From a bacterium (lineage in GTDB: Bacteria > UBA8248), in contig OZ244799.1 in the NCBI GenBank assembly GCA_965219955.1, forward strand, positions 1,568,001 through 1,632,000: a stretch of DNA of 64,000 bases, in the 5' to 3' direction. A program made the position numbers and the translations under genes. Shown piece after piece: positions 1 to 64,000 of this stretch; the first letter of the stretch is position 1; each line of letters begins with the position of its first letter. The notes under the pieces are model-generated. The model was not told the origin of the DNA and did no database searches. It was given only the letters and a program-made list of their open reading frames with translations.

Positions 1-728
1 GCCACCAGGGGCGTCACGCGCGACACCTCCCCCATGCTCAGGGCGGCCATCAACGTCAACTGGGCGGCCGCCATCGCGAGACCCGCCAGGATGAAGTTTC
101 CGAGCGAGGCCCTGTTGAACACGAACGGGCTCCACCCGGTGCTCACCTTCAGGATCAAGGGACCCAGGGCGCATGCCGAGACGGATTGCAGAAAGCCCCC
201 GAAAACAAGGGATTCCACGCCTCCCAGCCCCATTTTCCTGAACGTGTGGGCGAGCCCCATAAAGGCCGCCGCGGTCACCGGCAACAGTAGCACGCGGCCC
301 CTGGCGAGCGGACCTCCTCCGCTCGTCATGCAGAAAACACCGGCCACGACGACGAGGATACCCAGCCACAAGATGGCCGGCGGGCGTTCCCCCAGCACCA
401 GAAACGCCCAGAACGCCCCGAAAATGGGGTGGGTGTTGGAGATGGGGCTGGTGGAGGCGACGCCGATCCTCTGGATGGAGCGGAACAGGAACATCAGCGA
501 CAGCGCGGGCGAGGAAATCCCCGCCGCCAGAAAAGCGATCCAGTAGACCGAAACCGATATTTTGGAGAAATCCACGACCACCAGACAGGAGGAGAAGAAG
601 ACAAGCTGCATGATCAGGACGACCAGGCTGCCCGTGTGCGGCGTGCTGCCGTCCAGCCCCCTCTTGGTCATGATGCTCGAGAGGGCGAAGAAGATGGCCG
701 GGCTCAGGGCAACCAATTCAAACGGCAT
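1..728 (-). CDS. EamA/DMT family transporter (3' end runs off the window)
   Basis: Manual minus-strand translation from ATG at 728, with GGAG upstream: MPFELVALSPAIFFALSSIMTKRGL...LGERP...ALSMGEVSRVTPLV. Multi-TM with EamA motifs. Absent from the ORF track because it is truncated. Confidence 0.8.
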   Translation of the reverse strand, partial: MPFELVALSPAIFFALSSIMTKRGLDGSTPHTGSLVVLIMQLVFFSSCLVVVDFSKISVSVYWIAFLAAGISSPALSLMFLFRSIQRIGVASTSPISNTHPIFGAFWAFLVLGERPPAILWLGILVVVAGVFCMTSGGGPLARGRVLLLPVTAAAFMGLAHTFRKMGLGGVESLVFGGFLQSVSACALGPLILKVSTGWSPFVFNRASLGNFILAGLAMAAAQLTLMAALSMGEVSRVTPLV

Positions 729-780
729 TCATACTCCGACCCGGCCGGCCTCCATCGGCCTGTCCGGCTTGGGGAATCGC

Positions 781-1728
781 TTACATGACCCCTGGATTCA
801 CGATGTTTACGGGCCTTTGGCCGCCCAAGGCCAGGCGCATGTTCTCCGCGGTGCGGTCCATCGCGGCGGTTTGCGTCTCCGGCGTCCGGGAAGCGTGGTG
901 CGGGCTGATGATGACGTTCTCGAGCCCCCACAGGCCATGATCCTTGGGAAGAGGCTCGGGATCGGTGACGTCGAGTCCCGCGCCCGCGAGATGGCCGCCA
1001 CGCATCACCTCAAGAAGATCGTCACTCACCACGGCTGGGCCTCTCGAAACGTTGATGAGAATGGCGTCCGCCTTCATTTTCAAGAGATTCGCCCTGTTCA
1101 TGATGCCCCGCATCTCGGGCGCCAGGGGCATGCACAGAATCAGGAAATCGGCGCGCGGCAGGAGCGCGTCGAAAGAGGTGAACTCGAGCGTCGCCTCGGG
1201 CACGTAGGAGGGATCCTCCGTCCGCGTATTGATGAGCAAATCCATGCCGAAACCATGGCCGATGCGCGCCGCCCTCCTGCCGATGTCACCGAGACCCACG
1301 ATGCCGAGCGATTTGCCGCCCAACTGCACCGCGGGCACGTGCTCCCAGGTTTCCTGCTCATCCCGCATCCAGGCGTGGCGCGCGACGTAGAGCGCCATGA
1401 AAAAAGCGTGCTCCGCGACCGAGCGCCCCCGCACGCCCTCGACGTTGCACACCATGACGCCGCGCTCGTTCGCCGCGTCGACGTCGATGTTGTCCACGCC
1501 AGCACCCGGCTTGGCCACCACCTTGAGATTCGGCGCCATGTCCATCATCTCGGGCGAGACGGGCCGAAACACCGTCAGTATGCCCTCCGAATCCGGCAGC
1601 AGCGGCTCGATGGCCTCCGGCGTGTACTCGGCCGGGGCGACGACCTCGTGCTCCGCGCCCAGCCAGTCGGAGGCCACGTTCCACGCGCGCGTCGAATACA
1701 GCGGATCGATAAGCACTACTTTCGCCAT
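781..1728 (-). CDS. D-isomer-specific 2-hydroxyacid dehydrogenase
   Basis: GAGVDNID, GIVGLGDIG, INVSRG, LDVTDPEP and ISPH motifs. Confidence 0.9.
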   Translation of the reverse strand: MAKVVLIDPLYSTRAWNVASDWLGAEHEVVAPAEYTPEAIEPLLPDSEGILTVFRPVSPEMMDMAPNLKVVAKPGAGVDNIDVDAANERGVMVCNVEGVRGRSVAEHAFFMALYVARHAWMRDEQETWEHVPAVQLGGKSLGIVGLGDIGRRAARIGHGFGMDLLINTRTEDPSYVPEATLEFTSFDALLPRADFLILCMPLAPEMRGIMNRANLLKMKADAILINVSRGPAVVSDDLLEVMRGGHLAGAGLDVTDPEPLPKDHGLWGLENVIISPHHASRTPETQTAAMDRTAENMRLALGGQRPVNIVNPGVM

Positions 1729-1888
1729 GACGTATATCCTTTTATGAAAAATCGCTCGCAAGCCTCGCCGGAGGCAAGCGATGCTCCCCGGACGAAGCCG
1801 TCTATGGACTTAAAGATGATTCGCAGAACGGGAGCGGAACACCGCACCCGGACTGCCCAAGCGGGCGGCTTCCGCCATATTTGCCTTT

Positions 1889-2980
1889 TTACCCGATGAT
1901 CTTGAGTTCAGGCACCGATATGGGCCCCGATGCGTTGGCGATGGCCACCTGCTCGGCCACTTTTCTGGCCGCCTCGCGAAACGCCCTGGCTGTCGGATGA
2001 TCGGGTTCTCCCATAACGACGGGCACGCCGGAGTCTCCTCCCACCCTCACCTTGATGTCCAGTGGAATGGCGCCCAGGAACGGGACTTCGTAGCGCTGGG
2101 AGGCTTTCTCCCCGCCGCCCGTGTCGAAGATGTTCTCGCGATGCCCGCATTCGGGGCACATGTAGTAGCTCATGTTTTCGATGATCCCGAGAATGGGCAC
2201 GTCGGTTTTCCGGAACATCTGCAGGCCCTTGCGCGCATCGAGAAGAGCGATGTCCTGCGGCGTGCTGACGATGACGGCGCCCGCCAGGGATACCTGCTGC
2301 ACGATGGTCAGTTGCGCGTCGCCGGTGCCGGGAGGCAGGTCCAGAACCAGATAGTCGAGTTCCCCCCAAATCGTCTCGCTCAAAAACTGCACGAGTGCCC
2401 GCATGACCATGGGGCCGCGCCAGATGACGGGGCTGTCCTCATCGACCAGAAACCCCATCGACATGACCTTTAGCCCATGAGCCTCCAATGGCCTTATCTT
2501 GTTCCCCTCCTCGGCGATGGGACGCGCTGTGGGAATTCCGAGCATCAGGGGCTGGCTCGGCCCGTATATGTCCGCGTCGAGCACCCCCACCTTGGCGCCT
2601 TCCCGGCTCAGGGCGAGCGCGATGTTCACCGCCACGGTGGACTTGCCAACCCCGCCCTTCCCGCTCGCTATGGCGATGATGTTCTTCACACCCGCGACGT
2701 CCATTTTGCCGGCCATCGAGGGACGCGCGGTGACGTGGCTCGTCACCCGGACGTTCACCGAATTCACGTTCTCCAAAGAACCGACGGCCAGCTTGCATTC
2801 CTGCTCGAATTCTTCCTTTCGCGGATGCGCGGGCGTCGTCAACTGCAGTGTGAAGGCGACTGCATCTCCACAAATCTGCACATCCTTGATCATGTTGAGA
2901 CTCACGAGGTCTTTTCCGACCTCTGGGTCTCGCACCTTTTTCAGAGCCTCGACAACCTGGGCTTCGGTAGCTTCTGCCAT
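1889..2980 (-). CDS. mrp: Mrp/ApbC Fe-S cluster carrier ATPase
   Basis: SGKGGVGKST, DADIYGPS, WRGPM, DLPPGTGD and ENMS..CPEC motifs. Confidence 0.95.
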   Translation of the reverse strand: MAEATEAQVVEALKKVRDPEVGKDLVSLNMIKDVQICGDAVAFTLQLTTPAHPRKEEFEQECKLAVGSLENVNSVNVRVTSHVTARPSMAGKMDVAGVKNIIAIASGKGGVGKSTVAVNIALALSREGAKVGVLDADIYGPSQPLMLGIPTARPIAEEGNKIRPLEAHGLKVMSMGFLVDEDSPVIWRGPMVMRALVQFLSETIWGELDYLVLDLPPGTGDAQLTIVQQVSLAGAVIVSTPQDIALLDARKGLQMFRKTDVPILGIIENMSYYMCPECGHRENIFDTGGGEKASQRYEVPFLGAIPLDIKVRVGGDSGVPVVMGEPDHPTARAFREAARKVAEQVAIANASGPISVPELKIIG

Positions 2981-3277
2981 TGAAGGAATCCTCTAATCCA
3001 AAATGGGACACGCGCTGAAAAATCGCTTGCCGACAAGCGGAATTCTCACATCAATCAGTTTTCATCTTATCCCCCGGATTTTTTTGAGTGTCAAACGTGA
3101 AAGCGGAACCAATATTGTACGGATCGCGCAAAACCGGGAAAAACGCCTTTCTCGGTTGACGCATCGACTCCATCTCATTATTTTTAGGCCGTCTCGTTTT
3201 GTTGATTCAGGACATATCCGAGCGATTCACACGACCATGACAGATGAAAAGTAGCAAAAACAAGGAGAATCAACCCT

Positions 3278-4078
3278 TTGGATATCATCGTCTGCATCAA
3301 GCAAGTACAAGACCCCGACATCCCTCCCCGCGATTTCAAGGTGGATGAGGAGAAGATGGATGTCATACCACCCGCGAACGTATCACCCGTCATCAACGGC
3401 TTTTGCGAAAACGCCGTCGAGGCGGCCATCAACCTCAAGGAGGAACACGGCGGAAAAGTCACCGTCGTGACGATGGGCGACGAAAAAGCCAGAGATGGTC
3501 TCAAAAAATGCCTGGCCATGGGGTGTGATGAAGCCGTTTTGCTCCAGGATGAAGCTTTCGAGGGTTCCGACGCTTTCGCCACGGCGCGAATTCTGGCAGG
3601 CGCCATTCAAAAGCTGGATAGCTTCGACGTTATTCTCTGCGGCAGGCTGAGCAGTGACTGGAGCTATGGCACCACCGCCCTCGCCCTCGCCGAAGCGCTC
3701 GACCTCCCGAGCGTAAGCCAGCTGCAGAAAGTGGAGAAAACCGACTCGGGGATCCGGTGCGAACGCGCTTTGGAAGACGGCGTGGAGGTCGTGGAAGTAT
3801 CGACCCCGTGCCTGCTGACCGCCAGCAACGAGATCAACACGCCCCGCCTCCCCTCGGTGAAAGGCATCCTGATGGCGTCGCGCAAGCAGATTCCCGTCTG
3901 GGGCACGGCGGACGTCGGCATAGACCCCGCATCGGTCGGAAAAGAGGCGGCTACTTTTGAAGTCACCAAATTCTACAAGCCCGTTTTTGACGGGAACTGC
4001 GAATTCATCGAAGGCGAATCACTCGAAGAAGCAGCCGGCGCCCTGGCGCTTCGCCTTCGTGAAGATAAAATCATCTAA
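3278..4078 (+). CDS. etfB: Electron transfer flavoprotein beta subunit
   Basis: IIVCIKQV, NAVEAA, LAMGCD and PRLPS motifs; TTG start with GGAG RBS. Confidence 0.93.
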   Translation: MDIIVCIKQVQDPDIPPRDFKVDEEKMDVIPPANVSPVINGFCENAVEAAINLKEEHGGKVTVVTMGDEKARDGLKKCLAMGCDEAVLLQDEAFEGSDAFATARILAGAIQKLDSFDVILCGRLSSDWSYGTTALALAEALDLPSVSQLQKVEKTDSGIRCERALEDGVEVVEVSTPCLLTASNEINTPRLPSVKGILMASRKQIPVWGTADVGIDPASVGKEAATFEVTKFYKPVFDGNCEFIEGESLEEAAGALALRLREDKII

Positions 4079-4084
4079 GGGAGA

Positions 4085-5089
4085 ATGAACAACATCATGT
4101 CGAACAACGTCCTCATTCTGGCCGAGCGCGCGGGAGACAAACTCGCGCTCGTGAGCAGTGAGCTTTGCGGTATCGGACGAAAACTCGCCGACGAAAAAGG
4201 GGGTTCTCTGGTGGCCCTCCTCCTCGGCGGTGCCGGCACGCATGAACTGGCGAAAGGACTCATCGCCCTGGGAGCCGACAAGGTGCTGGCGGCCGAGTCG
4301 GATATTCTCGAAGGCTACACCAATGCGGCGTATCTGAAAGTCATCGACGCCGTCATCGGAGAGGAGAGCCCGAACATCTTGCTGGTCGCCAATACCTCCA
4401 TGGGGCGGGACGTCGCGCCCAGGCTCGCCTTCCGGCGTGGCGCCAGCTACGCGCACGACTGCACGGACCTCTCGATTGAGGACGGAATGCTCGCGGCAGT
4501 CCGCCCGGTCCACGGAGGCAGCGCCATCAGCCACGTCCGCTCGAAGACGGATTCCCTCTCCATCGCGTCCACGCGCGCGAAAGCCCTGCCGCTGGCCGAT
4601 GTCGAAGAGGGCCGCGAGGGCGAGTTCATGGAAATCGGCGTTTCCGTGGATGCAGACGAGATTCGAATGAATTTCGTGGAGGCGAAAAAGGTGGAAGCCG
4701 AAGGCGTGCGTCTCGAAGATGCGGAAATCGTCGTGAGCGGCGGACGCGGTCTGGGAGGCCCTGAGAATTTCGAATACTTACAGGATCTCGCCCAGGTTCT
4801 CAAAGCGGCCGTGGGCGCGAGCCGCGCCGCCGTCGACGCCGGCTGGGTGCCGACGCCCATGCAGGTGGGCCAGACGGGCAAGATCGTGAGCCCGAACCTC
4901 TATATCGCCGTCGGCATCTCGGGCGCCATGCAGCACATGGTCGGAGCGGGGCCAAGCAAGAACATCGTGGCCATCAACACGGACGCCGAAGCGCCCATTT
5001 TCCAGCGCGCGCGCTACGGCATCGTGGGCGACTACAAGAAAGTCATTCCCGCCCTGACGGAGAAATGCAAGGAGTTAATGGATTCCTAG
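4085..5089 (+). CDS. etfA: Electron transfer flavoprotein alpha subunit
   Basis: [24 protein letters not shown] and GISGAMQH motifs. Confidence 0.95.
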
Positions 5090-5092
5090 CCC

Positions 5093-5827
5093 TCAGGCCA
5101 GCGGCTGATAGGCCCAGACGACGCGGCCCACGATTCTATCGGCAGGTTCCTCACCGTCCAAATCGATATGGGTGACCGCCTCATCCCGATTCTCCGGCAC
5201 CAGCCATAGACGCGGCGGGGTCCATTGCAACCGCTTGAGCGTACACCCACCGGATTCATCCCGAACGGCGTAAATACCCTCTGAAACGATCGCCTTGTCA
5301 CGGCGATCGATGACGACCACGGCTCCCGGCTGTATCAGGGGAACCATGCTGCGGCCCATCTCCCGGTCCACCCGAACCGAGACCAAATCTCCACGCCCTG
5401 CAATTTGAGAGACGTGGATGAGCGCGTATTCCTCGATTTGCTCATCCACGATTCTGGCGCTGCCCGCCGCGATGGAGCCCGACACCAAAGGCACGGCGCG
5501 AAACTCCGCGTCGCTTACCTTGCCCGGCGCCAGCAGGTTATCACTCATGCTCAAGGTGACGTCCAAAGGCCCGACGCCCGGAATTTCCGGCGCGCCGGTC
5601 CGGCCCAGCAGCCAATCGCCGGACACGTCGAGCACTTTTGCGATTTCAAAGAGCTTGCTCGCGCTCGGTTCGTTCTGGCCCTGCTCATAGCGTGTGAGAT
5701 TCGCCCATGTGACCCCTGCGGCTCGCGCCAATTGGTTGCGGTTCCATCCCTTGCGCTCGCGCGCACGCGCGATGCGGCGTCCCAGTTCGAGCGCATACTC
5801 CGATCGGGGTTTGGGAGATTCGGGCAT
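5093..5827 (-). CDS. XRE HTH / S24 peptidase repressor (CI/LexA-like)
   Basis: N-terminal HTH (LARAAGVT..YEQG..EP), IAAG cleavage site, GRSMVP catalytic Ser, TLKRL Lys, LVPEN. Confidence 0.88.
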   Translation of the reverse strand: MPESPKPRSEYALELGRRIARARERKGWNRNQLARAAGVTWANLTRYEQGQNEPSASKLFEIAKVLDVSGDWLLGRTGAPEIPGVGPLDVTLSMSDNLLAPGKVSDAEFRAVPLVSGSIAAGSARIVDEQIEEYALIHVSQIAGRGDLVSVRVDREMGRSMVPLIQPGAVVVIDRRDKAIVSEGIYAVRDESGGCTLKRLQWTPPRLWLVPENRDEAVTHIDLDGEEPADRIVGRVVWAYQPLA

Positions 5828-5962
5828 AGGCTTCGTGGAGGGCTTGAAAACTCCCCTCTCCGGGGCGGATGTCGCAGATAGACACCTAGCCTATCACATT
5901 TCGACCGTTCATCGAAAAGACGGGGTCCTTGCCATCAGACGACAAGGACCCCGGAAGATAGA

Positions 5963-6652
5963 CTAATCGTCAAGAACCGCCACCGCGCGGACGGGGCTTC
6001 CCGTGCCTTCACGGAATTTCAGAGGCAGGGAAATGAACTGGAACTCGCCCTTGCCGAGCAGGGCTTCCAAGTTGCACAGGCTTTCCAGGTGGGTGATTCC
6101 CCTCTCCCAGCAGGTTTTGTGAACCAGGGCGTTCACGTCGCCTTCGGGGCCGGGACGCATGGAATCGATCCCGAAATGGACGATTCCCTGATCCGCCAAC
6201 CATTCGGTGGCTTCCACGTTGATGCCCGGATTATCCGTGCCATACGCCTTCGTCGGGAAAGTGCGGGCATGATGGCCCGTACAGAGCAGGATGGTGCCGC
6301 CCTGGGGAACCGGGAGGCCGGTCTTCTTCACCGCTGCGTCGAGGTCCGCCGAGCTGATTTCCGCCCTCGGTTCAATATGCTGCAAATCGATGCAGATGCC
6401 GCGCACGATGCAGTTCTCGAGCGGGTACTCGTTCATCGGCTGCGCGTCCTGGTGGAAATGACGCGGCGCGTCGAGGTGCGTGGTGCCGTGCTCGGGCATG
6501 GTGACGAAGTTCAGGGCGTTTCCCCAGACGTTGCCCGAGTCCTTGAAGGCCTCTTCGTGGTTTTTCCACTCGGCGTAGAGGATGGGCGGCTGGCCCGGAT
6601 ATGCGGGCGTGCGGTGGTAGATCTCTCGTGAAAGGTCAACGATGGTAGGCAT
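5963..6652 (-). CDS. Cyclase family metal-dependent hydrolase (kynurenine formamidase-like)
   Basis: HGTTHLDAPRH, HLESLCNL and GTGSPVRAVA motifs. Confidence 0.88.
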   Translation of the reverse strand: MPTIVDLSREIYHRTPAYPGQPPILYAEWKNHEEAFKDSGNVWGNALNFVTMPEHGTTHLDAPRHFHQDAQPMNEYPLENCIVRGICIDLQHIEPRAEISSADLDAAVKKTGLPVPQGGTILLCTGHHARTFPTKAYGTDNPGINVEATEWLADQGIVHFGIDSMRPGPEGDVNALVHKTCWERGITHLESLCNLEALLGKGEFQFISLPLKFREGTGSPVRAVAVLDD

Positions 6653-6672
6653 AGATTTTTTCTCCTTTTCGC

Positions 6673-7914
6673 CTAAACGGTGCAGCGCAATATATGCAGT
6701 CCGTGGTTCTTGTCCGTCACGTAAATGATTCCGCGCCTGTCGACGATGACGTCCTCGCTCTGGGTGACGAGCGTCTTGGGCAGCATTCCGAGGCGTTTCG
6801 TCGGGTCGGCGGGGATATAGTGCGCGATCTCGCGCGGATGGATGGGTTCGGAGATATCATAGACCCTGAGGCCTGCGTTGAAATACGTCAGATAAACCCG
6901 GTCTTCCCTTTGCTCGAGACAGTCGAGCCCCTGGGGGTGGTGCTGGTTATGCGGGCCGAAGCGCCCGCCGCGCTCGCAGAAGCTCTTGTGGGAATAGCCG
7001 GGCGGCGGCTCGGGCACCGGGAAGAGCGACATGAGCCTCGGGTTCGCCTCGTCTTCGATGTCGATGATCGCCGTGTAGTTGAGCGGCTCGTCGCAATTTT
7101 CCTTGAGCGCCTCGCTGTTGATGATGGCGAACCCCCGGTTGAGATAGGGATACGCCGTGTGGACGGCGATCGCGCTGCCCAGCGGCGGGTAGACGTTGAA
7201 GCGGCTGATGATCCTGGGGCTGGAAATGTCCTCGATGTCCGCGATGACGAACCCGCCGCGCGCGTAAGGAAGATACGCCCGCCCGTTTTCGGCATGGGCC
7301 GGCCCGTGCTGGAACACGCGCATCCCCTCGCTCCAGTCGTCCGACATATCGGTCTCTGCCCCCTCCTGCTCGGGGAGCCAGAAGCGCCCCGCTTCTTTGG
7401 GATTCCGGGGATCGGCCAGATCCAGAATGCGGTAGATGTTCCCGTCGTAGCCGGACGCGTATGCGGAGAGATGGGCGTAGCGGCCGCCGTTATAGAAATT
7501 GCGGTGCGTCCCGTCGGCCCCCGTTTGCCAGTGCGAAATGAGTTGCGGATCGGCGGGGTCTTTTTTCACGTCCCAGATGTAGACGCCCTCGGCATCGGGC
7601 GGATCCTCGGGCCTCGGCCCCCAGCCCGGAGGGATTCTCTCCAGGGAAGTGATGAGCAAACCATCCGCCACCTGGACCTGCAGCGTCCAGGTGTTGTCTG
7701 GCCCCTCGATGAACTTGAGGAGTTCGGGGTTTTCGGGATCAGTTACGTCCAGGACGCTCCAGCCGCTCACCCAGAATTGCGAGAGGTAGAGGTAAAACCG
7801 ACCGTCCACCTCCTGAATCGCCGTCTTGAAGGCGGGCCTGTCTTCCAGGTCGTGGTAGCCGAGCAACTCCATGTTTTCGCTGCTGATTGCGGCAGGCGCC
7901 TGCGCGAGACTCAT
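6673..7914 (-). CDS. LVIVD-repeat beta-propeller protein
   Basis: Repeated xLDxxDPxxP units; GGRFGPHN and YFNAGLRVYDI motifs. Confidence 0.8.
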   Translation of the reverse strand: MSLAQAPAAISSENMELLGYHDLEDRPAFKTAIQEVDGRFYLYLSQFWVSGWSVLDVTDPENPELLKFIEGPDNTWTLQVQVADGLLITSLERIPPGWGPRPEDPPDAEGVYIWDVKKDPADPQLISHWQTGADGTHRNFYNGGRYAHLSAYASGYDGNIYRILDLADPRNPKEAGRFWLPEQEGAETDMSDDWSEGMRVFQHGPAHAENGRAYLPYARGGFVIADIEDISSPRIISRFNVYPPLGSAIAVHTAYPYLNRGFAIINSEALKENCDEPLNYTAIIDIEDEANPRLMSLFPVPEPPPGYSHKSFCERGGRFGPHNQHHPQGLDCLEQREDRVYLTYFNAGLRVYDISEPIHPREIAHYIPADPTKRLGMLPKTLVTQSEDVIVDRRGIIYVTDKNHGLHILRCTV

Positions 7915-8108
7915 CGCATCCTCACTTAAGATGTTCACTTTGACTCTTCGCCAAAATGTGGAAGAGAATATCTGTCGAATTGATTGCTGAACCATGCCTT
8001 ATGTACCCCACTACCGCATGGTGGTAAAGTCCCGCAGCGACTTTGACGCATACAAGCTGAATCGCGTCGCAGGGCCTTTCACCAAGCGCACCGGAAAGCG
8101 GAGAAGGT

Positions 8109-8873
8109 ATGACCTCACCCGGCGTGGATTTAAGCGGCAAGACAGCCTGCATCACGGGCGGCGGCCAGGGGCTGGGCGCCTCGATGGCCATCGCACTGGC
8201 GGAGGCGGGCGCGGACCTCGTCCTCATCGGCAGACGGCCCGAGCCGATGGCCGAGACCGCGAAGGAATGCGAGGAATTCGGCGTCCAGGCCAGACCCGCC
8301 GTCTGCGACGTCACGGATCCGGCCCGTGTGAACGCTTTGTTCGAGCAGGTCAACAGGGAACTCGGCGGCCCGCACATTCTCATCAACAACGCGGGCGTGT
8401 CGCTCCCCAGCCCGATTCTCGAAATGACGAACGAAATCTGGCACCAGACCATCGATTTGAACCTGAGCGGCATGTTCTATTGCTGCCGGGCGGCGGTGCG
8501 CTTCATGCTCGAGGCGGGAGGAGGCAAAATCGTCAACCTCGGCTCGGGCGCTGGAAGCCGGGGCCGCCCCAACCAGGTGGCCTATGCGGCGTCAAAAGCA
8601 GGCGTGAGAGGATTCACCGAGGCGCTCGCCGTAGAACTCGCGGAGAAAAACATTCAGGTGAACAACATCGCGCCGGGCCGCTTCCCCACCCCGATGACGG
8701 TCGATCGCATCGCCGACCCGGCGCAGAGCGAGGAATTCCTGCGTTACGTTCCCATGAGGCGCTACGGCGAACTCGAAGAAATCCGGCCCCTCGTCATCTA
8801 TCTTTGCGGCCCCCAAAGCGACTTCATGACGGGGCAGACGATATACCTCGACGGCGGCAGCAGCGCGCTCTAG
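8109..8873 (+). CDS. SDR family oxidoreductase (classical)
   Basis: TGGGQGLG, NNAG, YAASK and MTGQTIYLDGG motifs. Confidence 0.92.
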   Translation: MTSPGVDLSGKTACITGGGQGLGASMAIALAEAGADLVLIGRRPEPMAETAKECEEFGVQARPAVCDVTDPARVNALFEQVNRELGGPHILINNAGVSLPSPILEMTNEIWHQTIDLNLSGMFYCCRAAVRFMLEAGGGKIVNLGSGAGSRGRPNQVAYAASKAGVRGFTEALAVELAEKNIQVNNIAPGRFPTPMTVDRIADPAQSEEFLRYVPMRRYGELEEIRPLVIYLCGPQSDFMTGQTIYLDGGSSAL

Positions 8874-9664
8874 GCCCTCACCACGTCGCACCGACCGCCG
8901 TCCACGTTGATGGACTCGCCCGTGATGTTCGAAGCCAGGCCGGAGACCAGGAACAACGCTGCGTTCGCACAATCCTCGGCGCGCGTGAGGCGGCCCATGG
9001 GCAATTCGGCGCGTCTTTCGGCATCCACTTCCTCATAAGCGCGATTCGTGAGTTCCGCGATTTTCGTCGTCTGCCGGACGTATCTCGGGGTGTCCGTCGT
9101 GCCCGGATTGATGAGGTTCACGCGGATGTTCTCCGGGGCGAGCCTGCGGGCGAGTTGATGCTTGTAGGCGGCGAGACCTGCGTTCGGAATGCAGCCCGAG
9201 CCGTGGTACTCGGAGGTATGGACGTGACTCAGCCCCGAGAAATAGACGATGACGCCCTCGCCCCGCTTCCTCATCTGCGGAATCACGGCCTTCGTCAAAC
9301 GGATGGCGGCGCGGAGCTTCAAGTCGATGGCGAGGTCGATGTCCTCATCCGTCGTCACGATGGGGTCTGTGCGCCTGCTCACGCCCGCGGCGCTGATGAG
9401 AAAATCGATTCCCCCGAGCCGGGCGCAGGTCTCCTCGACGACGCGCCCGGTTTGACCCTCAGCGGTGAGGTCGCCCGCCATCACCTCCGCGCGTCCTCCG
9501 GCGGCGACGATGTCCGAGGCGGTCTGCTTCAAATTTTCCTCGTTCCGGGCCGCGAGCGCGACCGATGCCCCCGCGCGCGCCAACACCATGGCGCACGCTT
9601 GCCCGATGCCCTGGCTCGAACCCGTCACCAAGGCGATTTTCCCGCTCAAATCTATCGTGATCAT
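8870..9664 (-). CDS. SDR family oxidoreductase (atypical active site)
   Basis: TGSSQGIG, VNLINPG and ITGESINVDGG present; no canonical YxxxK. Confidence 0.88.
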   Translation of the reverse strand: MITIDLSGKIALVTGSSQGIGQACAMVLARAGASVALAARNEENLKQTASDIVAAGGRAEVMAGDLTAEGQTGRVVEETCARLGGIDFLISAAGVSRRTDPIVTTDEDIDLAIDLKLRAAIRLTKAVIPQMRKRGEGVIVYFSGLSHVHTSEYHGSGCIPNAGLAAYKHQLARRLAPENIRVNLINPGTTDTPRYVRQTTKIAELTNRAYEEVDAERRAELPMGRLTRAEDCANAALFLVSGLASNITGESINVDGGRCDVVRA

Positions 9665-9845
9665 CTGTTTCCCTTTCTCGGCGATCCGTTCATACTCGTA
9701 ACCGCACCCGGAGCGGATGCGGAGAAAATGCGCGACCTCGAAAACCTTCGGCCGGGCGCTGGATTTTCATGACGATTTTTCTTATACACGACTTGTCCTT
9801 CGGCGGCATTCCAGGCGGCGTTCACTTTCACAAAGGCGGCGGCCC

Positions 9846-11084
9846 ATGACGAAGAAAAGCATCTCGGACATCGACGTGCGTGGTAAGCGCGTGCTGATGC
9901 GTGTGGACTTCAACGTCCCCCAGGACGCGAACGGCCGTATCGCCGATGACCGCAGAATCCGCATGGCGCTCCCCACGATAAACCACATTCTGGATAACGG
10001 CGGCCGCCTCGTCCTCATGAGCCACCTGGGCCGCCCGACGGGAGAAGGCCCCGAAGCCGACGCCAAGTGGACGCTCCGGCCCATCGCCGAACGCCTGGAG
10101 ATGCTCCTCGGCAAGAGCGTCGTCTTCGCGGAAGACTGTGTAGGCCCCGCCGCCGAAAGCGCAGCCGCAGCGCTGAGTGACGGGGAATGCTGCCTCCTCG
10201 AAAACCTACGCTTTCACAAGGCCGAGCAGATCAAGGACAAGGCGGCCTCCAAGGACGAGACCAAAAGACGCGAAAAAGACGCCTTCGCGCAGGGACTGGC
10301 CTCTTTGGCCGACGTCTACCTGAACGACGCCTTCGGCACCTGCCACCGCGACAACGCGAGCATGCTCACCGCCCCGCAGATGATGGCGGGCAACCCCCGC
10401 GTTGCGGGATTTTTACTCGAAAAGGAGCTTCAATACCTCGGCGAGGCGCTGAATGCGCCTGAAAGACCTTTTCTCGCCATCATCGGAGGCAAGAAAGTCT
10501 CCGACAAAATGATGGTCATAGAAACGCTGCTGGGCAAATGCGACCGGGTGATCATCGGCGGGGCCATGGTCTATACCTTCATGCGGGCAAAGGGCCAGGA
10601 GACGGGCGCGAGCCTCGTGGAAGAAGACAGGGTCGAAGTCGCCGCCCGGCTGCAATCCTTAGGGGGCGAGAAACTCGTTTTACCGACGGATGTAATCGCC
10701 GCGCGCGCCATCGAAGAAGGCGCGGCATTCGAAGTATTCCAGGGAAAGATTCCCGAGGGTCTGATGGGCCTCGACATCGGCCCTGAATCCGCGCGCCGAT
10801 TCTCGGAGATGATTTCAGGGGCGAAAACCATCGTCTGGAACGGCCCGATGGGCGTCTTCGAGGTCAAGCCCTTCGACGTGGGCACGTTCACCGTTGCGCG
10901 CGCCCTCGCGGAGGCGACGAAAAACGGCGCTACGACCGTCATCGGCGGCGGCGACAGCGCGGCGGCCATCGAGATGGCCGGGCTGAGCAAGCAAGTGAGC
11001 CACGTGAGCACGGGCGGTGGAGCGAGCCTCGAGTTCATGGAGGGAAAATCGTTTCAGGCCGTCGAAATTCTCGATGATTTGTAG
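9846..11084 (+). CDS. pgk: Phosphoglycerate kinase
   Basis: RVDFNVP, SHLGRP, LENLRF, WNGPMGVFE and STGGGASLE motifs. Confidence 0.97.
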   Translation: MTKKSISDIDVRGKRVLMRVDFNVPQDANGRIADDRRIRMALPTINHILDNGGRLVLMSHLGRPTGEGPEADAKWTLRPIAERLEMLLGKSVVFAEDCVGPAAESAAAALSDGECCLLENLRFHKAEQIKDKAASKDETKRREKDAFAQGLASLADVYLNDAFGTCHRDNASMLTAPQMMAGNPRVAGFLLEKELQYLGEALNAPERPFLAIIGGKKVSDKMMVIETLLGKCDRVIIGGAMVYTFMRAKGQETGASLVEEDRVEVAARLQSLGGEKLVLPTDVIAARAIEEGAAFEVFQGKIPEGLMGLDIGPESARRFSEMISGAKTIVWNGPMGVFEVKPFDVGTFTVARALAEATKNGATTVIGGGDSAAAIEMAGLSKQVSHVSTGGGASLEFMEGKSFQAVEILDDL

Positions 11085-11163
11085 AGGTCGCGCGGATGCC
11101 GCATAATCGTCTCGTAAGGACGAGGTTCTCAATTATACAAGCCGCTCTTAAGGACATACCCGG

Positions 11164-12171
11164 GTGAAGAACAACATTCTGGAGGCCATCGGCGATACGC
11201 CTATCGTAAGGCTCAATTCCATCGGCGCGGAAGTCGAATCGGAACTGTTCGTCAAGGTCGAATACATGAATCCGGGCCTCTCGGTGAAAGATCGCATCGC
11301 GCCGCTGATCGTCGAAGACGCGGAGAAAAAGGGCGAATTAAAGCCGGGCGGAATGATTGTCGAGGCCACGTCCGGGAACACCGGCGCGGGTCTCGCCATC
11401 GTCGCCGCCATCAAGGGCTACAATTGCGTTTTCGTGATGCCCGACAAGATGAGCCAGGAGAAAGTCGACCGGCTCCGCGCATACGGTGCCAAAGTCATCG
11501 TCACGCCCACGGTCGCGCTCGACGACCCCGAGAGCCACTACAGCGTCGCGCGCAGGATCGTGGAGGAAACACCCAACTGCATACTGGCGAACCAGTACAA
11601 CAACCCGAACAACCCCGAATCCCACTACCGCATGACGGGGCCCGAGATATGGCGTCAGACGGGAGGCGAGTTCGACGCCTTCGTTACGGGTCTCGGCACC
11701 GGCGGCACCATCTCGGGAACGGGAAGGTTCCTGAAAGAAAAGAATCCCGACATCAAGATCGTGGGCGTCGACCCCATCGGCTCGATTCTCTACGGCCTGT
11801 TTTACGGGGAAACGGACCCCGAGGCGGGCTCCTACAAGACCGAAGGCATCGGAGAAAGCTTCAAGCCCAATACGCTCAGCTTCGATAACATCGATGAAGT
11901 CGTCCGCGTGACCGACGCTGAATGCCTCCTGATGGCGCGCAGGCTGGCGAGGGAAGAAGGCATCCTGGTGGGCGGCTCTGCGGGCGGCGCGGTGGCAGGC
12001 GCCGTGCGATACGCGGAATCCCTCGAAAAGCCCGAAAGAATCGTCACCCTCATGCCGGATTCGGGCATGTTCTATCTCAGCAAGATATTCTCCGACGAAT
12101 GGATGGTCGCCAACGCTTTCCTCGATAAAGATGAGATGGAACAGGCGGCGACACCCGAGAGCGCATCTTAG
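11164..12171 (+). CDS. Cystathionine beta-synthase / cysteine synthase family PLP enzyme
   Basis: NPGLSVKDR, EATSGNTG and GTGGTISG motifs; upstream of a gamma-lyase. Confidence 0.9.
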   Translation: MKNNILEAIGDTPIVRLNSIGAEVESELFVKVEYMNPGLSVKDRIAPLIVEDAEKKGELKPGGMIVEATSGNTGAGLAIVAAIKGYNCVFVMPDKMSQEKVDRLRAYGAKVIVTPTVALDDPESHYSVARRIVEETPNCILANQYNNPNNPESHYRMTGPEIWRQTGGEFDAFVTGLGTGGTISGTGRFLKEKNPDIKIVGVDPIGSILYGLFYGETDPEAGSYKTEGIGESFKPNTLSFDNIDEVVRVTDAECLLMARRLAREEGILVGGSAGGAVAGAVRYAESLEKPERIVTLMPDSGMFYLSKIFSDEWMVANAFLDKDEMEQAATPESAS

Positions 12172-12218
12172 AGGTCGATAGGCAAACAGAATCCACCCCC
12201 TCGCCTTCCTGGAGCAAA

Positions 12219-13394
12219 ATGAAAATATCCACCAGAGCGATTCATCACGGAAAAGAACCCAACGAACTCACCGGCGCCGTGAAGCCCGACATCTGCCTGA
12301 GCAGCACGTTCAAGCAGCACACGCCCGGCGATCCCGTCGGCGATTTCGAATACTCGCGCTCGGGCAACCCGACACGAGAGGCTTTGGAGATGAACATCGC
12401 AGGCCTCGAGCGTCCCGAAGGCGCGGATGCCGAGTGTCACGGGCTGGCCTTTTCCTCAGGTCTGGGCGCCACCACCACGATACTCTTCGCCCTGCTTTCG
12501 CACGGCGACCACATGCTCTGCTCGGACGACGTGTACGGCGGAACCTTCCGCCTCATCACGGGCAAGGATTTCAGGGGGTTCGAGAAATTCGGGATCGCGT
12601 GCGACTACGTCGACATGGCGGATGAAGAGTCCCTCGCCGGGAAGATCAGGGAGAACACGAGGCTCATCTGGATAGAGAGCCCCACGAACCCGCTCTTGAA
12701 GATGGCCGACATCCGCAGCATCGCCTCCACGTACGGGAAAGACGGCGCCATCGTCGCCGTGGACAACACCTTCATGAGCCCCTACTTCCAGAGGCCGCTC
12801 GCTCTGGGCGCTGACATCGCCGTTCACAGCACGACGAAATACATCGGCGGGCACAGCGACGTCGTCGGCGGCGCCCTGGTGACGAAAAGCCGGGCGCTCC
12901 ATGAGCGCATCAGGCACTACCAGAACGCACTCGGTGCGACGCCCGCCCCCTTCGATTGCTACATGACCATGCGGGGCATCGACACCCTCCCCGTGCGGAT
13001 GGAAAAACACCAGGAAAACGCCATGAAAATCGCCAGGCATTTTGAGGGGCACCCCGGGGTGGAAAAAGTCATATATCCGGGGCTGGAATCTCACCCCCAG
13101 CACGATCTGGCGAAAAGGCAGATGAGCGGTTTCGGGGGCATGCTGGCGTTCTACCTGAAAGGCGGCCTGCCCGAGGCGCGCAGGTTTCTCGAAAACGTCC
13201 GGCTGTTCACCCTGGCGGAGAGTTTAGGCGGCACCGAGTCCCTCGTCGAGCATCCCGCTATCATGACCCACGCTTCTCTCACCGAGGAGAGCAGAGAAGC
13301 GCTTGGCATCAGCGACACCCTGATTCGGCTGTCGGTGGGAATCGAGGACGCGGACGATTTAATCGAGGATCTGGATCAGGCCTTGAGAGCGTAA
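12219..13394 (+). CDS. Cystathionine gamma-lyase/synthase
   Basis: YSRSGNPT, ESPTNP, HSTTKYIGGHSD and AESLGG motifs. Confidence 0.92.
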   Translation: MKISTRAIHHGKEPNELTGAVKPDICLSSTFKQHTPGDPVGDFEYSRSGNPTREALEMNIAGLERPEGADAECHGLAFSSGLGATTTILFALLSHGDHMLCSDDVYGGTFRLITGKDFRGFEKFGIACDYVDMADEESLAGKIRENTRLIWIESPTNPLLKMADIRSIASTYGKDGAIVAVDNTFMSPYFQRPLALGADIAVHSTTKYIGGHSDVVGGALVTKSRALHERIRHYQNALGATPAPFDCYMTMRGIDTLPVRMEKHQENAMKIARHFEGHPGVEKVIYPGLESHPQHDLAKRQMSGFGGMLAFYLKGGLPEARRFLENVRLFTLAESLGGTESLVEHPAIMTHASLTEESREALGISDTLIRLSVGIEDADDLIEDLDQALRA

Positions 13395-13404
13395 TTTGCG
13401 GCGC

Positions 13405-13452
13405 AAAAAAACCATCCCCCGGTCCGGCGATGAGGAGAGGGATGGTTTTTCT
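13405..13452. terminator. Bidirectional intrinsic terminator
   Basis: AAAAAACCATCCC...GGGATGGTTTTTT hairpin between convergent genes. Confidence 0.7.
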
Positions 13453-13465
13453 CTAAATCCGAAGC

Positions 13466-14470
13466 CTACATGAAATACTTCCGGTCGTTCATGTCCGGGT
13501 ACATGTCTCCCACCCACTTCGCATAGCCGTTGAAAAGAAGAGTCGGCCTTCTCTTGTTCGTTCCCAGCATGCGCTCCGACGCCTGGGACCATCTGGGGTG
13601 ATTGAACTTCGGGTTGATGTTGGCCCAGAAGCCGTATTCGCTGGGTCCCGCCTTCTCCCAGAACGTGCGGGGACGCTTTTCGGTGAATTCGATGGAAACG
13701 ACGGATTTTATGCTCTTGAATCCAAATTTCCAGGGAACCACCAACCGCAGGGGCGCGCCGTGCTGCTGCGGCATGGGATGACCGTAAATGCCCGTGCCCA
13801 TTATCGCCAGTTCGTTCATGGCCTCCTTCATGGTGAGGCCTTCCACGTAAGGCCACGGGTACCAGACCTGGAGCTGCCCCAGCGCCACCTTGCGGTTCAG
13901 GAAGGTGGTGAATTTGACGTATTTCGCCTTGCTCGTGGGCTCCACCTTCTTGATGAGTTCGGAAATCCTGAAACCCGTCCAAGGAACGGCCATCGCCCAT
14001 GCTTCCACGCAGCGGAAACGATACAGTCGCTCCTCGAGCGTCATGCCCTTAATCAACTCGTCGATGTCGTAGGTTTTGGGCTTCTTGACGTGGCCTTTCA
14101 CTTCCACCTGCCAGGGGCGCGTCTCCATGCGTTTGGCCAGCCAGGAGATCGCCTTGTTGCCGCCGAATTCATAGAAATTGTTGTATTCGGCCGCCACCTT
14201 CTCATCCGTGAGGGGCCGATCCAGCGTGAAAGCGGGATTCCGGCGCGCCGGGTACAGGCCCACCGTTTGATCCTTGGGATGCGCAACCCCCTTTTTCGCC
14301 TGCGCCAGAGCAACCGGGCCGTCGCGTTCGGGCCAGTAGGGAGGCGTCACCATCTGGCTCAGCATCAGACCCGCGCCGCCCGCCAAGAACTTGCGGCGGT
14401 TCAGAAAAACGGATTCGGGCGTGGCTTCACGCTCGGGCATCGACCATTCGGGCTTTTTGATGTAATTCAT
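13466..14470 (-). CDS. msrP: Protein-methionine-sulfoxide reductase catalytic subunit
   Basis: Tat signal (NRRKFL); YNNFYEF, RFRCVEAW, HGAPLRLVVPWK and HPRWSQASER motifs. Confidence 0.95.
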   Translation of the reverse strand: MNYIKKPEWSMPEREATPESVFLNRRKFLAGGAGLMLSQMVTPPYWPERDGPVALAQAKKGVAHPKDQTVGLYPARRNPAFTLDRPLTDEKVAAEYNNFYEFGGNKAISWLAKRMETRPWQVEVKGHVKKPKTYDIDELIKGMTLEERLYRFRCVEAWAMAVPWTGFRISELIKKVEPTSKAKYVKFTTFLNRKVALGQLQVWYPWPYVEGLTMKEAMNELAIMGTGIYGHPMPQQHGAPLRLVVPWKFGFKSIKSVVSIEFTEKRPRTFWEKAGPSEYGFWANINPKFNHPRWSQASERMLGTNKRRPTLLFNGYAKWVGDMYPDMNDRKYFM

Positions 14471-14710
14471 CTCGTCCCCTTTTGGGTGGCGGCTGGAGCC
14501 GGGTGTATTCTCCAGAGCAGGCGAATCGTTTCAAACTATGCCATGGACGCAGATTCGCCTTCCATGACGGCTCTTGGGAATATATCATAGAAATCTCACC
14601 AAAGTGAGAAAACCCGGTTTTATAAGGATTCTATACAGTCGGAACTGTGCGCAAACGCCGCGCAGGCGCGCCCCGTGGGCACAGAGACGACCATTCGATC
14701 GAGGAGACCC

Positions 14711-15769
14711 ATGTCCGAACAACGCTACCCCGTAGAACGTCTGGAGAATTTCATTCACGCCGTCCTGACGGCGCACGACGTTCTGGACGAGCACGCCCGT
14801 ATCTGCGCCGTCCGCATGATCGAAGCCGACCTCCACGGGATGCACGGACACGGCATCTTCCGGCTCCCTCCCTATTGCCGCAGAATCCGGGAAGGCGGCT
14901 ACAACCTGAGGCCCGACATCCGCGCCGAGCGCGAAACCGCCGTGAGCGCTCTCATCAACGGGGACAACGGCTTCGGCCAGGTGGTCGTCACGTTCGCGGC
15001 TGAACTCGCCATCCAGAAGGCGCGGGAAAACGGGCTGGCGTGGATCGGCATACACCACGGGAACCACGCCGGCGCCGCGGGCGTCTATGCCGCCCTGCCC
15101 CTCGCGCACGACATGATCGGGATGTACATGGCCGTCGCCAACGCCAACCACATGCCGCCCTGGGGCGGCGTGGACATGCTCCTGAGCACCAACCCCATCG
15201 CCTACGCCATCCCCGCGGGCGAGGAGCCGCCATTCGTCCTGGACATGGCCACCACCGAGACCTCCTACGGAAAGGTGAAGGTCTACGCCCAGGAGGGAAA
15301 ACCGATGCCCGAGGGCTGGATGATGACCAAAGACGGAAAGCCCCTCACCGACGCCACGCGCGCCGAGGAGGGTTTTCTGCTCCCCATCGGGGGGCACAAG
15401 GGCTATGGACTCAACATGATGATCGGCGCACTCGCGGGCGTTCTGAACGGAGCAGCCTTTGGATCTGACGTCATAGACTTCAACAAGGACTTCAAGACGC
15501 CCACGAACACCGGCCAGGTGTTCTTCGCCATGCGGCCGGACATCTTCCGCGACCTGGACGACTTCAAGGCGGAGATGGACCTGAGGATCCGCGAGATCAG
15601 AAATTCCGCCCCCATGGAGGGGGGAGACCCCATCCGGATTCCCGGCGAGAACCTCGCGCGAAGAAAAGAGCAGATGCGCAGGGACGGCGTGCCCGTCGCC
15701 GCGCCTGTGCTCGCCCAACTGAGAGAGTTGGCCGGGGAACTCGGTCTCGAGGACAAGCTTGCCGACTAG
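14711..15769 (+). CDS. Ldh_2 family (malate/L-lactate/ureidoglycolate-type) oxidoreductase
   Basis: HGIFRL, NHAGA, STNPIA, LDMATT, GGHKGYGL and RIPGE motifs. Confidence 0.9.
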   Translation: MSEQRYPVERLENFIHAVLTAHDVLDEHARICAVRMIEADLHGMHGHGIFRLPPYCRRIREGGYNLRPDIRAERETAVSALINGDNGFGQVVVTFAAELAIQKARENGLAWIGIHHGNHAGAAGVYAALPLAHDMIGMYMAVANANHMPPWGGVDMLLSTNPIAYAIPAGEEPPFVLDMATTETSYGKVKVYAQEGKPMPEGWMMTKDGKPLTDATRAEEGFLLPIGGHKGYGLNMMIGALAGVLNGAAFGSDVIDFNKDFKTPTNTGQVFFAMRPDIFRDLDDFKAEMDLRIREIRNSAPMEGGDPIRIPGENLARRKEQMRRDGVPVAAPVLAQLRELAGELGLEDKLAD

Positions 15770-16630
15770 TCACGCCAGGCTGATCAGCGCGCCTCCCGCG
15801 ACGATGAAGGCCGCGCCCAGCACCATGAGCGGCGTCAGCGGCTCCATGCCTTGCGGCAAAAACCGCGAGAAGAGCAGCACGAACAGGGGCTGGGCCGAGG
15901 TGATCGGCGTCACGACGACGATGCGCCCCTCCTCGAGCGCGAAGAAAAGCGATGTCAGGGCCGAGAAACTGGCGAGTCCCACGAGGATGAAATAAAACAG
16001 GCCCTTCCCGGTGAAGTCCTTGCGCCCGCTTCTGGAATTCGCCAGAACCAGAGCCATGACGACGCTCGACGTCCCCGCCATCACGAAAATCGCGAGCGTC
16101 TTATACGGCACGTCGGGCGAGGAGTAGCGGATGATGAGGTCGCGCATGACCCATATGAGCGTGGCGCCGATGGCATAGGCGATTCCGGCGAGCGCCCACG
16201 AGCGAATCTCATCTTTCCTGATCGACAAGACGATGATGCCGCAGACGATGAGCGCGGTTCCCAGGGCGAGGACGGGCGTGAGTTGCTCGCCCAGCAGCAA
16301 GACGGCCAGCGTGCTCGAAAAGAGCGGCCCCAGACCGCGCAGGATGCCCGAAGGCGCTGCCCCGATGCGCTGGACGCCCGCGAACTGAAACGTCCTCGAA
16401 ATGCTGGGGGTGATGACGCCGAGCCCCACGAACCAGAGCAGGTGCGGGTTGGCGAAAGCGCTCAGCGGCACGCTCGCCGCTATCCAGGGCAGATAAAGCA
16501 GCGTCACCGTGGCCGAGGCCACGAACCCGCCGAACACGGGCGTCGCCTCCCGCGTCGCAAGGCGCGAGAAGATAAAAGTCAGCGCGAAAAAGGCCGATGC
16601 CGCGATGGCCAGGGGAATCTCTGTCAACAC
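15770..16630 (-). CDS. EamA/DMT family transporter
   Basis: Ten hydrophobic segments in two EamA repeats (LLGE motif). Confidence 0.85.
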   Translation of the reverse strand: MLTEIPLAIAASAFFALTFIFSRLATREATPVFGGFVASATVTLLYLPWIAASVPLSAFANPHLLWFVGLGVITPSISRTFQFAGVQRIGAAPSGILRGLGPLFSSTLAVLLLGEQLTPVLALGTALIVCGIIVLSIRKDEIRSWALAGIAYAIGATLIWVMRDLIIRYSSPDVPYKTLAIFVMAGTSSVVMALVLANSRSGRKDFTGKGLFYFILVGLASFSALTSLFFALEEGRIVVVTPITSAQPLFVLLFSRFLPQGMEPLTPLMVLGAAFIVAGGALISLA

Positions 16631-16709
16631 ATGCCTCGCCTCACAACCAACACAATGAAAAAGCGCCCCCGGCTTTCGGCCAGGGGCGCCGATTCGATCA
16701 AGCGCCTGC

Positions 16710-17948
16710 TCAGTCCTGGATGATCAGCTCTTCGCAATAGGGAGCGCGCGTCATGTAAACCGGCTCATCCTCGGTGATGAGGATATGATCCTCGATGCGC
16801 ACGCCTGCCCCGCCCGGAATCCCAGGCACGAATATGAGCGGCTCGATGGCGAACGTCATCCCCGGCGCGAAATCCACGCTCTCGGCGCCGGGCATCACCT
16901 CGCCCACGTAGGGCGGCTCGTTGGGCGATATGCCGCAGCCGTGCCCGATGAAGAGTTTAATGAAATTCTCTTCCAGACCTGCGGAACGAGCGACTTCCAG
17001 GAATTCCGCCGCCGAATCGTCGTTCGTGTACCCGGGGCGCATTTTCTCGATTCCCGCCCTGAGCGCCTTGTAGACGGTCGTATACACCTTCTTCTGCATG
17101 GGATGTGGCGGGCCGCCGGCCACCTTTGCGCGCCCGCAGTCACCGAAATAGCCGTTCCAGCAGGCGCCGATGTCGATGAAGACGATGTCCGCGTTTCTGA
17201 TGATTTTATCGGTGGGAAAGCGCGTCGGCGGCGCCATGTGCTCGCCCGAGGCGACGAACGGAGACGCCAGGTGTCCGAACTCGCCGCCGTGGGTGAAGAG
17301 CGTCTTCATCGCTTCTGCCGCCACGTCGAACTCGCGAACGCCCGGCTCGGCGTGGTTTAACGCCGTGATGGTCACGGCGTCGGCGATGGCGCAAGCCTGG
17401 TGGAGGCAGGCGATTTCGTCCGGCGTTTTCTGCACCCGGCTCATGTACATGAACTGCTCGCCGTCCACGAAGGTGGCTTCGGGGAAGTATTTTTCGATCA
17501 TCGCCCGCTGTGTGAACGTGTGCCCGTCGAGCCCGATGGTGCCGTTCGAAACCCCCCAGTCATCGAAACGCGTCTTGATGTCGGTGCCCACCGTGTGCTC
17601 GACGAGACCCGGCTCCTCCAGGATGCCGATGGGCACGTAGTCGTCGATCCAGGGCATGCACTCCTCGATGCGGTGCGCCTCGCCGCTCGAGGCGAGCAGC
17701 GTCGGGTTGCCCTCCTGCCTCAGCAGCACGCCGTAGGTGGTGGAGGAGCGGTACTGAATCATGATGACGCGCGCGCTGGTCAGATAGCGCACGTTCTCGT
17801 CCTTCCAGAGGATGAGGGCGTCGATGCCTTGTTCCTTCATCGCCGCCTGGGTCTTCTCGACGCGCTCTCGGCGCATGCGGTCCATGTCGATACGGTGCTC
17901 CCAGTCGACCATCATCGACCCGCGCGCCCACGTGGGGTAGTCCGTCAT
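16710..17948 (-). CDS. M24 family Xaa-Pro peptidase-like hydrolase
   Basis: FIDIG, GYFGD, GHGCG, FAIEP and GVRIED motifs. Confidence 0.88.
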   Translation of the reverse strand: MTDYPTWARGSMMVDWEHRIDMDRMRRERVEKTQAAMKEQGIDALILWKDENVRYLTSARVIMIQYRSSTTYGVLLRQEGNPTLLASSGEAHRIEECMPWIDDYVPIGILEEPGLVEHTVGTDIKTRFDDWGVSNGTIGLDGHTFTQRAMIEKYFPEATFVDGEQFMYMSRVQKTPDEIACLHQACAIADAVTITALNHAEPGVREFDVAAEAMKTLFTHGGEFGHLASPFVASGEHMAPPTRFPTDKIIRNADIVFIDIGACWNGYFGDCGRAKVAGGPPHPMQKKVYTTVYKALRAGIEKMRPGYTNDDSAAEFLEVARSAGLEENFIKLFIGHGCGISPNEPPYVGEVMPGAESVDFAPGMTFAIEPLIFVPGIPGGAGVRIEDHILITEDEPVYMTRAPYCEELIIQD

Positions 17949-18114
17949 TGCTTCTTCCTCCTCCTCGAAATACAAAGATTTCGGCCTGAAAATATCGAGT
18001 CCGCAAAGATGATTCTGAATATGAAATTCGCGGCGACGCTAGCACCCGCGCCTGAACCTGTCAAGAAAACGCAGACCCGGAGGTAGGCCGAAAGTACAGG
18101 ATTCCATCTCAAAG

Positions 18115-18143
18115 TTGACTTAACCCCGCCGCCTCGCTACTTT
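18115..18143 (+). promoter_or_regulatory. Sigma70-like promoter
   Basis: TTGACT-17 bp-TACTTT upstream of the enoyl-CoA hydratase. Confidence 0.45.
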
Positions 18144-18196
18144 CGGGCCAAAGTTCACCACGAGCGTATTCGCCAAATTCAAATGGAGAACCACTG

Positions 18197-18964
18197 ATGA
18201 GCCTCGTCCTCTATGAAGTGAAAGATAAAACCGCCACCATCACCCTGAACCGGCCCGATAAACTCAACGCCTACACCGAGGAGATGGTGGACGAGATGTA
18301 CGAAGCCTGCCAGCGATTCGCGAAAGACGATGACGCCTGGACGGCCATCGTCACAGGCGCGGGTGATCGAGCCTTCTGCGCGGGCCACGACCTCAACCTG
18401 GTCGTGGAGAGCGAGGGCCAGTACAAAGACCACGATTCACCGACGGTATGGTACGGCGAATTCGAGATTTACAAACCCATGATCGCCGCGGTGAACGGCT
18501 ACGCCTTCGGAGGGGGGTGCTCGCTGGCGCTCTCGTGCGACATCCGGATTGCTTCCGAGAACGCCGTTTTCGGCTACCCGCAGCCCAAATACGGCGCGAT
18601 GAGCCTCGGCGGCCACCAGCGCATGCCCAAGACCATCCCCCCCGGCATCGCCATGGAATTCATGCTCACGGGGAGGAACATCCCGGCGGAAGAGGCCGCG
18701 CGCTGGGGCATGGTGAACAAGGTGGTACCCCAGGACGCGCTGATGGACGAGGCGCGCGCCATGGCCGCCCTCATCAACGAAAACGCGCCCCTGGCTGTGC
18801 AGCACACGAAAGAGGCGGTGCTCAAAGGCCTCAGAACGCCCGACGTGCGCGAGGGCATCGCCAATGCCAAACTCATCAGCTACCGCCTCCAGACCTCGCG
18901 CGACACGCAGGAGGGCCTCGCGGCCTTCATGGAGAAGAGAAAACCCGAATGGCAGGGCCGCTAA
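18197..18964 (+). CDS. Enoyl-CoA hydratase/isomerase
   Basis: LNRPDKLNA, AFCAGHDL and AAVNGYAFGGG motifs. Confidence 0.92.
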   Translation: MSLVLYEVKDKTATITLNRPDKLNAYTEEMVDEMYEACQRFAKDDDAWTAIVTGAGDRAFCAGHDLNLVVESEGQYKDHDSPTVWYGEFEIYKPMIAAVNGYAFGGGCSLALSCDIRIASENAVFGYPQPKYGAMSLGGHQRMPKTIPPGIAMEFMLTGRNIPAEEAARWGMVNKVVPQDALMDEARAMAALINENAPLAVQHTKEAVLKGLRTPDVREGIANAKLISYRLQTSRDTQEGLAAFMEKRKPEWQGR

Positions 18965-19028
18965 GGCGCATGGACTACGCCCTCGCTTCACTGGAACTTA
19001 CATATGTATTCATATGAGGAACCCATAG

Positions 19029-20066
19029 ATGAATGATTCTCCAAAAATCGGTATGGCCTTCATCGGGCTCGGCTGGTGGGGCGCCGTGCTCGCGGACGCC
19101 GCCCTCGCCTCCGGGAAAGTGGTGGTGACCGGCGGATTCGCCCGCACGCCCTCCTCCCGCGAGGAATTCGTCGGCAAATACGGCGGCCGGAATTTTTCTT
19201 CTATTGACGAGGTGATGGCCGACCCTGAGACTGAAGCCGTCGTCATCGCCACGGCGAACTCCGTACACAAGGAAATCGCGGTTGCCGCCGCCCGCGCGGG
19301 CAAGCACGTTCATCTGGAAAAACCCATGGCGCTCAGCGTTTCCGACGCGAAAGCCGTCGAGCAGGCGTGCAGAGACCACGGCGTCAAACTCCACATGGGG
19401 CAGAACTTCCGGCGCTGGCCGATGTTCCGAAGAGCGAAGGAAATCGTGGATAGCGGGGACTTGGGACTGGTGAACTACACGGTCGCCACGTTTTCCAATA
19501 ATCACGGCTTCACCTCCGGCCCAAAGAGCATGCGGTGGGACGCCACGGAGAACCCGGGCGGGCCGCTCTACAGCTACACCATCCATCTCGCGGACATGAT
19601 GGAATACCTCTTCGGCGACGTGGACGAGGTGAGCGGCGCATGCGCCAAGGTGGGCGGCCCCAACCCCCAGGAAGACGCCGCCGCCGCCATCCTGCGCTTC
19701 AAGAGCGGGCTGATGGGCGTCATCTCGAGCAGCTATCTGGCCCCGTTCCACTTCGCCTACGACATTCAGGGCACCGAAGCGAACCTGAGCCTCTCCACGA
19801 CGGACAACCCGACCCTCAAGCGCCCCATCGACCTGATGGGCGGCCTCGAAACCACAATCGTGGAACTCGACCACGATCTCGTGGAGGGAAGACTCCTCGC
19901 CAACCGCGAGCAGTTCGACGACCTCGTCGACGCCATTCGGGAAGACAGGGACCCCGAGGTCACCGGACGCCACGGAGTCCGGGCGCTCGCCATCATGCGG
20001 GCCATTCTCAAGAGCAACGCCGAGAGGCGGATTGTGACGATCGAGGAGATTCTGGAGAACGACTAG
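19029..20066 (+). CDS. Gfo/Idh/MocA oxidoreductase
   Basis: IGLGWWG, GKHVHLEKPM and IHLAD motifs. Confidence 0.9.
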   Translation: MNDSPKIGMAFIGLGWWGAVLADAALASGKVVVTGGFARTPSSREEFVGKYGGRNFSSIDEVMADPETEAVVIATANSVHKEIAVAAARAGKHVHLEKPMALSVSDAKAVEQACRDHGVKLHMGQNFRRWPMFRRAKEIVDSGDLGLVNYTVATFSNNHGFTSGPKSMRWDATENPGGPLYSYTIHLADMMEYLFGDVDEVSGACAKVGGPNPQEDAAAAILRFKSGLMGVISSSYLAPFHFAYDIQGTEANLSLSTTDNPTLKRPIDLMGGLETTIVELDHDLVEGRLLANREQFDDLVDAIREDRDPEVTGRHGVRALAIMRAILKSNAERRIVTIEEILEND

Positions 20067-20179
20067 GCCCGAATCAGCCCTCTCGCCAAGGGGGTCTGAT
20101 TCGCGTATAATCTTGCCTCGTTGGCCCATCGCATATCTGCGACTTGTTCCGCCCGGACTCGTCCCGGAAACCATCTCTC

Positions 20180-20974
20180 ATGGGCAGGCGCCGCGATACG
20201 CCGGATTTCACGCGCTCCAACAAATTCCCGGCGCTCGAATACCAACCCAAAGCCCAAGAGCGCGAACTCACCAGAAAACTCATAGAATCCCAGAGCGCGA
20301 GCGAGCGTGAAGCGCTGGGCCAGAAACTGCTCGACAGCATCTGCCGAAGCCTCGAAATCCCCCGCTCGCGCCTGCGCGTGCTCAACGAGCGGCAGCCCCA
20401 CAAAATGTATGAAGGAAAACTCGCCTCCAAGCTCTACGGCGTCTACTACTGCCAAAACGCGATGATCGAAATCGCCAACCTCACGTCGATTCGCAAACAG
20501 GTCGTCGCGGGCAAGACGTTTCTGGATACCCTCATCCACGAACTCATGCACCACATCGACAGGAAATTTCTCCGCATCCCCTCCACGCCCCACAGCCCCG
20601 GCTTTTACGCGCGCATCGAGGATTTGAAAGCCAAACTCATGCGCACGAGGGGCGGGGATCGGGCATCCCCGCAAGAAACCGCCTGGCAAAGACCCAGGGA
20701 CCTCACGGCGGCTCTCGAATCGGCGATCTCCAGTGCCCAGGCGGGAAACGCTCCTCAGAACCCCGGAAACCCGGTCCCGGCGGCCCGGCCTGAAACGAGA
20801 AAGCCGAGATGGACCCCACCGGGGGAATCTGAACTCCCCACCCATGCGAAGCCAGAAGAATCGAGTGCAACGGAAAAACCGCCACGCACGGAAGAAGAAC
20901 CCGCTTCCGCGAATCATCCCCAAAAAGGCGCTTCGGCGGAGAAGGAGCCGCAACTGTCGTTCGATTTTCAGTAG
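20180..20974 (+). CDS. SprT/YgjP-like HExxH zinc metalloprotease with disordered tail ending QLSFDFQ
   Basis: TLIHELMHH...HSPGFY zinc motif; Pro/Glu-rich C-terminal tail. Confidence 0.65.
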   Translation: MGRRRDTPDFTRSNKFPALEYQPKAQERELTRKLIESQSASEREALGQKLLDSICRSLEIPRSRLRVLNERQPHKMYEGKLASKLYGVYYCQNAMIEIANLTSIRKQVVAGKTFLDTLIHELMHHIDRKFLRIPSTPHSPGFYARIEDLKAKLMRTRGGDRASPQETAWQRPRDLTAALESAISSAQAGNAPQNPGNPVPAARPETRKPRWTPPGESELPTHAKPEESSATEKPPRTEEEPASANHPQKGASAEKEPQLSFDFQ

Positions 20975-21140
20975 CCACCGGAAAAGCTCCAACAATAGTC
21001 TTTGAGTCTTAATGCAATCCAGGCAAGAAAATACCGTATTCTGCCAACATCGTATTGCTAAGAGCACACGGCTTTCGAGTAGTTGCGACGATCATGTATG
21101 CTATGCGCATCAGTAGGAAGCGCTATTTGGAGATGTACTC

Positions 21141-22352
21141 ATGAAGTTCATCCATAAACTCAAAATGAGTGGTCTCCTCTCGTTTCCTCCCGACATGGAA
21201 CCATTTGAGCTCCATAATCTCAACGTCCTAATCGGTCCGAACGGCTCAGGCAAATCGAACATCATCGAAGTTATTGAACTCCTTCGCGCCACACCGACGG
21301 ATTTCGCGGACGCAATCCGGAACGGCGGCGGGGCGGAGGAATGGCTATGGAAAGGAGAAACCAAAAACAGGGTCGCTGAAATAGAAATCGAAACCGGGGA
21401 CATATCCACCGGCCTCAAGACGCCGAGCGGGCGGGCGTTACGCTACCGCTTGGAGTTCGTGGACAACAACACGCGGGTCGAAGTGGTCGACGAAGCGATC
21501 GAAGAGACAAAACCCCGCCCCGACAAGGAAGACACTTATTTCTACTACCGTTTCCAACGGGGAAACCCTGCTGTCAACATTAGGGAACAGGGCGAAGAGA
21601 TTCAAAAAGACAAACCCCCTCGACGGATCGAGCGGCGTGAACTCCAACCGGATCAGTCCGCTCTCAAACAAATCAGGGGGCCGGAATTATATCCAGAATT
21701 GACCTGGTTGGGACGACAATTTGAAGAAATCCAGATGCTGCGCGACTGGACTTTCGGTCGCTACACGAAACCACGTGAAGCGCAACGGGTAGATTTGCGC
21801 GAAGACCGGCTCCTTGACGACTGCCAAAATCTTGCCTTGATTCTCAATAAAATCGAACACGAGCAAGCCTCGCTTGAACTCAACAAAATGCTCAAACGCT
21901 TCTTCCCTCGCTTCGAGCGGATGTCCACCAAGGTATCCGGCGGCAGGATACAGTTTTACCTGCATGAGACAGGCTTCCATTCTGCAGTTCCGGCAACGCG
22001 CCTTTCGGACGGTACGCTCCGGTTCGTTGCGCTTCTTGCCACGTTGCTGACGCCTTCGCCACCACCGCTTGTTTGCATCGACGAACCGGAACTGGGCCTT
22101 CATCCCGACGCCATTTCCCTCATAGGCGACCTCATGATCGAGGCGTCCGAACGCACGCAACTCATCGTCGCGACCCATTCGGATGCGCTTATCTCCGTCC
22201 TGACCAGCAAACCGGATGCCGTCGTCGCCTGCGAGAGGCTGGACGAGGGAACGACGCTGCGTCGGCTCGACTCTGAAAAGCTAGCACACTGGCTAGAGGA
22301 TTATGCGCTCGGTGATTTGTGGCGCATGGGGGAGTTGGGCGCGAATCCGTGA
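21141..22352 (+). CDS. AAA_21-type ABC ATPase
   Basis: LIGPNGSGKSN, LSDGTLRF, IDEPELGLHP and ATHS motifs. Confidence 0.9.
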   Translation: MKFIHKLKMSGLLSFPPDMEPFELHNLNVLIGPNGSGKSNIIEVIELLRATPTDFADAIRNGGGAEEWLWKGETKNRVAEIEIETGDISTGLKTPSGRALRYRLEFVDNNTRVEVVDEAIEETKPRPDKEDTYFYYRFQRGNPAVNIREQGEEIQKDKPPRRIERRELQPDQSALKQIRGPELYPELTWLGRQFEEIQMLRDWTFGRYTKPREAQRVDLREDRLLDDCQNLALILNKIEHEQASLELNKMLKRFFPRFERMSTKVSGGRIQFYLHETGFHSAVPATRLSDGTLRFVALLATLLTPSPPPLVCIDEPELGLHPDAISLIGDLMIEASERTQLIVATHSDALISVLTSKPDAVVACERLDEGTTLRRLDSEKLAHWLEDYALGDLWRMGELGANP

Positions 22353-22966
22353 ACATTGCGATCTATATGGAAGGTGGAGGGCTAAGGACTAACTCCAGGG
22401 CTATGCTACGCCAGGGCATGGATGCATTTCTGGCGGAAATCAAAGATGCTTACCGAGATAAGAAATGGGGTTGGAAACTGATTCCTTGCGGTACGCGGAA
22501 CGAAGCTTACAAAGGATTTCAAGGCGCGCGCGCAAATGGTACCGCCGATATTCTTGTGCTTCTCGTAGATTCGGAAACAAAGGTCGTAGTCTCAACGCCT
22601 ATCGACCATCTGACTACACGCGACGGATGGAATTTCCAAGGTGTCGATTGCGACATGCTCCACCTTATGGTTCAGACGATGGAGACATGGATCGTAGCCG
22701 ACCCGGAGACACTCAAGGTCTATTACGGGCAAGGTTTTCGGCAGAATGTTCTTCCCCGAAGCAGAAATCTTGAAGAAGTGAGTAAAACCAGTATTGAGCA
22801 GTCTCTTAGTAGAGCGACCCAAGGAACACGGAAAGGGAAGTACCATAAAATCAAACACGCCAGAGATCTTCTTCAACTGATTGACCCGATGAAGGTGCGA
22901 GAAAGGTGTCCTGATTATTGCAAGAGGCTGTTCGATACGCTTTTCCGGCTTATTGGCTCCACCTAG
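22349..22966 (+). CDS. DUF4276 family (TOPRIM-like) protein
   Basis: IYMEGG, LLVDSE, MVQTMETWIVAD and YHKIKH motifs; GTGA overlap with the ATPase. Confidence 0.75.
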   Translation: MNIAIYMEGGGLRTNSRAMLRQGMDAFLAEIKDAYRDKKWGWKLIPCGTRNEAYKGFQGARANGTADILVLLVDSETKVVVSTPIDHLTTRDGWNFQGVDCDMLHLMVQTMETWIVADPETLKVYYGQGFRQNVLPRSRNLEEVSKTSIEQSLSRATQGTRKGKYHKIKHARDLLQLIDPMKVRERCPDYCKRLFDTLFRLIGST

Positions 22967-23059
22967 TTAAGCCTGAACCCGCTAACTCATACCCCGCCCC
23001 AAGACGACGGGGCCAAAAAGCCACCCCAAACACCGCTGCGCACAAGGGGAGAAGAGAAC

Positions 23060-23140
23060 ATTTCTCCGAATCATCCCCCAAAAGGCGCTTCCGGCGAGAA
23101 AGAACCGCAACTGTCGTTCGATTTTCAGTTCCTACAATCT
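23060..23140 (+). repeat. Degenerate direct copy of the 3' end of the SprT-like gene (20905-20972)
   Basis: CGAATCATCCCC.AAAAGGCGCTTC.G..GAGAA.GA.CCGCAACTGTCGTTCGATTTTCAG occurs on both sides of the AAA/DUF4276 pair. Confidence 0.85.
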
Positions 23141-23326
23141 ACTTTAGATAAACGACAATAAAATTTTGAAGCATATCGTGAAAGAAATTCAAAAAAATTG
23201 CCCTTCAAGAACCGCCTTTTGCCTCCCGCTTCGAGCGGTTGTCTTTCATCCGGCGATTGGGTAAACAAGAGAACTGGGCATACGCCATCATACAATCAAG
23301 CGCACATCGCAGAGGAGTTTCCCTAT

Positions 23327-24019
23327 ATGAGGCCGGCTAACGATTCCGTCCCGAAACCCTGGGGGCCGCTGGCGGGTTTTTGGTCCTGGCAATACCTGAA
23401 CCTGTGGAAGACCATCAAACTCGTCACGAGCAAACGGGTCAAGAGTTTTTATGAGAAATTCCCAAACGTACTTCCTCCAGGCACCGCCTTCCCCGACTTC
23501 GAACTCAAGGACATTCACGGGAACGTCCACCGCATGGAGGATTATCTGGGGAAGAAATACGTGGTGATCACCACGGGCGCCATTACGTGACCGCCATACA
23601 GGCGGCAGGTGCCGTTTTATGAAGAGTTGCAGGAGAAATATGCGGACCGCGACGTGGTCGTCTTCAATCTCTACGTGAGGGAACCCCACGCGGGCGAGCG
23701 CGGATTCCCCGAGATCAGAAACCATGAATCCTACGAGCACAAGCGGAGCTACGCGCAGAAGCTGGCCGAGATCAAGGGCATGGAAACCAGCATCCTCGTC
23801 GACGAGATGGACCAGAAGGTGCATGCCATGCTCGGAGACCTGCCGAACACCATCTGGCTCATCGGCAAGGACGGGAAGGTGGCCTACAAGTGCACGTGGT
23901 CCAATGCGGAGCACGTGGATGAATATCTGGCCCGGATGGTGAACGAAGACCCCGCATTCGAGGGAATGCCGAAAATGGAGCACACCGTCTTCACCGCTCG
24001 CGCCGGCACGGCTATCTAG
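23327..24019 (+). CDS. Deiodinase-like thioredoxin-fold selenoprotein (Sec at UGA 23588-23590)
   Basis: ORFs 23198-23590 and 23609-24019 are in the same frame. Read-through gives PDFELKD..G...TTGAIT-U-PPY...LYVREPH, matching iodothyronine deiodinase GSCTUPPF and YIxEAH. AGGAG RBS before ATG 23327; TTG 23198 is an alternative start. Confidence 0.85.
23601..23616 (+). promoter_or_regulatory. Bacterial SECIS-like hairpin
   Basis: GGCGGC-AGGU-GCCGUU starting 11 nt after the UGA; GCAGGU apex as in E. coli fdhF SECIS. Confidence 0.75.
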
Positions 24020-24034
24020 CGAAATTCGTCTTTG

Positions 24035-24066
24035 AAAAGCGCCCCCGTTTTCGAGGGGCGTTTTTC
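24035..24066 (+). terminator. Intrinsic terminator
   Basis: AAAAGCGCCCC-cgttttcga-GGGGCGTTTTT. Confidence 0.7.
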
Positions 24067-24096
24067 GTTTCTGTAGCGAATGGAGGAAACCCGGAC

Positions 24097-24621
24097 ATGG
24101 ACGCGCCGACAATCATCAAGGAGCGCCTGGAAGCCTACGGCATGAGGCTCAGAGAGGTCATGGAAGACGTCACCGATGAAGACCTCATGCTGCAACCCGG
24201 CCCGAACGACAACCCCATGGGCTGGCTCGTCTGGCACATGACGCGCTTTGAGGACAGGACGTTTTCGTTCCTCGGCGGAACCCCTGAGCTTTGGATAGCG
24301 GAGAAATGGCACGAACGGTTCGGCATGGCGCCCGACGCCGAATGCACCGGCGTGGGCTTCACGCTCGAACAGGTCCTGGCCCTTGAAGTCGGCAAGGACG
24401 GCCTGATGGGCTATTTCGAAGCGGTACGCAGGAAAACGCTCCCCTGCCTCTCGGGCTTGAGCGCGGCGGACCTCGACAGGGAAGAAATCGATTTCTACAC
24501 CAAGAAACCCATCAAGCTCGGCCTGGTCCTGGGAAGATTTCTCGGCGACCACCTCTCGCACGTCGGACAAATCTGCTATCTGAGGGGCCACATTGCAGGC
24601 TGGGGGCGATACCCCGCATAG
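24097..24621 (+). CDS. DinB family protein
   Basis: NPMGWLVWHM..ED and C-terminal HLSHVGQICYLRG. Confidence 0.85.
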   Translation: MDAPTIIKERLEAYGMRLREVMEDVTDEDLMLQPGPNDNPMGWLVWHMTRFEDRTFSFLGGTPELWIAEKWHERFGMAPDAECTGVGFTLEQVLALEVGKDGLMGYFEAVRRKTLPCLSGLSAADLDREEIDFYTKKPIKLGLVLGRFLGDHLSHVGQICYLRGHIAGWGRYPA

Positions 24622-24624
24622 GTT

Positions 24625-25626
24625 TCAGTCGAGTTCTCCCAATGTCCTGAGCGCGCGCTTCACGTCCTCTTCGGGCGTCTCGTCGGGGACGCGGAAAAGC
24701 GGCTGCGTGACGCCCATCTCCCTGATAGCGGCCAGCATTTCGTTGCATCTGGATTTCGGACCGCAGATGGCGAGGTCGTCCACCAGTTCATCCGAGAGCG
24801 CCTCTCCCGCTGCCCTGCGGCCGCCCTTCCGCCAGGCCGCCCGGATGTTGTCGGCGTCTTCCCCGTAGCCCCAGCGCGTGAGCTGGGCCTGGTAGTAGTC
24901 GCCCATCGCGCCGATGTAGAAGCCGAGTTCGGGCTTCACGAGGGCGCGCGCGCGATCGAGATCGTCAAAAGGCGCCGTGTAGACGAAGGGCGCCACGTCG
25001 ATCCCGGAGACCGCCCTGCCCGCCGATTCGGCGCCCTCCTGCAGGAATTCGAGCGCGTCCCTCGTCCTCGAAAAAGGAATGCAGAAAGGAATCCAGCCGT
25101 CTGCGATCTCTCCGGTCAGCCTCGTATAGTTCGGGCCGTTCGAGCCCAGATAGATGGGCAGGCGCTTCTGCACCGGCTTTCGCCTGAGCTTGAAGCCGCT
25201 CATCCGGTAGATTTCGCCGTCCAGTTCCACGCGCTCGCCCCGGAACGCCTGGCGCAGGGCTTCGACCATCTCGCGCGAGCGCTTGAGCGGACTGCCGAAG
25301 GGAACCCCGTGCCAGTTCTCGATCACCGCCTGTCCGCTCGAGCCGAGTCCCAGATGGAAGCGGCCATCGCTCATCACGTCGAGTTCCGCCGCCGTCTGGG
25401 CCATGAGGCCGGGCGTTCTCCCGTAGATGTTGAACACCGCGGCTCCCAGCTTGAGCTTGTCCACCGACTGCGCCGCCATCGCGATGAGGATGCTCCCGTC
25501 CCGAACCCAGGTCTCTGGAAACCAGAGTGAATCGATTCCAGAATCCTCGCACCACCGGGCGAATCGCGGAACCTCGCGCGCGTCGATGGTCTCCTGATGC
25601 CACAAAACGACCCCTTTTTTCGTCAT
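24625..25626 (-). CDS. LLM class flavin/F420-dependent oxidoreductase
   Basis: LWFPE, GRFHLGLG and GEIADGW motifs. Confidence 0.88.
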   Translation of the reverse strand: MTKKGVVLWHQETIDAREVPRFARWCEDSGIDSLWFPETWVRDGSILIAMAAQSVDKLKLGAAVFNIYGRTPGLMAQTAAELDVMSDGRFHLGLGSSGQAVIENWHGVPFGSPLKRSREMVEALRQAFRGERVELDGEIYRMSGFKLRRKPVQKRLPIYLGSNGPNYTRLTGEIADGWIPFCIPFSRTRDALEFLQEGAESAGRAVSGIDVAPFVYTAPFDDLDRARALVKPELGFYIGAMGDYYQAQLTRWGYGEDADNIRAAWRKGGRRAAGEALSDELVDDLAICGPKSRCNEMLAAIREMGVTQPLFRVPDETPEEDVKRALRTLGELD

Positions 25627-25667
25627 GAACAGGTTCCCCTCCAAATGCAAGTCCTCGCTTGCCGCGC

Positions 25668-25696
25668 TTGACAGACGCGAGCATCTTCCCTATAAA
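25668..25696 (+). promoter_or_regulatory. Sigma70-like promoter of the DEAD helicase
   Basis: TTGACA-17 bp-TATAAA, 8 nt before GTG 25705. Confidence 0.65.
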
Positions 25697-25704
25697 AGCT
25701 CATC

Positions 25705-27426
25705 GTGAGAATAATCAAACGTTTAGCGAGCATCATTCGCTCCAAAAGCAAAGCAGAAGCCCCTGACAGCCAATCAAGTCCCGAGGTTCAGGAATCCGCT
25801 TCCATTTCAACCGCAGACCAAGCCGGGCGGAAAGACACGCTTCCCGCCTCGACACCTCTCAACGGTGAATCCCCGCGGGGAAATACCGACCCGGAAGAGA
25901 CAAATGCCACGAAACCGCGCCGCCGGCGCAGGCGTTCACGGAAAAGACAAAGTAATGGAGAACCCTTGCATAAGCAAAACGCAGCAACCATAGAATCGAA
26001 AAAACCGGAAAACGACGACAAAACATCCAAAAACAAAAGGACAAGAAGACGCCGCAAGAGAAAACCCGCAACAGCCGGAGCGAAAGCCGCACCGCAAAAA
26101 TCCCAGAAAGCCGCGAATCCCTCGTATAACGGCATCACCTACCAGAAAGACCCCGCCGAATTCGGCGTGGGCGATTTCGACGCCGCAGACGCGCCCGAGG
26201 GCTTCCGGGAACTCGGCTTCGAGCCGGAGTTGCTCCGCGGGATTCACGGCCTCGGGTTCAATGCCCCCACCCCCATCCAGAGCGAGGCGATACCCGTCGC
26301 GCGCGAAGGCCGAGACATCATCGGCTGCGCCCAGACGGGCACGGGGAAAACAGCCTCATTCGCACTGCCTACGCTCGAACGCCTGCAAGGCGGTTCGGGC
26401 ACGCGCTGCCTCGTCCTGACGCCCACGCGGGAACTCGCCATCCAGGTCTCGGAGCAATTCCACCGGCTGGGAAAACACCTCGAAACCTCGTGCGCCGTCA
26501 TCTACGGCGGGGTGGACTACGAACCCCAGTTCCAGGCCTTTCAGGCGAACGTGGACGTCGTCGTCGCCACGCCCGGCAGGCTGCTCGATCACCTGAAGCG
26601 CAAATCCGTTCATTTCAGGAAACTGGAGATACTCATCATCGACGAGGCCGACCGCATGCTGGACATGGGCTTCGCCGAGGAGATCACCGAAATCCTCAAG
26701 CGCCTCCCCCAAAAGCGGCAGACCATGCTCTTCTCCGCCACCATGCCCGAAAAAATTCAGGACCTGGCGAATCGCGCGGTGAGCGACCCGGTGCAAATCA
26801 ACATCTCGCCGCCCTCGACGCCGGCGGAGGGCATCCACCACGGCGTCTACCCCATCAGCATGGCGAACAAACCCCGCGGCGTGCTGGGCATCATCGACAA
26901 GTACAACCCCACCAGCGTTCTCATCTTCACGAGAACCAAGGCCGGGGCCGATGTGCTGTGCAATTTCCTGGAAAACGAGAAAATCGCCGTCGCCAAGATT
27001 CATTCCGACAGAAGCCAGCGCCAGAGAGAGCGCGCGCTGGCGGGCTTTCGCCAGGGCAAGCACCGCATCCTCGTAGCGACGGACATCGTTTCGCGCGGCA
27101 TCGACGTGACGGGCATATCACACGTCATCAATTACGACGTGCCCGAATACCCGGAGGACTACGTCCACCGCGCAGGCAGAACGGCGCGCGCGGGCCGCAT
27201 CGGCTACGCCATGACGCTCATGTCGCCCGGTGAAATCACGCCCGTCAAGAATATAGAACGCTTCATCGGCAAGGCGCTTCCCAGGGTCGGCATCCAAGGC
27301 TTCGCGGACGACGTCCACCAGCAAAACCTCGAGAACGAACCCAAGCCCCTGCTCGACCAGCCGCACGTGGCGCGCTACGAGCGGCTCCGCAAAATGCCGC
27401 GCCGCACCGGCCTGTCGCTCCGCTAG
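25705..27426 (+). CDS. DEAD-box RNA helicase (RhlE-like) with long basic N-terminal extension
   Basis: AQTGTGKT, PTRELA, TPGRL, DEAD, SAT and YVHRAGRTARAG motifs. Confidence 0.93.
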   Translation: MRIIKRLASIIRSKSKAEAPDSQSSPEVQESASISTADQAGRKDTLPASTPLNGESPRGNTDPEETNATKPRRRRRRSRKRQSNGEPLHKQNAATIESKKPENDDKTSKNKRTRRRRKRKPATAGAKAAPQKSQKAANPSYNGITYQKDPAEFGVGDFDAADAPEGFRELGFEPELLRGIHGLGFNAPTPIQSEAIPVAREGRDIIGCAQTGTGKTASFALPTLERLQGGSGTRCLVLTPTRELAIQVSEQFHRLGKHLETSCAVIYGGVDYEPQFQAFQANVDVVVATPGRLLDHLKRKSVHFRKLEILIIDEADRMLDMGFAEEITEILKRLPQKRQTMLFSATMPEKIQDLANRAVSDPVQINISPPSTPAEGIHHGVYPISMANKPRGVLGIIDKYNPTSVLIFTRTKAGADVLCNFLENEKIAVAKIHSDRSQRQRERALAGFRQGKHRILVATDIVSRGIDVTGISHVINYDVPEYPEDYVHRAGRTARAGRIGYAMTLMSPGEITPVKNIERFIGKALPRVGIQGFADDVHQQNLENEPKPLLDQPHVARYERLRKMPRRTGLSLR

Positions 27427-27596
27427 CTCGAAGCGCTCCCCGGCAAATGTGAAACGAAAAAACCGGAATACGGCCCCCTTCTCCCAAAGATTTGTTAAAG
27501 ATTTTTTAAACTTTTTAAGTATTTGATTTGTAACTATTTACAGGTATCGACGCACGCCTGTCGATGAAAAAATCCTGCGCTCCGCCATGTTATCTA

Positions 27597-27625
27597 TTGA
27601 CCTCTCCGCGCGGCTAGGATAGATT
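27597..27625 (+). promoter_or_regulatory. Putative HU promoter with upstream IHF-consensus site (27516-27528)
   Basis: TTGACC-17 bp-TAGATT; TAAGTATTTGATT matches the reverse of WATCAANNNNTTR. Confidence 0.45.
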
Positions 27626-27700
27626 GAATTTCCTCATGAAATTTTTGTGATATCAATCGTTTCTATAAAGCCCGTAGCCGAACGTGGAAGGGAGACCCAT

Positions 27701-27976
27701 ATGCAGAAATCCGACCTGATAGAAAAAATCGCCGGGGACGCCGGCATCTCGAAAGCGGCGGCGGACCGGGCTCTCAAGTCTCTGCTTGACTCCGTGACCC
27801 AAGCCCTGAAAAACGGGGATCGCGTTTCCCTGGTTGGATTCGGAACATTTTCCGTCTCTAAGCGAGGCGCACGAACAGGGCGCAACCCGCAAACGGGCGA
27901 GACAATCTCCATCAAGGCGAGCAAGGCGCCCAAGTTCTCCGCAGGCAAGAGCCTCAAGGACGCGGTGAACAAATAA
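27701..27976 (+). CDS. hup: DNA-binding protein HU
   Basis: MQKSDLI...LVGFGTF...[10 protein letters not shown]...[11 protein letters not shown]. Confidence 0.95.
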
Positions 27977-28024
27977 ACGCGGGCTTCCGAAGGCGTCTGA
28001 TTCGAGAAGCGCCAGATACAATAC

Positions 28025-28077
28025 GAAACCCCCGATGCTGGAGGTGCAATGTCCGGCGCCGGGGGTTTCCTTTTTTC
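28025..28077 (+). terminator. Intrinsic terminator after hup
   Basis: GAAACCCCCG...CGGGGGTTTC followed by a T tract. Confidence 0.7.
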
Positions 28078-28111
28078 AAATACGTTTCATGCGAGTCCCT
28101 TCGCCGATGCT

Positions 28112-28139
28112 CGTCATTCCGGTGAAAGCCGGTATGACG
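28112..28139. repeat. Isolated CGTC-type palindrome (family C)
   Basis: CGTCATTCCGGTGAAAGCCGGTATGACG. Confidence 0.6.
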
Positions 28140-28197
28140 TCGATCCGCAAGAGGCAGAGGTGCTTTCGTAGGGGAGATTTACTGACGCACAGCGGCT

Positions 28198-29286
28198 TCA
28201 GGCGAGAAAATCCCTGAGCTTCGAGAGGAATCGCTCGTTCTCCCCGGGGAGTCCGAGGGTCACGCGAATCCATTCGGGATGCCCGAAGGCGCTGCCGGGA
28301 CGAACGATGACGCCCTCGCGCATCAGGGCGTTCATCGCCGCGTCGCCGTCCCCCACGCGAACGAAGATGAAATTGGCCTGGCTTTCGACATATTCGAGTC
28401 CCATCCCGCCGAACGCCGCATAGAGCGCTTCCCTGCCCTCGCGCACCAGGGCGACGGCGCGCTGTTTGTAATCGTCGTCTTCCAGCGCGGCCAGGGCAGC
28501 CGCCTGCGCGAGCTGGTTCACGTTGAATGGTTCGCGGACGCGGTTCATGTACCCGACGACGCCCTCGCGGCTCAAGGCGAATCCCACGCGAAGGCCGGCC
28601 AGGCCGTAGATCTTCGAAAACGAGCGCAGGACGACCAGCGGGAAGCGATCGATCATGGAGACGCTGTCGGGATAGGCCGGATCATCCGCGAAATCGCCAT
28701 AGGCCTCATCCAGGAGCACCAGGAGGCCTCCGGGCAGTTTTTCGAGAAAGGCGACGAGTTCATCCCCGGTCAGAATCCCGCCCGTGGGGTTGTTCGGTGA
28801 GCAGAGGAAAACGATTTTCGTGCGGGCGGAAATTTTATCGAGGACATCGTTCAAATCAACCCTCATATCCCGCAGGGGCGAGAAAACGATCTGCGCGCCC
28901 ATCACCCGGCTCACGTGCGCATAGGGGCTGAAGGTGGGCCGGGGGATGACCACCTCGTCGCCGTCGTTCAGGAACGTCCTGCTCAAGACGGAGAGAACGT
29001 CGTCGCCTCCGTTTCCCATGAAAACGCACGACGGGGAGACGCCCAGCTTTTCCGCCAGGCGCTCCGCCAGCGCCTTCGCCCCGCCGTCGGGGTAGCGGTG
29101 CAGGCCGTCGAGCGCGCCGCGAATCGCATCCACGGCGCTCGGCGTGGGGCCGAGCGCATTCTCGTTGCTGGCGAGCTTGACGACCTCGCTCAGCCCGTAC
29201 TCGGCGGCCACCTCCTCGATGGAACGCCCCGGCACGTAAGTCTTGAGGGACGAGACGCCCTTTCTCAGCAAGTCTTCCACGTTCAA
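28198..29286 (-). CDS. hisC: Histidinol-phosphate aminotransferase
   Basis: KLASNEN, SPNNPTG, DEAY and RSFSKIYGLAGLRVG motifs. Confidence 0.93.
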   Translation of the reverse strand: MNVEDLLRKGVSSLKTYVPGRSIEEVAAEYGLSEVVKLASNENALGPTPSAVDAIRGALDGLHRYPDGGAKALAERLAEKLGVSPSCVFMGNGGDDVLSVLSRTFLNDGDEVVIPRPTFSPYAHVSRVMGAQIVFSPLRDMRVDLNDVLDKISARTKIVFLCSPNNPTGGILTGDELVAFLEKLPGGLLVLLDEAYGDFADDPAYPDSVSMIDRFPLVVLRSFSKIYGLAGLRVGFALSREGVVGYMNRVREPFNVNQLAQAAALAALEDDDYKQRAVALVREGREALYAAFGGMGLEYVESQANFIFVRVGDGDAAMNALMREGVIVRPGSAFGHPEWIRVTLGLPGENERFLSKLRDFLA

Positions 29287-29519
29287 AGTCTTACACCTCT
29301 TTGCTGGTCCTCATCGTCGTTTGGAACTCCCCGAACGGCGAACATATAGACCATTCGACACGATTTGGCCACACCCCGGCGCTCAAGGGCGATCGCGGTT
29401 TTCCCCGCCCGGAAACCGGATATCGTCATACGCCATGAAGCCCGGAATGTCGATGCGTTGCCCTCTGCGAGGCGGACGGGCTAGAATATGGCGGATCAGC
29501 CGTCGAACGGAGGTTCACC

Positions 29520-30368
29520 TTGAGCGATGCGAAGCCCGACGCGAAACTGAAAAAACTCGAACAAACCCTCAAAGAGATGGGGAGCGTTCTGGTAGCGTTC
29601 TCTGCGGGAGTGGACAGCACCTTTCTGGCCAAAGTGGCCCAAGAAACCCTGGGCTCAGGCGCGCTCGCCGTCACGGGGCGCTCCGTCACCCTGGCCGCAT
29701 CCGAACTCGAAGAATCGCACGTACTCGCAGCGCAAATCGGGATTCGCCACCTCATCGTGGACACCGACGAGATAGCGGACGAATCGTTCGGGAACAACCC
29801 GCCGAACCGCTGTTATTTCTGCAAGAACGAGCTCTATACCGTCCTGAGCCGCGTGGCGGCCCGGGAGAAGACGGCCGTCATCGTCGACGGCTCGAACGCC
29901 GACGACGTGGGCGACCATAGGCCCGGGATGCAGGCGGCGCGGGAGCTGGGCGTGCGAAGCCCGCTCATGGAAGTCGGGATGACGAAAGAGGACATCCGCA
30001 CCCTTTCCCAATCCTTCGGCCTCCCCACCTGGGACAAGCCGGCGCAGGCTTGCCTCTCGAGCCGCTTCCCTTACGGGGACCGCATCACGCCCGAGAAAAT
30101 CGCCCAGGTCGAAAAGGCGGAAAGCGGCTTGCGGGAGTTGGGCTTCCGCCAACTGCGGGTGCGCCACCACGGCGACGTCGCCAGAATCGAGGTGCCCACA
30201 GCCGACATCGCGCGGCTCGTTGACGAGGAGACCTCCAGGCAAGTGGTCGCCCGCATGAAAGAGGCCGGCTTCATCTACGTGACCATCGATCTCGAAGGTT
30301 TCCGCTCGGGAAGCATGAACGAAGTGCTCAAAACCGGGCGCGGCTCCGATCTCCTCATCCTCTCGTGA
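29520..30368 (+). CDS. larE: ATP-dependent sulfur transferase of nickel-pincer cofactor synthesis
   Basis: AFSAGVDS PP-loop; RCYFCK, RPG, ACLSSR and RVRHHG motifs. Confidence 0.92.
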   Translation: MSDAKPDAKLKKLEQTLKEMGSVLVAFSAGVDSTFLAKVAQETLGSGALAVTGRSVTLAASELEESHVLAAQIGIRHLIVDTDEIADESFGNNPPNRCYFCKNELYTVLSRVAAREKTAVIVDGSNADDVGDHRPGMQAARELGVRSPLMEVGMTKEDIRTLSQSFGLPTWDKPAQACLSSRFPYGDRITPEKIAQVEKAESGLRELGFRQLRVRHHGDVARIEVPTADIARLVDEETSRQVVARMKEAGFIYVTIDLEGFRSGSMNEVLKTGRGSDLLILS

Positions 30369-31123
30369 ACCCGAACCTCATCCTCGAACTCCTCGAGCAG
30401 GTGAAAGGGGGCCGTCTCGCGCCTGATGACGCCGCCGCGCGCCTTCGGGACCTGCCCTTCGAGGATCTGGGCCACACGCGGGTGGATCATCACCGCGCGC
30501 TCAGGAACGGATTTCCGGAAGTCGTCTTCGGCGCGGGAAAAACCAGGGAGCAGGTCGTCGAAATCGCAAAGAGCATGATGGCGAAAGACCAGACGGTCAT
30601 GGTCACCCACGCAGGCGCGGAGCAGGCCGAAGCCCTGCTGGAACTCTCACCCCGCGCGAAGCACCACGAAACCGCGCGCATCGTCGAAATCCCTTGCGAA
30701 AATCCGCCCGCTCCCGTCGGCTCCGTCGCGGTCGCTTGCGCGGGCACCTCCGACATGCCCGTCGCCGAGGAGGCGGCGGTGACCGCGCGGGTGCTGGGTT
30801 CCAACGTGACGCGCGTCTACGACGTGGGCGTGGCGGGCCTGCATCGCCTCCTGGCGGAAGTGGAGACCCTGCGCGGGGCGAACGCCGTCATCGCCGTGGC
30901 GGGCATGGAGGGCGCCCTGCCCTCGGTTGTCGCCGGTCTGGTGGCCTGCCCCGTCATCGCGGTGCCTACGTCTGTGGGCTACGGCGCGAACCTGGGCGGA
31001 CTGACGGCGCTTTTCGCCATGCTGAACTCGTGCGCTTCGGGCCTGAGCGTGGTGAACATCGACAACGGCTTCGGCGCGGCCTGCCAGGCGCACCTCATCA
31101 ACAGGCAAACGGCCGCTCCATGA
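30365..31123 (+). CDS. larB: Nickel-pincer cofactor carboxylase/hydrolase
   Basis: AGTSD, DVGVAGLHRL, AGMEGALPS, PTSVGYG and VNIDNGFGAA motifs. Confidence 0.93.
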   Translation: MNPNLILELLEQVKGGRLAPDDAAARLRDLPFEDLGHTRVDHHRALRNGFPEVVFGAGKTREQVVEIAKSMMAKDQTVMVTHAGAEQAEALLELSPRAKHHETARIVEIPCENPPAPVGSVAVACAGTSDMPVAEEAAVTARVLGSNVTRVYDVGVAGLHRLLAEVETLRGANAVIAVAGMEGALPSVVAGLVACPVIAVPTSVGYGANLGGLTALFAMLNSCASGLSVVNIDNGFGAACQAHLINRQTAAP

Positions 31124-32358
31124 AGACGCTCTATTTCGACTGCTTCGCGGGCGCTGCGGGTGACATGCTCGTGGGCGCTTTGATTGACGTCGGCCTCGAT
31201 TTCGCGGCCCTTGAAGCCGAGCTCGCGAAGCTGGAGATAGAGGGGTATTCGCTGTCTTCTGAACATGTTTTGAAACAAGGCGTTACGGCCCAAAAATTCA
31301 GGGTGAACATCACCCAAGAAACGCACCATCATCACCACGGAGAGGGGCACTCTCACGGCGCGCACCATCACGGCCGCTCCTACAGGCAGATCCGGGAAAT
31401 ACTCGAAAAAGCGCCGATTCCGGAGGCTCCCAAAGCTCGCGCCATCTCCGCGTTTCATCGCCTGGGCGTCGTGGAGGCGGGCATTCACGGGGTCTCACTC
31501 GACGAAATCCACTTCCACGAAGTCGGCGCGATTGATTCCATCATCGACGTCACGGGCTATTTCCTGGGTCTCCACCTGCTCGGCGTCGAGCGGGTGGCGG
31601 CCTCTCCCCTGCCGGTGGGGAGCGGGTTCGTGCAGTGCGCCCACGGTCGGATGCCGGTTCCCGCACCCGCGACGGCCAAGCTGCTCGAAGGCGCGCCCGT
31701 GGCCGAGAGCGACCTCGAGGGCGAGGTTCTGACGCCAACGGGGGCCTTGCTGCTCACCGAGAGCGCGGAATTTTTCGGCCCCGTGCCCGAGATGACCATC
31801 ACGCGGGTGGGCTACGGCGCGGGGGACAAGGACCAGCCGGACACCCCCAACGTCGTCCGCGCATTTCTGGGGGAAAGCGAGGCGAGCACAGAAAGCGATG
31901 GGCCGCCCACGACCATCGCCGTGCTCGAGGCCAACATCGACGACATGAGCCCCGAGCTTTTCCCCCACGTCATCGAAGAGGCGCTCAAGGCGGGCGCGCT
32001 CGATGCGTTCTCCATACCCGTAACGGGCAAGAAGGGCAGGCCCGGGCAACTGCTTACCATCCTGAGTCCTCTAGAGAATCAAGACGCCTTGACCCGCTTC
32101 CTGTTCCGCGAAACGTCGACCCTGGGCGTCCGCCGCCGCACCACGGGGCGCGCGGTGGCCGAGCGCGAATGGATGGAAGTCGACCTCGCCTGGGGCAAGG
32201 TGCGCGTCAAGCGAGGAACCTTCGAGGGCGCGCTCACGAACCTCGCGCCCGAATACGAGGATTGCAAGCGCCTGGCGGCGGAATGCGGGGTTCCCCTGAA
32301 AGAGGTGGTCGAGGCGGCCCTGGCGCGCGCGAGGGAATCAGCGGGGAGCGGATCGTGA
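31120..32358 (+). CDS. larC: Nickel insertase
   Basis: YFDCFAGAAGDM, His-rich segment, HFHEVGAIDSI, TPTGA, NIDD and PEYED motifs. Confidence 0.93.
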   Translation: MKTLYFDCFAGAAGDMLVGALIDVGLDFAALEAELAKLEIEGYSLSSEHVLKQGVTAQKFRVNITQETHHHHHGEGHSHGAHHHGRSYRQIREILEKAPIPEAPKARAISAFHRLGVVEAGIHGVSLDEIHFHEVGAIDSIIDVTGYFLGLHLLGVERVAASPLPVGSGFVQCAHGRMPVPAPATAKLLEGAPVAESDLEGEVLTPTGALLLTESAEFFGPVPEMTITRVGYGAGDKDQPDTPNVVRAFLGESEASTESDGPPTTIAVLEANIDDMSPELFPHVIEEALKAGALDAFSIPVTGKKGRPGQLLTILSPLENQDALTRFLFRETSTLGVRRRTTGRAVAEREWMEVDLAWGKVRVKRGTFEGALTNLAPEYEDCKRLAAECGVPLKEVVEAALARARESAGSGS

Positions 32359-32427
32359 AGATACGCATGAACGGATGATGCGTGAGGCGCGGCGCAGCCC
32401 CGGGCAGAAAGAAGCGAGAGGCTACCC

Positions 32428-32670
32428 ATGAAGATCCGCATCAAATTGTTCGCCGATTTTGCGGAGAAGATGCCCGCCGAACAGGACGCGGAGGGCACCG
32501 CCGAAATCACGCTGCCCGAGGGCGCGAGCGTATACGACGTGCTCGACCGCTTCGAGATTCCGTATGAAGAAGCCTATATCGTTCTGCTCGACGGCCGCCA
32601 CGCCAAGAAATCCGTCGTGATACCCGCAGGGTCTGAACTTTGCGTGTTCCCGCCCATCGTGGGGGGATGA
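32428..32670 (+). CDS. MoaD/ThiS family ubiquitin-like sulfur carrier
   Basis: 80 aa beta-grasp protein, MKIRIKLFA...FPPIVGG with C-terminal GG. Confidence 0.85.
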   Translation: MKIRIKLFADFAEKMPAEQDAEGTAEITLPEGASVYDVLDRFEIPYEEAYIVLLDGRHAKKSVVIPAGSELCVFPPIVGG

Positions 32671-32814
32671 GGGTTCCCTGCTCAGAACAGGCACAGGGGG
32701 CTACCTACCATCACCCTGGAAATGCCCAACCGGAGAGAACCGGGCGCAAAATACTTTTAGTGATTTCTTCGATTTGGCATCGTAACTATCTGATAATATA
32801 CAGAATAAATATAT

Positions 32815-33273
32815 CTATTCCTTTTCCTTTCTCACCACCATGATGGTGACGTCGCCCTCGTGGATGCGCTCACCGTGCTGATTCAGGAGCTTAAGGGCGA
32901 GCGTCACAATCCCCTGTCCCTTGCTGGAGATGCGCCTCGACTTCACGACGACCTCGCCGGAAATCGTATCGCCGAAGCGAATCGGGCCGCGAAAACGCCA
33001 CTCCACACCCAGGAACGCCTCCACCGTCCCCTCGACGATGCCGAGCCTCGTCACCAGACCCATGAGAAAGGAAAGCCCGAGCAGCCCGTGGCCCACCCTT
33101 TCCCCGAAAGGCGTCCTGGCCGAAGCTTCCGCATCGGTGTGCAGATAGGTGTAATCGCCCGTCAGGGCCGAGAAGGCGTTGACGTCGGACTCTCCTATCG
33201 TGCGCGCGGCGGTCTTCCACGCCCTGCCCTCTTCGAATTCCTCATAAAACAAACCCGTAGCCTCGTATTCCAA
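32815..33273 (-). CDS. MaoC family dehydratase
   Basis: FSALTGD..LH.D, GHGLL and FRGPIRFGDT motifs; TTG start with GAGGAG RBS. Confidence 0.85.
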   Translation of the reverse strand: MEYEATGLFYEEFEEGRAWKTAARTIGESDVNAFSALTGDYTYLHTDAEASARTPFGERVGHGLLGLSFLMGLVTRLGIVEGTVEAFLGVEWRFRGPIRFGDTISGEVVVKSRRISSKGQGIVTLALKLLNQHGERIHEGDVTIMVVRKEKE

Positions 33274-33284
33274 AACAACACTCC

Positions 33285-34124
33285 TCAGCGTAAAAGAAAA
33301 CGGAAGGTGATCTCGCCCCACTGCTCCTTGTCTTCGGCGCCCGGGAGAAGTGGACTGAAGCGCCAGCGCTTCAGGTGGTTCGAGGCGAGGCCTTCGAGGT
33401 AGGCGCTCGCTTTTCTGGTCGGTATGACGCGGCCGACCGTGCCGTCGGGCAACACCCAGAACTTGAGCACGATCTCCGTTGTGCTTTCGAGCCTCTCGAG
33501 CTTCGGGGGTTTCGGCTGAAACAGGATTCTTCGCCTTGCCGCAGGCCCCGCGATGTTAATTCGCCTCTTCTCCCCCGAAGAGCGGGGGAAGCTCAGGCGC
33601 GATAATTGCTCCAGCATTTTCCGGTCCGTTTCGGAGACCGGCAATGCTATTTTTTTTCTGCGCTTCAAACCCCTCGACTCTCCCGCTTTTTCCTGTATCG
33701 GCAAAACGATATCCTCCAGCGCCCCGTCCGCCTGCAAAGCGCCCATCGAGGGTATCCCGCCAGGTGGGAGCACCGGCTTCGGCATATCCAACGCGGGGGC
33801 GTCGGGCAGCGGCTTGCTCTCGGGCAAAGTCCCCGGATCCGGCGCTTCGAGCTTCGTTTTCGCGTCCAGATTCAGGTTCCGCTCCGCCGTCACTTCTTTT
33901 TGAAGCATACGGCTCAAATCCAGTGGTTTCGGCAAAGGGACTTCGGGCAGGACTTTCGGAAGCAGCGCTTCGGGGATGGGAACCTCACGGCGCACAAGGT
34001 CGACTTCCATTCTTTCGGGTTGACCGGCGAATATCGTCGGCAGTTTGACGGCAGGGCCGAGCAGAATCAATCCCGTATGAAGGGCGATGGAAACCAGGAT
34101 CGTCAGGACAAGTGAAAAGCTCAT
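33285..34124 (-). CDS. TonB-like energy transducer
   Basis: N-terminal TM SIALH, Pro-rich spacer, C-terminal VLPDG.V...WRF.P domain. Confidence 0.8.
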   Translation of the reverse strand: MSFSLVLTILVSIALHTGLILLGPAVKLPTIFAGQPERMEVDLVRREVPIPEALLPKVLPEVPLPKPLDLSRMLQKEVTAERNLNLDAKTKLEAPDPGTLPESKPLPDAPALDMPKPVLPPGGIPSMGALQADGALEDIVLPIQEKAGESRGLKRRKKIALPVSETDRKMLEQLSRLSFPRSSGEKRRINIAGPAARRRILFQPKPPKLERLESTTEIVLKFWVLPDGTVGRVIPTRKASAYLEGLASNHLKRWRFSPLLPGAEDKEQWGEITFRFLLR

Positions 34125-34160
34125 GGTATTTTGAGCTTGCCTCCTTCGGGGCTATTTCGT

Positions 34161-34577
34161 CTACTTTTTCTGCACCCGCTTCGTCGGCGCCGTCGCGATC
34201 GACATGCGAAGGGCGCCCGCCTGTTTGGCGATATCCATCACCTGCACCACGAGACCATGCGGCACGCCCTTGTCCGCCCGAATGATCATCAGGCCCTCCG
34301 GCTGCACTTTCAGCTCTTCAATCAACCGGCCCCAGAGCGATTTCAGGGGCACCTGATCGTTGTTCAAAAACACCCTTTCATCGCGCGAGATGATGAGGAT
34401 CAAATCCTTGCGGACGGGGTGTTCCTGCGTGACGGTCCGCGGCAACTCCACCTTGACGCCCGGCTGCAGGACGAATGAAGAGCTCAGGACAAAGAACAGG
34501 AGCAGCAGGAAGATGATGTCGATCATGGCCGTCATGCCGGGTTCGGCCCGCACGCGCCTGATGTCTCGAAATTTCAT
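34161..34577 (-). CDS. exbD: ExbD/TolR family protein
   Basis: MIDIIFLLLLFF, IRAD and VMD motifs. Confidence 0.9.
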   Translation of the reverse strand: MKFRDIRRVRAEPGMTAMIDIIFLLLLFFVLSSSFVLQPGVKVELPRTVTQEHPVRKDLILIISRDERVFLNNDQVPLKSLWGRLIEELKVQPEGLMIIRADKGVPHGLVVQVMDIAKQAGALRMSIATAPTKRVQKK

Positions 34578-34584
34578 CGCCCGC

Positions 34585-35184
34585 TCACCGCTTCAGGGTC
34601 TCGACGACCCGGTAAGAATGTTTTTCGATTTCCAGGATGAGGCGGTCCGCCTTATTGGTGAAATAGTTGTAAAAAATGAGCGTGGGTATCGCGATGACGA
34701 GTCCGGTCGCCGTCGTGATGAGGGCCTCGCTGATGCCGCCGGCAAGTTGGCTGGGATGAGCGATTCCCTTCTCGCTGATGATGGCGAAGGTGCGAATCAT
34801 GCCGAAAACCGTACCGGTGAGGCCCAGCAATGGCGCTATGGCGGCAATCGTCCCCAGGGCGCCCAGATTCTTGTCGAGCGTAGTGACCTCCTGCCTGCCC
34901 GCATCCTCCACGACAGAGCGGAGTTCTTCCCGGTTTCTATCGTGATTGGCTATCGTCACGAGCAGTATCCTGCCCATGACGGATGGATAGCGCCGACAAA
35001 GCGTCATGGCGTCAGAAACCTGGTTCTCCGCAACCAGATCCCTGACCTGCTGCAAAATATCGAGTTGAATGATTTTCTGGGTGCGTAGATTCAGGGTCCG
35101 CTCCAGAACAATGGCCAAAGCCAAGATGGAGCAAACACCCAACGGAATCATCAACACCCCGCCTCTGGCCAAAAATTCGAACAT
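34585..35184 (-). CDS. exbB: MotA/TolQ/ExbB proton channel
   Basis: APLLGLTGTVFGMI and GISEALITTATGL motifs. Confidence 0.9.
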   Translation of the reverse strand: MFEFLARGGVLMIPLGVCSILALAIVLERTLNLRTQKIIQLDILQQVRDLVAENQVSDAMTLCRRYPSVMGRILLVTIANHDRNREELRSVVEDAGRQEVTTLDKNLGALGTIAAIAPLLGLTGTVFGMIRTFAIISEKGIAHPSQLAGGISEALITTATGLVIAIPTLIFYNYFTNKADRLILEIEKHSYRVVETLKR

Positions 35185-35221
35185 CAATATGTCCCTTTGA
35201 ATGAATGGGAGTTTTCCATTT

Positions 35222-38200
35222 TCATCGACGCGCACGCTTCTCGATTTGTTTCGTTATTCGCCTGATGGCGATCCGGGCCTTTCGCTTAAACGCGGGAATT
35301 TCAACTACTTTTCTCATCTTCCGGTAAATCCGGAGGGCGAGCGTGCGTTTGCCCGCTCTTTCATACAACCCACCGGCTCGATCATATGCCCGCGCTACCC
35401 ACATTTTCTGATCCGGGTATCGATAGGTCAACTTCAAGTATTCAGCCGCTGCTCCCGGACCCCTGCGCTCAGAAGAAATCCGCGCATGCGCGAAAAACGC
35501 CTCCGCCGCCAGCTCCCGCGCTCCAAACTCGACCACCATGCCCAGCGCGCGCTGCGCATCGGCGTATTTTTTCCGCTTCCTGTACAGTTCGGCCGCCAGG
35601 AGCGCGGATTGGCTCCGCAAGTCCAAGCCTGCGAATTCATTGTTCATGACCACCACAAAGTGAGAGAGCGCCGCACCATTTTCGACCAACCGAACCAGGC
35701 AGCGCCCCAAGGCGAACCGAGCCAGCATTTCATAGTCATGGCCCGGAAAAATCTCCAGGAATTCCGTAAGCTTCTGTTTCGCCTCTGCGCACCGTCCAAT
35801 GCCGGCCAGGGTTTCCCCGACGCCGAAAAGCCCATCCGCGCGAAAGCCGCCTTCCGGATACCGGGTCAACAAAGTCTCGTATGAATCAAGGGCTTTGTCG
35901 ATATCTTTTTTGCTCCGATGGATGCCCGCCATCCTTAAGAGGGCATGAGCGGCCAGGTCGTTGCCCGGATATTGCGCGATGACATCCTGATACGCTTTCA
36001 GGGCATCCCCCGTGTTCCCCTGCGTGAGCAAAACCTCGCCGATCTGAAAAGCCAGGGAAATGCTCAGGTTGCTCTCCGGATAGCTCTCAACATACGTACG
36101 CGCGCCTGAGAGGAACTTCGCATACTCCCCGAGCTGGAGGTGGGTGAGCAAACGCCCATAGACGGCTTCGGAGAACTTGGGGTGCTCGGGATACCCGTTC
36201 ATCATGAGGCGATATAACCGGTTCGCCTCCCTGTAGCTCCCCTGGTTGTACGATGCGTCGGCCTGGCGCAAATACGCATCGCCAGCCCGGGCGGATTCTT
36301 TATGCGCTTCGCGAAATTCAAGAAGTTTCCTGCCTGCCAGGGCGTAATCGCCCTTCCGGAAAGGAATCAGCGCCAGTATGTATTCTACCTCGGCCACCGC
36401 TTTGCTTTTCGGGTAGCGCTTCAAAAAATCATGAAAGTTCTTCTCCGCCGCATCGAAACGGCTGCGCCTGAACAGCAATTTCGCCTTCTGAAACAACGCT
36501 TCCTTGGCGACATCGCTTCCCCTGTATTTCTCCTCTATTCTTTCGAAAGACTGCAAAGCGCCGTCGTAGTTCCTGAGGTTGAAGCGAGCCTCACCCGCGC
36601 GAGCGAGAGCTTCCGCCGCCAGGGCGCCCCCCGGTTTATGCTCGAATACGCGGTCGAAGGCGACCGCCGCTTCTTTCCAGTTCTTCTTCCGGTACTGAAT
36701 CCACGCAAGACCTCCCAAGGCGCGGTAATACTCGGGCGACCGCCCGGGAACCGCCCGGAAAGCGCGAGCGGACTCATCCAGATCCCCCAATTCGAAGGCC
36801 GCCTCCCCATACCACAACATCCCCAGGCCATCCGGCGATATCGTGGGGCCTCTGCCCGGCAGGAAAGCCCAATGCTTCAGGACATCCAAAGCGCCTTTGA
36901 AATCCCGGAGCCTGAATGCGGCAAAGGCCGTCGCCATCGCCGCAGAACGGGCAGCATCCTGCTCCGCAAGACGAGCAGCCGAAACCGGCGGGTAATCAGC
37001 GCCCAGGCGCAGGATCCCGTAGGCGCGCTTCACTTTGTCCAGGTGGTATTGAGAGAGGCCTTCCACGATTCTCGCGATGCGATAGATTCTGCCGAGCGGG
37101 AACTCATCGCTTACCTTTCCCGCCAGAACGGACGCTTCTTCATGCACTCCGATTCGGAACAGCTTCCAGGCCAATTGCAGGCGCAAAGCGGCGGCGAACG
37201 TTTTTCGGCGATTGGCGCGAGAAAATCCCGAAAGGCGGGCTCTCAACGCCTTCAACCCTTTCCGGGATTTCCGGATCGACTCGATTTCAGCGGAAAGCAA
37301 ACCCGCGTGCACGAAAACCCCGAGGAGATGCTTCGGGTGATCGCGCATGAAAAGCGAAAAAGCGCGCTTTGCCTCCTCGACCCGGCCCAGGAACAATCGC
37401 GTCCAACCGATGCCGTACAGCGCTTCTCCCCGAAGCGCCTCGCCAGGCTTGTCTTTGCCTGCGGCGAGCGCTTCGGCGGCCGCATAGCGTTTTTCCGCCC
37501 GGGCATAATTTCCTCTCCGGAGATGGGTATGCCCGAGCGCCACAAGGGCCTGAAACGCGAGACGCCCCTTCGCGTTCGCGAGCATCGTCCAGGTCCCGAC
37601 CGCCTCATCGGGGGAGCCCGCTTTCGCCTGCACCCAGCCTTTCAGGAAAATCGCCTCTTCATAGGCGAAGCTTCCTTTTTCCCACGATCCCCCCTCCAGC
37701 AGACCGAGACACCCCTCGTAGTCACGCGCCTCGCAACGCTCTTGCGCCAGGGCGTATCTTGCGGCGGCCGCATAGTGCCGACCGTCAGCCAGCAGCAGGC
37801 TCGACAACCTCTCTCTTCTGACCCTCGCCTCCTGAGGTTTTCTTAAATCCAGAAGCGTCTCTCCCGCCCAGAAGAGCGCCGCCGCGCGCCAGAAATGAAG
37901 CTTCGTTTTATTCGCCAATCCATCGAAAAGAGCGAGCGCCTCTACGGGCGAGCCCTTGCGCAGATAGGCGTACGCCGTGTTGAAATGTTCACTCTCGCTG
38001 ACAAAATCATCCGACGAACTCCCGAAGTACAGCGTCAAATCCTGGTCCGGTTTTTTCTCGACCGGTATCGGGCGGGCGGGCAGGCGAATCGATGGAGGTT
38101 CAAGCTTTATGAATACGGGGGGAAGGCGAACGCCCAACCGCTTGGGAGGGACGGGGCGCACGCGAGCCGCGATGAGATGCTCGATACTGGGCGACTCGAT

Positions 38201-38356
38201 CACGACTTCGGGCAAGGCGACAGACAGCTGCTTCCCCTTGCCGTCGTTTTGATCCTGGGCCCATGCGGAGCCTGCCGCTCCCAGACAGCCACTGCATATG
38301 ACCGCCAGGCCGAGGAGAAGCCTGCAACCGAGATGATACGCCGCGTATCCAGTCAT
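35222..38356 (-). CDS. Large secreted tetratricopeptide repeat protein
   Basis: Signal peptide (AWA-Q) and many BamD/CpoB-like TPRs (..YP.S..A..A). Confidence 0.8.
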   Translation of the reverse strand: MTGYAAYHLGCRLLLGLAVICSGCLGAAGSAWAQDQNDGKGKQLSVALPEVVIESPSIEHLIAARVRPVPPKRLGVRLPPVFIKLEPPSIRLPARPIPVEKKPDQDLTLYFGSSSDDFVSESEHFNTAYAYLRKGSPVEALALFDGLANKTKLHFWRAAALFWAGETLLDLRKPQEARVRRERLSSLLLADGRHYAAAARYALAQERCEARDYEGCLGLLEGGSWEKGSFAYEEAIFLKGWVQAKAGSPDEAVGTWTMLANAKGRLAFQALVALGHTHLRRGNYARAEKRYAAAEALAAGKDKPGEALRGEALYGIGWTRLFLGRVEEAKRAFSLFMRDHPKHLLGVFVHAGLLSAEIESIRKSRKGLKALRARLSGFSRANRRKTFAAALRLQLAWKLFRIGVHEEASVLAGKVSDEFPLGRIYRIARIVEGLSQYHLDKVKRAYGILRLGADYPPVSAARLAEQDAARSAAMATAFAAFRLRDFKGALDVLKHWAFLPGRGPTISPDGLGMLWYGEAAFELGDLDESARAFRAVPGRSPEYYRALGGLAWIQYRKKNWKEAAVAFDRVFEHKPGGALAAEALARAGEARFNLRNYDGALQSFERIEEKYRGSDVAKEALFQKAKLLFRRSRFDAAEKNFHDFLKRYPKSKAVAEVEYILALIPFRKGDYALAGRKLLEFREAHKESARAGDAYLRQADASYNQGSYREANRLYRLMMNGYPEHPKFSEAVYGRLLTHLQLGEYAKFLSGARTYVESYPESNLSISLAFQIGEVLLTQGNTGDALKAYQDVIAQYPGNDLAAHALLRMAGIHRSKKDIDKALDSYETLLTRYPEGGFRADGLFGVGETLAGIGRCAEAKQKLTEFLEIFPGHDYEMLARFALGRCLVRLVENGAALSHFVVVMNNEFAGLDLRSQSALLAAELYRKRKKYADAQRALGMVVEFGARELAAEAFFAHARISSERRGPGAAAEYLKLTYRYPDQKMWVARAYDRAGGLYERAGKRTLALRIYRKMRKVVEIPAFKRKARIAIRRITKQIEKRARR

Positions 38357-38363
38357 ACATCCC

Positions 38364-41027
38364 TCATCGCAGCATCGGCTTTTGATTCTTCATCTTCCAG
38401 TCACGCTCCTTTACCGAAGCCAGATATGACTCAAGCCGGCGAATCCTCAATCTCGCCTTCTTGATTTCCTCTCCCATGCGCACCGAAACATGACCGTTAT
38501 CGAGCGCCGCAATGCTTTGGTAATGGACGATGGCCTTCTTCCACTCCCGGCGCGATTCACGAATCGCCGCGGCGCGCCAGGCCGCCAGGCGCACCCACTC
38601 CCGATGGCCCGGCCCCGTGCGCATCAACGACTCGAAGAGATCGAGCGCCTTGCTCCTTTCTCCCTCTCTCTCAAAGCCCGCCGCGATCTGAAACAACGCG
38701 GGCCCGGAAATGTTCACATCATCAGATTTCGATGCTATCCGAAAAGCCGCCGCCGCCGCTTCGGGCCTTTTTCTCTGCTGTTGAATCCTGCCGAGCCGCA
38801 AGGCCACCATACCCGCTTTGACGTTTTCAGGAAATTTGCCCAGGAAATCCGAGTAGGCTCGAGCGGCTTTGTCGTTATCGCCCATGTTCTCGAAGGCTTC
38901 CGCAAGCCTCAGGGCCACCTCGGCGTCATGAGGGGCCAGGGTCAGAATCTGGCGCAGCGCACCCGCGAATTCCTGCAAATCGTTCTCTTTCAGAAAACAC
39001 GACGCCCGCTGCCGGTGCAACGCCAGCTTCTCGTCCTTCGTCCTCTCATGCTGCAGCGCCAGCGCCGACGTCTTCACGGCGCGGCCGCAGTCTTTTCGCT
39101 CGAACAACGCGAGCGCCCACAGCCTGAGCCCCTCGCCGGGCTCGGACGGTTCAAGCGCAATCCAGGACGAGAAGGCCGCGTCCGCGCCTTTCCAGTCCCG
39201 CGCGCCGAAGGCGTTTCGCGCCAGGAAATACCAGATCGAGCGTCTCCTCGGAGCGCTCACCGCCTCATCGCCCGCAAGCGGCAGGAGAAAATCCTGCGCA
39301 TTTTGCAAGTCGCCCTGCGCCCGATACAGGTTGCCGATCTTCAGGCGCGCCTCGCGCTTCAAATCTTCGGGAAGAAGCGGCAACACGCTCTGAAACCGTT
39401 TCAAGGCTTCCGTTTTGTCTCCGCGCTTCTCCGACAACTCGCCCAGGCGATACCGCGCCCGAACCGCGAGTTCGGGGCGTCTTGAGCCTGAGACGACTTG
39501 CCGAAAATACGCGCCCGCCTCGTCGAATTTTCCGTCTTTCCATGCGCATTCGGCCCTTATGAAGGCCACCTCCGAGCGCAAGGACCGGGGAACATATTCC
39601 TTGGGAACCGCTTTCACCCTGGCGACGGACCTTGCGCAATCCTTTCGCGCGTTGTGGATAAACGCCGCCCGCAGAACGCCTAGATACGCCGCCCGCATGA
39701 GTTCGGGCTCGATGTTTTTCTCCGATTTCCTGAGCCCCTCGAACGACGCCGATATCTGCTGATAGCGCTCGAGAAGCGCTCGCGTGTTCCGCTCGGGCTC
39801 TTTTTCGAGCATATCGGCCAGGCGCAGTCCGGACCATACCGCCTCGCGCGTGTCCGGGGCGCGCCGGATGAGTTCGCCGTATTGGCTCAGCGCCTCTTTC
39901 TTCAAGCCCGCGCGAAGCAGGCAATCCGCCAACCGGAAGCGTGAAGAAGAAGCCAGCGGCGCGCCCTTTCCGAGGGCGTCGAGCGCGAAAACGAGGTATT
40001 TCCTGCCTCCATCCGCGCAAAGCCCCGCTTTTTCCACGCTTTGCCAGAAAAACAGGAGATAGGCGCCGTCTTCGGCCGGATCCCGAATCAACCGTTGATA
40101 GGCCGGCGCGGCTTTCGCGTATTCACCGGCGCGCCACCAGGAAGACGCCAGGCCTCGCTCCGCCGTCCTGCGCTGTGGTTGTGAAAGTTTCATCTTCAAA
40201 ACGTCTTCAAAGGCGGCGCCGGCTTTCGAGTATTTCTTCTGCGCAAACAGGCTCGCGGCCTGCCCCAGCCTCAAGTCGGCGCGATTTTTCTCTCCGGGCC
40301 TTCCCTGAAACAAGGAGTCGAACGTCTTCTCCGCCGAACCGAACTTCTTGAGCTCAAGTTGCAGCTTCGCCAGCCTGAGCCTGAAGGCGTGCGCCCTCGG
40401 ATTGCGCGGGAAGCGACGCACGACGAGGCTGTACGCCTTCTCGGCCTCCTTGATCAGCGGTATGTGATCGAGAGCGATGGCGCGCTCGAACAGGGCATCC
40501 TCCACGCGAGGGTCCTTGGGGGCGGATTTGATGAATTCATCGAGCGAGGCGACCGCGCCCCGCCACTCGCGCTTCGCCAGCCTGAGCGCGGCGACCCTGT
40601 AGACGGCCTCTATCCGGTAGCGCCCGGGATTCACGGAAGAATAGGCGCGTATCGCCTCTTTTCGATTCCCCGTCCGCTCGGCGAGCACTCCGATTCGAAA
40701 CTGAACCTCGCCGACCCTCTCGTGGCGGGGGTGCCGGTTCACGAACCCCTGATACGCCGTGATGGCCTCTCCCAGCCGGCCCTCGCGACGAAGCGCTTCG
40801 GCGAGCAGGTAGCGCACGATCGAAGCCGCCTTGCCGTTCCCCGCCGCTTTGAGGTAGGCCCTGAAAGCGTCAATCGCAGGGTCATAGAATCCATCCCGGT
40901 AGGTGTTCAGGCCGAATTGGAGATGAGACTGCGGGGTTTCCTTGAACTGCGCCCGAACCGCGGATACCGGCGCGAGAAGAGCCCCCGCCAGAATGCAAAC
41001 CGCGATAATGAGGAGACTACGCCTCAT
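38364..41027 (-). CDS. Large secreted tetratricopeptide repeat protein
   Basis: Signal peptide (MRRSLLII...VRA-Q) and tandem TPRs. Confidence 0.8.
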   Translation of the reverse strand: MRRSLLIIAVCILAGALLAPVSAVRAQFKETPQSHLQFGLNTYRDGFYDPAIDAFRAYLKAAGNGKAASIVRYLLAEALRREGRLGEAITAYQGFVNRHPRHERVGEVQFRIGVLAERTGNRKEAIRAYSSVNPGRYRIEAVYRVAALRLAKREWRGAVASLDEFIKSAPKDPRVEDALFERAIALDHIPLIKEAEKAYSLVVRRFPRNPRAHAFRLRLAKLQLELKKFGSAEKTFDSLFQGRPGEKNRADLRLGQAASLFAQKKYSKAGAAFEDVLKMKLSQPQRRTAERGLASSWWRAGEYAKAAPAYQRLIRDPAEDGAYLLFFWQSVEKAGLCADGGRKYLVFALDALGKGAPLASSSRFRLADCLLRAGLKKEALSQYGELIRRAPDTREAVWSGLRLADMLEKEPERNTRALLERYQQISASFEGLRKSEKNIEPELMRAAYLGVLRAAFIHNARKDCARSVARVKAVPKEYVPRSLRSEVAFIRAECAWKDGKFDEAGAYFRQVVSGSRRPELAVRARYRLGELSEKRGDKTEALKRFQSVLPLLPEDLKREARLKIGNLYRAQGDLQNAQDFLLPLAGDEAVSAPRRRSIWYFLARNAFGARDWKGADAAFSSWIALEPSEPGEGLRLWALALFERKDCGRAVKTSALALQHERTKDEKLALHRQRASCFLKENDLQEFAGALRQILTLAPHDAEVALRLAEAFENMGDNDKAARAYSDFLGKFPENVKAGMVALRLGRIQQQRKRPEAAAAAFRIASKSDDVNISGPALFQIAAGFEREGERSKALDLFESLMRTGPGHREWVRLAAWRAAAIRESRREWKKAIVHYQSIAALDNGHVSVRMGEEIKKARLRIRRLESYLASVKERDWKMKNQKPMLR

Positions 41028-41871
41028 CGTCAGGCTCCAGCAAGATGTTGTCAATCAACCTGGTTTCGCCGATATAGGCCGCCACGGCCATCCGGGCGGC
41101 GCCGTTGATCGTTTCTACCCTTTCGAGTGTCGCAGGGTCCACGATCTCCACGTAATCGACCCTGGAGCCCGCTTTCTCCAGCTCATCCACGCAAGGCTGA
41201 ATGATGGCGGCGGAAAATCGCTCCCCGGCCGCCACCATCCTTTTCGCGTCGAACAAGGCGCCACTGATGGCGCGGGCGCGGGACCGCTCCTCCGCCGACA
41301 GATAAGCGTTCCTGCTGCTGAGCGCCATTCCGTCGTCTTCACGGACAATCGGGCAGGGAACGATCTCCACGCCCAAATCCAGATCGTCCGCCATCCGCCG
41401 GATCAGGACGAGTTGCTGGTAATCCTTCTCGCCGAAATAGGCCCGGTGCGGGAGACACGCGGAGAACAGCTTGAGAACGACCGTGGCCACGCCCCGGAAG
41501 TGTCCCGACCGATGAGCCCCGCAAAGAGGCGCGCCCAGGCCGGGCACGTCCACCCAGGTGCCGTATCCGCCGGGATACATGGAACTCGCTTTGGGCGCAT
41601 AGACGATGGCCACGCCCATCTCCCGGCAGGCCTCCAGGTCCGCCTCGAAAGTCCTCGGGTAGGTGTCGTAATCCTCGCCGGCTGCGAACTGGGCCGGATT
41701 CACGAAAATGCTCACGACGGCGGCGGCGCACTCCTCCGCCGCCCGGGCGATGAGGCTCTTGTGCCCCTCGTGCAGCGCGCCCATCGTCGGAACCAGCCCG
41801 AGCGGCGCGCCCTCCCGCCTTAAAACTTCGGCCAGCTCACGCATATCTTGAGGCGTATCGACAACTTTCAT
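41017..41871 (-). CDS. panC: Pantoate--beta-alanine ligase
   Basis: VPTMGALHEGH, SIFVNP, FGEKDYQQ, LSSRN and RLIDN motifs. Confidence 0.96.
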   Translation of the reverse strand: MKVVDTPQDMRELAEVLRREGAPLGLVPTMGALHEGHKSLIARAAEECAAAVVSIFVNPAQFAAGEDYDTYPRTFEADLEACREMGVAIVYAPKASSMYPGGYGTWVDVPGLGAPLCGAHRSGHFRGVATVVLKLFSACLPHRAYFGEKDYQQLVLIRRMADDLDLGVEIVPCPIVREDDGMALSSRNAYLSAEERSRARAISGALFDAKRMVAAGERFSAAIIQPCVDELEKAGSRVDYVEIVDPATLERVETINGAARMAVAAYIGETRLIDNILLEPDDEA

Positions 41872-41966
41872 CGGGAATCTCGGGGAAAACGGGCAACACG
41901 CACCGTAATGGGCGGCGGTAGGCTATCTTCTCAAATATCACCCGCGAAAAACAAGGCTAAAAACAA

Positions 41967-42211
41967 GGGGTTGTTGAAAAAGGCCTCCGGGGAGGGCCAT
42001 CGAAAACCCCTTTGAGGGGAGGGAGTCGCGATCATCGAATTGTTTACTGTAGGGACAGGCCTCCGTGCCTGTCCTGACGAAGGACAACCACGGAGGGCAG
42101 GACAACCCCGAGGAGGGGTTGTCCCTACAAAAACATCGCACCCACCCGCGCCGCTTGAAGCTCCATATCGCCCGCTTCCGAAGCAAGGTTCCCTCCCCCC
42201 AAAAAAGGGTT
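41967..42211. repeat. Composite palindromic repeat cluster 1
   Basis: GGGGTTGTTGAAAAAGGC end, then an IR pair (42005-42024 / 42190-42211) enclosing a GTAG-REP pair (42049-42128). Confidence 0.75.
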
Positions 42212-42234
42212 ACATCAACGAGGCGCCGCAGGCT

Positions 42235-42744
42235 TCAGGGGGATTCCACCTGAAACTTCTCGACCCAGAAATCTCCCGCGGGGAGACCGGACAGCAGTCC
42301 GGAAACGGATTTCTTGAGGACGGGATGAACGAAGCCGGGCGCGATTTCGGCCAGGGGCGCGAGGACGAAGCGCCTCTCGTGCAACCGGGGATGCGGCACT
42401 TCCAGGCCCTGCTCCTCGATGGCTTCTTCTCCATAGAAGAGCAAATCCAGGTCGATCACCCGGGGCCCCCACCGCTCTTTTCGGACGCGGCCCATTTTCT
42501 GCTCGATTTCCAGGAGGAGCGCGAGCAACTCCCTGGGGCTCACGCTGCATTCGAGGGCGAAAACGGCGTTGATGAAGGGAGGCTGCTCAACGGGCCCCAC
42601 AGGCTGTGTGCGGTAGAGGGACGATGCGCCGAGAAATTCTATGCCCGGGCTTTTTTGCAACGCATCCTGCGCCTGCTGAATCTGGCGAACCGGCTCGCCG
42701 AGGTTCGCGCCCGCGCCGATGAAGGCGCGCGCTTTATTGCTCAA
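42235..42744 (-). CDS. folK: HPPK (folate synthesis)
   Basis: [22 protein letters not shown] and [12 protein letters not shown] motifs. Confidence 0.95.
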
Positions 42745-43916
42745 AAGCCCGCCTTCTCGATTCTCTCGAGCGCTTCGGTGAGCCTGGCTTCGGGAACCGT
42801 CAGGGCGAAACGGATGTATCCCTCGCCGGAGGGGCCGAAACCGTTCCCCGGCGTGGTGACGACGCCGCAGTTTCTCAAAACGTGCGCCGTGAACTCACTC
42901 GAGGTGAAGCCCTCGGGGCACCGCACCCAGACGTAGAACGTGGCCTTGGGCGTATTCGCCTGAAGGCCCAGTTTTTTCAGGCCCTCCATCACGACGTCTC
43001 TTCTCCCCTGGTACATCTTGCGCATTTCGGCCACGCAGGTCTGGTCCGCGCTCATCGCCTTGATGCCCGCTTCCTGCACCGCGCCGAACACGCCCGAGTC
43101 CACGTTCGTCTTGATGGCGCCGAGGCCCGCGAGGACCTCCGCGTTCCCCACGGCGCTCGCGATGCGCCAGCCCGTCATGTTGTAGGTCTTCGAGCACGAG
43201 TGGAACTCGACGCCCACGTCCTTCGCGCCCTCCGCGTTCAGGAAGCTGATGGGCTCGTAGCCGTCAAAAGCCATCTCGGAGTAGGCGTTGTCGCTGCAGA
43301 CGATGATGTCATACGAGCGGGCGAACTCGACGAGCTCGTTGTAGAAATCCACTTCCGCGCAGGCGGCGGTGGGGTTGTTCGGATAGTTGATGAACATGAG
43401 TTTGGTGTTTTTCGCCACGTCCGTGGGAATCGCGCCCAGATCAGGCAGGAAATCGTTCTCCGCGGTCAGCGGCATGAAATGCACCTGCCCGTCCGCGAAA
43501 TAGGTGCCGATCTCGTAGACGGGATAGGCCGGGTCCGGCACGAGCACGTGGTCGCCCGGGTCCACGAACGCCAGCGGAATATGGGCGATGCCCTCTTTCG
43601 AGCCGATCAGGGAGATAACCTCCGAAGCCGGGTCGAGCGCGACCCCGAAGCGCGAGCCGTACCAGTCGGCCACGGCCTTCCGGTAGGACGGCATGCCCTC
43701 GTAGGAGGGATACTGGTGGTTCGTGAGCTTGCGCGAGGCCACGTCGAGTTCTTCGATGATGTGCCCGGGCGTCGGCAAATCCGGGTCGCCTATCCCCAGG
43801 CTGATGATGTCCATGCCCGAATCGGCGACTTCCGCCTTCATCCGGTCGATTTCCGCGAAGAGATAGGGAGGCAGGCGCTTGAGCCTGTGCGCGCGTTCGA
43901 TGTTGATAGACGCCAT
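42741..43916 (-). CDS. dapL: LL-diaminopimelate aminotransferase
   Basis: LPPYLFA, GIGDPD, NYPNNPT and [10 protein letters not shown] motifs; dapB/dapF/lysA nearby. Confidence 0.85.
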
Positions 43917-44180
43917 GAAATTCCTCAAGAGTGATGTGGGACAGAAATTGATATATCCGTTAGAAATTATATTTCAGTCAGTTGCACGATTTTCCTGATG
44001 CAGTTTCTCGCAAGATGCGCGGTTATTCACACTCCATGAGCCGGAAACCTAGCACGGCTGGAATTGATCGGCAAGGTTGGGGGGTGGGGGATACTATTGA
44101 ATCTGGTCTATGGGCTGAATCGAGAAAGGTGGCGCATATCCGCTGCAATGGGGTTGTGCAAAAGCCCGGTGAGGTCTGTA

Positions 44181-44584
44181 GCCGTCATTCCGGTATCGGA
44201 GCCGACCGCAGAGGAAGGGTTCGAGGAAATAACGAGCAAAACCGCACCGCCTCGCAGGGGGCTGTTGAAAAAGCCCGGAACTCTGGATTTGTCGTATGTA
44301 ACCGACCGACGAGAGAGAAAAATCACTCCCCCCTTGAGGGGGAGTCGAGGAAGCCGAGCGTTTTTTGCGAAGGCTGATGCGGTGGGGGGTAAAATGCGTT
44401 TTATCGCCATTCCGAATTATACCCCCCACCGAATCGCTTTCGGGCTTACGCCCTCAGCTCTTCGACTCCCCCTCAAGGGGGGAGTGGTTCCTTCTCTCTC
44501 ATTAGTTGCCTAAATTCTCAAAATCACGAAATCGGGGCTTTTGCAGCAACCCTCCCTGGCCGGCTCCGACACCGGAATGACGGC
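44181..44584. repeat. Composite palindromic repeat cluster 2 (C[E[A]E]C nest)
   Basis: 23/24-bp IR pair (44181-44204 / 44561-44584) encloses a GGCTGTTGAAAAA-type pair (44257-44276 / 44535-44552), which encloses the long palindrome at 44321-44488. Confidence 0.85.
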
Positions 44585-44777
44585 GGAGAACAAGCCACGG
44601 ACGGGCGCGATCTTCGCCTCCCCGCCATATTTCGCCCCCCTGCCCCAAAAACCTCACCCAATCCCCTCCCGTATATTGTATTCCCCCGAAAAAAAGTGCT
44701 AACATCCCCGCGTTCGAAATCGCGCCTGCGAAGTGCGCAATCATTTGCCCGGACTCTAGCTTGAGGAGCGCATTCCG

Positions 44778-45743
44778 ATGACCCACGTCATCGCGGAACC
44801 ATGTGTCGACACCAAGGACACCGCATGCGTCGACGTATGCCCGGTCGACTGCATCCATGAGGCGGCGGACGGCAGCAGCCCGATGCTCTACATCGACCCG
44901 GTCGAGTGCATCGACTGCGCGGCCTGCGTGCCGGCCTGCCCGGTGGACGCCATTTTCGAGGAAAGCGACCTGCCCTCCCAGTGGTCGAAATACACCCAGA
45001 TAAACGCGGATTTCTTCGCCGGCGGAGGTGCTGCGGCGCCTGCGGCGGCAGCCGCGGGCGGCGGAGCGGCGGCGGCCGCACCGGCGAAAAAAGAGCCCGA
45101 ACCCGAGCCGCTGCCGGAGCCTCTGAAACTCACGGTTGAGGAGATGTACAAGGAACTCTCCGAGATCAGAGAAGACGTGGCCACCAACCGGGGCAGGGAA
45201 GAAGAGGGAAAATCGACGAAGCGCTCCCCCACCCTCATTTTCCTGGCCGCGGCGGTGATACTGCTCATGGTCTACGGCATCTCGAACAACTTTTCGAAAT
45301 CCGTGAACACCAGCCTCTACGGGAAACTGAGCGCCTTCGCCCTGGGGGACAGGAAACCGACGCTCTCGGGCAGCGTCTATTCGGTCAACCAGACGATCGG
45401 CGGCAAGAGATATACGCTCGAGGTGTCCGATTCGATATTCGGCGGGCGAACGCTCAGGCTCCAGGCCCCGACCGGGCCGATTCAGAAGATATACCACAAG
45501 GACGAGAAATTCTTCGGAAACGTCGCGAACCAGTACAGCCGCTACTACTACATGTTCGTCGACGACAAGAGCGACGGCACAGTCGATTCCATCCTCCAGG
45601 TCCGGGAACTCTGGAGCAAGGAGAACCGCTTCCTGGGCCGGTACCACAACCCGATTCAGCCCAGTCCCGAACTGCAGAAATCCTACCAGGAGGCGGCGCA
45701 AACGCTCGCCAAGCAATTCGGCATCGCCGAATCCGGCGCGTAG
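44778..45743 (+). CDS. 7Fe-type ferredoxin fused to an Ala-rich linker, TM helix and unknown extracytoplasmic domain
   Basis: CVDTKDTACVDVCPVDCI and CIDCAACVPACPVDAI; uninterrupted frame through TM LIFLAAAVILLMVYGI. Confidence 0.8.
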   Translation: MTHVIAEPCVDTKDTACVDVCPVDCIHEAADGSSPMLYIDPVECIDCAACVPACPVDAIFEESDLPSQWSKYTQINADFFAGGGAAAPAAAAAGGGAAAAAPAKKEPEPEPLPEPLKLTVEEMYKELSEIREDVATNRGREEEGKSTKRSPTLIFLAAAVILLMVYGISNNFSKSVNTSLYGKLSAFALGDRKPTLSGSVYSVNQTIGGKRYTLEVSDSIFGGRTLRLQAPTGPIQKIYHKDEKFFGNVANQYSRYYYMFVDDKSDGTVDSILQVRELWSKENRFLGRYHNPIQPSPELQKSYQEAAQTLAKQFGIAESGA

Positions 45744-45770
45744 GGCGGGGGTAGGCCTTACGCCGCTGTA

Positions 45771-46495
45771 GGGGTCTGTTGAAAAAATCCTTCTCGCTCG
45801 GAATTATCCACCGCCGTCATTCCGGCGAAAGCCGGAATCCATTTTGACTTCGCCTTTCGTCTCTGGCACATCCTCATCCCGCACGTCGTTTTGGTTGTAA
45901 GCCTGGTGTAGGAGCCGCATATGGGCCTCTTGAAAAAAACCTCGCATCTCCCTCATCCTCAGTAGCGGCCCCTCGACTTCGCTCGGGGCAGGCTCCGCCG
46001 TTCCCCGACACTCCTCATCCTGAGTAGGCGCGAAAGCGCCGTATCGAAGGATGCCTTTTCGCCACAGCACGCTCCCCTCGCCCTTCGATACGCCGCCTTC
46101 GGCGGCTACTCAGGGTGAGGAAAGAGGCGTTGGTGGTTTCCAAGGGCTCGTGGACGCATCCAGGGCTTTTTCAACACCCCTACAAGTCCATTTCAACCAA
46201 GGCGGGAGGGAATGCCGGAATCCGGGGGTTTCCGCTTTCGCCGGAATGACGGCGGTGGTGAATTACGACCTGTAGGGACAACTCCCTGTGGTTGTCCTTT
46301 CCAGGAGCCACGGACAGGCACGGAGGCCTGTCCCTACAGCAGCCTCCATCGGGATTTGCAGGTTCCCGTAGGGGTCAGACATATATGTCTGACTGCGTGT
46401 CCACCCTGCCCCCGCAAAACGAAAAACGGGCGGACACGCGGGTCCGCCCCTACGGTGAATTTCCGATCTAACGGCAAAGGGTTTTCAACATCCCC
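45771..46495. repeat. Composite palindromic repeat cluster 3
   Basis: E ends at 45771, 46162 and 46478; C pair 45808-45840 / 46227-46258; CTCATCCTGAGTAG..CTACTCAGGGTGAG (D) units at 45951-46120; GTAG-REP pairs at 46272-46337 and 46368-46453. Confidence 0.85.
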
Positions 46496-46528
46496 TAGCT
46501 TGGGGTCAGGGCTTACCACATCAAAAAA

Positions 46529-47050
46529 TCAAAAATCCACCTTGTCGGCCTCGTCGGTTTCCGGGAAGGGACCCTCCTTGATCTCGATGGCCTTCGTGCC
46601 CGCCTCCAGGAACTCGATGCGGTGCCCCTCGTACATGAGAATCAGGTCGCCGGGCGCGAGATCCACGTCGGCGGCGTGGTCGCCCTCTTTGGCGTAGACG
46701 CCGATCCGCATCCGGCCCGAGCGGCAGATCATGATCTGGTGGCGCGTCGTGTTGGCGGGGCGCTCCGTCACCTCGTGGTAGTGGGGGTTCACGACGGCGC
46801 CGGGGTTTCGGTTCAGCATGACGATCTGGAGCGGGTTTTCGTCCGGCGTCATGTGGGCCTTGGTCCTCCGCTCGGTTTCGGGGTCGGCGCCGGCGTAGGC
46901 TTCCGCCAGATGGGCGCGCTCTTCTTCCGAGTCGAGATAAGGCGGGAAGGCGGCGTAGTCGTCAAAATTGTTCCTGATGACCTGCGCCAGCGTTCTCCCG
47001 TCGGCAGCCTTCACGTATTCGACGCCCGCCGCTTCGATTTCCCCAGCCAT
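46529..47050 (-). CDS. Cupin-fold protein (WbuC-like)
   Basis: NPHYH..HQ, GHRIEF and EIKEGP motifs. Confidence 0.6.
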   Translation of the reverse strand: MAGEIEAAGVEYVKAADGRTLAQVIRNNFDDYAAFPPYLDSEEERAHLAEAYAGADPETERRTKAHMTPDENPLQIVMLNRNPGAVVNPHYHEVTERPANTTRHQIMICRSGRMRIGVYAKEGDHAADVDLAPGDLILMYEGHRIEFLEAGTKAIEIKEGPFPETDEADKVDF

Positions 47051-47094
47051 CCGTTATCTCCTCACGATGTCGTTGGATACGCAGATTACAAGTA

Positions 47095-47892
47095 TCAAAG
47101 CCCCAGCACGTCCGCCATGCCGTAGACCCCGGGGGATTTATCCGCCACCCAGCGGACCGCGCGCACGGCGCCAGCCGCGAAATTGTCCCGGCTGCCCGCG
47201 CGGTGGGTAATCTCCACCCGCTCGCCCATCCCGAAGAAATAGACGGTGTGCTCGCCGGGAACGTCGCCGCCGCGCAGGGTCTGCATGCCGATGACGCCCT
47301 CGGGACGTATTCCAGTCTGGCCTTCGCGGTGAAACACCGCGTCTTCGGGATATTGCTTGCCCGTCACACGGGCCAGTATCTCGCCCATGCGCACCGCCGT
47401 TCCCGAGGGGGCGTCTATTTTCTGGTTGTGGTGCGTTTCGATGACCTCGATGTCGTAGGCGTCGCCCAGGAGCCGGGCGGCCTCTTCTATCAGGCGAAAG
47501 GAGACGTTCACCCCCACGCTCATGTTCGGCGCCAGGACGCAGGCGATTTTGTCGCCGAAGCCGGCAATCTCCTCGCGCTGGGCGTCCGAGAATCCCGTGG
47601 TGCCGATGACGGCCGCCATCCCCTTCCCGGCCGCCAGGCGCGCATGGGCGACGCTGGCTTCGGGGATCGCGAAGGAGACCAGCACGTCGCCGCTCAAGGC
47701 GGAGGAATCACTGGTGAGCGCGACGCCCATATCCCCGCAGCCTGCGTGAGCGCCCGCATCCCCGCCCAAACCCTCGAACCCTTCGCGTTCGAGCGCGCCC
47801 GAGAGGGTGAGATCGTCCGATGAGGCGATTTGGTGGATAATGCGGCCCCCCATCCTGCCGCCGGCTCCGGCCACGACGATTCGTATCGACAC
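47095..47892 (-). CDS. dapB: 4-hydroxy-tetrahydrodipicolinate reductase
   Basis: GAGGRMG, IGTTG, APNMSVG and ETHHNQKIDAPSGTA motifs. Confidence 0.96.
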   Translation of the reverse strand: MSIRIVVAGAGGRMGGRIIHQIASSDDLTLSGALEREGFEGLGGDAGAHAGCGDMGVALTSDSSALSGDVLVSFAIPEASVAHARLAAGKGMAAVIGTTGFSDAQREEIAGFGDKIACVLAPNMSVGVNVSFRLIEEAARLLGDAYDIEVIETHHNQKIDAPSGTAVRMGEILARVTGKQYPEDAVFHREGQTGIRPEGVIGMQTLRGGDVPGEHTVYFFGMGERVEITHRAGSRDNFAAGAVRAVRWVADKSPGVYGMADVLGL

Positions 47893-48061
47893 GGGGTTCC
47901 CCTTCCCTGATAATGAAAATTCAACAAGTCATTGATTGTAAAGTATTATACGCGCATCGCCCGAAAGTGGGAACCTCGGGGCGTCATAAGGGGTGAAGGG
48001 AGAAGAAATGTGAAAAACGCCCGCATTCTGACAGCATATTTGATACGATAAGGCGACAAGG

Positions 48062-48685
48062 ATGTTCACTCTGGCGATACCGGCTTGGGGATTTGGACTT
48101 TTGGAAGTCCCGCACGAAGAACTCGACGAGTCGTCCTGGATCAAACGCTGCCAGAACGGCGACAAGGACGCTTTCGAGCCCCTAGTTCGTCAAAACGCCG
48201 GAAAAATCCAGCGCCTCGTGTGGGGAATGCTCGGTGAACGCAGGGAAGACACCGACGACATCGTTCAGGAGATATTCATCAAGGCCTATATCGCCCTGCC
48301 CAGATTCCGGGGAGACGCCAGGTTTTCCACCTGGGTCTACCGGATCGCGGTCAACCATTGCCGCGATTACCTGAAGCGCGGGGGGCCGCTGCCGCTGGAA
48401 CTCAGCGAAGAGCAAATCGCCGCCGAACCCGCGCCGGAAGACAAGGAAGGGCAGGACAAATTGCGGGAGGTGCAGGAAAAGCGCGCGAGCGATGAGCTCC
48501 AGAAACTCCTGGCGCAATTGCCGGAGAAACATCGCCGCATCCTGGTGATGCGCGAACTCGAAGGAATGAGTTACGATGAAATAGCGGAAGTGCTCGAGAT
48601 CAGGCCCGGCACGGTGCGCTCGAGACTCAACCGCGCCCGCGCGGGCATTCTGCGCGTGGCCGAGAGCGTCCGGGAGGCGAAGTGA
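48062..48685 (+). CDS. ECF RNA polymerase sigma factor
   Basis: DIVQEIF, FSTWVYRIAVN, MSYDEIA and GTVRSRLNRAR motifs. Confidence 0.92.
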   Translation: MFTLAIPAWGFGLLEVPHEELDESSWIKRCQNGDKDAFEPLVRQNAGKIQRLVWGMLGERREDTDDIVQEIFIKAYIALPRFRGDARFSTWVYRIAVNHCRDYLKRGGPLPLELSEEQIAAEPAPEDKEGQDKLREVQEKRASDELQKLLAQLPEKHRRILVMRELEGMSYDEIAEVLEIRPGTVRSRLNRARAGILRVAESVREAK

Positions 48686-49140
48686 TGCGCTGGTGGGAAA
48701 ACATTTTTAACCGGAATCGAAGTGCGGGGGACTGGGACGCTCCCCGGCCTGAAAACGAGACGGTCGCGGAGCTCAAGGCCCTCTTCGAGGCCGCGCGCGA
48801 GGATGCGCCCGCACCCGACGATAAACTCTGGGAAAAGCTGCACCCCCGGCTCGCCGCCCATGAAGGGCGGGCCCGGAACGGCTTCTCCTTCACCGCGGCG
48901 CTGGCCGCGACGGGGCCGAGATTCGCGGCGGCCGCCCTGGGCGTCCTGCTTATCGTTGCGGGCCTTTTCTGGAGCCAAAGCGCCGAGAGGCAGGCGCGCA
49001 TTCTGGAGCGTCAGGCAGCATTGGCGCTCTATACAGACAGAAATCCCCTGAACCCCACGATGTTGATCAGCAACGCGCTCGAAGCGCAAACAGGCATGGA
49101 ACTGCTTCAATACGCCGTCCACGCCGGGCCTGAGCGTTAG
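48682..49140 (+). CDS. Putative membrane anti-sigma factor
   Basis: Overlaps the sigma stop codon; single TM segment. Confidence 0.6.
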   Translation: MMRWWENIFNRNRSAGDWDAPRPENETVAELKALFEAAREDAPAPDDKLWEKLHPRLAAHEGRARNGFSFTAALAATGPRFAAAALGVLLIVAGLFWSQSAERQARILERQAALALYTDRNPLNPTMLISNALEAQTGMELLQYAVHAGPER

Positions 49141-49157
49141 GCAGAGAGATTGAGACG

Positions 49158-49763
49158 ATGAAAACCTGGTTCACGAAAGAATTCCTGAAGGCGTCGGCGG
49201 TGCTGTTGATCGTGTTCCTGGCGGGCGCAGGCGCCGGCTATGTCGGCGGACACAAATACGCGGAATACAAGCTCCACAAGGACTTCATGTCCCGCGCCTT
49301 CGAGTCCCGCATCCAAGCCGCAGAACCCTCGGCGACCGTCAGTTCCGGGACAGAAGGCCTGATGCGCGCAGCGCGCTCGCCCCGCCTCAAATCTACTGAA
49401 GACCCGGAGCGCAAGGCCCGCTCCCTCCGCGCCAAAAGCGAGAGGCGCCGCTCCAGAGGCGAGAGGCGTTTCATGCGCCGGCTGGAGCGGGATTTGAACC
49501 TGAACCCCGCGCAGCGAACAAGCGTGGACCGCGCACTCGAGCGCCACTATGCGCGAATCCGCGACATCAGACGCAGCATGAGACCGCAGATCAACTCCAT
49601 CATGCAGGAAATACGCAAGGACGTGCGCTCTTTCCTGGACGATGAGCAAAAAACGTCTTTCGACGAAATGGTGAAAAAATTCGAGGAAAGACGAAAACGC
49701 AGATGGCGGAAGTACAGAAAGCACCGCCCAGACGACCCGGCCGGTCAGTCGAAGAAGCAGTAA
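49158..49763 (+). CDS. Membrane-anchored periplasmic helical protein (CpxP/heavy-metal-resistance-like)
   Basis: N-terminal TM VFLAGAGAG; LNLNPAQ and LDDEQ repeats. Confidence 0.6.
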   Translation: MKTWFTKEFLKASAVLLIVFLAGAGAGYVGGHKYAEYKLHKDFMSRAFESRIQAAEPSATVSSGTEGLMRAARSPRLKSTEDPERKARSLRAKSERRRSRGERRFMRRLERDLNLNPAQRTSVDRALERHYARIRDIRRSMRPQINSIMQEIRKDVRSFLDDEQKTSFDEMVKKFEERRKRRWRKYRKHRPDDPAGQSKKQ

Positions 49764-49829
49764 TTCCCTGCAGCAAACGCAATGCCGCCGCAACATGAAG
49801 CACGAACGCCACACCGGAGGAATTTGATT

Positions 49830-50459
49830 ATGAAACGTCAAAAGCACCGCATTCTCTCGACAGCCGTCGTTGCCGCCGCGTTGAGCCTCGGTCTCGCCGG
49901 CGCAGCCCAGGCCCAGGTGGGCCCGCACGGCCCGCATTCGATGCCGCAAGTCATCGAAATGCCGCAAATGATCGAAAAAATGATGAAAGAAGCGCATCTC
50001 GGCCGGCCCGGCGGCTGGGGACGCCGCGGAATGCGCGGTCCGCTCCCCTACTCGGCGCGCCCGCTGGTCTCCATCGCGCTCAGGAACCACGAAGAGCTCA
50101 AGCTCACCGACGAGCAGGTGAAGCGCCTCAAGGACATCAGAGACGCGTTCTCCAAGAAGGCGGTGAAAGAACGCGCCGATATGAAGGCCCTCAGAATCGA
50201 CCTCAGACGCGCGCTCGACGCCGATAAAGTCGACCTCGCCGACGTGGAGAAGAAAATCCGCGAGATTTCGACGATGCGCGTCGATTTGAGGGTTGCGCGC
50301 CTCAAGGCGATCCAGGAGGGGAAATCCGTCCTGAACGACGACCAGCAGAAGCAGCTTTCGAAAATCGCCCGGTCGCGGAAGCGTCACGGCTGGGGACCCA
50401 AATTCCATGAACAGATGTTCAAGGGCCGAGACTCCGGGAAACAGTCCCAGACTTACTAG
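49830..50459 (+). CDS. Spy/CpxP family periplasmic chaperone
   Basis: Signal peptide; LKLTDEQ and LNDDQ (LTxxQ) motifs. Confidence 0.75.
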   Translation: MKRQKHRILSTAVVAAALSLGLAGAAQAQVGPHGPHSMPQVIEMPQMIEKMMKEAHLGRPGGWGRRGMRGPLPYSARPLVSIALRNHEELKLTDEQVKRLKDIRDAFSKKAVKERADMKALRIDLRRALDADKVDLADVEKKIREISTMRVDLRVARLKAIQEGKSVLNDDQQKQLSKIARSRKRHGWGPKFHEQMFKGRDSGKQSQTY

Positions 50460-50531
50460 AACGTCCCGACGCCCCGGGGCATGGCGTGAAAACCATGTCC
50501 CGGGCCTGCGGGCCTGGCCGTTGGAGCCGCC

Positions 50532-50690
50532 ATGTGGATTTTGATGTATGAGATATACGCCGGTTACGATTTGCTCGATTTCGCCCTGGCGAGCGCCATC
50601 CTCATCGCATCGGGGATGGTGTGCGTTCTCCTGAGAGCACTCTGGCGGGATGGTTCACCCTACGCGGTTTCATCCGGGGGAGAAGGATAA
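50532..50690 (+). CDS. Small 52-aa membrane protein
   Basis: GGAG RBS; MWILMYEIYAGYDLLDFALASAILIASGMVCVLLRALWRDGSPYAVSSGGEG. Confidence 0.45.
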   Translation: MWILMYEIYAGYDLLDFALASAILIASGMVCVLLRALWRDGSPYAVSSGGEG

Positions 50691-51018
50691 CGCAGCCCCC
50701 GGTTCGAAGGGGTTGTTGAAAAAGCCTTTTCAAAAGAGCAACCCCCCCTACCCCCCCTTGACAGGGTTGTTGAAAAACCCCAAGGAGAGAGGAATCACTC
50801 CCCCCTTGAGGGGGAGTCGATGAGCTAAGGGCGTAAGCCCGCAAGCGAATCGGTGGGGGGACATGCCACAGAAAAGCTCCCCCCACCGCATCAGCCTTCG
50901 CAAAAAACGCTCGGCTTCTGCGACTCCCCCTCAAGGGGGGAGTGATTTTTCTCTCTCGTCGGTTGCCTCAATTCCCAAAATCACTTCCCCAGGGCTTTTT
51001 CAACAGGCCCGTCAAGGG

Positions 51019-52403
51019 GAGTTACTGTCAAATGTTGTGTATGGCCGTCTTGAGTTCAGCGGCCTCCCTGCCGGTTTCTTTTTCATTCACCCCATTGATG
51101 AACCTCACGTCGGTGATCACGTCGGCCAGATGACCCAGGCCGCCCAGCCGCCCCCATCGCTTCTCGGCGCTCATGGCGAGTTGGTGAATCAGGCTCAGCG
51201 CCGTCTTCTCGCTCAGGCAGTTCCTCGTCTTCGCCGTTCGCAGCCGGATCGTGGCGAAGGTCGACTCGATCGGGTTCGTCGTCCGAAGACTCCGCCAGTG
51301 CGCCGCCGGGAAGTCGTAGAAGGCGAACAACTCCTCGCGGTCCCCCGCCAGGCACGCGGCGGCCTTGGGGTACTTCGCCTCCCAGGTGGCGAGAAAGCGT
51401 TCGAACGCCTTCTCCGCGTGCTCGCGGGTCTCCGCCCTCCACATCTCGTACAGCATCGGCCGCGCTTCGCGCTGAGCGCTTTTGGGCAGCTTGTCGAGAA
51501 CGTTCGCCGTCTTGTGCACCCAGCAGCGCTGCGCCCGGGTCTCGGGATACACCTCGGCCAGCGCCGACCACAACCCCAGACCCCCGTCGCCCACCGCCAG
51601 CTTCGCCGCCTTTACCCCCCGCTCCCGCAGGCCGAGCAGAACCGCCTTCCAGCTCTCCTTCGATTCACGGAACCCCGCCTCCAGGGCCAGGAAGCGCTTG
51701 CGGCCCCGCGCGTCGCAGCCCACGACCACCAGAAGACAGCGCCGCTCCCCGCTGCGCACGTTCACGTAGATGCCGTCCGCCCACAAGTACGCGAACTCCT
51801 CGCCGCCCCAGTCCCGCTCGCGCCACTGTAAGTACTCGCGCTCCCAGCCCTCCTTGAGACGCGAGACGCTCGCCGGGGACAAGCCCTTCACCGACTCGCC
51901 GAACAGCGCCGTGAGCGCCTCGCCGAAGTCGTTCGTCGATACCCCCTTCAGGTACAGCCACGGTATCACCGCCTCCACGCGCCGCGTCTTGCGCAGATAC
52001 GGCGGCAAAAGCTCCGAACGGAAACGCCGCCCCGCGCCCGACCTGTCCCGCGTCCGAGGAACTTGAACCCGCACCGGACCCACACCCGTCAATACCTCCC
52101 GAGAAGGCAGATACCCGTTGCGCACCACCGCGCGGCGGCCCTGCGCGTCATGGTCGCCCGCATGCTCTTCCAGATAAGCCGCCAACTCCGCTTCCACCGC
52201 CTGGCGGATGATTCGTCGCGCGCCCGCGCGCAACAGTTCGCTCAACTCGTCTCGTAAGGCTGGATTCCTCAAGGGAATCGTCGTATCTTCTCTCATGGTG
52301 GCGCATCTCCTTGTGCTGAATGACCGGGCTTTGGACAACCCTATTTCAGCAGGATGCGCCGCCTTCTTCAATTCAGCCCATACACAAGTTTTGAACGTAA
52401 CTC
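51019..52403 (-). mobile_element. Complete IS256-family insertion sequence
   Basis: 26-bp imperfect TIRs GAGTTACTGTCAAATGTTGTGTATGG / CCATACACAAGTTTTGAACGTAACTC; 9-bp TSD CGTCAAGGG at 51010-51018 and 52404-52412. Confidence 0.92.
51028..52296 (-). CDS. IS256 family transposase
   Basis: VRNGY, VPRTRDR, LYLKGVST, WADG, GDG, QRCWVHK and RTTNPIES motifs. Confidence 0.95.
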   Translation of the reverse strand: MREDTTIPLRNPALRDELSELLRAGARRIIRQAVEAELAAYLEEHAGDHDAQGRRAVVRNGYLPSREVLTGVGPVRVQVPRTRDRSGAGRRFRSELLPPYLRKTRRVEAVIPWLYLKGVSTNDFGEALTALFGESVKGLSPASVSRLKEGWEREYLQWRERDWGGEEFAYLWADGIYVNVRSGERRCLLVVVGCDARGRKRFLALEAGFRESKESWKAVLLGLRERGVKAAKLAVGDGGLGLWSALAEVYPETRAQRCWVHKTANVLDKLPKSAQREARPMLYEMWRAETREHAEKAFERFLATWEAKYPKAAACLAGDREELFAFYDFPAAHWRSLRTTNPIESTFATIRLRTAKTRNCLSEKTALSLIHQLAMSAEKRWGRLGGLGHLADVITDVRFINGVNEKETGREAAELKTAIHNI

Positions 52404-52697
52404 CGTCAAGGGGGAGGTAGGGGGGGTTGGTTTTCAACAAATGAGGGGGCAATCGAACCGACCGAGGAGGCGCCGCCCCGTAGGGACAGGCCTCCGTGCC
52501 TGTCCTGACGAAGGACAACCACGAAGAGCAGGACAGGCACGGAGGCCTGTCCCTACGGCGAACAATCTCGAAGGTCGGACAGGACTTTTTCAACAGCCCC
52601 TTCTCAGTCGCGTTTGACCTTCGGCGGCTACTCAGGGTGAGGAAAGAGGTGTTGGCGGTTTGCGGGGGTGCAGACGAGGGCCTTTCCACCACCCCCG

Positions 52698-53522
52698 TCA
52701 GAGCAAGGCCTCTTCCGTCATCTCTCCCTGGTAGACGAGTCTCGTTTCCCCTTCCATGTAGACGTCGCGCACGTCCGCGCCTGCGCCCTCGAAATAGATT
52801 TTGAGGATTTCGCCGCTGCGCACGTTCACGTCCACGGGAGCGCTTACGAACCCGCGCGTCGCGGCGAGTATCGCCGTCGCCACGGCGCCCGTGCCGCAGG
52901 CCAGGGTCTCGTTCTCCACGCCCCGCTCGTAGGTTCTCAGGACCACGGAATTCGCCCCGCTCACCCGGGCGAAGTTCGCGTTCGCGCCCGCTGGCGCAAA
53001 GGCATCGTGCGTGCGGACCGCCCGGCCGTCGCCCACGATATCGACCGTCTCCACGTCGCCGGTGAACTCCACCGCGTGGGGGACGCCGGTGTTCAGGTGA
53101 TCGACCACCACTCCTCTTCCGTTGATGTCGAGTTCAACACCCGCGCGGTAATCGAAGGGCTGGGTCATCCGCAGCTTGACCTTCGAGCCGTTCATCGTCG
53201 CGTCGATGACGCCCGCGATGGTCTCGAACGACACCGAATCCGCGGCGATGCCCAGCTCTCTCGCAAAGCGCGCGGCGCAGCGCCCGCCGTTCCCGCACAT
53301 CTCGCCCTCGGAGCCGTCGGCGTTGAAGAACCGCCACTTGAAATCGGCCCGCTCGCTCGGCTCGATGAACATCAGCCCGTCCGCGCCCACGGACTGGCCC
53401 CTGCGGCAAACCCGCTGGACGAAATCGATCATCTCGTCGGCCCGGTGCTCCAGGTTCCTGTTGTCGATGAATATGAAGTCGTTGCCGCTTCCGCTGAACT
53501 TGGTGAATGCGATTTTGCTCAC
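52698..53522 (-). CDS. dapF: Diaminopimelate epimerase
   Basis: GNDF, EMCGNGGRC and ERGV..ETLACGTG motifs. Confidence 0.96.
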   Translation of the reverse strand: MSKIAFTKFSGSGNDFIFIDNRNLEHRADEMIDFVQRVCRRGQSVGADGLMFIEPSERADFKWRFFNADGSEGEMCGNGGRCAARFARELGIAADSVSFETIAGVIDATMNGSKVKLRMTQPFDYRAGVELDINGRGVVVDHLNTGVPHAVEFTGDVETVDIVGDGRAVRTHDAFAPAGANANFARVSGANSVVLRTYERGVENETLACGTGAVATAILAATRGFVSAPVDVNVRSGEILKIYFEGAGADVRDVYMEGETRLVYQGEMTEEALL

Positions 53523-54796
53523 GGAATCCGCCTCTCTTCGATAAACCCCGGTATGTGCTCGCCGCGGACGAGGTCGTCATACGTCTCGCGCTCCCTGATT
53601 ATATGATACTCATCGCCGCGCACAAGAATCTCGGGCGGCCTGGGGCGCGAGTTGTAGTTCGACGCCATGGTGAAGCCGTACGCGCCAGAACTCATGACGG
53701 CCACCAGATCGTCGCGCTGGAACTCGGGCAAATCGCGGTCTTTCGCCAGATAGTCCCCGCTCTCGCATACCGGGCCCACCAGGTCCGTAACATGCTTCGG
53801 CCTCTCCCGCGCCGCCTCCTCCACCGGCCACACGTCCTGAAAGGCCTGGTAGAGGCTGGGGCGGATCAAGTCGTTCATGCCGGCGTCGATGATGACGAAG
53901 CGTTTTTCGGGGTTCTCTTTCCCGTACAGCACGCGCGTGACGAGGATGCCCGCGTTGCCCGTGATGACGCGGCCCGGCTCGAAAATGAGCGTGCACCCCA
54001 GATCCCGGAGTTTGGGCAGTATGGCCGCCGCATAGTCTTTCGGCAGCGGCGGCGCCTCGTCGTGATAGGTGATGCCCAAGCCGCCGCCCAGGTTCAGGTA
54101 CCGGATGTCGTGCCCGTCGCCGCGCAACTCGCCCACCAGGCGCGCCACGATTTCCACCGAGTCGGCGAACGGGCTGCTCGAAGTGATCTGGCTCCCGATA
54201 TGGCAGTGCACGCCCGTGGGAGCGACGCCCTCGAGCGAAGCCGCCGTCCGGTACTGCTCCCGCGCCCGGTTGATGTCGATGCCGAACTTGCTCTTCTTGA
54301 GGCCGGTGGTGATGTAGGGGTGCGTCTGGGGGTCGACGTCGGGGTTTACTCGGATCGCGACCTGCGCCTGCCTGCCCACCCGGCTCGCCACCGCGCCGAT
54401 GTTCACCAATTCCTCTTCGCTCTCCACGTTGAACAACAAAACGCCGTTTTCGATCGCGTAGGCGATCTCATCGTCCGACTTGCCCACGCCAGCGAACACG
54501 ATGCGATCGGCGGGCATCCCTGCCTTCACCGCGCGGAACAACTCGCCGCCCGAAACGATGTCCAGCCCCCCGCCCATCGCGCCGAAGAGCCGGAGTATCG
54601 CCAGGTTCGAGTTGCTCTTCATGGCGAAGCAGATGAGGTGCGGGACAGATGCGAACGCCTCGTCGAAGACGCGGAAATGCCTCGTAAGCGTCTCGTGGCT
54701 GTAGACGTAGCAAGGCGTTCCCACCTCCTCCGCCAGCCTCGTCAGGGATACGTCTTCGGCGCACAATTCGCCGTCTTTGTACTCGAAATGGTGCAT
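53519..54796 (-). CDS. lysA: Diaminopimelate decarboxylase
   Basis: FAMKSN, HCHIGSQ, EPGR, GPVCESGD and MASNYN motifs. Confidence 0.96.
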   Translation of the reverse strand: MHHFEYKDGELCAEDVSLTRLAEEVGTPCYVYSHETLTRHFRVFDEAFASVPHLICFAMKSNSNLAILRLFGAMGGGLDIVSGGELFRAVKAGMPADRIVFAGVGKSDDEIAYAIENGVLLFNVESEEELVNIGAVASRVGRQAQVAIRVNPDVDPQTHPYITTGLKKSKFGIDINRAREQYRTAASLEGVAPTGVHCHIGSQITSSSPFADSVEIVARLVGELRGDGHDIRYLNLGGGLGITYHDEAPPLPKDYAAAILPKLRDLGCTLIFEPGRVITGNAGILVTRVLYGKENPEKRFVIIDAGMNDLIRPSLYQAFQDVWPVEEAARERPKHVTDLVGPVCESGDYLAKDRDLPEFQRDDLVAVMSSGAYGFTMASNYNSRPRPPEILVRGDEYHIIRERETYDDLVRGEHIPGFIEERRIP

Positions 54797-54836
54797 TCGG
54801 CAATCTCTCTTTCCGAGTCCTTCCGGGCTTGAGTTC

Positions 54837-54956
54837 CTACAAACTCCCGGCGACCGGACTCTTGGGAGGTTTCGGCGGTCCCTTGACGCCGCAACCCGCG
54901 ACCACGCAGGCCATCGCGACCACCAGGACGCCCGCCAGCAGAATTCTCTTCATCAT
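54837..54956 (-). CDS. LptM/YifL-like small lipoprotein
   Basis: MMKRILL...VAGCGVKGPP; classic position between argH and lysA. Confidence 0.7.
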   Translation of the reverse strand: MMKRILLAGVLVVAMACVVAGCGVKGPPKPPKSPVAGSL

Positions 54957-54957
54957 C

Positions 54958-56370
54958 CTAGATTCCCAACCGTTTTTTCTCGGCCCGTATCTGGGCCCGC
55001 ACGCTTCGTTTCGAAGCCCCGCCCGCGCTGCTCCTCGAGCGCAGGGATTTCGCCAGATCCGTCTCCGCCAGATCACCCGCTTCAAGCCGGGAGTCCGCCT
55101 CCGCCAGATCCCCGGCGCTCAACTTCCCGAGGGCCACCCCTTTTTCGAGGGCGATCCGCACGGCGCGCCCCGCCGCCTCGTGCGCCTCCCTGAACGGCAC
55201 CCCCCGCCGCACCATGGCGTCCGCCAGGTCCGTGGCCGTCATGTACCCGCCCTCCGCGGCCCTGGCCATCGCCTCTGGCTGAAACCGCATGGATTCGACC
55301 ATGGGCGCCATGACCCCCAGGCAGGCCAGCAGGGAATCGGCGGCGTCGAACAGCGACTCTTTATCCTCCTGCATGTCCCGGTTATAGGTGAGCGGCAGCC
55401 CCTTCATCAAGGTGAGCAGGGCCATCAAATCCCCGAACACGCGCCCGCTCTTGCCCCGGACGATCTCGGCCACGTCGGGGTTTTTCTTCTGCGGCATCAG
55501 GGAGCTTCCCGTCGCGAACGAATCCGCAAGCTCCACGAAGCCGAACTCCCCGCTCGCCCAGAGGATGACCTCCTCCCCAAGTCTGCTCAAGTGCATCATC
55601 GAGATGGCGGCGGCGGACGCGAACTCCAGCGCGAAATCCCGGTCGCTCACCGCGTCCATGCTGTTCTCGGCGACGGCGGCGAAGCCGAGCTTTCTCGCCA
55701 CCATTTTCCTGTCCACCGGGTGGCTCGTGCCGGCCAGCGCGCCCGCACCCAGCGGCAATACGTTCACGCGGGCGCGCACTTGCGCGAACCGCTCCCCGTC
55801 TCGCCTGAGCATCTGGGAATACGCGAGCAGGTGATGCGCGAGCGAGACGGGCTGCGCGCGCTGCAGATGCGTGTAGCCGGGCATCACGGTATCGGCGTGC
55901 GCCTCCGCCTGCGCGAGAAGGGCCCGCCTGAGCGCGAGGAGCGCTTCCAGCGTCTCGTCGACCCGGTCTCTCAGCCACAGCCTGAGCGAGGTGGCCACCT
56001 GGTCGTTCCGGCTCCGCGCGGTGTGCAGCCTGCCGCCGGCGGCGCCGATGCGCTCCGTCAAGGCCGCCTCGACGTTCATGTGCACGTCTTCGAGCTCGGC
56101 CCGGAACTCGAATCTGCCGGCCTCCACCTCCCGGAGAATGACCCTGAGGCCCGAGACGATTCTCCGGGCGTCTTTTTTCGCAATGATGCCCTGCGCTCCG
56201 AGCATCTCCGCGTGGGCGATGGAAGCGAGGACGTCGTACGGCGCGAGGCGGTAGTCGAACGAGACGCTCTCGGTGAAGGCCTCCACGCGCGCGTCCGTCC
56301 CCCCCCGGAACCTGCCGCCCCAGGGTTTGGTGGATTTCGTCTTCTGAGACTTCGCACCTCGTTTCGGCAT
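54958..56370 (-). CDS. argH: Argininosuccinate lyase
   Basis: WGGRF, RSRNDQ, GYTHLQ and GSSLMPQKKNPD motifs. Confidence 0.97.
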   Translation of the reverse strand: MPKRGAKSQKTKSTKPWGGRFRGGTDARVEAFTESVSFDYRLAPYDVLASIAHAEMLGAQGIIAKKDARRIVSGLRVILREVEAGRFEFRAELEDVHMNVEAALTERIGAAGGRLHTARSRNDQVATSLRLWLRDRVDETLEALLALRRALLAQAEAHADTVMPGYTHLQRAQPVSLAHHLLAYSQMLRRDGERFAQVRARVNVLPLGAGALAGTSHPVDRKMVARKLGFAAVAENSMDAVSDRDFALEFASAAAISMMHLSRLGEEVILWASGEFGFVELADSFATGSSLMPQKKNPDVAEIVRGKSGRVFGDLMALLTLMKGLPLTYNRDMQEDKESLFDAADSLLACLGVMAPMVESMRFQPEAMARAAEGGYMTATDLADAMVRRGVPFREAHEAAGRAVRIALEKGVALGKLSAGDLAEADSRLEAGDLAETDLAKSLRSRSSAGGASKRSVRAQIRAEKKRLGI

Positions 56371-56510
56371 CCGCTCCTGTCCTTTTTCGAACCACGCCGC
56401 GCGCCTGAGCCTGCGCCCAAGAGACGCAAAAAGAACTGCTTACACGATAGCGGGCGTACAGGGCAACCGGGGAAAGCGGAAATCATGGAGGATCGCCCCG
56501 CCCCGCTTGC

Positions 56511-56929
56511 AGGCTGCTCAAAAAGCCTCCGTCGGTCAGGCGAAACGCGACTGCAGGGACAGGTCGCGACCTGTCCCTACGGAAAAGCAACCCCCCCTAC
56601 CCCCCCTTGTCAGGGGGGCATAAAAAGGCGATGCGCCCTCGCCGAGATGAACACAAATCAACTCCCCCCTTGAGACTTGTTCGCAATTCAGCAGAGCGGA
56701 ATCACTCCCCCCTTGAGGGGGAGTCGAAGAGGCCGAGCGGTTTGTGCGAAGGCCGATTCGGTGGGGGGAGCTCTACCCTGTGGCATGTCCCCCCACCGGC
56801 GCGACTTCGGGCTTCGCCCTCGTCTTGCCGTCTGGCTTTCCCCTCGGGAAGCCAGATCCTCAAGGGGGGAGTGAACTTCAAAAGCGTGCGCTCAACCAAA
56901 ATCGCTCCACGGGCTTTTTCCACAACTCC
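56511..56929. repeat. Composite palindromic repeat cluster 5
   Basis: Degenerate E ends at 56511 / 56911, half REP at 56553-56580, F unit at 56588-56618, A element at 56700-56874. Confidence 0.8.
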
Positions 56930-57013
56930 GCTTGCGGGCGTGCGCCGCATCTTCTAGGATGGCTCCCACGCAGCCCTTTATGAAACCTTTCGGCCGTTTT
57001 TGGGAAAACGCAT

Positions 57014-58291
57014 TTGGAACGACTACACCGTCTCTTCCCAGCCAGACACTGGATTTTCATCGTCTCCGCTTTCGTTCTCCTGGGGCTCTTCTCGGGCCTG
57101 AACTTCCTTTTCGGCGTATTCCTGAACCCCCTGGTGGATGAATTCGACTGGACCCGCTCGACGGCCTCGGCGGCGTTTTCCATCAACATGTTCATGATCG
57201 CGTTCTGCTCGATGATCGCGGGCGGTTTTTCCGACAAGTTCGGCACGAGGCCCGTGCTGATCGTCGGGATCCTGATCTCCGGCGGTTCGCTGCTCCTCTC
57301 CTTCTTCATCCAGAACCTGTGGCACTACTTCCTGTTCACCGGCGTGATGGCGGGCACGGGGCGCGCCGCCATCGCAACGCCCGTGCAGGCCTTCATCCAG
57401 CGCAACCTGACCAGGCACCGGGGGCTGGCCACCGGGCTGGCCGGCTCGGGCACCGGTCTCGGCATCCTGATCCTGGCGCCCCTCACCGGTTATTTCATCA
57501 GCACCCACGGGTGGAGACACTCCTACCTGTACCTGGGCGTCATCTTCTTCGTCCTCGCCATACCCGCGGCCATGACCCTCGTGCCGCAAAAAAGGCCCCC
57601 CGCGGGCGGCGGCTCCGCCGGCTCCCCGGCCAGGCAGGAAGACGCCGCCCCGATTCTCCCCGAGGCGTCCCTGGGCATGCGGGAGATCTTAAAGCGCAGG
57701 CCGTTCTGGATGATCATCTCGAGCCACGCCACCGACTGCATCTGCCACTCGGTGCTCATCGTCCACCTGGTGCCCATCGCGATCGAGGCGGGGGTTCCCC
57801 ACATACAGGCGGCGGGCCTCGTGGGCGTCATGGGCCTGGGGACGCTCATCGGCCGGATCAGCCTGGGCATACTGGCGGACCGCATCGGGTCGAAATGGGC
57901 GCTGTTCATTACGCTGCTGACGCAGACGATACCCGTTCCCCTGCTCTGGTGGTCCGATTCCATTTATGTATTCTACGCCGTCGCCCTCATGGTCGGCACC
58001 GGCATGGGCGGACACGGGACGATGTACCCGATGGTCACCCGCGAATACTACGGCACCAGAAGGGTGGGCATCCTCTACGGGGCCTTCATCTCGGGCGCGA
58101 GTTCGGGCATGGCCACGGGCGGGTTCCTGGGCGGGCTGCTGCACGACATGACGGGCGACTACACGCTCTCCATCCTGCTCAGCTTCGTGACCGGCGTCGC
58201 CTCGCTGCTGTTCGTCCTCGCCTACCCTTCGAGAATCAAACCGATCCGGAAAGAGGACGTGGCGCACCCCGTCGCCCAGCCCGCGGGCTGA
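57014..58291 (+). CDS. MFS transporter (MCT/OFA-like)
   Basis: 12 TMs; SDKFGTR, RGLATG and LADRIG motifs. Confidence 0.9.
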   Translation: MERLHRLFPARHWIFIVSAFVLLGLFSGLNFLFGVFLNPLVDEFDWTRSTASAAFSINMFMIAFCSMIAGGFSDKFGTRPVLIVGILISGGSLLLSFFIQNLWHYFLFTGVMAGTGRAAIATPVQAFIQRNLTRHRGLATGLAGSGTGLGILILAPLTGYFISTHGWRHSYLYLGVIFFVLAIPAAMTLVPQKRPPAGGGSAGSPARQEDAAPILPEASLGMREILKRRPFWMIISSHATDCICHSVLIVHLVPIAIEAGVPHIQAAGLVGVMGLGTLIGRISLGILADRIGSKWALFITLLTQTIPVPLLWWSDSIYVFYAVALMVGTGMGGHGTMYPMVTREYYGTRRVGILYGAFISGASSGMATGGFLGGLLHDMTGDYTLSILLSFVTGVASLLFVLAYPSRIKPIRKEDVAHPVAQPAG

Positions 58292-58340
58292 GGGGTCGGG
58301 GGGGGGCCGGTGAAAGAGGGAGAACCACTCCTCTCTTGTC

Positions 58341-59009
58341 GGGTTGTTGAGAAAGTCCCTTCAAGCGTTGGGGATACGATGGTTTTGTAGGGACAACCCT
58401 CCGTGGTTGTCCTTCGTCAGGACAGGCACGGAGGCCTGTCCCTACGGGTGAATGCGGTTCTGATCGTCATTCCGGCATCAGTCCCAACTGATAAAGGAGG
58501 GATTGACCGGAATCCATTTTCGCCTTTGTCTTTGGCCTTTCGCCCGGACGTCCTCTCTTCCGACCGACGCGAATGGAAGAATCACTCCCCCCTTGAGGGG
58601 GAGTCGAAGAGGCCGAGCGGTTTATGCGAAGGCCGATTCGGTGGGGGGTAAAATGCGTTTTATCGCCATCCGAATTATACCCCCCACCGGCGCGACTTCG
58701 GGCTTCGCCCTCGTCTTGCCGTCTGGCTTTCCCCTCGGGAAGCCAGACCCTCAAGGGGGGAGTGATTCCTCTCTCTAGTTGGTTGGCGCTCTGCAGGGGG
58801 GGTTGACGTTACGGGATTTCCCCCTCGAGGGGGTTGCCATGACCCTCCCGGGGGGGTTATCAATACCCTTTTCAAGGGCCGGCGCGCTCCTGCCGTGGCC
58901 TGTTTCACCAGCCGCCGCAGGGTTTCTTGCGGGTGAACGCGTCCGGTCCGGGGAAGAAAGGGCCGACACCCCTCGAAGGGCTGCTTTCAGGGGTTGTTGA
59001 AAAACCCCC
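58341..59009. repeat. Composite palindromic repeat cluster 6
   Basis: E ends at 58341 and 58990, REP pair 58387-58445, C unit 58465-58516, A element 58580-58767. Confidence 0.8.
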
Positions 59010-59280
59010 GAGTGTGGGAACTGCTGCGACACAATCCCAGAGGTGCAGGCCGAGTCGGGGTGTCGGCTGCTTTCTTGAGAAGCGCGAAACAGGGGCTGCC
59101 CGTTGTTCCCGTTCCCGGCTCGAGGACTCAAACTCATAACCAGGAGCGGTACTGTTTGCTCTATCACGAGGGAAGCAACCAACGGGCAACCCCCTTTTCC
59201 ACTCTTCTTCCTTTTCCTTCGCCCGCCTCAGGCTCCGGGACGATGAAGCCCCCGCCCGAGACCGAAGGCGTCCTGTTCTC

Positions 59281-60987
59281 TTACCTGTGCGCTCCAAACG
59301 CCCCGATGAAGGCGGCGTCTCCTTCGCCAACCGTCTGCCTCTTGACATAAAACGAACCTGCAACAGAACCAGGCTCGTCCGGAGAGTAGGTTGTCGTTCT
59401 TGTTCTCTCGGGAGTGTTGCTTGGAACATCAGCAGTATCTGAAGTAGCGCTGGCTCTCATTCCGAAGAACTGGCCCTTCCAACTGCCGGTATAGGCGTGA
59501 CCCTCTATTACACCAGCAGCATCTCCTTCAAAAGCTGCAAGAGTATTCACCAAGGGCTGTTCCTTCAAGTCGATGCTTCCCGTGATGGAATTTCCACCGG
59601 CGCTGATGCCCGTGATTGCTCCTGAAATCTTGCTGCCCGCAACATCTGCCCCGGCTCCGCGCACGAACGTAGCCGTGAGCGATACATTCGCCTTGAAATG
59701 GCTGGCCTTTCCGCCGGCGAAATACGCGCCGTTCACGCCCCCACGGTAAGTTGCTTCCGTGCTCTCATTTTCGTCAACGAATCCGGCTATCGTGTTAAAA
59801 CCGGTCGCATTCACGCATGCCCTGGACTCCGTACTGGTGTTAGTTACATCAGCTGCGGTGCAGAAATCATGTGTCGTCCCCGTCCCGTCGAGAGGCTGAC
59901 TCCCGAATGCAAATGCTCTCAGGATGGAAGTGCCGGGAGTTGCATCATCGAGCCAGATTCCGGCGAGCAGATAATCATCGTCGGCGACGTACTTATACTG
60001 CTCATTTATACGGTTGTCTGGGTCACCAGATACGTCAGTAAGGTTCTCTTGGGGACCATCTGAGGCAGAATCCCCTGTTTTTTGCCTTACCGGTGAGTCT
60101 ACTTTGATATCCGTGTAGACAGTGGCGAATCTGCCGCCGCTTTTCAGGTCGAAGCCATTGGAAAGAGGTGCAGATCCGGAGATTTTGCCCGTCTGGCTAT
60201 CCGATGAAACATTCGTCTCATTGACCGATACCGTTACTCCCAGCACGCCTCTTTCCGTATTCCTGGGTATTGGATAGTTCATTCGGGTGTCACCTTCACC
60301 TTTGTGGTACGGATAAGTGGCACTAGCACCTGTCGATCCCACCTCGATGGAAGTAGCCGCTAGTCCGCTCAGAACCGCATCGGATATTTTCTTGTTATCC
60401 CTCAAGTACCTGATGAGCGAGGACCCGCCCGTCAAGGCGGCCTCGTCCGCTTCCCGTTGTTGGCGTTGGTTCGCGGCCACCTGCACGGCGCCCTGAATGC
60501 CCGCTATTGACGATGCGGCTGCGTTGAGAGTGCCTGCAGCCTCTCTCGCGTTCCCCAGCGCGGTATTCGCCTCCGCCGGCGTAGTGGCCAGGGTCGCCGC
60601 AGTATTCGCGCTCTCGATACGCGCCAGGGCGCTTTGCGCATCATTGCTGTGGCTGATGGCGCTCGTGATTTGATCGGCCGTGGCGTCGGCGTTGGTTTGT
60701 ATCGCGGCCGCGGCCGAACTCGCCGCCCCCGCCCGCGTCCGGGCACTTGAAAGGATAGTTGAAAGTTCCCGTCTGGCCTCGGCTATCTTTTCCGCATCGG
60801 TCGGCTCGGGCGGTGGCGGATCCGCGCAGTCCGGGTACGTCCCGACCTGACCCTGCGGGCATTCCATCACCGGCGGCGGCATTTCTTCCGCAGTACCGCC
60901 GCCGCCCCCGCCGCCGCAACCGGAGGCAAATGCCGCAATGCACACGACAAGTACCGCCAATCCTGAATATCTGAGCATTTTCATCAT
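59281..60987 (-). CDS. Surface lipoprotein with TbpB/HphA-like C-terminal beta-barrel
   Basis: Lipobox ASG-C then poly-Gly; YLLAGIWL, ATYRGG, GSWKGQFFG, VAGSF and terminal GAFGAHR. Confidence 0.8.
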   Translation of the reverse strand: MMKMLRYSGLAVLVVCIAAFASGCGGGGGGGTAEEMPPPVMECPQGQVGTYPDCADPPPPEPTDAEKIAEARRELSTILSSARTRAGAASSAAAAIQTNADATADQITSAISHSNDAQSALARIESANTAATLATTPAEANTALGNAREAAGTLNAAASSIAGIQGAVQVAANQRQQREADEAALTGGSSLIRYLRDNKKISDAVLSGLAATSIEVGSTGASATYPYHKGEGDTRMNYPIPRNTERGVLGVTVSVNETNVSSDSQTGKISGSAPLSNGFDLKSGGRFATVYTDIKVDSPVRQKTGDSASDGPQENLTDVSGDPDNRINEQYKYVADDDYLLAGIWLDDATPGTSILRAFAFGSQPLDGTGTTHDFCTAADVTNTSTESRACVNATGFNTIAGFVDENESTEATYRGGVNGAYFAGGKASHFKANVSLTATFVRGAGADVAGSKISGAITGISAGGNSITGSIDLKEQPLVNTLAAFEGDAAGVIEGHAYTGSWKGQFFGMRASATSDTADVPSNTPERTRTTTYSPDEPGSVAGSFYVKRQTVGEGDAAFIGAFGAHR

Positions 60988-61115
60988 TTGCCCCCTAAGG
61001 CTGCCCCCCCTCCTGAAGCGGAAGGGGGCGGACGGATTAAACTCGGGTTCCATCTACCGCTTGCGCGCGCCGGAGCGCCTGCGCATCCAACTCCTGCTTC
61101 TTCCTCCCATCCCCC

Positions 61116-61143
61116 GGCCCCGGGCTTGATGCAGCCCGGGGCC
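61116..61143. terminator. Hairpin after the upstream lipoprotein gene
   Basis: GGCCCCGGGCT-tgatgc-AGCCCGGGGCC. Confidence 0.45.
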
Positions 61144-61165
61144 CTGAGGAGTCATGCGCTGTTGC

Positions 61166-63034
61166 TTACTCGGCTCTCCACGTGCCGAAAGAGCCCAGGA
61201 TTCTGACCGGGTCACCGGAATGCCCCGGCGCTTCCGCGGCAAAAGTGCCTGCCGCGGTCGTGGGGTGGTCACCGCTGCCGTAGAACTGGCCGCCCCACTT
61301 TCCGGCCATGGCCCGGCCCGCCAGGGTGCCCGAAACCTTGTCGCCGAAGCCTAGAGCGGACGTGCCAGCAAGATCACCAGTCGCATCCGTATCAACTGTT
61401 ATCGTCGCCCTCCCCAGCGTCAGCGAGCCTTCCACGTCCATGCCGCCGGCCCTGATGTTGGAGATGGAGCCGGTGACGGCGCCCAGGAGGTTGGTAGCGG
61501 CGATTTCGGCTCCGCCGAAGTTGGCGTTCAGGGTGGCGTCCGCGTCGAAGTATTCGACCATGCCGGCCGCCGAATACGCGCCGCTCGCGACGCCGTTATA
61601 CGTCGCCGTGCCCTTGTGGGCACCGGTGACAGTGAACACCTGATTGCCGTAAGCGAATGCGCCCGCCTGGGCGGCATCGGCCGTTATGGCGGAAGTAACA
61701 CCATTAGTAGCTACATTTTGCAGGGAGTCCCTGGTGGAACCGGTTACCCAGAAACCCCAGGCCAGGTAGTCGCTATCCGCCTTGGTGGTTCCGTCGCTCT
61801 TATGGAATGAGTAGCCCGTATTCGCTACGATCTTTCCACTCGCGTCGACACTGATTGAGCAAGTGGTGGCAGGAGAGGCAGAGGCGCCAGCACATTGAAA
61901 TTGTCCTGCAACCGGAGGGTTATTGTCTGCGGGATTCTGGTTGAACGTCGCCGCGAAATTGCTTCCGTCCCCCGCGACCTCCCCCGCTACGATTACACCA
62001 TTGGTGGCGGTGATATCGGCAATGGCAACTGTAGCATCAGAAACATAGTTCTGGGTCGGCGCCTGAATGTCCGTGTTGACGACGAGATGAGATTTCACAT
62101 TGGCGCCATCAACTGGCTGGGTCACCAGATCCTGGGCTTCCCAGCCTCCCTTGGTCTGGAAGCGTGAAGGCGTTTCACCCATCACCAATCTCTCAGTATT
62201 AGCAACACTGGGACTAGCAGCACTACCACCAAGGTTAAGCGCAAATGTGGATCCGCCCGCCTTATGCACGACTACTGCTGTAGGTGAGGTACCTCCACTA
62301 ATAGGTGATACACCCATACTTACGGTAGCAGCTGCATTAGTTCCAGTTTCCTCAGCAGGAGTAGTTGTTGAATCACTGCTTGCGCTCAGGTTCGTAAGAC
62401 CAGCAACAGTAGCAACAGTAGCAGACCCAGCCCCTGCGGCATTTGCCATTGCTATGCCCACGTTCGCCGCATTTGAAACAGACTTGGGCGGATCCTTGCC
62501 CTCCAACTCGGCATTTGCGATATCTTCGCCGTTGAGCTGCTTGTTCGCCAGCATGGTAACACCCAGGCCGCGCGCCATCCCCGCTTCCATCGCCATGTCG
62601 CGGGCCGCCTCGGCCTTCATCTGGTATTCCATGGCCATTTCGGAAGTCGTGGCTGCAGCCGCCATGTCGGACGCTTCCTTGGCCATCGCCGCGTGCGGCT
62701 GCGCGTTGCCCATCGCCACGGGGTCCTTCGCGCCGCCTACGGCCGCCATCGCCGCCATGTAGGCCGCCATCGCGGCGTCCTGCGCGTCGCTCAGGGCCTT
62801 TGCTTCGGCCATTTCCGCGGCGAGCTCTTCAGCGGAGACGCAAGCTCCGTCTCTCCACTCGCCGTCGTTACCCTCGCACATTTCCTGCGGGGTCGGTTCC
62901 GGCATGGTGGGCGGCTCCGGGTCCGGCGCCGTGGCGCTGCCGCCACCGCCGCCGCAACCGGCCAACACGAGGGCGAAAACCGCCGCCATCGCGAAAGCGT
63001 AAAGCTTGGTTATCGATTTATCTTTGAACGTCAT
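61166..63034 (-). CDS. Surface lipoprotein with TbpB/HphA-like C-terminal beta-barrel
   Basis: Lipobox LAG-C then GGGGG; YLAWGFW, TATYNG, GKWGGQFYG, AAGTF and terminal GSFGT; AGGAGG RBS. Confidence 0.8.
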   Translation of the reverse strand: MTFKDKSITKLYAFAMAAVFALVLAGCGGGGGSATAPDPEPPTMPEPTPQEMCEGNDGEWRDGACVSAEELAAEMAEAKALSDAQDAAMAAYMAAMAAVGGAKDPVAMGNAQPHAAMAKEASDMAAAATTSEMAMEYQMKAEAARDMAMEAGMARGLGVTMLANKQLNGEDIANAELEGKDPPKSVSNAANVGIAMANAAGAGSATVATVAGLTNLSASSDSTTTPAEETGTNAAATVSMGVSPISGGTSPTAVVVHKAGGSTFALNLGGSAASPSVANTERLVMGETPSRFQTKGGWEAQDLVTQPVDGANVKSHLVVNTDIQAPTQNYVSDATVAIADITATNGVIVAGEVAGDGSNFAATFNQNPADNNPPVAGQFQCAGASASPATTCSISVDASGKIVANTGYSFHKSDGTTKADSDYLAWGFWVTGSTRDSLQNVATNGVTSAITADAAQAGAFAYGNQVFTVTGAHKGTATYNGVASGAYSAAGMVEYFDADATLNANFGGAEIAATNLLGAVTGSISNIRAGGMDVEGSLTLGRATITVDTDATGDLAGTSALGFGDKVSGTLAGRAMAGKWGGQFYGSGDHPTTAAGTFAAEAPGHSGDPVRILGSFGTWRAE

Positions 63035-63291
63035 TTAGTGAGTCCTCCTGAATACACAGTAGAAAAAGGGATTTTCAGTGAATTTCCGGCTTTCTCCGAT
63101 TAACCTCCTTTCCTTCTCATATACGGGCCTTCACAAACCGATTGTCGTATTTCGGCCAGCCGGAAGGACGGCGGACTTGCGGACCCATCGTCCGGGCTGG
63201 TATTAACTCTTTCCGCGACACACGAATCCCTGAGGTATGCGCGCACCTTTTTCGGTCTCCACAGACGAACCGCCTCGCACCCGGCCTGCCC

Positions 63292-63313
63292 GCCGCTAAT
63301 TATTGTTACGGGA
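63292..63313. other. Left tyrosine-recombinase-type site (IRL)
   Basis: GCCGCTAA-TTATTG-TTACGGGA; inverted copy of the site at 63461. Confidence 0.65.
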
Positions 63314-63431
63314 CGCGGGAAGCCCCGTTCTCCGCCGGAAAACCCGTTCCGGGGCGCGCGCGGGCCGCAAAAGAGCGAAAAAAGACGGAAAACGGCGCCC
63401 GAAAACTCCTCCAGGGACCCCGGAATTGCGC

Positions 63432-63459
63432 TTGACATGGTTTTGAGAGGTGTTATATT
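63432..63459 (+). promoter_or_regulatory. Sigma70 promoter inside the inverted-site segment
   Basis: TTGACA-16 bp-TATATT with extended -10 TGn. Confidence 0.7.
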
Positions 63460-63460
63460 G

Positions 63461-63482
63461 TCTGATAACAATAATTATCGGA
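63461..63482. other. Right tyrosine-recombinase-type site (IRR)
   Basis: TCTGATAA-CAATAA-TTATCGGA: 7/8 inverted arms around a 6-bp spacer, dif/Xer-like ATAA-N6-TTAT. Confidence 0.7.
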
Positions 63483-63619
63483 ATTCAGAAAATCCACCGC
63501 CCCGGGTGGATATCCGCGTCCAGAATCAGCTTTTTTTCCTGGAAATTCCCCGCCGTAGTCTATACTCTGTCATCGAGGAGGTTCTCGGGCGGAGCGAGGC
63601 GCCCGGGCGGCCTCAGGGA

Positions 63620-64000
63620 ATGGAAACAGCCGCTGACCCGGAAGGTTGGCTTCTCACCATGACGACGGGGGCGACACCACTCGACCCCACCCAAGACATC
63701 GCTTTGACGAATACGCCGGCCGGGGGGCCTGCCCCGGTCCGGCCGGCCGCGGACCTGGCGAAGGCCTCGATGGCGAAGAACACGCGGCGGGCGTACGAGG
63801 CGGCGCTCAGGGGGTTCGAGCGTTCGGGCCGCCCGGAGACCGACGCCGGGGTGGCGGCGTACCTGGGGGACCTCTACGAGGAGGGGCTTTCCGCGGCCTG
63901 CGCCGCCATGACGGTCGCGGCGCTCCGCTTCCGGGCGAAGCTGGGCGGCCGGCCCTCTCCGGTGGGGGCGGCTTCGGAGCGGGTGCTGGCCGGCTTCAGG
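63620..64000 (+). CDS. Cre-like tyrosine recombinase, N-terminal SAM-like domain (partial)
   Basis: Manual translation: ...ASMAKNTRRAYEAALRGF...VAAYLGDLYEEGLS...TVAALRFRAK...VLAGFR; start at 63620 or 63659; catalytic domain lies outside the window. Confidence 0.75.
   Translation, partial: METAADPEGWLLTMTTGATPLDPTQDIALTNTPAGGPAPVRPAADLAKASMAKNTRRAYEAALRGFERSGRPETDAGVAAYLGDLYEEGLSAACAAMTVAALRFRAKLGGRPSPVGAASERVLAGFR

Follow-up and report, generated by a model that had tools for sequence, protein, structure and literature searches.

Invertible promoters are already known from gut and urinary-tract bacteria. The fimS switch of Escherichia coli, with FimB and FimE, follows the same plan as the mrp switch of Proteus mirabilis. 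In the mrp system, a sigma-70 promoter lies on a short invertible element beside a surface-structure operon, and the tyrosine recombinase MrpI is encoded alongside on its own transcript (PMC7444556). The element at 63292-63482 of the window (the whole stretch of 64,000 nucleotides analysed here) is very probably an invertible promoter element (inverton), too, in this case switching surface lipoproteins of an uncultured marine bacterium. It shares with mrp and fim the promoter inverton beside a surface-protein operon and the neighbouring tyrosine recombinase gene. Unlike in these systems, transcription of the recombinase in one of the two states apparently comes from the invertible promoter, 4 to 17 copies are present per genome, and the cargo consists of lipoproteins and adhesin-like proteins instead of fimbriae. 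The invertons of gut Bacteroidales are comparable in that there are many promoter invertons per genome with a common repeat consensus, controlling surface molecules. They differ in recombinase clade and lineage; here, most cassettes have a recombinase gene of their own and the spacers differ between loci.

The arrangement of loxP, the site of Cre, is 13-8-13. The recombinase of our locus is similar to Cre over the full length, at a distant level, and its sites combine palindromic arms with an asymmetric spacer and keep the identity of the partner spacers, as is the case in Cre/loxP. In contrast to a loxP-type site of 34 bp (13-bp arms, 8-bp spacer), the sites found here comprise 22 bp in total, made up of a 6-bp spacer between two arms of about 8 bp each. 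The naturally occurring variants of this spacer are similar to those engineered for lox. Furthermore, Cre/loxP of phage P1 acts in plasmid dimer resolution or circularisation, whereas a chromosomal promoter would be inverted here.

Sequence reading and the comparison of copies define the two recombination sites. The left site (63292-63313) reads GCCGCTAA-TTATTG-TTACGGGA, with the outer arm GCCGCTAA at 63292-63299, the spacer TTATTG at 63300-63305 and the inner arm TTACGGGA at 63306-63313. The right site (63461-63482) reads TCTGATAA-CAATAA-TTATCGGA, with the inner arm TCTGATAA at 63461-63468, the spacer CAATAA at 63469-63474 and the outer arm TTATCGGA at 63475-63482. Direct reading thereby bore out the two inverted sites proposed in a first-pass annotation. 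The same applies for their perfect 12-bp inverted core TAATTATTGTTA, which was detected twice in the window, at 63297-63308 (+) and 63466-63477 (-), compared to 0.03 expected occurrences; none of 100 shuffles of the window reached two. A genome-wide search of the 4.28 Mb revealed no further occurrence of this core. Its proposed extension to 15 of 16 matching positions is likewise correct when 63293-63308 is compared with the right site in reverse complement. The site pair is not a chance occurrence, and both sites resemble the core sites of tyrosine recombinases. Across the modules the arms are inverted, with the consensus TCCGATAA, and flank the 6-bp spacer.

At 63292-63482, inverted repeats surround a short segment holding a promoter. 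The inner segment (63314-63460, delimited by the conservation profile and by inverted copies) comprises 147 bp, and 169 bp separate the spacer centres, so that the "~165 bp" given previously for the enclosed DNA is a fair description. In the conservation profile of 53 copies most columns of the inner segment are at least 90% identical, and within the element, conserved elsewhere at 90% or more, variation is greatest in the spacer. An Rfam scan of 62900-63750 returned a chance-level match only; the conserved segment is therefore explained by no known RNA. A weak terminator-like hairpin with 5 pairs is present at 63400-63383 (-); such sites were fewer than in shuffled sequences, and we attach no meaning to it.

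The promoter TTGACA-16-(TGt)TATATT occupies the right end of the inner segment on the plus strand (63432-63459) and scores 11 of 12. Its -35 box TTGACA (63432-63437) is separated by 16 nt from the -10 box TATATT (63454-63459), which is preceded by TG. As annotated in the first pass, it is near-consensus and points to the right, toward the recombinase gene, in the assembled orientation. A sigma-70-like scan of 58800-64000 (5.2 kb) yielded three promoter-like entries, all of them overlapping variants of this one plus-strand site, and none on the minus strand, which encodes the lipoproteins. The promoter is kept in the module copies according to the conservation profile, and is presumably used in vivo. 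Transcription is predicted to start inside the right site, about 7 nt past the -10 box.

The gene in front of which this promoter lies encodes a Cre-like tyrosine recombinase (63437-64000, +). The window end cuts the open reading frame, which reaches a position equivalent to 64609 and comprises 390 codons from the first ATG; 188 of these are inside the window, and the remainder, which holds the catalytic residues, was taken from the genome sequence. Translation more likely starts at 63620 (METAAD) or at 63659 (MTTGAT). The protein matches PF00589 with 64.9 bits (cut-off 27.1, E 1e-17), and a PDB search gave Cre as its closest solved relative (E 1.3e-13). The alignment covers both domains (residues 66-325 of the 329-aa form versus Cre 59-338). 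Among 18 PDB matches, 17 were Cre or Cre-derived with E-values of 1e-13 to 7e-12, followed by a XerC-like chain at 2.7e-4. R238, E241, K263, H337, R340, W363 and Y372 (numbering of the 390-aa frame) are conserved with respect to Cre; we take the matching Cre residues to be R173, E176, K201, H289, R292, W315 and Y324. With Cre as best PDB match and R, E, K, H, R, W and Y intact, the assignment as a Cre-like enzyme stands. It is also correct that the enzyme is not of the FimB type, since it reached only 26.5 bits against a cut-off of 222 with the FimB/FimE-type invertase model NF007371 (NCBIfam) and 15.9 bits against 221 with a second such model, NF007370. By linkage and co-occurrence, this adjacent recombinase is the likely invertase.

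We surveyed 11 congeneric genomes in addition to this one and found 53 modules, 52 of them with both sites. This genome has four modules, the three besides our locus being located on its contig C1 at 2928476-2928745, 4270811-4271080 and 3301693-3301975, and congeners have up to 17 each; together they make up an inverton family with lox-like sites and many copies. Within 1.6 kb of 35 of the 53 modules there is a recombinase gene or fragment, recombinase matches are present in all 11 module-bearing congeners, and the gene has been co-duplicated with the module (copies in this genome and in congeners). The promoter faces the recombinase in 30 of the 35 recombinase-linked modules and faces away in the 5 flipped ones. 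As to the wider occurrence of the layout, 50 recombinase homologues of greater distance, 2 of them known positives, were inspected over the 800 bp upstream, and only 4 had an inverted pair matching at least 16 of 18 positions. The layout was mostly missing near homologues titled Acidobacteriota, Binatia, Poribacteria and others.

The spacers vary strongly between loci and hardly at all within them. In this genome they are TTATTG, TTGTCG, ATGTTG and CTGTTA, and in every case the partner spacer is an exact reverse complement; overall, the two spacers match exactly in 51 of 52 modules, and 21 distinct sequences are represented. These are not strictly locus-specific, as 8 spacers are common to 16 modules in genome G002. 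One relative has a 7-bp centre. Homology among the four copies of this genome stops directly after the right site.

Six of the 53 modules, from three other genomes, have the inner segment reversed with respect to the conserved flanks (3 of 16 in G002, 2 of 17 in G012 and the only module of G014). The site-promoter-site layout that was to be expected in related genomes was thus found, with both orientations among the congeners. The junction predicted for a flipped left site was recovered, too: 25 of 26 bases are identical in the flipped G014 copy, which has the spacer TTATTG as our locus does. This flipped left junction, in module L052, reads GCCGCTAATTATTGTTATCAGACGAT. The other 47 modules, including all four of this genome, face the recombinase side, and some copies may therefore be biased or fixed in orientation.

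Flipped copies are present in three congeneric genomes, but no flip was seen at the locus itself. In Logan contigs of four runs (X1-X4) of one sample, covering 62800-64000, no flipped junction was detected; contigs crossing both sites exhibit the assembled orientation, with a depth of about 50 in X1. As contigs drop rare variants, this null result limits the flipped fraction and leaves room for a minority orientation. Two loose contig ends at 63114 and 63482 were considered as flipped junctions and rejected, because they are flanks of paralogous loci: the end at 63482 fits the right flank of locus B and that at 63114 the leader flank of loci C and D. In JGI metagenomes, exact 24-mers of the flipped junction gave no match and those of the assembled junction none either, which is uninformative as the organism is seemingly absent there. 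A sponge metagenome label was found on 10 of the 20 run rows listed, with shares of 0.12-0.25; this is no evidence on habitat. None of the runs listed is recorded as RNA. The isolate names of some relatives are presumably tied to sponge studies.

It might be that the inverton family is real, while this locus, perhaps all four of this genome, no longer switches. The promoter would then be a fixed one for the recombinase, with the lipoprotein operon silent or otherwise expressed. The missing flipped junctions in the four runs fit this explanation, as do the common orientation of all four modules of this genome and the matching modules of the closest relative (G011), which are arranged in the same way. 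Against it, the spacers are perfectly matched, arms and promoter are intact, the recombinase retains all catalytic residues, the same spacer TTATTG is found flipped in a congener, and contigs are compatible with a minority orientation. We consider the loss of switching unlikely.

Far less probable is a small mobile element whose inverted repeats are its termini and which was inserted either way round, without any inversion. Copy numbers of 4 to 17 per genome, the inverted repeats at the ends and the fact that several fragmented assemblies break at the module would agree with such an element. However, the homologous flanks (lipoprotein leader and recombinase gene) are duplicated along with the module. 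In the flipped copies, moreover, BLAST strand changes occur at window positions 63297-63308 and 63466-63481, inside the sites; the outer arms remain with the flanks, the left outer arm with the lipoprotein flank, and the inner arms with the segment. Only inner half-sites move, with the breakpoint inside the site, and the repeat has a centre that differs from copy to copy yet matches within each copy, which is unexpected for termini bound by a transposase.

GATAA...TTATC palindromes recall Fur-type boxes, yet the idea that the sites are operators of a regulator of divergent transcription, or merely autoregulatory or resolution sites of the recombinase, is the least credible of all, since a regulator, even with AT-rich palindromes adjoining the promoter and a right site overlapping the predicted transcription start, needs no spacer match within pairs (51 of 52) amid 21 freely varying spacers, and 6 inverted copies are left unexplained. 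Binding of the recombinase at the predicted start site may add autoregulation as a further role.

For the preferred reading as a promoter inverton, the following course of events can be proposed. In the OFF state, rightward transcription would begin inside the right site and run into the Cre-like recombinase gene, and the two-gene lipoprotein operon, without a promoter of its own, would be silent. Strand exchange within the identical spacers would flip the 147-bp segment. In the ON state, transcription would run leftward across the left site and the leader to reach the lipoprotein operon, and the invertible promoter would no longer serve the adjacent recombinase gene. Flipping would switch on the lipoproteins and switch off the local recombinase. 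Only two of the four modules of this genome have an intact adjacent recombinase; the other two would therefore be served in trans.

The two tandem lipoprotein genes on the minus strand, described as such in the first pass, are indeed open reading frames with lipoboxes. The proximal one (61166-63034, -) encodes 622 aa. Its lipobox LAGC (Cys27) precedes a glycine run; the N-terminal region is rich in Ala, and a beta-barrel of about 150 aa is predicted at the C-terminus. The distal one (59281-61053, -) encodes 590 aa from the first ATG, with the lipobox ASGC and then a glycine run; its true start is probably at the methionines of MMKMLRY. A conserved leader with a ribosome-binding site (63035-63114, -) precedes the proximal gene and was found at three more places of the genome with 92-95% identity over 79 bp. 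A paralogue of the lipoproteins is located on the cargo side in at least 37 of the 53 modules, and other module copies carry cadherin-like/fn3 or Ig-like repeat proteins. The cargo appears to be of cell-surface type throughout the modules.

The designation of the lipoproteins as TbpB-like failed at sequence level, with no Pfam or PDB sequence match, and may apply at fold level only, for the C-terminal barrel. Among seven lipoprotein paralogues there was no relevant Pfam-A match at E-values up to 1; the sole entry was the unrelated PF11593 (Med3, E 0.86) in one member. PDB searches with profiles of 7 and 31 sequences gave no chain of the TbpB or Slam-dependent type, and Pfam together with NCBIfam yielded only a below-cut-off match of the signal-peptide region. 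An AlphaFold2 model of the last 235 aa of the proximal lipoprotein (mean pLDDT 79.6, pTM 0.73) was compared by Foldseek, and the best matches of the barrel were fHbp, HpuA, NHBA, HphA and TbpB, with PmSLP also prominent. These matches are weak (E 0.002-0.02, TM 0.3-0.6), giving fold-level support for a C-terminal domain that is modelled to fold like the fHbp/HpuA/TbpB barrel.

A C-terminus of the ...GAFGAxKQ type is typical of Slam-dependent lipoproteins. With these proteins of Neisseria and relatives (TbpB, fHbp, HpuA, NHBA, hemophilin) the lipoproteins of our locus share the lipobox and the glycine-rich linker, and the best, if weak, structural matches of their modelled C-terminal barrel are among them; they differ from them in lacking a family match at sequence level and in the Foldseek E-values given above. 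The genome encodes a Slam homologue, a 473-aa frame matching PF04575 above the cut-off (94.8 bits), and none of 14 control genomes gave a match. The lipoproteins are therefore candidates for surface exposure via this homologue. To our knowledge, inverton control is not known for the Slam-dependent lipoprotein family.

Taken as a putative assignment from sequence, four aspects add to the known invertible promoters: a Cre-like enzyme would run the inverton family, each genome has 4 to 17 copies of the module along with its recombinase gene, the proteins under control would be lipoproteins of the Slam type as well as surface proteins with cadherin-like or Ig-like features, and the host lineage is uncultured and known from metagenome-assembled genomes alone. 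In the literature searched, no such surface variation is described for this lineage; the supplement of an inverton survey (PMC11602134) may list predictions for it. The natural series of matched spacers offers an immediate way to test spacer orthogonality and may yield new recombinase/site pairs. One promoter alternately feeding recombinase or cargo is a simple feedback design, testable in E. coli.

The findings point to programmed surface variation, be it directed against a host, phages or grazers. A wider reading, quite possible if still short of probable, is multi-locus antigenic variation in an uncultured, probably host-associated marine lineage, built from self-limiting toggles with orthogonal lox-like spacer addresses. 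If this is true, the promoter of each cassette drives either its own recombinase or the surface protein, and the switching rate would fall as loci turn ON. With the 21 matched, fast-evolving 6-bp spacers, as many as 17 loci would be able to flip independently of each other while the chromosome stays unscrambled, providing a natural set of orthogonal recombination sites along with new Cre-like enzymes. It would also be the first mechanism for surface phase variation in such symbionts.

The feature at 63292-63482 is real. Its two inverted recombination sites lie exactly where the first-pass annotation had placed them, at 63292-63313 (GCCGCTAA-TTATTG-TTACGGGA, arm-spacer-arm) and 63461-63482 (TCTGATAA-CAATAA-TTATCGGA). 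The 12-bp core common to both occurs once per strand of the window, versus 0.03 expected from shuffles, and does not recur elsewhere in the 4.28-Mb genome (61% G+C). The inner segment of 147 bp carries at its right end the near-consensus promoter also noticed earlier (TTGACA-16-TATATT on the + strand, TG before the -10 element, score 11 of 12). A scan of 58800-64000 gave this one distinct promoter-like site, its three entries being overlapping variants at the same + strand position, and none on the lipoprotein strand.

To the left of the sites lie two minus-strand lipoprotein genes, each with a lipobox (61166-63034 and 59281-61053), with a conserved leader ahead of the operon (63035-63114). 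To the right follows a tyrosine recombinase ORF, 188 of whose 390 codons are inside the window before it ends. A -10-like TATACT at 63561-63566, outside the invertible segment and below the scan threshold, precedes the recombinase start; judged by sequence, it could keep the recombinase expressed at a basal level once the segment is flipped. Further left, at 56600-59200, short repeated elements yield near-identical spurious ORF translations (e.g. the ...PLEGESKRPSGLCEGRFGGG motif at 56607-56957 and 58403-58651). They are a REP- or MITE-like repeat family.

The window corresponds to G000:C1:1568001-1632000, and its stretch 63211-63491 has three further copies in the same genome (G000), with 79-88% identity. 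In all four copies arms and promoter are conserved, homology stops just past the right site, and lipoprotein paralogues lie on the left. The spacers are TTATTG, TTGTCG, ATGTTG and CTGTTA, and within every copy the left and right spacers are exact reverse complements of each other. A full recombinase gene lies on the right in two of the four, the window copy and 3301693-3301975. Recombinase-less modules (own-genome 2928476 and 4270811; loci L053, L058-L060 and L065 of relatives) have in common a stretch of about 150 bp past the right site, followed by REP-like repeats (gtagggacaggcc..., ccccccctaccccccc...); this stretch may have been left behind when a recombinase gene was lost. Two recombinase gene fragments, one C-terminal and one N-terminal (G000:C1:2610027-2610322 and 4016029-4016326), look like remnants of further cassettes. 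A fifth lipoprotein leader with signal-peptide start, 92% identical over 79-115 bp, was detected outside the window at G000:C1:2359156-2359267; it has no adjacent module match.

Module matches were found in 13 of 40 other genomes searched. Within the genus 12 of 22 genomes match, 11 of them over at least 150 bp. The same site-promoter-site layout, for which the first-pass annotation had pointed to related genomes, exists in 11 congeners. The highest match counts were 16 (G002) and 17 (G012). We fetched and analysed 53 modules, leaving out the remaining short-contig matches: 4 from the own genome, 16 from G002, 17 from G012, 4 from G011, 3 from G016, 2 of 7 matches in G003, 2 of 3 in G018, 1 of 2 each in G021 and G005, and 1 each from G008, G014 and G017. 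In several assemblies a contig ends within the module or next to it (e.g. G003:C152:133-412, G003:C151:2-79, G012:C1:17-199, G014:C8:1-42), which is expected for a repeat and also compatible with mixed orientations.

Most columns outside the spacer are at least 90% identical, and the spacer is the most variable part of the element. The four half-sites have the consensus (T)CCGATAA in common, the left outer arm being mostly CCGCTAA. After exclusion of one module cut by a contig end, spacers matched exactly within the module in 51 of 52 cases, with 21 distinct spacers overall. Spacer identity is a known requirement of tyrosine recombinases, and the matched, diverse spacers fit it. Judging from these sequences, spacer diversity would also limit recombination between loci, though only partly, as spacers are reused in G002 (8 over 16 modules) and G012 (13 over 17). 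The sole module with unequal spacers, L044 of G002, is one base off (TTGCCG vs TTGCCA) and has a truncated recombinase gene; it may be a locked switch.

When the 53 modules were oriented by their promoter, the outer flanks of six were swapped and reverse-complemented: three in G002 (L047, L049 and L050), two in G012 (one module of L062, and L066), and L052 in G014. BLAST of window 62900-64699 against these flipped loci placed the inner segment on the opposite strand to both flanks, with strand changes at 63297-63308 and 63466-63481, inside the sites. In flipped copies the CCGCTAA arm keeps its place next to the cargo flank, the inner arms travelling with the segment; exchange therefore takes place within the TAA-N6-TTA core. 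L052 has the spacer of the window locus, TTATTG, and a recombinase 84% identical; the flipped left junction predicted earlier reads GCCGCTAATTATTGTTATCAGACGAT there, 25 of 26 bases as foretold. The promoter points to the recombinase side in 47 of 53 modules, and the switch may therefore be biased. A recombinase gene or fragment lies no more than 1.6 kb away in 35 modules; the promoter is directed at it in 30 of these and away from it in the other 5, the flipped ones. Contigs from four runs of one sample span both sites as assembled and contain no flipped joint at the window locus; flipping at this locus in the own strain is therefore a prediction, the inversions being known from relatives. Metagenome scans matched neither the flipped nor the assembled junction, in a JGI collection that seems to lack this organism.

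The recombinase matches PF00589 (64.9 bits). Against solved structures 17 of 18 matches were Cre or Cre-derived (best E 1.3e-13, both domains aligned), and FimB/FimE-type invertase models gave 26.5 and 15.9 bits versus cut-offs of 222 and 221, bearing out the assignment as Cre-like rather than FimB type. In 390-aa numbering, R238, E241, K263, H337, R340, W363 and Y372 correspond to active-site residues of Cre; the R-H-R-Y tetrad (R238, H337, R340, Y372) on which the first reading depended is intact. Recombinase matches occur in 11 of 11 module-bearing congeners and in 3 of 11 module-less ones, two of the three being fragments, in genomes that are related and thus non-independent. Homologues with 40-67% identity (L075-L154) come from MAGs titled Acidobacteriota, Binatia, Poribacteria, Multivorans, Longimicrobiales, Trueperaceae and others, suggesting a spread across phyla. 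An inverted-site pair was absent upstream of 46 of 50 homologues examined. Divergent modules beside homologues were seen in L087 (cargo: Ig-like repeat protein), in L083:2351-2545 of another genus (7-bp centre CTTCTAC matched in both sites; cargo: Tat-signal, PAP2-type lipoprotein) and in L127, a MAG titled Thermoanaerobaculia (cargo: He_PIG protein).

The description of the lipoproteins as TbpB-like did not hold for sequence, Pfam, NCBIfam and PDB giving no relatives, and is suggested for the fold by weak matches. For the C-terminal 235 residues AlphaFold2, run on 31 paralogues, gave a model with a pLDDT of 79.6, its barrel strands mostly above 90, and Foldseek listed mainly fHbp, HpuA, NHBA, HphA/hemophilin, TbpB and a Slam-dependent lipoprotein (weak E, 0.002-0.02). 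The genome also has a 473-aa frame homologous to Slam (PF04575, 94.8 bits), with matches in 0 of 14 control genomes. A lipoprotein paralogue lies on the cargo side of at least 37 of the 53 modules. In a second module subfamily (G002, G012) the cargo proteins have 1,000-1,350 aa, the one scanned containing cadherin-like and fn3 domains.

The sequences show the anatomy of the module, the co-varying spacers, natural inversions whose breakpoints fall within the sites, and the linkage of an intact Cre-like enzyme to the module. The proposed mechanism is that in the assembled state the promoter drives the recombinase gene, with transcription starting within the right site. Once flipped, it would instead read through the left site and the leader (63035-63114) to the lipoprotein genes, leaving the recombinase gene without it. 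Modules without their own recombinase would have to be served in trans.

Promoter invertons with a tyrosine recombinase are an already known kind of switch, fimS being one. The mrp element with MrpI (PMC7444556) and the Bacteroidales invertons are further published cases. The main text of an inverton survey (PMC11602134) has no passage on this lineage, and literature searches covering sponges, Nitrospinota, invertons, phase variation and Cre-like invertible promoters turned up no account of such a system. New in this family are the Cre-like recombinase clade, lox-like 22-bp sites whose spacers vary naturally, cargo of the Slam type and the bacterial lineage, as well as cassettes multiplied together with the recombinase gene and one promoter common to enzyme and cargo.
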